29,684 bases of DNA from a virus (Duplodnaviria; Caudoviricetes). Below are positions 1 through 29,684 of this stretch, one piece after another (the first letter of the stretch is position 1; every line of letters starts with the position of its first letter). The stretch spans positions 1-29,684 of the IMG/VR virus record IMGVR_UViG_3300014202_001567, one strand, 5' to 3'. Made by a program: the position numbers and the translations under genes. The notes under the pieces are model-generated. The model ran no database searches, was not told where the DNA came from, and worked only from the letters and a program-made list of their open reading frames with translations.

Positions 1-957
1 ATGGATTTAGCTCAAAAATTTGAAATCCACTATCATCTTTTAGACAAAAGCCATTCCATGAATGCTTTCGTCAAAAATAAGTGTGAAGCGGAGTTTCTAG
101 CCGTCGCAAACGAAGTAGCGGAGATTTTAGGTGTCCATCTCGTTTGGGAATCGCAAGCCCTAGAAGAAGGTGGAATACGTGAAATTTGGGTAGCGATTGG
201 GTCAAATAATTCACAGATAGCTCTAATAATTTCTGTATTAGCACTCATTTGGTCTACGGTGCCGCAAACCGATCAGGAATTAGTTGATCTTCAAAAGGAA
301 GAGACTCGGCTGTCCATTGAAGAGAAGAAGCTTGAGATAGAAAAGCTGAAAAAAGAACTAGAAAAAGAAGCTCCATCTCAAGAGGCACTAAAAAGCGCAT
401 CAAAAATTGCTAATGATAGCTACAAGGTAGTTACGAGACGCTCTAATTTCTATAAGTCTATATCTGGGTGCGAAAAGGTATATCAGGTGGGGTTTTCAAG
501 TCTCGATATTGAGAGCCGCCATTTGGGATATGAGCTTGTCGTCGAAAGTAGTGATTTTAGAAAATTTATTGTTACTTCAAATGAGCTACAACCATTAGAA
601 ATTAAATCGGCAAGAATAGAAATAGTTTCTCCCGTTCTTAAAGAGGGAAAAGCAAAATGGAAGGGAATCTACGAGGGCGAGCATATCAGTTTTTCGATGG
701 ATGACCGAGAATTCAAAAGTTCGGTTTTATCGCGTCAAATTTCTTTTAAAAATGGTTCTGAAATAGTTTGTGTTCTTCTCATTCATAAGAAAATCGATGA
801 ACTAGGTGAGGTGGTTACGTCAGGTTATTCTGTAGATGTGGTTCTAGAGAATATTGAATCAGGTTTATCCAAAGAAACGCCACAGGGTAAAAGATATCTT
901 CACACACAAAAGTTACTTGAAGCGCAAATCGACTTGTTTGGAGATAACAATGCCTAA
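1..957 (+). CDS. Integron cassette protein of unknown function (one hydrophobic helix, coiled coil, C-terminal beta-rich domain)
   Basis: 318-aa ORF with hydrophobic QIALIISVLALIW and an E/K-rich coiled coil. The TAA stop (955-957) lies inside the attC R'' box GCCTAAC, as is typical of cassette ORFs. Confidence 0.8.
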   Translation: MDLAQKFEIHYHLLDKSHSMNAFVKNKCEAEFLAVANEVAEILGVHLVWESQALEEGGIREIWVAIGSNNSQIALIISVLALIWSTVPQTDQELVDLQKEETRLSIEEKKLEIEKLKKELEKEAPSQEALKSASKIANDSYKVVTRRSNFYKSISGCEKVYQVGFSSLDIESRHLGYELVVESSDFRKFIVTSNELQPLEIKSARIEIVSPVLKEGKAKWKGIYEGEHISFSMDDREFKSSVLSRQISFKNGSEIVCVLLIHKKIDELGEVVTSGYSVDVVLENIESGLSKETPQGKRYLHTQKLLEAQIDLFGDNNA

Positions 958-1023
958 CAAACGCAGGCGCTAGGACAGAATTTCTGCTGCGCTTCAATTT
1001 TCCCCGTGCTGCGGGCGTTAGAA
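952..1023 (+). mobile_element. attC: attC recombination site 1 (72 bp)
   Basis: R'' GCCTAAC (952-958) and R' GTTAGAA (1017-1023). Inner arms CGCAGGCGC / GTGCTGCG pair with one unpaired extra G, and there is a further inner imperfect palindrome. Confidence 0.85.
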
Positions 1024-1045
1024 TAATTAGAGAGTAGAGATATAA

Positions 1046-1762
1046 ATGAAACCAAAATCTGACAATCTGTTTCACTTTACTAGTAGTCTGGATGTACTGA
1101 AATTAATCCTTAAAAACGGAGTTCATCCGAGGTATTGCCTCGAAGATTTAGGGTGGTTTGGAGCTGAGGACTTTAAACACGTAGCGTACCCTATGAGTTG
1201 CTTCTGTGACATTCCTCTTTCACGAATCTCTGAACATACTGACTTTTATGGAATGTATGGCATTGGGTTTACTAAGGAGTGGGGATTAAAGAATGGGCTA
1301 AACCCTGTGATTTATTTAACAGAAGGTGGCTCTGTTTGTGAAATGGTCAAATTTTTCTTCGAGTTGCCCACGCCCGCAGAGCTAGATATATCAGAGGTTA
1401 ACGAGCAGTTGTTTACCCTCTTGTCTCACGTTAAACCTATTAACGGAACAATGTATATGGGTGGCAAACCAGTCGGAAAAGATTTCTATCAAGAAAATGA
1501 ATGGCGATATGTCCCAAAGGTTAATAATTTGATTTTTCATGATAAATTTGAAGAAGAACGAGATGAATCAAATAAAGAAATAGAAAAGCACCGATTGCAA
1601 TTTACGCCTCAAGACATTAAGTATATCTTCGTGAAATCTGACAGTGATATTCCTAGTCTGGTTGATTATATAAATGTCACATTAGGCGCGTTTCCTCACA
1701 ATGACTTAAAAATATTACAGTCTAGGATCATCTCATTGGAAACACTGCGCTCAGATATCTAA
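1046..1762 (+). CDS. AbiGi-family (abortive infection) protein carried as a gene cassette
   Basis: 238 aa with motifs LFHFT, PRYCLED, PMSCFCDIPL, FYGMYGIGFTKEWG, NGLNPVIY and FYQENEWRYVP, which I recognise as AbiGi-like. Only 22 nt separate attC1 from the ATG, leaving no room for a promoter. Confidence 0.8.
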   Translation: MKPKSDNLFHFTSSLDVLKLILKNGVHPRYCLEDLGWFGAEDFKHVAYPMSCFCDIPLSRISEHTDFYGMYGIGFTKEWGLKNGLNPVIYLTEGGSVCEMVKFFFELPTPAELDISEVNEQLFTLLSHVKPINGTMYMGGKPVGKDFYQENEWRYVPKVNNLIFHDKFEEERDESNKEIEKHRLQFTPQDIKYIFVKSDSDIPSLVDYINVTLGAFPHNDLKILQSRIISLETLRSDI

Positions 1763-1763
1763 T

Positions 1764-1888
1764 TTCTAACAAACTGTTTAAGAGTGATCGCAACGCGTGG
1801 AATTTTTTCTATGCGTTGCGTTTTGTGTTTATGGTGGTTTGCGGGAACTTCGGTATTGAGTTGCTCACACCTTAACAGGGCGTTACAC
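1764..1888 (+). mobile_element. attC: attC recombination site 2 (125 bp, Vibrio superintegron repeat-like)
   Basis: R'' TTCTAAC (1764-1770) is the exact complement of GTTAGAA at the start of this cassette. Arms CTGTTTAAGAGTGA / TCACACCTTAACAG pair with an extra T. Internal CGCAACGC/GCGTTGCG hairpin. Ends GGGCG|TTACAC. Confidence 0.92.
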
Positions 1889-2203
1889 CGCTTCCTTGTC
1901 CTTCGGTGCAAAAAATAGCGCGACGGGGCCATCTTCGGTATCGTGAATACTCAGCAAGAATGAACCGGCCTTGTCGCAAACGGGGTGCCAATCGCTGATA
2001 TCGGTGTCGCCCTCGTCAAAGTAGCGCTCGATTAAGTTTTCAGGCGCATCGAGTTCAAACCAAATCGCCACAAACTCGCCGCCTTGGCGTGCCGCCCATG
2101 CTTCACACTCTGCGCGGGTCACACCTTCATCCCACTCGGGCATATCTGGATGGGTCCAATAACCTTCTTCACGTTCTACAGTTGCTGCTTGTATCGGGTT
2201 CAT
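1883..2203 (-). CDS. Conserved-type phage hypothetical protein (106 aa)
   Basis: Start moved to MNPIQ at 2203 (ATGA overlap with the upstream gene, SD AAGGAG). Acidic protein with GYWTHPD and SIHDTEDGPV motifs. Confidence 0.75.
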   Translation of the reverse strand: MNPIQAATVEREEGYWTHPDMPEWDEGVTRAECEAWAARQGGEFVAIWFELDAPENLIERYFDEGDTDISDWHPVCDKAGSFLLSIHDTEDGPVALFFAPKDKEAV

Positions 2204-2430
2204 GCTGCTTCTCCTTTTATCCTGAGTTTTGATTCTGCGTTGAGTGCAAATACTTCGGCGTCGGCTTGGCCGAAGTCGCTGCACTCGATGGCGTTAAAAG
2301 ACTTACAAATGCCCCAACCGTGATAGTTGTTGGGGGTGTACTTCACTTCGATTTGTTGCTGATCGCACATCAAGGTGAAGTAGGGCTTAGATAACGTGAC
2401 CACGCCCGCTTTGGTACTGAACGTATTCAT
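2200..2430 (-). CDS. Phage hypothetical protein
   Basis: 76-aa ORF translationally coupled (ATGA) on both sides. Confidence 0.7.
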   Translation of the reverse strand: MNTFSTKAGVVTLSKPYFTLMCDQQQIEVKYTPNNYHGWGICKSFNAIECSDFGQADAEVFALNAESKLRIKGEAA

Positions 2431-2705
2431 GCCGCCTCCTTGTTTTGGTTGTCGCTTGTTTGGCTGACTGGCGGATGGCAGGGCAGGCGCATAGGGTGAT
2501 ATCGGTACGAATACACTATGGTGCGGCTAATGCCCTTGGCTAGGTTGGTTAAGCCGTTGCCCAATGCTTGCCAGTACAGGCAATCTAACGCGCCCAGTGC
2601 CAGCGCGATTTTGATGCTGTCGCCCGTTTTGGCCTTGAGTAACAGGCTTAACTTATGGCTGCGGTAATGATTTAGCAGATGGCGAAACGCCGCTGATTGA
2701 GTCAT
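2427..2705 (-). CDS. Phage hypothetical protein
   Basis: 92-aa ORF abutting its neighbours in the leftward operon. Confidence 0.65.
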   Translation of the reverse strand: MTQSAAFRHLLNHYRSHKLSLLLKAKTGDSIKIALALGALDCLYWQALGNGLTNLAKGISRTIVYSYRYHPMRLPCHPPVSQTSDNQNKEAA

Positions 2706-2999
2706 TTAGGCCACCTGCTTCGGTTGCAAAGGGCTTGATTGCAAATGAGTTAATTGCAGTTTGGCCCAGTCGATGGCTTTAATGGCCTCGACCGTGGCGG
2801 CGATTTGCTCTAGCTTCTTTTGCCCGCGCATAAAGTTCGACAGTTCAATACCGTGGCGAGCGGCCGCGCGTTCGGCGGGTAGGGCGCTGGTGTAATGCAG
2901 CGTTAACGCCGCAATCACCTCGGGCGAACTAATGCGGGTAAGCGACAGTAATAACGCAACACGCTCTTGTGATTCAAAGCCCGGGAGTAAGTGGTTCAT
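2706..2999 (-). CDS. PapB/FocB-like transcriptional regulator
   Basis: Start MNHLLPG at 2999 (ATGA overlap). LLPG..S.E...LLLSLTRISS..VI.AL followed by an HTH-like segment resembles the PapB family. Confidence 0.6.
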   Translation of the reverse strand: MNHLLPGFESQERVALLLSLTRISSPEVIAALTLHYTSALPAERAAARHGIELSNFMRGQKKLEQIAATVEAIKAIDWAKLQLTHLQSSPLQPKQVA

Positions 3000-3697
3000 G
3001 CTGCACCGCCTGTGGTACTGATCACCTTGAACTTGACCACCCACACCCACGGGTTGGCATCCCAATTTTCATAGATTGAGTTCCATAGGGATTTAAAAGC
3101 ATGCTGTGGGTTTTTATACCAACGCCAATGAGGCGAGTGAGGTTTATGGTTCGAATGCTTTTCAACGCCACCCCAATTTTGGTAAAGGGCGTGATATTGC
3201 AAACCTTCTGCTTTTGCATCTTGCTCGCTGATATCATTTAGCCTTTCTACCCGAACGGCAGTGACTTCAAGCAGAATACGAGCGCAAGAACGAGGCATAT
3301 GGATAGATGGTTTCCATTTGCTTTCGCCACTATCACCCGTTGCTTTGAATAGAACCGTTCCGTTAGCCGGACATGAGCAAGGCGATTCACTGCAACCACA
3401 TTCATTAGATGAATTGAATTTTCGCCAAGTCTCACGCACCCAGAACTGATCGCCAATCGTGCCGAATGGTGAAACAAACGCGCAATCTTCATCGCTAACG
3501 CCAAAAACCTCATCATTGGCTGGTTGATAGAATCCGTGCTTATCAATGACTGTCGGTGTATACCATTCGGCATTTTTAGAAAATGGCGCCCATTCATCAT
3601 GCGGCTGAACTTTAAACACTCTCCGCGTCTGTGTTTTACGTCCATCAACAATGGCTTGCACCATTTCGGTGTTGAAAATAATAGGGCGCTGTTTCAT
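2996..3697 (-). CDS. ASCH/PUA-like phage protein
   Basis: PIIFNTEMVQAIVDGRKTQTRR, WVRETW, WKPSIHMPR and NPWVWVVKF motifs of a widespread phage family. Confidence 0.8.
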   Translation of the reverse strand: MKQRPIIFNTEMVQAIVDGRKTQTRRVFKVQPHDEWAPFSKNAEWYTPTVIDKHGFYQPANDEVFGVSDEDCAFVSPFGTIGDQFWVRETWRKFNSSNECGCSESPCSCPANGTVLFKATGDSGESKWKPSIHMPRSCARILLEVTAVRVERLNDISEQDAKAEGLQYHALYQNWGGVEKHSNHKPHSPHWRWYKNPQHAFKSLWNSIYENWDANPWVWVVKFKVISTTGGAA

Positions 3698-4083
3698 GCC
3701 TCCACCTCATCACATGGGTATTGCTTCCTTACATTACTCATCGCGTCTTCCATGGTGGGGTGACGCTCATTCATTCGGCCCTCACGTTGATGGCATTTAT
3801 GTGCAAAGAGCTTCAACATGCGTGGGCTCGATGGCTCGATTTGAAAGCGGATCATGCGGTCATGTGCAAGAACAACGGCAGTCGTGAGGGCGCTATAGTC
3901 GAAGGTAGACATGTAATGCGCGCTAGTACTGTTGATTGATAACCCGCGCTCACCACAGGCTTGGATTTTGCCAAACATGTGATTGCCGCCGTTGTGAATG
4001 TCACAAAGGAAATCAAAGCACTCACGTTGAACAGCATTGAGCCAAGGGTAATGTTTGGCGTAAAAATCATGTTCGTTGCTCAT
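3694..4083 (-). CDS. Phage hypothetical protein (129 aa)
   Basis: Start MSNEHD at 4083 (ATGA overlap). STFDYSALT..VVLAHDRMIR motif. Confidence 0.7.
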   Translation of the reverse strand: MSNEHDFYAKHYPWLNAVQRECFDFLCDIHNGGNHMFGKIQACGERGLSINSTSAHYMSTFDYSALTTAVVLAHDRMIRFQIEPSSPRMLKLFAHKCHQREGRMNERHPTMEDAMSNVRKQYPCDEVEA

Positions 4084-4637
4084 GCTTGCTCTCCTTGCTT
4101 GATGATTGGCAGTTGAGCAGCTGCGGCACGAACAGCGGCAGCGGCTTCTTTGCCATAGCCCCAAATGTCGCCGTTCTCAGGGTTACAACGAGTAGGCGCT
4201 ATCCAATCTAGTGGTATCAGAGTGCCGTTGGTAATGTAGTCACGCATGGCGCACACTAAGTCGCGTAATGTTCCGCCATGGTGAAACCCGCTCCACTTAC
4301 CACTGTAATGGGTGTAAACCCGTGCTTTGGTATATTCATCAACTAGCCAGACCCTGCCTCTTTTATCCAGCTCAAGCGTTGCTATAACCCCTTTGTGCTC
4401 GAAGAATTTTCGGCCATGTTCGGATATTACTTTTATTAATTCATTCGCATTTTTAACGCGCTTATTGGTTTTTGGCTCTGGTAATTGGTAATAAGAGTCG
4501 CAGCCACATTTAGGGCAAACACGGTTATAAACAGTTAGCGCTTTTGCGGAATATTTAGGGTCTAAAACCTCACTTAACTCTGACTCTCTACCCGTCCAGC
4601 GGCAGGTGCGGCGACTGCATTCGATACGTTGTGACAT
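4080..4637 (-). CDS. Phage hypothetical protein with N-terminal Cys (zinc-binding-like) motif
   Basis: 185 aa with CSRRTC...CPKC; SD AAGGA upstream. Confidence 0.7.
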   Translation of the reverse strand: MSQRIECSRRTCRWTGRESELSEVLDPKYSAKALTVYNRVCPKCGCDSYYQLPEPKTNKRVKNANELIKVISEHGRKFFEHKGVIATLELDKRGRVWLVDEYTKARVYTHYSGKWSGFHHGGTLRDLVCAMRDYITNGTLIPLDWIAPTRCNPENGDIWGYGKEAAAAVRAAAAQLPIIKQGEQA

Positions 4638-4667
4638 GCTCTATTCCTTCTTTCGTGAATAACGTGC

Positions 4668-5411
4668 TTACGCGGCGCTTGGTTGTTCTGCGGCGGTGGT
4701 TGGTGTGTTGTTTGATGGTTTCGATTTTGCGGGTTGCTGACGGCCACAGTGATGAACAAACTCAGGTGGTTTGATGCGGTCTGATTCATCGAGTCGCATT
4801 GGCATCATCATGACGACGATTTCACGTTGAGCACCCATTACTGCGACAGCTGCAGAGTCAGAACCGAAAAAACAAAGATTGGCACCGGCTAACTGGTTGT
4901 GTTTTAGCTTTATTAGGCGGCTAAAAAGCTCAGGATTTATGGCGATTTGACTAACAGATTTAGGTTTATTAAGGCGATCGAATAAGCGACCAGCATTAGG
5001 ATATTGGGCGTCTATTGGGTTGATAAACTCTAGATATGTAACCAAATCCCTGACGGCGTGCTCATTGATATCGTCAAAGTCATTTAGCCAATCTTGAATA
5101 TCATCAATACCCGTTACCATGGCGATGCCGTCGATGATTACCACGTTTTGAGTCGCTAGCATGTATGACGGCACTTGCTTTTTATTCGCAGCTGATAACA
5201 GGGTTTTGCTGATTGGGAAGATGTATTCGCCGTCGCTAACGCCCTCAGCATCGTGAATGGTGACGAGTGTATGGCCGTCGGTGGCGGTGAGGATTACGCC
5301 CTTTTCAGGGTGAGGCTTTACGTGAAAGCCGTTGAGGTAATAGCGCACATCTTGCTTGGCTGCAAATGCGGCTAACATGGCTAAATATTTGTTGTTGAAT
5401 ATGATTTTCAT
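4668..5411 (-). CDS. Truncated DNA polymerase III beta-clamp-like protein
   Basis: DVRYYLNG...TATDGH matches the DnaN central-domain signature; also YPN and a C-terminal MMMPMRL like the DnaN VVMPMRL. About 247 aa from ATG 5411. Confidence 0.65.
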   Translation of the reverse strand: MKIIFNNKYLAMLAAFAAKQDVRYYLNGFHVKPHPEKGVILTATDGHTLVTIHDAEGVSDGEYIFPISKTLLSAANKKQVPSYMLATQNVVIIDGIAMVTGIDDIQDWLNDFDDINEHAVRDLVTYLEFINPIDAQYPNAGRLFDRLNKPKSVSQIAINPELFSRLIKLKHNQLAGANLCFFGSDSAAVAVMGAQREIVVMMMPMRLDESDRIKPPEFVHHCGRQQPAKSKPSNNTPTTAAEQPSAA

Positions 5412-5450
5412 GGCTGCTCTCTGCTCTGTTTTCACTGCACTTAGGTTGCG

Positions 5451-5798
5451 TTACGCTGCGGCTTCGCCGTTAAACACCACCAGATTGATGATGGGTTTCT
5501 TGGTTTTGGGGTTCACCTTGTCCGACAGCTTGTGATAGCGAATATGCACGTCGCGGTGGGCTTCTTGGGTCATGGCTAACACGATGTATTGCTGGCACAG
5601 CGCGGGCGTCGATAACGAATGCGACAGGCGTTGTGGTTTCATGGTTTCAAACAAGTGCTGCGCCATATCATCCAACTTAGCTTGGTACTCGTCGGGGCTT
5701 AGTTGACGGCGGTTAGGGTGCGCGCCTACTGAGGTGCTGCACTTTTTGGCCGCTTGATTTTTCGCTAAGGTCATGGACACGCCGTAAACAAAAAACAT
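5451..5798 (-). CDS. Phage hypothetical protein
   Basis: 115-aa ORF with a strong SD (GGGGAGGT) upstream. Confidence 0.65.
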   Translation of the reverse strand: MFFVYGVSMTLAKNQAAKKCSTSVGAHPNRRQLSPDEYQAKLDDMAQHLFETMKPQRLSHSLSTPALCQQYIVLAMTQEAHRDVHIRYHKLSDKVNPKTKKPIINLVVFNGEAAA

Positions 5799-5823
5799 AG
5801 ATACCTCCCCACTGAGCCGCTGA

Positions 5824-6084
5824 TTACGCTAAGTTGATTTGATCTTGCTTGGCGGCGTCGCGTTGCTTGTCGAGGTATTCGGCAAGGTCGGTGACATTGA
5901 CCATCCAAGGCGCTTTGTTGCTGTTACTGGTGCGAAAGGCGGCTAAGGGCAAGCGGCCGGCTTTGGCATAGTTGGCCGCGGTACGCGGTTCGAGGCCAAA
6001 ATACTCTTTGCTGATTTGATCCAGTGGCACTATCACTTTGTTGAACTGGGCCATAAGCAAAAACGCGGTATTGATGCCTTTCAT
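5824..6084 (-). CDS. Pyocin activator PrtN-family DNA-binding protein (possibly excisionase-like)
   Basis: NTAFLLMAQF...IVPL...EYFGL...AGRLPL...KAPWMVNVTDLAEYLD. Confidence 0.85.
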   Translation of the reverse strand: MKGINTAFLLMAQFNKVIVPLDQISKEYFGLEPRTAANYAKAGRLPLAAFRTSNSNKAPWMVNVTDLAEYLDKQRDAAKQDQINLA

Positions 6085-6434
6085 GTTGGTTGCTCCGCTT
6101 GGGTCAGTTGCAGCGGATGCACGTTAGTGGCCGCCTGTTCGTTACGCCACACCATCACCTTGCCGTACAAACCTTGTTGGGGCTCGGTAAAGCGCAGGCA
6201 GAAGTTCAGCCCGAGTTCGCCCGTGTGGCGTATAAACTGGCGATAAAAGGCTGCGCTAGGGTGGTGATAGGCAAAATGCTTGACCAGTTCGGCGCATCGG
6301 GCTTTTACCCGAGGGCAATCCATCGGGTCGGTGTGGCCCTTAGCCAGCGCCATCAAGCAGGCAAAACGTATCGCAACCAGTAGACGAAACTCATCGCGTT
6401 GCTTAGGTGTGGTGTGAACTTTCGCTAGAATCAT
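6081..6434 (-). CDS. First gene of the PL operon, hypothetical protein
   Basis: Start MILAKV at 6434 with SD GAGG/AGGGA, just downstream of the PL promoter. Confidence 0.65.
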   Translation of the reverse strand: MILAKVHTTPKQRDEFRLLVAIRFACLMALAKGHTDPMDCPRVKARCAELVKHFAYHHPSAAFYRQFIRHTGELGLNFCLRFTEPQQGLYGKVMVWRNEQAATNVHPLQLTQAEQPT

Positions 6435-6456
6435 TTCCCTGTCCTCGGTAGTTTGT

Positions 6457-6525
6457 TTAAGTTTTCTTAAAAGCAATTTAGGAAAACCTAAGTAAAAGGT
6501 CAAGTTAAAACTTAGGAAAACTTAA
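6457..6525 (-). promoter_or_regulatory. OL operators (3 sites) and PL promoter
   Basis: 14-bp imperfect palindromes TTAAGTTTTCTTAA (6457-6470), TTAGGAAAACCTAA (6478-6491) and TTAGGAAAACTTAA (6512-6525). Minus-strand TTGACC (6503-6498), 17 bp, TAAATT (6480-6475). Confidence 0.85.
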
Positions 6526-6621
6526 AATATTTTTGGTTATTTTTGATTTGGTGATTTTTAAAGCATGGGGTGATATAAATAAGTTGTTAATAAATGGAGA
6601 TTTGTTATTAAGGATTTTGCT

Positions 6622-7452
6622 ATGCCAATCACTTGCCCCTCATGTCAATTTATTCGTGAAGATGATCAACATTTGGATGTTCCAGAATGGAAATGTCCTA
6701 ATTGCGACATTGTTTATGAGAAATTTATCAAAAATTCTAGTGATGGCTCTATTCCTATCAGTCCTTCAACGCTAAAGCCAGTCGATCCAACTCTTAATCC
6801 TGAAAGTCCAGCCGAGCCTAATGCTAAACATTTCGATGCAAAGGCATCGGCCAAGCAAATCACTTATAAGCCAGAACCTACTCAGTCTAAGGCGCGTCAA
6901 TTTATTGAGCGTTATGATCTTGGGAATTTTGTGACAGCAAAAGGTGGTTTGATTATGTTACTAGTGTTTCTCGTGGGGTTCTTTGCTGGAAGGGAGTATT
7001 TTAAATATGAGTTAAGGCAAGCGGTTGGTTCGGCATTTGCGGGGATCGGTGAGCGTTTTAAACCTAATAAAAGTGAGTCTACAATATCTAAATTATTTGC
7101 TAAATCAAATGCTTTACCAGTTTCACTAGTGCGAATCGATTATGAAGAAGTGAAATCTATTATTGGAGGACTATTAAAGTTTACCATCAATTTTAAAAAT
7201 ACTTTTGATAAAAAAATCATTGGTTTCAATGGAGATCTTACATTTAGCGATATTTTGGATAATAAAATAGAGAGTTTTAGAGTTACCTTTACAGAAGGTG
7301 TCAATGTAGGTGAGATTATTGAGTTTACAGATGAAAAGTGGGTTGATAGTAGCCTAAAAAGTTTTAAAGGCGGCAGGATAGACCAATTAAAAGTAAAACT
7401 GACGCTTACAAAGGTTATGTTTGCAGATGGAACTGTAGAAGATTTTGATTAA
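6622..7452 (+). CDS. Accessory membrane protein with N-terminal zinc ribbon
   Basis: CPSC...CPNC, Pro-rich linker, one TM helix (GGLIMLLVFLVGFFAG) and a C-terminal soluble domain. AT-rich. Confidence 0.75.
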   Translation: MPITCPSCQFIREDDQHLDVPEWKCPNCDIVYEKFIKNSSDGSIPISPSTLKPVDPTLNPESPAEPNAKHFDAKASAKQITYKPEPTQSKARQFIERYDLGNFVTAKGGLIMLLVFLVGFFAGREYFKYELRQAVGSAFAGIGERFKPNKSESTISKLFAKSNALPVSLVRIDYEEVKSIIGGLLKFTINFKNTFDKKIIGFNGDLTFSDILDNKIESFRVTFTEGVNVGEIIEFTDEKWVDSSLKSFKGGRIDQLKVKLTLTKVMFADGTVEDFD

Positions 7453-7463
7453 TTTGACAAAGA

Positions 7464-7485
7464 AAAACCCGCAGTAGCGGGTTTT
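7464..7485. terminator. Bidirectional intrinsic terminator
   Basis: AAAACCCGC-AGTA-GCGGGTTTT between convergent genes. Confidence 0.85.
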
Positions 7486-7885
7486 AATTGTTGTCTCTAA
7501 AATCTTCGGCCTTTAGTTTATAGCTTCGCATTAGAGAATGGTTTTTACAAACGTTATGGGCATCATCTTGAATAACATCCATCACTAAGTATTGGTCAGG
7601 ATCTAAATCGCCAGATGTATAAACGAGGTATGAATCACTCGTTTTGCCTGCGAACCATGTTTTTTTGCAAGAAATTCCATCCACGTATACGTGAAGGTGA
7701 TGAACTTCTGCACCAAACATCGAGTCGGGTCTTAAAAATGGTGCATCTTTACCTAGATAAGCTGGTTTTTTTCGCTTATTAGAGTCAAAGTAGGCTTCTA
7801 AATCTTTTTGTAGCTGAGAAAGCTCAAAACCCATGCGTTTGAGCTCAACCTCAAGTCCTTCCATGAAAGTTACTGTGCTAACCAC
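7484..7885 (-). CDS. yafO: YafO-family toxin (mRNA interferase)
   Basis: LGKDAPFLRP...VHHLHV...W...KTSDSYLVY...DDAH motifs of the YafO family. Confidence 0.75.
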   Translation of the reverse strand: MVSTVTFMEGLEVELKRMGFELSQLQKDLEAYFDSNKRKKPAYLGKDAPFLRPDSMFGAEVHHLHVYVDGISCKKTWFAGKTSDSYLVYTSGDLDPDQYLVMDVIQDDAHNVCKNHSLMRSYKLKAEDFRDNN

Positions 7886-7906
7886 TCGTAACCACTCCTT
7901 AAAAAA

Positions 7907-8425
7907 TTAGTGCCTGCCGTACACTTTGTTGCTAGCGTCAACTGCTGCAAGCCAAAACTCTTTAGACGGAGTGAAGTGTGTATCAGTAATAATTTCAACA
8001 TCACCAAGTTGCTCGGCATAAAAAGCCGCGACATTACTAATTACTTTATAAAGTTGACCATATGTGGCAACTACTTTGCGCAGTAATAAATAACCTTCTT
8101 CACCATGTTCTAAGCGAACTTCTTCACCTGTTTTAGTGAAAAAGCTTTTCATTAATCGGCTATAGCCTTTTAGCGTTGACTCTAAATCTAGCAAATTTTG
8201 ATATTCAGCTTCTTCAATAACTTGCGCACCATTACATAAATCATAATAGTATTGTTTGAAATCCAGCAACACTTTGCCAAGCTCATGGATACGACATTCT
8301 AAGTTTTTATATGTCGAATTTTTGTGGCAGTTTTCAGCTACAACGCCGGTATTTGATAGCATACTGGCTTCTACATTTGCTGTAGTTATGCCAAATGCAC
8401 TTGAAATGATAGTGGCGATTAGCAT
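7907..8425 (-). CDS. Putative antitoxin or partner of YafO, helical protein of unknown family
   Basis: Lies directly upstream of yafO (21-nt gap). Likely start ATG 8425 after AAGGGGGG; alternative start at 8443. Confidence 0.55.
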   Translation of the reverse strand: MLIATIISSAFGITTANVEASMLSNTGVVAENCHKNSTYKNLECRIHELGKVLLDFKQYYYDLCNGAQVIEEAEYQNLLDLESTLKGYSRLMKSFFTKTGEEVRLEHGEEGYLLLRKVVATYGQLYKVISNVAAFYAEQLGDVEIITDTHFTPSKEFWLAAVDASNKVYGRH

Positions 8426-8529
8426 AGCAGATCCCCCCTTCATAATGACTACTCCGTATTTAGTATAGCAGCTTAGACACAAAAGGCCTGTTACATAGTG
8501 TAAACAGACCTACTTTCTAAGGCCGCGAC

Positions 8530-8557
8530 ATTATCCATTTCTCTGTCTAAAATACAA
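8530..8557 (-). promoter_or_regulatory. Putative sigma70 promoter for the partner-yafO operon
   Basis: Minus-strand TTGTAT (8557-8552), 16 bp, GATAAT (8535-8530), then a GC-rich discriminator. Confidence 0.5.
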
Positions 8558-8683
8558 GCGAATTCGATATTAGCTATGAAATATCACTGTATCCTACCGA
8601 TGACTTTACACGATAAAAAATAAATTACAAATGGGTAACAAAGAAATTTTGAACTGAAGAAGATAAAGTAAATTATTGAAATA

Positions 8684-8699
8684 CTGTGTTTATATACAG
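8684..8699. promoter_or_regulatory. LexA (SOS) box
   Basis: CTGTGTTTATATACAG is CTG-N10-CAG with an AT-rich core, flanked by TA on the left, immediately past the cI stop codon. Confidence 0.75.
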
Positions 8700-8700
8700 A

Positions 8701-9402
8701 TTAGATTAATACTGAGTACCAAAACACTTTACCGATGATTTTGATGTGTTTTAGTTTTTCAGCATTCAAGTGTTCGTCTGGCCATTCTTCAGTATTGTAA
8801 CTGCGTAGGCGCAGTCCGCCGCCAGGGAGCTTGTAGAGCATTTTGACGCGCATCATGCCATCGTGGTTAATGGCGTACATTTTACCGTCGATGATCTCTG
8901 TGGCTGAGGTATCAACGCCCACAGTTGAGCCGTGGGGTAATACGGGCTCCATGCTGTTGCCATTCACTTTGACACAGGCCGCATGATCTGTGTTTACGCC
9001 TTGACGCTTAAGGCTGCTTTTGGCAAAGCGGAGCTTAGGGCCTTTATACTCAATACCTTCTGCAATACCTTCGCCGGCAGATAGCTCGACATCCATGTAA
9101 AAGGGTATCTCAACCTCATCGTCACCGAGTGGACTATCGCTGTCCCATAGATCAAAACCGCCTGCCCATTCTGCATTCGATTCAGGTTTCTTCGTGTTTT
9201 TACTATCGCCAAACATCAACCAGTCGGGTGAGCACTGAAGTGCTTGAGCTAACTTGTAGAGGTTTTCACCTTTTGGAGATGTATCACCTGATTCCCATTG
9301 TGAAATGGTAACGCTTGAAACTCCGACTTTTTTACTAAGTTGGAGTTGAGTCAGGTTAATGATCTTTCTTCGCTCTTTAGAGCGTTCGCCGAGTGTTTTC
9401 AT
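8701..9402 (-). CDS. cI: CI-like repressor (XRE HTH plus S24 peptidase)
   Basis: N-terminal HTH (LTQLQLSKKVGVSSVTISQWE), cleavage motif SAGEG, catalytic GNSMEP and VKML. Confidence 0.95.
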   Translation of the reverse strand: MKTLGERSKERRKIINLTQLQLSKKVGVSSVTISQWESGDTSPKGENLYKLAQALQCSPDWLMFGDSKNTKKPESNAEWAGGFDLWDSDSPLGDDEVEIPFYMDVELSAGEGIAEGIEYKGPKLRFAKSSLKRQGVNTDHAACVKVNGNSMEPVLPHGSTVGVDTSATEIIDGKMYAINHDGMMRVKMLYKLPGGGLRLRSYNTEEWPDEHLNAEKLKHIKIIGKVFWYSVLI

Positions 9403-9464
9403 ATAAGTTATCTTAAATCAATTTGACTTAGGTTTTATTTATGCTGATACTTAGGAAAACTTAA
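9403..9464. promoter_or_regulatory. OR operators (3 sites) with PR and PRM
   Basis: ATAAGTTATCTTAA (9403-9416), TTAGGTTTTATTTA (9428-9441) and TTAGGAAAACTTAA (9451-9464, identical to an OL site). PR is TTGACT (9423-9428), 17 bp, GATACT (9446-9451). PRM -10 is TAAGAT on the minus strand (9415-9410). Confidence 0.85.
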
Positions 9465-9481
9465 GTTTAGGGTGGTGAAAA

Positions 9482-9685
9482 ATGAAAACTCAGCTTGCCG
9501 TCGAACACTTCAAAGGGAAATCGAAACTAGCTAATGCATTAGGTATTAATCCAGCATCCGTTTCTCAGTGGGGTGAAGACGTTCCCGAACTCCGCGCTTA
9601 TCAAATCGAGCGCCTAACCGATGGCGCACTCAAAGTTAACCCCGTCGTTGTTTTAGATAATCCTGAGTCGGCGAGTGTGGCTTAG
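9482..9685 (+). CDS. cro: Cro-like regulator
   Basis: 67-aa HTH (KLANALGINPASVSQWGEDVPELRAYQIE) divergent from cI. Confidence 0.9.
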   Translation: MKTQLAVEHFKGKSKLANALGINPASVSQWGEDVPELRAYQIERLTDGALKVNPVVVLDNPESASVA

Positions 9686-9716
9686 GTTCACTGTAGGTTG
9701 AAGGAGGACAGTACAC

Positions 9717-10340
9717 ATGAAAACCCATTCACGTAAAAATGACAGCCGTTTGAATTTGTTAATGAAAACGATTCATCGGGTATTGGAGTTACCCAAGATG
9801 ACGCGCTTTGCGCTGGCGATAGATTTTGTTGCGGCGGTTGAACGTCTCGGGCTAAGCGAGGTGTTGGCGGCGGAGGGCATTAGCTTTGCCAGCAGTCAAG
9901 ACGTGCACAACGATGCGCGGATAAATGCGCAAAAGCTGTTCCGTTGGCTTGGCCAGTACGAGGGTCAGCACCCGCAGGCTGATCGCTTGTTTCATGTTGA
10001 ACAAGCACTGGTGGCGGCACTGCCTGAGCATTTGCGGGTGCAGTATCTCAACGATGTATTTGGTTGCACTGGGGTGACGGTAATTGCTGATCGCATGAGT
10101 GATGGCCATGTGTTGCATGTGGCCGATATGGCGGCATCGCTCACCAAAGAGAACGCCGAGGCGCAAGTGGCGGTGATCCATTTGGGTCCGGCGCCGAAGC
10201 GCGAGCAGTTAGTGGCGGCGCACCGCGAGTTAAAAGAGTCGGCGGCGACTACGCAAGCGAGCATGGCGGCGTTAGAGCTGGCGTATCCGTATTTAGCGAG
10301 TCATGGCGGCAAGGCGGCGCAATACGCGACCGAGCAGTGA
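9717..10340 (+). CDS. CII-position regulatory protein (YdaT/CII-like)
   Basis: Follows cro; SD AAGGAGG; NAQKLFRWL and ALVAALP motifs. Confidence 0.65.
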   Translation: MKTHSRKNDSRLNLLMKTIHRVLELPKMTRFALAIDFVAAVERLGLSEVLAAEGISFASSQDVHNDARINAQKLFRWLGQYEGQHPQADRLFHVEQALVAALPEHLRVQYLNDVFGCTGVTVIADRMSDGHVLHVADMAASLTKENAEAQVAVIHLGPAPKREQLVAAHRELKESAATTQASMAALELAYPYLASHGGKAAQYATEQ

Positions 10341-10364
10341 TTGGCATGTTGATTAGCGGTAAAG

Positions 10365-10454
10365 ATAAGAAAGCCCGCTAGAGCTGTGGAGGCAGCGGGC
10401 TTAATACCTAAGTTAGGCAACAGCATGTTACGTAAGCATGGGCTTTGGGTCAAT
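10365..10454 (-). ncRNA. Antisense promoter-terminator unit copy 1 (oop-like small RNA)
   Basis: Minus-strand TTGACC (10453-10448), 17 bp, TAACAT (10430-10425), then the hairpin AAGCCCGCT...AGCGGGCTT followed by TCTTAT. Confidence 0.55.
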
Positions 10455-10483
10455 TGTCGGCCTTGATACCACGGCTTTAAGGC

Positions 10484-11104
10484 ATGCATGGGGGCGATAT
10501 GTTTGATCCTGAATGTTTGATTTGTTGTTTGGAGGGCGGCGCCGCGTGTTCGGTGCATGGCGATGCTGCGAATCGTGATGATGAACCTGTTACGCCAGCG
10601 TTTGCGGATTATATGCGGCGAGAGGATGAAGCGGTCGATCCAAAGGTCGCGTTATTGGTTGCTCAGGCTAACGTGCTGATGATGCAGGCTGCAGCCTTGA
10701 GTAAAAACACCTTACCTATGTGCCAAGTCGATTTGCGGCGCGAGTTAGCGACTTTTTACGGTTTTAGCACCTTGGATAATTTTAGCCGTTTGCAGGTGGG
10801 CCGCATTGTTGAGCTGTTGCGAACGCAACCCGAGTTAGAGGCGTTAGATGACGTCAGCTTAGTGGAGATCGCCAACAAAGTGGTGAGTCGGGTGATTTTA
10901 GGTGATGCAGGCACCTTGATGTTGCCGCGGGTGTGTGTGGATTGGTTTTTAGCTTATTTGCAGATGGAAGAAATGCGCGCCGAGCGTTCGATTGAGGTGA
11001 CGCGGATTGACCCCGTTAATCAGGCCAAGCATATCAAGCGGCGCGATATTTATAGCCAGTTACGCACTAACTTAGCGCGGGATATTTATCACTTGGATGG
11101 CTGA
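10484..11104 (+). CDS. Phage hypothetical protein between the two repeat units
   Basis: 206-aa ORF; the start may be ATG 10499 (MFDPECLICC). Confidence 0.65.
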   Translation: MHGGDMFDPECLICCLEGGAACSVHGDAANRDDEPVTPAFADYMRREDEAVDPKVALLVAQANVLMMQAAALSKNTLPMCQVDLRRELATFYGFSTLDNFSRLQVGRIVELLRTQPELEALDDVSLVEIANKVVSRVILGDAGTLMLPRVCVDWFLAYLQMEEMRAERSIEVTRIDPVNQAKHIKRRDIYSQLRTNLARDIYHLDG

Positions 11105-11144
11105 GTATTGATGATGTGACAAAACATAAAGGGTTGAAGTTGAA

Positions 11145-11238
11145 ATAAGAAAGCCCGCTAAAGTTTGGCGACTGAGCGCGGGCTTAATACCTAAGAGAGG
11201 CGATTACATGTTACGTATACATGATGATTTCGTCAATT
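11145..11238 (-). ncRNA. Antisense promoter-terminator unit copy 2 (oop-like small RNA)
   Basis: Minus-strand TTGACG (11236-11231), 17 bp, TAACAT (11213-11208). Shares ATAAGAAAGCCCGCTA, GCGGGCTTAATACCTAAG and CATGTTACGTA with copy 1. Confidence 0.55.
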
Positions 11239-11272
11239 TTGTGCTGGCTGTCGCGCAGTTAGGCGGTGGCTT

Positions 11273-12022
11273 ATGAGCATGGAATTGATGGTAAAAGCGA
11301 TGAAGGCCAAGGTGGGTAATCCACTGCGTAAGTTAGTGTTGATTAAGCTGGCCGACAACGCGAACGATAATGGTGAATGTTGGCCGAGCCATCAGCATAT
11401 TGCTGACCAGTGCGAGATTGGTCATAGCACTGTGAGAAAGCATATTGCGGCCTTGGTTGATATGGGTTTTGTGACGATTAAAAATCGTAAGGGACCTAAG
11501 GGAAATTTAACCAATATTTACACGATTTCAATCTGCTACGAGGTAGCACCCCCTGTGCTAGCAGATAGCACCGAAGGGGTGCCACCAGATAGCATAGGTA
11601 TGCCACCAGATAGCACACCCCCTATGCCACCAGATAGCACCGGAATCTATCACTCTTTTGAACCTATCAATGAATCTTTAAAAGATAGTTGTCCAGCAAC
11701 GAGTGCTAAGTCGGTTTTCAATGCGTTTTTTAAAGCGTATCCCGCCCATCGCAAAGGCGGCTCGGATTCGGCTGCGTGGAAAGCGTGGAAGGGTGAAAAG
11801 CTGACCGATGCCGATTGTGTGTTGGCGGTGACTTGGTTGAAGGAGGCTGCGGCGCTGGATGCAAGTTGGGGCTTTAGCGCTAACGGCCAGTTTGTGTTGG
11901 GTATTACCAAGTTTATCCGCGAACGCCACTGGCTAACACCGTTGCCAAGACCGATGGGTACCGCTGTTGGGCAAGTGGATTGGCGCCATGCGGTGTATGA
12001 CCCAGAGGACCCCTTGATATGA
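11273..12022 (+). CDS. Replication initiator (O-like, N-terminal winged HTH)
   Basis: KLVLIKLADNANDNGECWPS...IADQCE motif, with iterons in mid-gene. Confidence 0.9.
   Translation: MSMELMVKAMKAKVGNPLRKLVLIKLADNANDNGECWPSHQHIADQCEIGHSTVRKHIAALVDMGFVTIKNRKGPKGNLTNIYTISICYEVAPPVLADSTEGVPPDSIGMPPDSTPPMPPDSTGIYHSFEPINESLKDSCPATSAKSVFNAFFKAYPAHRKGGSDSAAWKAWKGEKLTDADCVLAVTWLKEAAALDASWGFSANGQFVLGITKFIRERHWLTPLPRPMGTAVGQVDWRHAVYDPEDPLI
11534..11690 (+). repeat. Replication origin: five 15-bp iterons plus AT-rich tract
   Basis: TGCTACGAGGTAGCA (11534), TGCTAGCAGATAGCA (11556) and TGCCACCAGATAGCA (11580, 11601, 11625), followed by AT-rich sequence. Confidence 0.85.
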
Positions 12023-12705
12023 CTGCCAAGCAAAATACGAGCATGAAATCACTGCAAACCTTAATCCGCCAGCCGCTGGTTGGGCAGGGCGCGCGGGTGG
12101 CGCAACCCGAGCCGACGGCAATGGATATGGCGATTGTGGACAGCGTGTTTAGCAAGTTGCGGGTGTTGTTCCCTGTGAGTGCGCCGCGGCCTGAGGACGA
12201 AGCGACCCACAAATGTGAGTGGCTTAAAACCTTGGCCGCGCAGGGCATTGCGAGCCGCGAGCAAGTGCAAGCGGGGCTGAATCGCGCTAGACGCGAGCAG
12301 GGCGATAGGCAGTTTTGGCCGACACCGCGCCAGTTTGCGCTTTGGTGCCAACCGACAGCCTGTGATTTAGGATTGCCCAAGTTAGAGGCGGCGTTTAAGG
12401 AAGCAACGCGCCATTACCATCACCCTGATAAGCATACGTGGAGCCATGATGTGGTGCGCTTAGCGGTGCGTGAGACGGGCAGTTGGATGTTTGCGACTGG
12501 GCTTGAGAAGGACGTGTTGATGACGTTTGAGCGCAATTACACAGTCTTATGCAGACGCTTTAGCCGTGGCGAGTTGACCGATGTTGAGTTGCCTAAGGCA
12601 TTACCTGAAACGGTGACGCGGCCGACTGAGGCGGCAAAGGCAAAATCGATTATTGCCAATTTACGGGCAAACCTAGGGCTTAAGGGGGCAAACGATGGCT
12701 GCTAG
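12019..12705 (+). CDS. Replication protein P-like helicase loader
   Basis: Follows O with an ATGA overlap. K.EWLKTLAAQGI...QVQAGL..AR...FWPTPRQFALWC motif. Confidence 0.85.
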   Translation: MTAKQNTSMKSLQTLIRQPLVGQGARVAQPEPTAMDMAIVDSVFSKLRVLFPVSAPRPEDEATHKCEWLKTLAAQGIASREQVQAGLNRARREQGDRQFWPTPRQFALWCQPTACDLGLPKLEAAFKEATRHYHHPDKHTWSHDVVRLAVRETGSWMFATGLEKDVLMTFERNYTVLCRRFSRGELTDVELPKALPETVTRPTEAAKAKSIIANLRANLGLKGANDGC

Positions 12706-13951
12706 CGGGGTTGAGGTGGGTAAGTTGAACGATGCAGCACTGCGCCGTTGGTTACGTGGCGGTTTGACTCGGGATTTTAGGGACCCGCAGTTTCCTGAGC
12801 TGCGTTTACGGGCAACGGCGGATAGGACGAAGGCGAGCGTGCATTTGGTGATTAATGAGGGCGATAAAACCGTTTGGAAGAAGCAAGGCGTGTGGCCGAG
12901 CATGTGCATTAAGACGTTTTTGGCGGATTTACCTGTGATGCTGGCTAAGCGTAGTGCGGGCGCGGATGTGTTGCGCGGTGAGTTTGCTACTGTGACTGAT
13001 TTGCTGTTGTGGTATGGGGATTATTTGGATGGTAATACGACGTTAAGCCCGAGCTGGCGCGATAACTGTAGGTCGATTATGCGTAAGCAGTTGTTGCCTA
13101 AGTTGGGTGATGTGGCTTTGGCTGAGTTGTCGTTTTTGGTGGTGGATAGTGCGTTGGTGAAGCTGATGCTGAATGAGGGTTATGCGCCGCATTACATTCG
13201 TTTGAGTGTGAATGTGCTTAAGCGGGCGTTGAGTTTGGCGGCGGATTTTAGGTTGTTATTGCTTAATCCTCTGATGGGTTATCGAGTGACGATGAGTTTA
13301 ACCTTATCACCTAAGCCTGATACGCGCTTGATGGAGTCGGACTTAGGGCCGTTGTTTGTGGCGTTGCGTGATGCATTTATGCCGGTGGCGATGTTGTTTA
13401 TGTTGATGCTGATGTTTGGCACGCGCATTGGTGAAACCCGTTTGGCACGATGGGAGCATTTTGCGGGTGAGTTTTGGTTTATTCCTGCGGCGAACGCGAA
13501 GAACCGCCAAGAGCACCGGCTACCGTTAACGCCTACGGCTAAGGCGTTGATCCAGCATTATTTGCAGTGGCAGCTTAAAAATGTGGGTAAGCGGGCGTTT
13601 TTGTTTGCGGGTGATGTGGGCGCTATTAGCCAGCGCACTGCGCATTATTGGAGTGAGACGATTCGGTTTAAAGAGTTTACCTCGCATGATTTGCGCAAGC
13701 TTTGCCGGACGATTATTCAAGACATGGGTGTCGATACTATGGTGGGTGAGCGGTTGCTTAATCATGCCTTGCCTGTGCTTTTGCGTACCTATGTTCATTC
13801 GACGTTGGATAAGGGCATGTTGAGTGCGCTTGATGCGTATCACGCGCATTTAATTTCGCTCGGTTTTAGTGAGGTTGCGCCCGAGATAATCCCTAGATCG
13901 CCTGTGAATGTTGGGAGTGTTCAAACCCTTGGTGTGAGTGGGTGGCTGTGA
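12695..13951 (+). CDS. Tyrosine recombinase (phage integrase family)
   Basis: Catalytic set is intact: GTRIGE (R), NAKN (K), SHDLRK (HxxR), LLNH (H), RTYVH (Y). Confidence 0.9.
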   Translation: MAASGVEVGKLNDAALRRWLRGGLTRDFRDPQFPELRLRATADRTKASVHLVINEGDKTVWKKQGVWPSMCIKTFLADLPVMLAKRSAGADVLRGEFATVTDLLLWYGDYLDGNTTLSPSWRDNCRSIMRKQLLPKLGDVALAELSFLVVDSALVKLMLNEGYAPHYIRLSVNVLKRALSLAADFRLLLLNPLMGYRVTMSLTLSPKPDTRLMESDLGPLFVALRDAFMPVAMLFMLMLMFGTRIGETRLARWEHFAGEFWFIPAANAKNRQEHRLPLTPTAKALIQHYLQWQLKNVGKRAFLFAGDVGAISQRTAHYWSETIRFKEFTSHDLRKLCRTIIQDMGVDTMVGERLLNHALPVLLRTYVHSTLDKGMLSALDAYHAHLISLGFSEVAPEIIPRSPVNVGSVQTLGVSGWL

Positions 13952-14006
13952 TGATCGTTGCATCAGCCTTACAAGAGTATGCAATGGCACAAATTAAGGT
14001 GGTTTT

Positions 14007-14225
14007 ATGAGTCATCCAGCTGCAAAAATTCTAAAAACAGGCAGGGCGATTAAGGGGCTTTCTCAGGACGAAGTGGCGGCGTTTTACGGGATAAGCCGCC
14101 GAACGTATCAGCGATGGGAGAATGGCAAGAGTAACGTGCCTTATAACCACCTGCGCTCAATAGTGGATGATGTATTCCATTTATCGATAGACCAGATCAC
14201 GGAGGTGGCTAATGCGAGTATGTGA
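14007..14225 (+). CDS. XRE-family HTH protein
   Basis: GLSQDEVAAFYGISRRTYQRWENG. Confidence 0.85.
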   Translation: MSHPAAKILKTGRAIKGLSQDEVAAFYGISRRTYQRWENGKSNVPYNHLRSIVDDVFHLSIDQITEVANASM

Positions 14226-14565
14226 TGCGCAAGAGCAGGTTATTAACATGAAAGCCCTTCGTGCTGGGCTCAATGCCTGGGGGCGTTATTGGGCGTTCCA
14301 AGAACTCGGGAAAGGTTTCACTAATCGCAGTGCTTGCGATAAGTTAGGTGAGGTGCAGGTTTATGGATGTGCGTTGGTTAGGGAGTTGAGCGTTCCTAAG
14401 CAGGTGGTCCAGTTCGATAGGATGATTGAGCGGTTATCGCCAAACTGTATTCGGGCGATTCGCACCTGTTACGTGTGCAAAGGTCAGTGGGCATTGATGG
14501 GGTTCGACAGTAAGAAGTCGTATGTGTATTGGTTGAGAAGAGCAGAGATTCAATTAGCAAAGTGA
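14212..14565 (+). CDS. Late-gene regulator, antiterminator Q-like
   Basis: Position before the late region; LNAWGRYW N-terminus and a sigma region-4-like C-terminus. Confidence 0.55.
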   Translation: MRVCDAQEQVINMKALRAGLNAWGRYWAFQELGKGFTNRSACDKLGEVQVYGCALVRELSVPKQVVQFDRMIERLSPNCIRAIRTCYVCKGQWALMGFDSKKSYVYWLRRAEIQLAK

Positions 14566-14573
14566 GGTGGGTG

Positions 14574-15188
14574 ATGGAGCAATTCTTTTTGTTTGGTGAT
14601 TTAGAAACGGGTGGGCTGAACGGCCGCTTAGACAATGGGATGCTGGGTATGGAGTATTACCCTATCTTTGAGCTGGCCTTTATCGTGACTGATAGTGAGC
14701 TAAACCAAGTGGGTGAAGCGCTGCACATTGTTGTGCATCAAGACGATGAACACATTGCAAGGTCACATGAGTGGGCGATAGATGTGCATACCAAGAGTGG
14801 GTTGTTAGCTGCTGTTCGTGCCTCATCAGTATCGTTAGCACAGGCTGAGCAGATGGTACTCGAACACCTGAAAGCACTGGGAATACCTAAGCATGACCGT
14901 AAAGCTAAGACTGGTGTGGTGTTTGCGGGTAACTCAATCATGTTTGATCGTTCGTTTATCATGTGCCAAATGCCTGAGCTTCATGAGTACATGCATTACA
15001 GGCAGCTAGACATATCAGCACTAGGGCTCGCAGCTAGAGCTTGGGCGCCTGAGGTTGAGCGTAATGCGATTAAGGCTAAGCAGTATCAGCATGAAGCCTT
15101 AGCCGATATTCGGGAGTCGATAGCGGAACTCAAGTACTATCGCGACGAGTTGTTTGGTTGTGAAATATCATCTTTGTCAATAGGTTAG
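14574..15188 (+). CDS. orn: Oligoribonuclease (DEDDh)
   Basis: DLETGGL, HTKSGL, AGNSIMFDRSF, HYRQLDIS and HEALADIRESIAELKYYR motifs. Start ATG 14574 after SD GAGGTG. Confidence 0.9.
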   Translation: MEQFFLFGDLETGGLNGRLDNGMLGMEYYPIFELAFIVTDSELNQVGEALHIVVHQDDEHIARSHEWAIDVHTKSGLLAAVRASSVSLAQAEQMVLEHLKALGIPKHDRKAKTGVVFAGNSIMFDRSFIMCQMPELHEYMHYRQLDISALGLAARAWAPEVERNAIKAKQYQHEALADIRESIAELKYYRDELFGCEISSLSIG

Positions 15189-15249
15189 GCGCGGTCTGTT
15201 CAAATGAGAATGGCTATCATCAGAGCTGGATGCGACCTATTATCATCAC

Positions 15250-15320
15250 GGGTCCTTCCGGCTCGATTCACTGCGGGGGCAGTGACGCGCAATGCTTCAC
15301 TACATATGAGAATTTTGGGG
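15250..15320 (+). other. cos: Lambda-like cos site (cosQ, cosN, I2-like)
   Basis: cosQ-like GGGTCCT (15250-15256); symmetric TGCG-[GGGGCAGTGACG]-CGCA (15272-15291); CTACATATGAGAATTTT resembles the lambda sequence CTATTTATGAAAATTTT right of cosN. Confidence 0.75.
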
Positions 15321-15509
15321 AGGTTGGTTGTTGTTTTATGAGCCCCCTAAAACACCCTTCCAACACTCGCTTAGAAATCCCTACTAACCAATTGATATTT
15401 TGTTAGAAATTGTTTGTAATGCATGTGCTGTTATTAGCAGATCGACAGGGATCTAATATACCAACTTTTGATCCTATAAGTGCGTAGAACAAACATACAG
15501 AGGTTTTGA

Positions 15510-16187
15510 ATGCCAAATGCTGCCATACCAGAGGCCATTACTTGGCTAAGTCCAACTACGATGTTCGCTATCCTTGCTGCGTTTGTCACAGTTGCTAAGC
15601 TAATTTCTTATCTTCATTTTGAAAGACATAAGTTTAATCATAAAAATCTTGAAATAGCTCAGTCCAGTTTGAGTGCCAATCTTCATAAACCAAGTCTGAA
15701 GCAAAGATTCCTCACTGAGCATGTTTTTAGCTTGATGTATCGATGTAAGCTCACTTACGACGAGATCAACGTTTTGCTAAGGTATTCAAATCCGAGCCGT
15801 GCATTCGAACTTTTTGTGAAGGGAAAGGCTTATTTAAAACTATCTAATAATCTGAATTCGATAACTCTTAATGGACGTTATTGGTCACTACCTATTTGGA
15901 AGTGGGAGGTGTATACAAGAGATTTATTGCTTCTCTCGTGTTATGTGATTTTTGGCATTATAGGGACATATGCCATAGCTCCTTTCGTTTATGTTTATGA
16001 TGACGGCAGCTGGTTTACTGTGCCTAAGCTCTTTGAGTCGTATGGTTTGATTGGAATCATGTGGGCATCATTGAGTATTTTGGGTTCGTTCATTTTCTGG
16101 ATATTTGCATTCAAGTCAATAACTTCAATTGGCAATATGAGCGCAGCTTTTAGATTGGTCGAAATTGAGCGTAAATCACTTAAGTGA
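15510..16187 (+). CDS. Moron-like membrane protein (about 3 TM helices)
   Basis: AT-rich 225-aa ORF with SD AGAGG; one hydrophobic segment at the N-terminus and two at the C-terminus. Confidence 0.75.
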   Translation: MPNAAIPEAITWLSPTTMFAILAAFVTVAKLISYLHFERHKFNHKNLEIAQSSLSANLHKPSLKQRFLTEHVFSLMYRCKLTYDEINVLLRYSNPSRAFELFVKGKAYLKLSNNLNSITLNGRYWSLPIWKWEVYTRDLLLLSCYVIFGIIGTYAIAPFVYVYDDGSWFTVPKLFESYGLIGIMWASLSILGSFIFWIFAFKSITSIGNMSAAFRLVEIERKSLK

Positions 16188-16251
16188 TAAGTAAAACGAT
16201 AAATCCTCTGTGATTAAGTTTTCACGTATCACATATTTACAAATTCCGAAA

Positions 16252-16290
16252 CGACACTTTTGTCGCTTTTAGCGACACTTTTGGCGCTTT
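16252..16290 (+). promoter_or_regulatory. Tandem 18-bp repeats, probable late promoter regulator sites
   Basis: CGACACTTTTGTCGCTTT (16252-16269) and CGACACTTTTGGCGCTTT (16273-16290), with a 21-bp period. Confidence 0.55.
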
Positions 16291-16367
16291 CAAGCCCCTT
16301 AAAATCGAGTACATTTGTATACGCTTGCTAAGGTTACATTTATTCAGTCGCACGTTATTTGTCTGCC

Positions 16368-16397
16368 AAGGGTTCCTTTTAGGAGCCCTTTTTATTT
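16368..16397 (+). terminator. Intrinsic terminator (tR'-like) ahead of the lysis genes
   Basis: AAGGGTTCCT-TTT-AGGAGCCCTT followed by TTTATTT. Confidence 0.75.
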
Positions 16398-16631
16398 GTC
16401 GCCATTTCTTATTCGCAAACATCCAAATAGCTGCTCGTTAGCTAACCCCAGCTGAACAAAAGCGGCCGCTGCAATGGTGGCCGTGGTGGGTATGTGTTGC
16501 CGTGGTGTTCGACATTGCCGCTACGGACGTTGAAAGACACTAAAAACATCAGCAGTTAGAGGCGGCTACCTCACCGTTGATCTAACCGTTGGCCGCGCTA
16601 AGGCTAACCTCATTTTAAAGGAGACTGATCT

Positions 16632-17155
16632 ATGTCATTAAAGCAAAAGCTCGTGGCACTGGGGCTTTCTTCTGCTGTCGCACTGGCGGGGGCTAATTTG
16701 ATTGCCCCCGCTGAAGCGCCGAACGGCGAGCCCGTTCTGCACACCTATCTTGATCCGGTGGAAGTTATCACTGCTTGCTTAGGGCACACAGGCCCCGAGC
16801 TTGAGATCAACCAGTTTTTAGCGAGCAGCAATGCATTGAAATGTTCGCCAAGGATTTAGGCAAAGCCGATCGGCAGCTGCGGCGGCTAACGTATCCGGTG
16901 CAACTTACTGAAGGTGAACACGCTGCTTATCTCAGTCTGATTTATAACTTTGGTGCGGGTAACTTTCAAACCTCCACCTTGCGCAAGCTGTTACTGCGCG
17001 GCGAACGGGTTGCCGCTTGTCATCAACTCACCGAAGCCTGCGGAAAAAAGGGCTGTAATGGGTTTGTCTATGCGCGTGACATCAAGTTATCTGGCTTAGT
17101 CGAACGCCGCGCAAAAGAGCAATCAATCTGCTTAAAGGATTTATATGTGGAATAA
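16632..17155 (+). pseudogene. SAR endolysin (T4-type lysozyme) split by a 1-nt frameshift
   Basis: ORF 16632-16859 carries the SAR helix and the E..D..T triad (AE...YLD...IT). ORF 16841-17155 carries YNFGAGNFQTSTL and GLVERR. One extra T in the T5 run at 16815-16819 joins them (NQFFSEQQCIEMFAKD). Confidence 0.85.
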
Positions 17156-17648
17156 AATCATTAATGCCACGGGCTCGCTGCATCTGTATTTCATTGCTGC
17201 GCTCATCATAGTGATAACACTACTTGGCCTTAGTCTCACCGCTGTTAAAGCTGACCTCGCGTTAAAAAACTCGCAGCTCGAAACTGCCGCCGTTAACCAG
17301 CGCATGCTGCAAGATGATCTCACGGTTGTTACCGATGAACTGCAAGCGCAGGCCATCGAACGTGACAGGCTTGCTAAGGATTACGCCTTTGCCTTAGCGC
17401 TCAATGAAAAAGCCGATAAAGCTAAGGCCGAGATTGATCGCCAGCTTGCTGATCAGCGAGCCGCCATTAAAAAACTAAGGACCTCAGCCAATGAACAAAC
17501 CCGAAGTTGGGCTAATACTGCTGTGCCTGATGATGTTAAGCGGCTGCTCAAGCACGCCGCCTATTGCGCGCACCGTAGTCACCAAGCAGACCCAATATGT
17601 GTTACCGCCGCAATCATTAATGAGCCAGTGCCTGCCAGCCGAATGTAG
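17145..17648 (+). CDS. Rz: Inner-membrane spanin (Rz-like)
   Basis: N-terminal TM helix, long coiled coil and a WANTAVPDDVKRLL motif. Confidence 0.8.
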   Translation: MWNKIINATGSLHLYFIAALIIVITLLGLSLTAVKADLALKNSQLETAAVNQRMLQDDLTVVTDELQAQAIERDRLAKDYAFALALNEKADKAKAEIDRQLADQRAAIKKLRTSANEQTRSWANTAVPDDVKRLLKHAAYCAHRSHQADPICVTAAIINEPVPASRM

Positions 17649-17778
17649 CTCAGACGCTAATGCCGATCTGCCCGATTGCATCATTCAACTTTTAGCCGTG
17701 ATCACCAAGTGTGATACCGATTTGCATAACATCGAAACATGGCGAAGGGAAAAACAGCATGAACAATCCATACATTAA
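17491..17778 (+). CDS. Rz1: Outer-membrane spanin lipoprotein (Rz1-like), overlapping Rz
   Basis: Lipobox LSGC, Pro/Cys-rich mature part, in an alternate frame overlapping the 3' end of Rz. Confidence 0.8.
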   Translation: MNKPEVGLILLCLMMLSGCSSTPPIARTVVTKQTQYVLPPQSLMSQCLPAECSSDANADLPDCIIQLLAVITKCDTDLHNIETWRREKQHEQSIH

Positions 17779-18115
17779 TGATGTTGCCACCCAAAAAGGG
17801 TTTACGTTGAGTGCCTATATATCGTCACTAATGAGCACATTGGGAGGTGCCTTTACTATGGATAAAGTGGCGATGTTAATTGGCGTATTACTCGCCTTCC
17901 TCACTTTTTTGGGCAACTTTGCTTATCAAGAGTTTCGCCGTCAACGTGAGCGTCGCAAAGAGCAACGAGAGCGCTTACAAGAAGAAAAAGACGAAAAGCG
18001 CAAACAAGAACTTCACGCCGCCGACATGCAACTGAAAGCCGCCCTGCTAAAACAAGTGGAGCATCCTAATGGCACGCATTCAACCATCACCACCCGAGCC
18101 TGTTCTACTGAGTAA
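17759..18115 (+). CDS. Putative holin
   Basis: Start MNNPY at 17759. Hydrophobic segments (VAMLIGVLLAFLTFLGNFAY) followed by a highly charged tail. Confidence 0.6.
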   Translation: MNNPYINDVATQKGFTLSAYISSLMSTLGGAFTMDKVAMLIGVLLAFLTFLGNFAYQEFRRQRERRKEQRERLQEEKDEKRKQELHAADMQLKAALLKQVEHPNGTHSTITTRACSTE

Positions 18116-18602
18116 AACTGACCTATGCAAAAGCCTTGAGATCAGCACCCAAGCGTTTGATAAATGGGACGTGCCAGTGCACAGCAAGCGCGGCCGCGTG
18201 AGTTTATACAAAATGGCCGATGTGGTGGGTAACAGACTTGCCAACGAGCGCAAAAAAAACATCACTAAACCCGATGAAGATGATCCCGATAAGCCAGATA
18301 TCGACTTCGAACGCTGGCGCTTAACTCGGGCACAAGCAATTGGGCAAGAGATTAAAAACGAAAAAGACCTCAAAGAAGTGGTCGAAGTTAGTTTTGCCAC
18401 CTTTGTGCTAAATCGCATTGCGGCGCAAATTGCCCCAGTGCTTGATCAAATACACATACGGGTAAAACGCAAATTCCCCGACATTCCAGAACGCACAATC
18501 GACGCTATCAAAGCGGAGGTGATTAAAAGCCAAAACACCGCCGCCGATCTCGCGGAGGGCATTGAGGGTTTATTAGATGAGTATATCGGCCGCGCAGATT
18601 AA
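18069..18602 (+). CDS. nu1: Terminase small subunit (gpNu1-like)
   Basis: N-terminal winged HTH, ERWRLTRAQA..QEIKN and RKFPD motifs; directly upstream of the large subunit. Confidence 0.9.
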   Translation: MARIQPSPPEPVLLSKTDLCKSLEISTQAFDKWDVPVHSKRGRVSLYKMADVVGNRLANERKKNITKPDEDDPDKPDIDFERWRLTRAQAIGQEIKNEKDLKEVVEVSFATFVLNRIAAQIAPVLDQIHIRVKRKFPDIPERTIDAIKAEVIKSQNTAADLAEGIEGLLDEYIGRAD

Positions 18603-20574
18603 AAATCTGAAAGCCGCCGTTGCTGCTGGGCTGCGTTCGTTCTATCGGCCACCCATGCTCACCTGTTCACAATACGCCGACGAGCACTTTTACATGTCGT
18701 CGGAGTCCTCTTACACCGAGGGCAAGTGGGAAAGTTTACCGTTTCAAATTGGCATTCTTAATGCCATGGGTAACGACCAAATCAGCACGCTTAACTTAAT
18801 GAAGTCAGCGCGGGTCGGTTACACCAAAATGCTGATGGCTAACGCTGCTTACAAGATTGAGCACAAAAAACGCAACGTGCTGATCTATCAGCCTCGTGAT
18901 GGTCAAGCCAAAACCTTCATGAAAAAGCACGTTGAAACGGCGATACGTGATATCCCCGTTTGGCGCGCGCTTGCACCTTGGATGGGGCGCAAGCATAAAG
19001 ACAGCACGCTAGAAGATAAGATTTTCACCAACGGTAAAACGTTGATGGTGCGCGGTGGTACCGCTGCCGCTAACTATCGCGAAATCTCCACTGATGATGT
19101 GATCTACGATGAGTTAGCGGGTTTTGATGAATCCATCGAGCACGAAGGTAACGCCACATCGCTTGGTGATACCCGTATCGAACTATCGATGTTTCCTAAG
19201 TCGATTCGCGGTTCAACGCCTAAAGTGCTCGGTACCTGCCAGATTGAAAAGGCCTGCAGCGAATCACCGCACTATTTTAAGTTCAGCTTGCCTTGCCCAC
19301 ACTGCGACGAACTGCAGGATTTAAAGTGGGGCGGCCCTGAAGAAGCCTTTGGGATTAAGTGGCATAAAAATGCAAAGGGCGAGCACGACCCAAGCACAGC
19401 CTATTATCTGTGTGAGCACTGCGGTTGCTGTATCGAAAACAATCAGCTCGATGATATGGAGCTGCACCCAAGCGCGATCTGGATATGCGAAAACACCGGC
19501 ATCCGCACTAAAGACTTTTTAGACTTTTATGATGCCGACGGAAACGACATCACCACGCCGCCCAATATCTCGATTCATATCTGGTCGGCCTATAACTCGC
19601 TTAACAGCTGGGCGAAATTGGTTACTGAGTTCTTTAAAGCCAAAGGCGATAAAGAAAAGCTGCAGACTTTCGTCAACACTAAGCTAGGCCAACCGTGGGA
19701 TAACGACAACGGCGAGCGCTTAGAGTGGGAAGAATTAGCGAAGCGCCGCGAAATGTACCCCAGTGGCAAAGTGCCTAACTGGGTGGTGTATTTAACTTGC
19801 GGTATCGACACCCAAGATAACCGTTACGAAGGCCGTGTTTGGGGCTGGGGTGCGGGTAAAGAGGCGGCGCTAATTGACCGCTTTATTCTCCATGGTGATC
19901 CCGCTGATCAAGTATTAAAAGACAAAGTGGCTGAGCGTATTGCGCAAAGCTATGCCCGTGCCGATGGTGTTGTGCTCAATATTGGCGTAGTGGGTTGGGA
20001 CTCAGGTGGTCACTACACCGATGACGTTTATGCCATGAGTAAAAAGCTTGGGCTAATGCGGGTTATACCCATTAGAGGTGCCAACGTTTACGGCAAGCCG
20101 ATCGCCAACTTCCCCCGTAAGCGAACCGCCAAAGGCGTTTATTTAACGGAGGTCGGCACCGACAACGCCAAAGAGTTGTTGATGTCGATGTTGCGAATTG
20201 CCCCTGATGTTGATGTGCGCAAGCCTGGTGCGATTCACTTTCCGCTAAACGAAGCGGTATGTGATGACGTTGAGCTGCAACAGCTCACCAGTGAACGCAA
20301 AGTGCCGGTGCGCCAAAACGGGCGAATCATCTATAAATGGGACAACCAAAAGCGCCGCAACGAGGCACTAGACTGTTTCGTTTACGCCTTGGCCGCGCTG
20401 TATATCGCGATAGAAAAATTCGGCATCAACCTCGACAAACTTTCACAAGTTACCCCGATCGCCATATCAAGCGACCAACCCAAAGAACCTAAACCTAAAG
20501 CCGCAAAACAGGCCAATGCGAATGCTGCTTACCTAAATGGTGGCGGCTCTGGTACGTCTGGCGGTTGGCTGTAG
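18577..20574 (+). CDS. A: Terminase large subunit (gpA family)
   Basis: Walker A KSARVGYTK, Walker B VIYDE, GSTPK, Zn motifs, GIDTQ and RNEALDC. Confidence 0.97.
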   Translation: MSISAAQIKNLKAAVAAGLRSFYRPPMLTCSQYADEHFYMSSESSYTEGKWESLPFQIGILNAMGNDQISTLNLMKSARVGYTKMLMANAAYKIEHKKRNVLIYQPRDGQAKTFMKKHVETAIRDIPVWRALAPWMGRKHKDSTLEDKIFTNGKTLMVRGGTAAANYREISTDDVIYDELAGFDESIEHEGNATSLGDTRIELSMFPKSIRGSTPKVLGTCQIEKACSESPHYFKFSLPCPHCDELQDLKWGGPEEAFGIKWHKNAKGEHDPSTAYYLCEHCGCCIENNQLDDMELHPSAIWICENTGIRTKDFLDFYDADGNDITTPPNISIHIWSAYNSLNSWAKLVTEFFKAKGDKEKLQTFVNTKLGQPWDNDNGERLEWEELAKRREMYPSGKVPNWVVYLTCGIDTQDNRYEGRVWGWGAGKEAALIDRFILHGDPADQVLKDKVAERIAQSYARADGVVLNIGVVGWDSGGHYTDDVYAMSKKLGLMRVIPIRGANVYGKPIANFPRKRTAKGVYLTEVGTDNAKELLMSMLRIAPDVDVRKPGAIHFPLNEAVCDDVELQQLTSERKVPVRQNGRIIYKWDNQKRRNEALDCFVYALAALYIAIEKFGINLDKLSQVTPIAISSDQPKEPKPKAAKQANANAAYLNGGGSGTSGGWL

Positions 20575-20602
20575 TCAATACCATAAAGCCAAGGATAACA
20601 GC

Positions 20603-20809
20603 ATGACCAAAACCCAATGCCAACAGATGATCGATGCGTACTTTCAGGCCGAGCTTGATGTGTTGGCAGGCAAGCAAACCACGATCAACGGCAAAACAAT
20701 GACCACTGAGGACCTAGGCGAAATCCGCAAAGGTCGCCTCGAATGGGAGCGCCGTTTAAATGCCTTTAGCCGCCCACAGGGTGGCGTCAAGTTAGCCCGC
20801 TTTAACTAA
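20603..20809 (+). CDS. Head-tail joining protein (gpW position)
   Basis: 68 aa from ATG 20603 (SD AAGGA); YFQAELDVLAGK...DLGEIRKGR.EWE; lies between terminase and portal. Confidence 0.8.
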   Translation: MTKTQCQQMIDAYFQAELDVLAGKQTTINGKTMTTEDLGEIRKGRLEWERRLNAFSRPQGGVKLARFN

Positions 20810-20858
20810 TCAAGCCGCATTAATAGGGCACTTCTAAAAATATAAGTCGGAGCAACAC

Positions 20859-22433
20859 ATGAGCATTATCAATGATGCGCTGGCGATATTTGCCCCGCGT
20901 TTAGCATTACAGCGTGAAGCGGCCGCAATGAGCTACCGCAACCTGAAAGGGTATGAAGCCGCCAGTCCAAGCCGTACGCATCGCGCTAAAAAGGAAAGTC
21001 GCGGGGCAAACCAAGCAATATTTGCAGCAGGTAAAAGCCTACGTGAGCAAGCGCGCTGGTTAGACGAAAATCATGATCTCAGTATCGGCATTCTCGACCG
21101 CATGGAAGAACGGGTGATCGGTGCCCAAGGGATTGTAGTTGAACCGCAGCCGCGCAGTATTCGCGGTGAAATCCTTGATGACTTAGCCAACGATATTCAG
21201 CGCCGTTTCGGTGCATGGTCGCTTAAGTGTGATGTGACGGGCCGCTTTAGTCGCCCTGAATTAGAGCGTTTGGTATTACGTAGCGCCCTGCGTGATGGTG
21301 ATGTATTTGGCCAGCATGTGATGGGTAAAGTGGCTAAGTTCGGCCACCCAAATGAGCAAGGCACTCAATACAGTATTGAAGCGTTAGAAGCCGACTTTAT
21401 CCCCTACGAGTTAAACGAACCAGCAAAGCGGGTACGCCAAGGGCTCGAAGTGAACGGCTGGGGCCAAGTAGTTAACTATCACGTATTGCTTGATCACCCT
21501 GCGGATCAAGTCGGCTTTCGCTACAAAACCAAAGTGATACCCGCATCGAGCATGATGCACTTAGGCTTATTTAAACGCTTGCACCAGCTGCGTGGCGCTT
21601 CGTTATTCCACGGCATTTTAACCCGCCTTGGCGATATTAAAGACTATGAGGAATCTGAGCGAGTAGCGGCTCGGATTGCGGCCGCGCTGGCGTTCTACAT
21701 CAAGCGCGGCGATGCCGCCATGTTTGTTCCTGACTCAAGTGGTGAATCGTCAAGCCGTGAAATCCCCATTGCACCTGGCATGACCTTCGATGATCTCAAG
21801 CCCGGTGAAGATGTTGGCATGATTGAATCCAATCGGCCTAATGTGCACTTAGTTGATTTTCGTAACGGCCAATTAAAAGCCGCCGCAGCCGGTACCCGTG
21901 GCAGCTATTCCAGCATTGCCCGTGACTACAACGGCAGTTATTCAAGCCAGCGCCAAGAGCTAGTTGAGCAAGACGAATCCAACCGCATTATGCAGCAGTG
22001 GTTTTGTGCTGGCTGGTCGCGGCCTGTGTTCCGCAATTTTCTCAAAATGGAAATGCACAACAAGCAGGACCCATTAGTGCTACCGCCAGATATCGACATG
22101 CGCACCTTATTTGATGCCGTGTACTACGGGCCCACCATGCCATGGATTGATCCACGCAAAGAGGCCGAAGGCTGGGAAATGATGATCGCTGCCAACGTCG
22201 CAACCGAGGCCGATTGGACTCGCGCCCGTGGCCGTAATCCTGCAGAAGTAAAACGCCAGCGTAAGCGTGAGGTGGATTACAACCGCGACAACAACATGGT
22301 CACGGCCAATGACCCCGACCCCTCGCTAGGAGATCCTAACAGTGAAAAAGACCCCAATAGCATCAGCAATGCTAAGCGCAATGCTGCCAAGCGGAGCGCT
22401 GAGCGTGCCCGTCGCAACGCTGAACCAGAGTAA
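20859..22433 (+). CDS. Portal protein, lambda family
   Basis: YEAAS, LREQARWLDENH, QLRG, DYNGSYSSQRQ and PWIDPRKE motifs. Confidence 0.95.
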   Translation: MSIINDALAIFAPRLALQREAAAMSYRNLKGYEAASPSRTHRAKKESRGANQAIFAAGKSLREQARWLDENHDLSIGILDRMEERVIGAQGIVVEPQPRSIRGEILDDLANDIQRRFGAWSLKCDVTGRFSRPELERLVLRSALRDGDVFGQHVMGKVAKFGHPNEQGTQYSIEALEADFIPYELNEPAKRVRQGLEVNGWGQVVNYHVLLDHPADQVGFRYKTKVIPASSMMHLGLFKRLHQLRGASLFHGILTRLGDIKDYEESERVAARIAAALAFYIKRGDAAMFVPDSSGESSSREIPIAPGMTFDDLKPGEDVGMIESNRPNVHLVDFRNGQLKAAAAGTRGSYSSIARDYNGSYSSQRQELVEQDESNRIMQQWFCAGWSRPVFRNFLKMEMHNKQDPLVLPPDIDMRTLFDAVYYGPTMPWIDPRKEAEGWEMMIAANVATEADWTRARGRNPAEVKRQRKREVDYNRDNNMVTANDPDPSLGDPNSEKDPNSISNAKRNAAKRSAERARRNAEPE

Positions 22434-24411
22434 TAAACCCGCCAATAGCTGGTATAGCCTCAAAGCCCAAAACGGTAATGCCGAGTTAATGATCTATGAC
22501 GAGATTGGCGGCTGGGGCATTAGTGCGCAACAGTTCGCCCGTGATCTACAGGCCCTAGGCAAAGTGGGCACCATTACCGCCCGTATTCATTCGCCAGGCG
22601 GCGATGTATTCGAAGGCATGGCGATTTACAACATGATCAAAGGCCACCCAGCGCACAAAGTTTGCTACATCGATGGCCTTGCAGCTTCGATGGCCAGTGT
22701 GATTGCCATGGCTTTTGATGAAGTCATCATGCCTGAAAACGCCATGATGATGGTGCATAAGCCTTGGGGCGGAACCCTCGGTGATGCCGAAGATATGCGC
22801 AAATACGCCGACTTGCTCGATAAGGTTGAAGGCAATTTAGTGGGCGCCTACCAACACAAAACAGGCTTGTCAGAAGATGAACTCCACGCTCTGTTAGCCG
22901 CTGAAACTTGGCTAACTGGGCGCGAAGCAGTGGAAAAAGGTTTTGCCAACACCCTCACCGATCCGCTGCAAATGGCGGCATCACTTAATTCAAAACGTCT
23001 TAAGGATTTTACTAATATGCCTGAAGCTCTCAAAAACCTGTTTGCACCGCAGGGTAACAGTGCTCCCAACCCACTCGTGCCAGCACCAGCAGCACCTAAT
23101 GCTCAGTTGCCTGCGCCTGCAGCAACACAACCTGATACCACAGCTATTCAAGCGGCTGCGATTGCGTTTAATACTGAGCGTATGAACGGTATCAATGCGG
23201 CATTTACTTTCTTTCCTGAGTTAGCTGAGTTACGTAATCAGTGTATTGCCGATGCCAACATCAATGCTGATAAAGCCAAAGACATGATCTTGGCAAAGCT
23301 GGGTGAGAACACTACGTCGTGCGCCGTGCAGCCTAAAAGTGTCATTATTCATGCCAGCAACGGTAACATCGTGGGTGATTCAATTCGTGCTCAGTTAATG
23401 GCGCGTTCCGGCCATACAAAAGCTGAAGCTAGCAACAACTATTCGAGCTACTCCATGCTTGAGTTGGCACGCGCCTCACTGTTAGATCGCGGTATCGGCT
23501 GCGCTGGATTCAACAAAATGGAGATGGTCGGCTTAGCCTTTACCCACAGCTCAAGCGACTTTGGCAACATTCTGTTGGATGTAGCTAATAAATCAGTGTT
23601 AATGGGCTGGGAAACCGCCGAAGAAACCTTCGAGCGTTGGACCAAGAAAGGCCAGTTAGGCAACTTTAATATCGCCAAACGTATCGGCCTTGGTGACTTT
23701 AATAGCCTGCGCCAAGTGCGTGAAGGTGCGGAATACAAGTACGTCACCGTTGGCGACCATGCGCAACAAATCGCGCTGGCTACCTATGGCGAGTTGTTCA
23801 GCATTACCCGTCAGGCCATTATCAACGACGATATGAGTATGTTGACTGATATCCCAATGAAAATGGGCTTTGCCGCCAAAGGCACCATTGGCGATTTGGT
23901 ATATGCGGTATTAACCAAAAACCCCGCAATGGCTGATGGCAAAACGCTGTTCCATAATGACCATGGCAACTTAGGTTCCGGTGCGCCAAGTGTGGCGGCT
24001 CTCGATGCCAATCGCATGTTAATGCGTAAGCAAAAATCGGGTAATCGCCACCTGAATATTCGCCCTGAGTTTGTACTGTGCCCTGTAGCGCTTGAAACCA
24101 CGTTTAACCAGATCATTAAGTCCAGTTCTGTTAAAGGTGCCGATGTGAATTCAGGTATTGCTAACCCAATCCAAAACTTTGCCGAAGTGATTGCTGAGCC
24201 TCGTTTAGATGATAACAGCGCGGTTCAGTGGTTCCTTTCTGCGGGTCAAGGCCGCGACACCATTGAGGTGGCTTACCTTGATGGCATCGACACGCCTTAC
24301 ATTGAGCAGCAACAGGGCTTCACTATCGACGGCGTCGCCACCAAAGTGCGTATCGACGCGGGTGTTGCACCGCTTGATTACCGTGGATTGGTGAAATCAA
24401 CAGGCGTGTAA
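22342..24411 (+). CDS. ClpP-like prohead protease / major capsid protein fusion
   Basis: IYDEIG, IHSPGGDV, DGLAASMAS and MMVH protease motifs; Pro/Ala linker; capsid part THSSSDF...EVAYLDG...DYRG. Confidence 0.93.
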   Translation: MKKTPIASAMLSAMLPSGALSVPVATLNQSNKPANSWYSLKAQNGNAELMIYDEIGGWGISAQQFARDLQALGKVGTITARIHSPGGDVFEGMAIYNMIKGHPAHKVCYIDGLAASMASVIAMAFDEVIMPENAMMMVHKPWGGTLGDAEDMRKYADLLDKVEGNLVGAYQHKTGLSEDELHALLAAETWLTGREAVEKGFANTLTDPLQMAASLNSKRLKDFTNMPEALKNLFAPQGNSAPNPLVPAPAAPNAQLPAPAATQPDTTAIQAAAIAFNTERMNGINAAFTFFPELAELRNQCIADANINADKAKDMILAKLGENTTSCAVQPKSVIIHASNGNIVGDSIRAQLMARSGHTKAEASNNYSSYSMLELARASLLDRGIGCAGFNKMEMVGLAFTHSSSDFGNILLDVANKSVLMGWETAEETFERWTKKGQLGNFNIAKRIGLGDFNSLRQVREGAEYKYVTVGDHAQQIALATYGELFSITRQAIINDDMSMLTDIPMKMGFAAKGTIGDLVYAVLTKNPAMADGKTLFHNDHGNLGSGAPSVAALDANRMLMRKQKSGNRHLNIRPEFVLCPVALETTFNQIIKSSSVKGADVNSGIANPIQNFAEVIAEPRLDDNSAVQWFLSAGQGRDTIEVAYLDGIDTPYIEQQQGFTIDGVATKVRIDAGVAPLDYRGLVKSTGV

Positions 24412-24433
24412 ACAGCGCTAAACCGACATAAAT

Positions 24434-24459
24434 GGGCTATCAAACGATAGCCCTTTTTT
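24434..24459 (+). terminator. Intrinsic terminator after the capsid gene
   Basis: GGGCTATC-AAAC-GATAGCCC followed by TTTTTT. Confidence 0.85.
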
Positions 24460-24491
24460 ATTCAGTTTTGTTTTTAAGCAGGAACACTCTC

Positions 24492-24815
24492 ATGAAAAAT
24501 TATGTGCAAGATGGCAAGACCATTAGCTTTACGCCCACCGCCGCAGTTGCCAGTGGTGAAGCGGTATTACTGGCCACATTGTTAGTTGTGGCGATTGGCG
24601 CCATTGCCGCAGATACCGAAGGTACAGGTGTAACTGAAGGCGTGTTTGAACTCCCTAAAAAATCCACAGATGTGCTCGCAGTTGGCGCAGCCGTGTATTG
24701 GGACGACACCGCTAATGAAATCACATCACTCGCCACGGGCAATACCTTAGCTGGCAAAGTATGGGCTGCTGCGGCAAATCCATCTACCAGCGTCTGGGTG
24801 AAGATCAATGCCTAA
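24492..24815 (+). CDS. Capsid cement/decoration protein (DUF2190-like)
   Basis: MKNYVQDGKTI...EGVFELPK...VYWD; SD AGGA. Confidence 0.85.
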   Translation: MKNYVQDGKTISFTPTAAVASGEAVLLATLLVVAIGAIAADTEGTGVTEGVFELPKKSTDVLAVGAAVYWDDTANEITSLATGNTLAGKVWAAAANPSTSVWVKINA

Positions 24816-25152
24816 CGTTGGCAACCACTTTGCCGATCGCGTGCGGGGTAAAATGGTGCGGCTGTTTCAGCGTTTGGCTGATCCGTGCCTTTTTACCCCA
24901 AGCGATGGTTCAGCGCCATTTACTCGTCTGGTGAGTTTGGATGATAACGGCGCTGAAATTGCGGCCTCGTCTAATGAATATGTCCCCGAGCTAATCAGTC
25001 GTGCCGAGTTTTTACAATCCGAAGGGGCGGTAAATTCTGGTGATGAGTTTGCGATAGGTGAGGGCATTAGCGCCCAGCAAGGACGCCTCACCCAAAGGGT
25101 AAGCATGGATTCGGTCAGCGTGACCTTTATCTATATTCCGCTTGAGGCCTAG
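24808..25152 (+). CDS. Putative head-tail joining protein
   Basis: 114-aa ORF, assigned by synteny. Confidence 0.55.
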   Translation: MPNVGNHFADRVRGKMVRLFQRLADPCLFTPSDGSAPFTRLVSLDDNGAEIAASSNEYVPELISRAEFLQSEGAVNSGDEFAIGEGISAQQGRLTQRVSMDSVSVTFIYIPLEA

Positions 25153-25155
25153 CCA

Positions 25156-25725
25156 ATGGCACGCATAAAGATTGAAGGCATGGAGGCTGTAACAAAGGAA
25201 CTTAACCGCATTCGTGATGCACAAGCGCCAGCGATTAATCGGGCAATTGAGGACGCAGTTAAGTTTGGTAAAAAGGCAGCAGTTGACGGCATTTTTAACA
25301 AATACGGTTTTAACTCAAAAAGCTATGTAGAAAACTTGATTAGCTACAGTGTAGACCCACGAAATTTAAAGGGTTTCGTTACAGCCCGTTACCGCTCGAG
25401 TTCCTTAACCCGTTTTGCTTCAGGTAAAAAACGGATAGGTAAAAATGGGAGGTCAAGAGCTGATGGTCACATCATCCGTTCGTTGCGCAATGAACCACAC
25501 TGGTTTAAAGGCACTTTTACCTTTATAGGTAGAAATGGCAATTTTGTAATGTACGAGCGTCATCGAGGCGAAAAGTGGCGCACCTTTAAACAAGCAAAAG
25601 ATAAAGGGATTAAGGCTAAATATGGCCCTTCTGTCTTACAAGCTTTCAGAGGCGTGGAAGAAGATATTGAGCCACCAATTATTAAGCATCTACGCGAACG
25701 CTACGGCCACCACGCTAGCCGTTAA
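25156..25725 (+). CDS. Putative tail completion protein (gpZ-like)
   Basis: Basic 189-aa protein with AINRA and YGPSV.Q motifs; synteny. Confidence 0.65.
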   Translation: MARIKIEGMEAVTKELNRIRDAQAPAINRAIEDAVKFGKKAAVDGIFNKYGFNSKSYVENLISYSVDPRNLKGFVTARYRSSSLTRFASGKKRIGKNGRSRADGHIIRSLRNEPHWFKGTFTFIGRNGNFVMYERHRGEKWRTFKQAKDKGIKAKYGPSVLQAFRGVEEDIEPPIIKHLRERYGHHASR

Positions 25726-25740
25726 CTAAGAGACAAACTC

Positions 25741-26166
25741 ATGATCCAAGCAATCTTAGACCGCCTCGGGCTGGTTGACGGCGCCACTGTACGTGAAGGT
25801 TTTTATGTGCAGTCCATTGCCAAAGAAAGCAAATTCATCTTTTTGCAGCCCTATACCGATGCCTTTGACGCTAAAAATGGCATTGATAAATATAAGGATG
25901 ATCTGGTGCTGCAAGTGGTTGCTGGCGTAAAACTCGCTAAAAATCCGCAACCAACCAGTGAGTTAATCAACCTCGTGCGCGCTATCCGAAGTGCATTCTA
26001 TAAAGATGAACGCTTCCCTGAAAAACCTAGCTGGTTGCCCTCGGTGATCAGCTTTAAAGAGACAGAGCCCTGCAAGTACATCATGCCCGAAGCCCATGAA
26101 GAACACGGCCTAGCGGTGTTCACCTTATCCCTTGTTAATACCGTTAAATTTGGAGACTCACTATGA
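25741..26166 (+). CDS. Putative tail terminator protein
   Basis: 141-aa ORF immediately before the tail tube gene; synteny only. Confidence 0.55.
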   Translation: MIQAILDRLGLVDGATVREGFYVQSIAKESKFIFLQPYTDAFDAKNGIDKYKDDLVLQVVAGVKLAKNPQPTSELINLVRAIRSAFYKDERFPEKPSWLPSVISFKETEPCKYIMPEAHEEHGLAVFTLSLVNTVKFGDSL

Positions 26167-26882
26167 GTGAAATAGTAACCGAAAGTTACATCGGCTCAGC
26201 GATCGTCTATATCGATGGCCGTGACTGTGGCAACGTGAGCGGCGTAAAGCTCGCTATCGAACAAGAAACCAAATCCTTGCCCAACTACCGTGGTGGCGGA
26301 GGTTATGCCGATGAAGTCACGTTGATTAAATCCGTAAAATTAAGTGCGACCTTTTACGATTTTAACAACGAGAACTTAGCGCTAGCTATGCGCGGTAAGA
26401 TTGATGTATTAACTGCAACACCCGTTGCAGATGAAGAAATTATCGCTGTGCTCGATGGCTTAGCGCAAACCGCAAAAATGATTGATACCAGTATCGCCCC
26501 TGTTGTTAAAAATGAAGCGGGTGATGTGACTTATGTACTTGATGAAGATTATGTTGTCAGTGCCGCAGGTATCCGCGCGTTATCGACTGGCGCCATTACA
26601 GCAGGCCAAACATTAACCATTGGCTACACCAGCCAAGCGGGTAATGCGTTGCAGGCATTAACGGAATCAGGCAAAACGGTCAGTGTGGTTGTTGACGGTA
26701 TTAACGACTCAACCGGTAAACCGTGGATGCTGAAGTTTTATAAGTGGAAGCCCACACCCACATCAGGCTTAGACTTGATCGGTACCGATTACGGTAGCTT
26801 CGATATTGAAGGTGCTGTACTCGCTGACAGCTCAATCGTTGCCACGGGTAAGTCTAAGTTCTTCGTCCGTAGCGCAGCATAA
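26163..26882 (+). CDS. Major tail tube protein
   Basis: SYIGS...GNVS...ENLALA...GINDSTGKP...LDLIG motifs; followed by a terminator. Confidence 0.8.
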   Translation: MSEIVTESYIGSAIVYIDGRDCGNVSGVKLAIEQETKSLPNYRGGGGYADEVTLIKSVKLSATFYDFNNENLALAMRGKIDVLTATPVADEEIIAVLDGLAQTAKMIDTSIAPVVKNEAGDVTYVLDEDYVVSAAGIRALSTGAITAGQTLTIGYTSQAGNALQALTESGKTVSVVVDGINDSTGKPWMLKFYKWKPTPTSGLDLIGTDYGSFDIEGAVLADSSIVATGKSKFFVRSAA

Positions 26883-26894
26883 CCTGTCTCAAAT

Positions 26895-26934
26895 AAAAGG
26901 CTCACAGCATTTATTCAATACTGTGAGCCTTTTT
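26895..26934. terminator. Bidirectional intrinsic terminator
   Basis: AAAAGGCTCACAG...CTGTGAGCCTTTTT between the convergent tail tube and rha genes. Confidence 0.85.
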
Positions 26935-26973
26935 GCTAGGTTAAAAACCAAAGCAATAACAACGCTTTGCTTT

Positions 26974-27558
26974 TTAACTTAACCGTGCTTGCTCGCGGCC
27001 AATACGCGCGATACAGGCGATTTGTTGGTTAGCGGCTTCGCTAATTTCGATTAACTGCTCAAGGGATAAAAAGCGTGGTTCGCGGATATAGTTGACCAGC
27101 TTATCGCGCCGAGTGACAAACTGATCATCATCGATGGGCTGCGAGCTGACAATTTTACCGCCTTCCCATGTAAATAACATGCGTTGACGTTCAAACGGGC
27201 TTTGGGTGCGGGAGAGGCGGGCTTGGGCTTCGTTAAAGGCATTAATGAAGTTGATCTTCAGTTCGGCGGCTTTGGCACCCGTAAATCCCATGACTAAAAA
27301 CATAAAACCATCTTTGGTCATTTGGTAATTACGTAAATCGCGCTGATTATTGCCAACCTGTTGATTTTGCAGGTTTACGCAAAAATGCGTAGACGTAAAT
27401 TCGCTGGGTGCTTCAATAAGTATTTGGTCTAGTTTACGTAAAACATCACAGTGACGTTTAGCAAAATAATCGGCAACGATCAGCGAGCTAGTAATGGTTT
27501 GCTGGCCGTTAATAAATACCAGTTGCGCGGCGGTGTTTTTAGGCTGTTGTAGTTTCAT
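26974..27558 (-). CDS. rha: Rha-family regulatory/antirepressor protein
   Basis: TSSLIVADYFAKRHCDVLRK and YQMTKDGFMFLVMGFTGAKAAELKINFINAFNE. ATG 27558 lies 8 nt after GGAG. Confidence 0.9.
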   Translation of the reverse strand: MKLQQPKNTAAQLVFINGQQTITSSLIVADYFAKRHCDVLRKLDQILIEAPSEFTSTHFCVNLQNQQVGNNQRDLRNYQMTKDGFMFLVMGFTGAKAAELKINFINAFNEAQARLSRTQSPFERQRMLFTWEGGKIVSSQPIDDDQFVTRRDKLVNYIREPRFLSLEQLIEISEAANQQIACIARIGREQARLS

Positions 27559-27613
27559 GGGTGACACTCCTGTGATCGTGAGTAATCATCACCAACTAGT
27601 GCGAATCAATTGG

Positions 27614-27687
27614 TGATGAGCTGAGCAGGGTTCGCACTACCGTCACAGGAACGGCCAACCCGAAGGTTGCCCCACCCAGCTCACCAT
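27614..27687 (-). ncRNA. c4: C4-type antisense RNA
   Basis: Closing stem ATGGTGAGCTGGGTGGGG / CCCTGCTCAGCTCATCA, a CAACC-TTCG-GGTTG hairpin, and exposed CCTGTGA and GTGCGAA. Complementary targets lie upstream (27748-27754, 27764-27770) and downstream (27569-27575, 27597-27605). Confidence 0.85.
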
Positions 27688-27801
27688 AGTAGAGGTGCGC
27701 CGAGTCACGCAATAAAAAACCAGCACTAGGCTGGCGACATGATTGCGCCTGTGATACTGCGGGGTGCGAAACCCGGCATTGGATTTTGCCAATGCCGAAA
27801 T

Positions 27802-27831
27802 AGTATCGCCCCGCCTAGGCGCGTTTGTCAA
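27802..27831 (-). promoter_or_regulatory. Promoter of the c4-rha operon
   Basis: Minus-strand TTGACA (27831-27826), 18 bp, GATACT (27807-27802). Confidence 0.7.
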
Positions 27832-27872
27832 TTTTAGTTATCAGTTAACTGATAACTAAAAAGTGTTATGGG

Positions 27873-28241
27873 TTACCCACGGCTCACAATGGCCTCGTTT
27901 AATGCTTTAACTACGGCATCTACGTATTGTTTGTCCGTGCTGGTTAACGCTTGATTTTCACCTGCTGTGGTCATTAGTACGACGGTATATAGTGGTTTTA
28001 CTTGATATCTCAAATGCAAAAAAAAGAGGAGTAATAGTACAACAACCCATAAACCAGCTTCACCAGCAAAAAAAAATGGTAATGCAAGTAAACCAACAAT
28101 ATTCGCTTCCTTTTTTGAACCTGGTGTTTGCCCTGCTTTTACTGATGACACATTACGCATTACATAGGTTTGGCCGTCTACCACAAAGCGACTGCTGCTG
28201 ACCAGCACATTGCCACGCTTATAAAACGTTTGTTCTTCCAT
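27873..28241 (-). CDS. Small membrane protein (DUF6232-like), moron
   Basis: SRFVVDGQTY.MRNVSSV, a two-helix hydrophobic hairpin, and VVKALNEAIVSRG; SD AAGGA. Confidence 0.7.
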   Translation of the reverse strand: MEEQTFYKRGNVLVSSSRFVVDGQTYVMRNVSSVKAGQTPGSKKEANIVGLLALPFFFAGEAGLWVVVLLLLFFLHLRYQVKPLYTVVLMTTAGENQALTSTDKQYVDAVVKALNEAIVSRG

Positions 28242-28394
28242 CTCGCATCCTTACTTAGGCTTGTTTGTAAGGATTTTGTTTCATTAACTTTGCAAAAACA
28301 ATATCGAATTTTACTTCTGTGATCATGAATAGCTGATCACAGGCTTTGTTGCGCCTGTAGCGCGCTCACTCACAACCACTAATAGGCATAGGCT

Positions 28395-29684
28395 ATGAGC
28401 TTTAATGATCAAGAAGTCAATTTAACCATCCAAGGTAAGGATTTGTTTTCTGCTGAGGCCAAAAAGTCTGAGCAAGCGTTGCAGGAGTTGGGGCGCGAAA
28501 GCGAAAAGCTCAATGAGCAACTTGATGATTTAAAACGCCAGCAAGAAGCGATTAAGGCGATTGATTCGCTTACTGAGTCTATTAACAAGGGCGAACGCGC
28601 CTATGTTGATAACGCCCAAGCGCTCGATAAGTTAAAGCAAGAGCAGAAGCAGGCTAATACTGAGGCAAAAAACCTTGAGAAATCGCAGCAAGATGCGGCT
28701 GCCTCAATGGCTAAGCTTGAAACTGAATACAGCCAAACTGCGGCGCAGTTGGCTAGCTATGATAGCCAACTTGCCTCCGCTCGCGCCGAAGTTGAGCGTT
28801 TAACTACGACTCAAAATAAAGGTGCACAGGCCAGCCAAGCACAAGCAAAGGCATTATCCGCGGCTAAAACCGATTTGCAGCAGCTTGAATCAGCGCAAAA
28901 AAATACCGCCACCAGTGCGACCAAGTTGGCAAACGAGCTTGAGCAAGAACGTAGCGAATTAACGCGCTTAGGTACCGAAGTTGAAAAGGCTGGCCGTAAT
29001 AAAGCCGAATATGCACTTAAAGTTAAAACGGCCAGCAATGAACTAACTAACCTTGGCAGAAGCCTTGGTAGCAATAAAGCGCAATTAGATAAACAGCAAG
29101 CTGTGCTGAATAAAGCCGGCATTGATATGGGTAAGCTGGGCGATGCCAGCCAAGAATTAAAAACCAAACAAGCTGGCGCAGAAGCCGCGCTTAAAGGGGT
29201 TAACGATAAATTAGCGCAGCACGATAGGTTATTGGTTGATTCTAAAAACTCGGCCAAGGTCGCCAACGCGCAAACTGACCTCACCACCAAGGCGGTGAGC
29301 ACGCTGGCTAAGGCTTATGCAGTATTGCTGTCGGCACAGCAGGCGGTGCAAACGGTAAAAAGTGGCGTTGAAAACTACGGTGAGTTAGAAGCCGCTATTA
29401 CTAAGGTTGAAAAAACCACCAACCTTGCCCGTGATACTGTGGTGAAAATGGCCGATGAGCTTAAAAACCTCAGCGAAAACGTCACTCCTACCAGCACGAA
29501 TGAGCTGCTGCGCATGGCAGAAGTGGCAGGCCAGCTAGGTACTAAATCGACTGAAGATATTCTCAGTTTAGTGGCCGCGGCTGATGCGTTGGGGTTATCA
29601 ACCAACTTAGCCGGCGATGAAGCGGCAACTATGCTGGCCAGAATTTTAGGGATGACTCAAGAAGGTATCCCTGAGATCCATAAT
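28395..29684 (+). CDS. Tail tape measure protein (5' part, runs off the window)
   Basis: ATG 28395 (MSFNDQEVNLTIQGKDLFS) starts a long Ala/Gln/Lys/Glu-rich coiled-coil frame, with a TMP-core-like segment (ELEAAITKVEKTT...AGQLG) near the window end. Confidence 0.9.
   Translation, partial: MSFNDQEVNLTIQGKDLFSAEAKKSEQALQELGRESEKLNEQLDDLKRQQEAIKAIDSLTESINKGERAYVDNAQALDKLKQEQKQANTEAKNLEKSQQDAAASMAKLETEYSQTAAQLASYDSQLASARAEVERLTTTQNKGAQASQAQAKALSAAKTDLQQLESAQKNTATSATKLANELEQERSELTRLGTEVEKAGRNKAEYALKVKTASNELTNLGRSLGSNKAQLDKQQAVLNKAGIDMGKLGDASQELKTKQAGAEAALKGVNDKLAQHDRLLVDSKNSAKVANAQTDLTTKAVSTLAKAYAVLLSAQQAVQTVKSGVENYGELEAAITKVEKTTNLARDTVVKMADELKNLSENVTPTSTNELLRMAEVAGQLGTKSTEDILSLVAAADALGLSTNLAGDEAATMLARILGMTQEGIPEIHN

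Follow-up and report, generated by a model that had tools for sequence, protein, structure and literature searches.

In the window analysed here, which is the entire 29,684-bp contig of the record, the last attC site of a gene cassette array is joined to a phage gene exactly at the stop codon of that gene (junction G|TTACAC, positions 1882-1888, plus strand). The best explanation, with a probability of roughly 0.65, is that this junction is the terminal attC of an array carried by a prophage, that it arose from a deletion made by the integron integrase (IntI) at a secondary site, and that the array end was kept through cassette turnover.

The attC ends on the stop codon as the initial annotation had claimed: its final G lies at 1882, and the TTA at 1883-1885, read on the minus strand, is the TAA stop that closes the ORF at 1883-2203. 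This ORF is a 106-aa phage gene (phrog_1372, function unknown) whose end reads AAGGAAGCGGTGTAA and which is the leftmost remaining gene of the early-left operon (1883-6503, minus strand), an operon of 11 genes, six of them ATGA stop/start-coupled, that converges on the cassettes. The gene is whole up to its TAA stop, and a true attC meets non-cassette phage DNA, not another cassette, at G|TT, both in agreement with the earlier description; the reported misfit of the right half to GTTRRRY also stands, GTTACAC deviating at one position only (the 5th, C). On the plus strand of the early operon (1883-6500), 5 of the 72 TTA triplets (7%) are TAA stops, so that landing on a stop is, taken alone, only mildly unexpected; one of the 15 native GTTA sites in the operon is a stop (gene 5451-5798). 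The similarity of the window to most close relatives ends at 5452 (5451-5452), at the stop codon of a 115-aa gene; on the plus strand this place reads GTTAC, and it looks like a module-exchange boundary.

Two cassettes precede the junction. Cassette 1, whose 5' end lies outside the record, carries an ORF of 318 aa (1-957, plus strand) that matches the PADLOC candidate defence family PDC-S42 (E 6e-120); its protein has 435 relatives, and no Pfam family was matched. Its attC1 (952-1017, plus strand) is of the short type, starts with GCCTAAC, has its crossover at G(1017)|TTAGAA and shows 83-85% similarity to sites in three plasmid records. The ORF of cassette 2 (1046-1762, plus strand) encodes a 238-aa AbiGi-like protein (Pfam PF10899, E 1e-32; PADLOC AbiGi, E 8e-56) that falls below the NCBIfam AbiGI cut-off. 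Both cassettes look defence-like by prediction (PDC-S42 and AbiGi). Cassettes 1 and 2 occur in none of the 148 Shewanella genomes, and cassette 1 is encoded by no viral contig searched, the plasmid matches being to attC1 alone.

The array ends in attC2 (1764-1882, plus strand), a long, Vibrio-like site identified by its boxes and by similarity. Its boxes are R''=TTCTAAC, L''=GTTTAAGA and L'=CCTTAAC. R'' is complementary at 7 of 7 positions to the cassette 2 start, G|TTAGAA (1017), its first base being T and not the R of RYYYAAC; since R'' is the exact reverse complement of its own cassette start, cassette 2 (1018-1882) is a closed cassette. The site is 92% identical over 120 nt to a cassette-array site of Vibrio phage Va_90-11-286_p16 (MK672802) and 88% identical to attC3 of the array in the G006 prophage. 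Against 200 shuffled sequences, its bottom strand gives a better fold than 199 (z -2.6); the free fold leaves the outer arms unpaired (forced fold -14.1 vs free -16.0 kcal/mol), and attC3 of G006 adopts the canonical fold without forcing. With two attC sites in one orientation, attC1 and attC2 would make up a CALIN; no intI adjoins the arrays of G006, G007 and G022. Heuristic scans for attC sites and cassette closure miss true sites and give chance hits, and no counts are based on them. A promoter scan returned 0 sites in 900-2400, and a minus-strand terminator-like site is absent between the phage gene and the AbiGi-like gene; antisense read-through from the phage gene into the cassettes would be possible.

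From the ATG of the first cassette gene the record extends into a long tail gene, labelled as tape measure by its position, and breaks off there, before any integrase. Phage genes found by Pfam search include cI/Cro, lambda-P-like replication, terminase and portal genes, and the nearest named relatives of the phage are Shewanella prophages (protein identity 94%, 94%, 90% and 84%); the window is a member of a family of lambda-like Shewanella prophages and represents a temperate phage of Shewanella type. The gene labels HEPN, GNAT, MCP, xis and IS are readings of translations. The window is 94% identical to the G006 prophage over 9.3 kb, and both phage ends are absent from it; its attI, attL and dusA integrase would correspond to those of its relatives.

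The relatives form two groups according to the position of the integrase. In group 1 (L001, L002, L004, L012, L013, L081 and L326) the integrase lies just beyond the early operon. In group 2 it lies at the far end, adjoining a full DusA gene, and a short dusA 5' repeat lies at the left end; the closest whole relatives of the window are integrated in dusA and have the integrase at the far end. The dusA-type integrase was matched in 26 of the 148 Shewanella genomes (E 1e-60), and the arrangement of integrase beside dusA with the dusA 5' repeat at the other end was seen in G022, G008, G012, G023, G034, G046 and G113. All records with a junction at or in the 106-aa gene that reach the right end (G001, G002 and G003) carry the dusA-type integrase there, and G007 holds one such prophage, in pieces, with the integrase at the dusA attachment repeat. 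Because group 2 has no integration function beyond the early operon, deletions there would be tolerable.

No IntI was found within the window by Pfam and NCBIfam-type profile searches, the record ending at cassette 1, and the tyrosine recombinase at 12695-13951 does not match the integron-integrase model. That gene is a second, conserved tyrosine-recombinase gene located after the lambda-P-like gene in all family members seen. Among the Shewanella genomes, 91 of 148 have an IntI above the cut-off; intact intI is absent from G006 and G007, both draft assemblies. The possibility that the prophage is itself a giant cassette inside a chromosomal superintegron was considered and ruled out by the phage's own integrase beside dusA at the right ends and by the position of the cassettes inside attL.

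The allele series of the 106-aa gene comprises 27 distinct members (at least 75% identity). In nineteen of them phage DNA continues past the gene, in 14 cases via a GCATGA stop/start overlap, so the phage genes downstream of the gene are indeed missing from the window, as had been suspected. In four of the 27, an attC is joined at the same stop with other cassettes, either at G|TTACGC with TAA (L008) or at G|TCACGC with TGA (L003, L009 and L083); the terminal cassettes differ among the window, L008 and the L003 type, and two other terminal attC sequences are present in the relatives. In the rest, the gene is cut by an IS (L010), is truncated at 45 codons with over half lost and no attC at the break (L018 and L019), or diverges from phage DNA 20 nt inside, with 10 nt of flank visible (L007). 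The breaks in L018, L019 and L010 indicate that IntI-independent deletions also happen at this gene. A metagenome scan added seven further alleles, all lacking the junction; three records came from a pattern scan of viral contigs, all already in the set; and the independent runs X1 and X2 also contain run-on alleles, which diverge at 1888.

With regard to the target, a native TAA-C at the stop codon of the gene was seen in 0 of the 19 run-on alleles, so that the target itself is unobserved. In L012, a TAA-C stop lies at a later position, reached by read-through, with phage DNA after it; together with the native TAA-C of the window gene at 5451-5798, this implies that such targets exist in the family. 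Compared with the GWT core of attG sites, both the T at +1 and the T at +2 agree in the window and in L008, and the -1 base now comes from the attC. The right-hand attG motif CRGM agrees by eye at 3 of 4 positions in the window, and no argument is built on it. The G|TC of L003, L009 and L083 fits neither GTT nor the attG GWT consensus and would need a later TAA-to-TGA change or a looser integrase. A single clade of the five stop-junction alleles is weakly rejected (p-AU 0.034, for a mosaic gene of 300 nt), and the gene tree (20 rows, 12 of 17 inner branches open) does not separate one origin from several.

The left flank of such an array is visible in a single stop-junction relative, G001/G007, in which G001 bridges two G007 contigs (99.7% over 365 nt and 96.8% over 999 nt). 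The order there is a toxin-antitoxin pair, an attI-like site, three cassettes and the stop junction, without intI; the array is headed by an attI copy and not by phage operon DNA. The attI-like site shares 75% and 82% identity with two attI regions of Shewanella that are linked to intI, and the motif is taken as attI because it lies upstream of intI, heads a closed cassette (L140) and matches the Shewanella attI printed in PMC9892861. The attL contig of G007 is probably linked to the remainder, as both end in the same IS.

Across the family, attI-like sites occur in the attL-proximal slot in 3 of the 12 prophages examined (G006, G007 and G034); the count leaves out a thirteenth prophage, G052, which breaks off where its contig does. 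The complete chromosome G022 has one closed cassette between attL and the phage genes, without a clear attI. The arrays of G006 and G022 start directly after a 161-aa gene next to attL, far from the stop of the 106-aa gene, and in the cassette-free G008 the operon continues with further phage genes to an inverted repeat with T runs beside the 161-aa gene. By analogy with these relatives, the cassettes of the window would occupy a cargo slot beside attL. An X2 contig covering about 420 nt upstream of cassette 1 shows no match to the attI stretch of G006, and a link between cassette 1 and attI was thus not seen; in X1, the contigs with attI and with the 161-aa gene have depths of 17-28, compared to 21 for the window-like contig, and as none of them is linked this does not count as evidence. 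After the toxin-antitoxin pair in G006, L134 4435-4650 (G006:C3) contains a degenerate copy of the 3' end of the 106-aa gene and also a 77% copy of the 3' end of the 161-aa gene.

Based on the results presented above, the following sequence of events may be proposed for the deletion by IntI. The phage would integrate in dusA via the far-end integrase, as its relatives do, leaving the DNA from attL to the early operon as dispensable cargo space. In this slot an attI copy without intI would have settled and gathered cassettes, as in three relatives. Acting in trans, host IntI may then have used the GTT-like core of the reversed stop codon as partner for attI or for the last attC, and this recombination would have deleted the intervening distal early genes. 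Subsequently, excision by attC x attC and insertion by attI x attC would swap cassettes and keep the last right half, and because that half is always kept, different terminal cassettes would end at the same base, as they do in the alleles. Cassettes are described as entering at attI and leaving by attC x attC recombination (10.1101/2022.09.11.507474), from which it follows that the bases after the last attC are unchanged by turnover; in the same source, excision by IntI1 outside the insertion point deletes flanking DNA. The likely benefit to the bearer would be that the prophage brings a set of defence genes that can be exchanged.

A deletion independent of IntI, in which slippage or microhomology would have removed the DNA between a point just within a cassette start and the end of the gene, is a less probable but fair alternative. 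The TT would then derive from the cassette, and the junction would have created the TAA stop from a GTGA-coupled ancestor. In keeping with this, all five stop-junction alleles have a G before the stop, as in GTGA-coupled ends (L232 has GTGTGA and then AGC), and the run-on alleles mostly end otherwise, in GCATGA; the last attC of the array beside cI in the L006 record also appears to be cut inside its L' arm, and the breaks in L018 and L019 lack an attC. However, GCG before a TAA end is native in 3 of the 11 early operon genes, and the attC is complete to the exact cut-point G in five of five alleles, with the match to phage DNA starting there or a few bases on. In addition, L007 leaves phage DNA at a perfect G|TTAGGT, where 10 nt of flank are visible.

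The initial annotation had instead proposed a clean insertion of a cassette at the stop codon, with later cassettes added and the displaced phage genes lying to the left of the array. The crossover geometry fits this proposal, the ORF is intact, and insertion into attG sites at GWT is efficient with IntI1-3 (10.1101/2022.09.11.507474); since the left end of the window is absent from the record, it retains some small likelihood. Nevertheless, the empty site that it predicts, G|TTACACC, was found in 0 of the 19 run-on relatives, the arrays of G006 and G022 lie far from the stop, and the left flank in G001/G007 is attI. The attI flank and the lack of empty sites together indicate that the junction is most likely the end of a deletion and not a clean insertion; of the earlier proposal, the loss of downstream genes is supported and the clean insertion is not. 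Lastly, an assembly chimera of a chromosomal integron and a prophage, which might be suspected from the repetitive nature of attC sites and from the start of the record at the ATG of the first cassette, is largely refuted by a 2027-bp contig of X1 that covers 1-1934 with 14 differences and no gaps and thus shows that the junction is not an assembly artefact, by four other records that share the junction position, and by the complete genome G022, which has a cassette between attL and phage genes. A 390-bp X2 contig covers 1856-2245, reaching just 27 nt to the left of the junction, below the 31-nt bridging rule.

A second slot lies between the early operon and cI. In L006, L018 and L019 this slot holds a near-canonical attI with cassettes and no intI, and in L220 it holds a degenerate attI. 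The array end meets the phage flank there at three places. One is common to L019 and L220, whose last cassettes differ; the end lies about 9 nt further in L018 and about 115 nt further in L006 (distances by eye). The sharing of an end by different last cassettes repeats the pattern found at the stop codon. The corresponding slot of the window (6622-8482) has no attI; it contains a 276-aa gene and a gene for a YafO-like toxin, with its partner upstream, at a place where attI arrays or other cargo are found in relatives.

Copies of attI are also scattered over Shewanella genomes. A non-coding module of at most about 380 bp that ends in attI, without adjoining intI, occurs at several places per genome; matches were obtained in 86 of the 148 Shewanella genomes, 40 of them with four or more, where four candidates were scored per genome and some matches may be pieces or the intI-linked copy. 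At 7 of 10 loci examined, the exact attI motif heads ORFs without a nearby intI (the loci include L221, L222, L225, L228, L229 and L230). At G022:C1:1620000-1665000 (L224, L325 and L326), in a prophage of the same family, the replication and late-regulator genes are directly followed by a complete integron with intI, attI and a long array, past which neither head nor tail genes were seen. Arrays headed by attI are also found in P2-like and other Shewanella-type phage records (L226, which is G017:C36; L316, L317, L318 and L321), one of which has two attI copies. Tentatively, and with considerable doubt as to the whole, lambda-like Shewanella prophages may be working, integrase-free integron platforms, in which a mobile promoter-attI module sits in two slots, host IntI loads and swaps defence cassettes, and IntI trims the phage at reversed stop codons while sparing the gene; the solo attI module, with at least four copies in at least 40 of 148 genomes, might then be an undescribed array-seeding unit.

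Several known systems share features with this family. The Shewanella prophage vB_SspM_M16-3 harbours a complete integron as well as a CALIN with its own attI (PMC9892861), and has in common with the relatives described here the same Shewanella attI motif heading an integrase-less array in a prophage. M16-3 is a single cryptic prophage, P2-like by annotation, that encodes IntI, and illegitimate or homologous recombination was raised in that report for its array boundaries; in contrast, the present family is lambda-like and of dusA type, has two variable slots and shows a junction common to several alleles. Integrase-less attI arrays in prophages are known from M16-3; the novelty here lies in the slot at family level and in the sharing of the stop codon junction.

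Secondary-site recombination at attG has been described for the mobile-integron integrases IntI1-3 in E. coli and V. cholerae (10.1101/2022.09.11.507474), and it resembles the present junction in that an attC is joined to non-att DNA at G|TT and, on the proposed reading, in that flanking DNA is deleted by outside excision. The differences are that the junction described here is natural, that the -1 base of the target is lost and that three alleles have G|TC; the word 'prophage' is absent from the main text of that study. The integrase beside DusA and the dusA 5' repeat of the relatives are shared with islands and prophages of dusA-associated integrases (DAI; PMC4482086, and Shewanella SP1, PMC10845958), for which cassette arrays are not described in the accessible text of either source, the terms 'attC' and 'integron' being absent from that of the latter. 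CALINs and SALINs far from intI are common in Shewanella genomes (PMC9229058), and the accessible text of that survey mentions neither 'phage' nor 'prophage' and reports no attI copies heading clusters. A literature search, with subscription journals mostly outside it, returned nothing on arrays in dusA-type Shewanella prophages, on stop codon junctions or on multi-copy solo attI.

Taken alone, the stop codon junction is a modest detail. As the probable natural footprint of integron recombination at a non-att site, it would represent an event so far shown mainly in laboratory assays, and the family allows the empty, loaded and trimmed states of a phage-borne platform to be compared, whereas the literature found consists of single cases. 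Should these arrays be edited in trans by host IntI, temperate phages would provide a two-way route for defence cassettes to and from chromosomal integrons.
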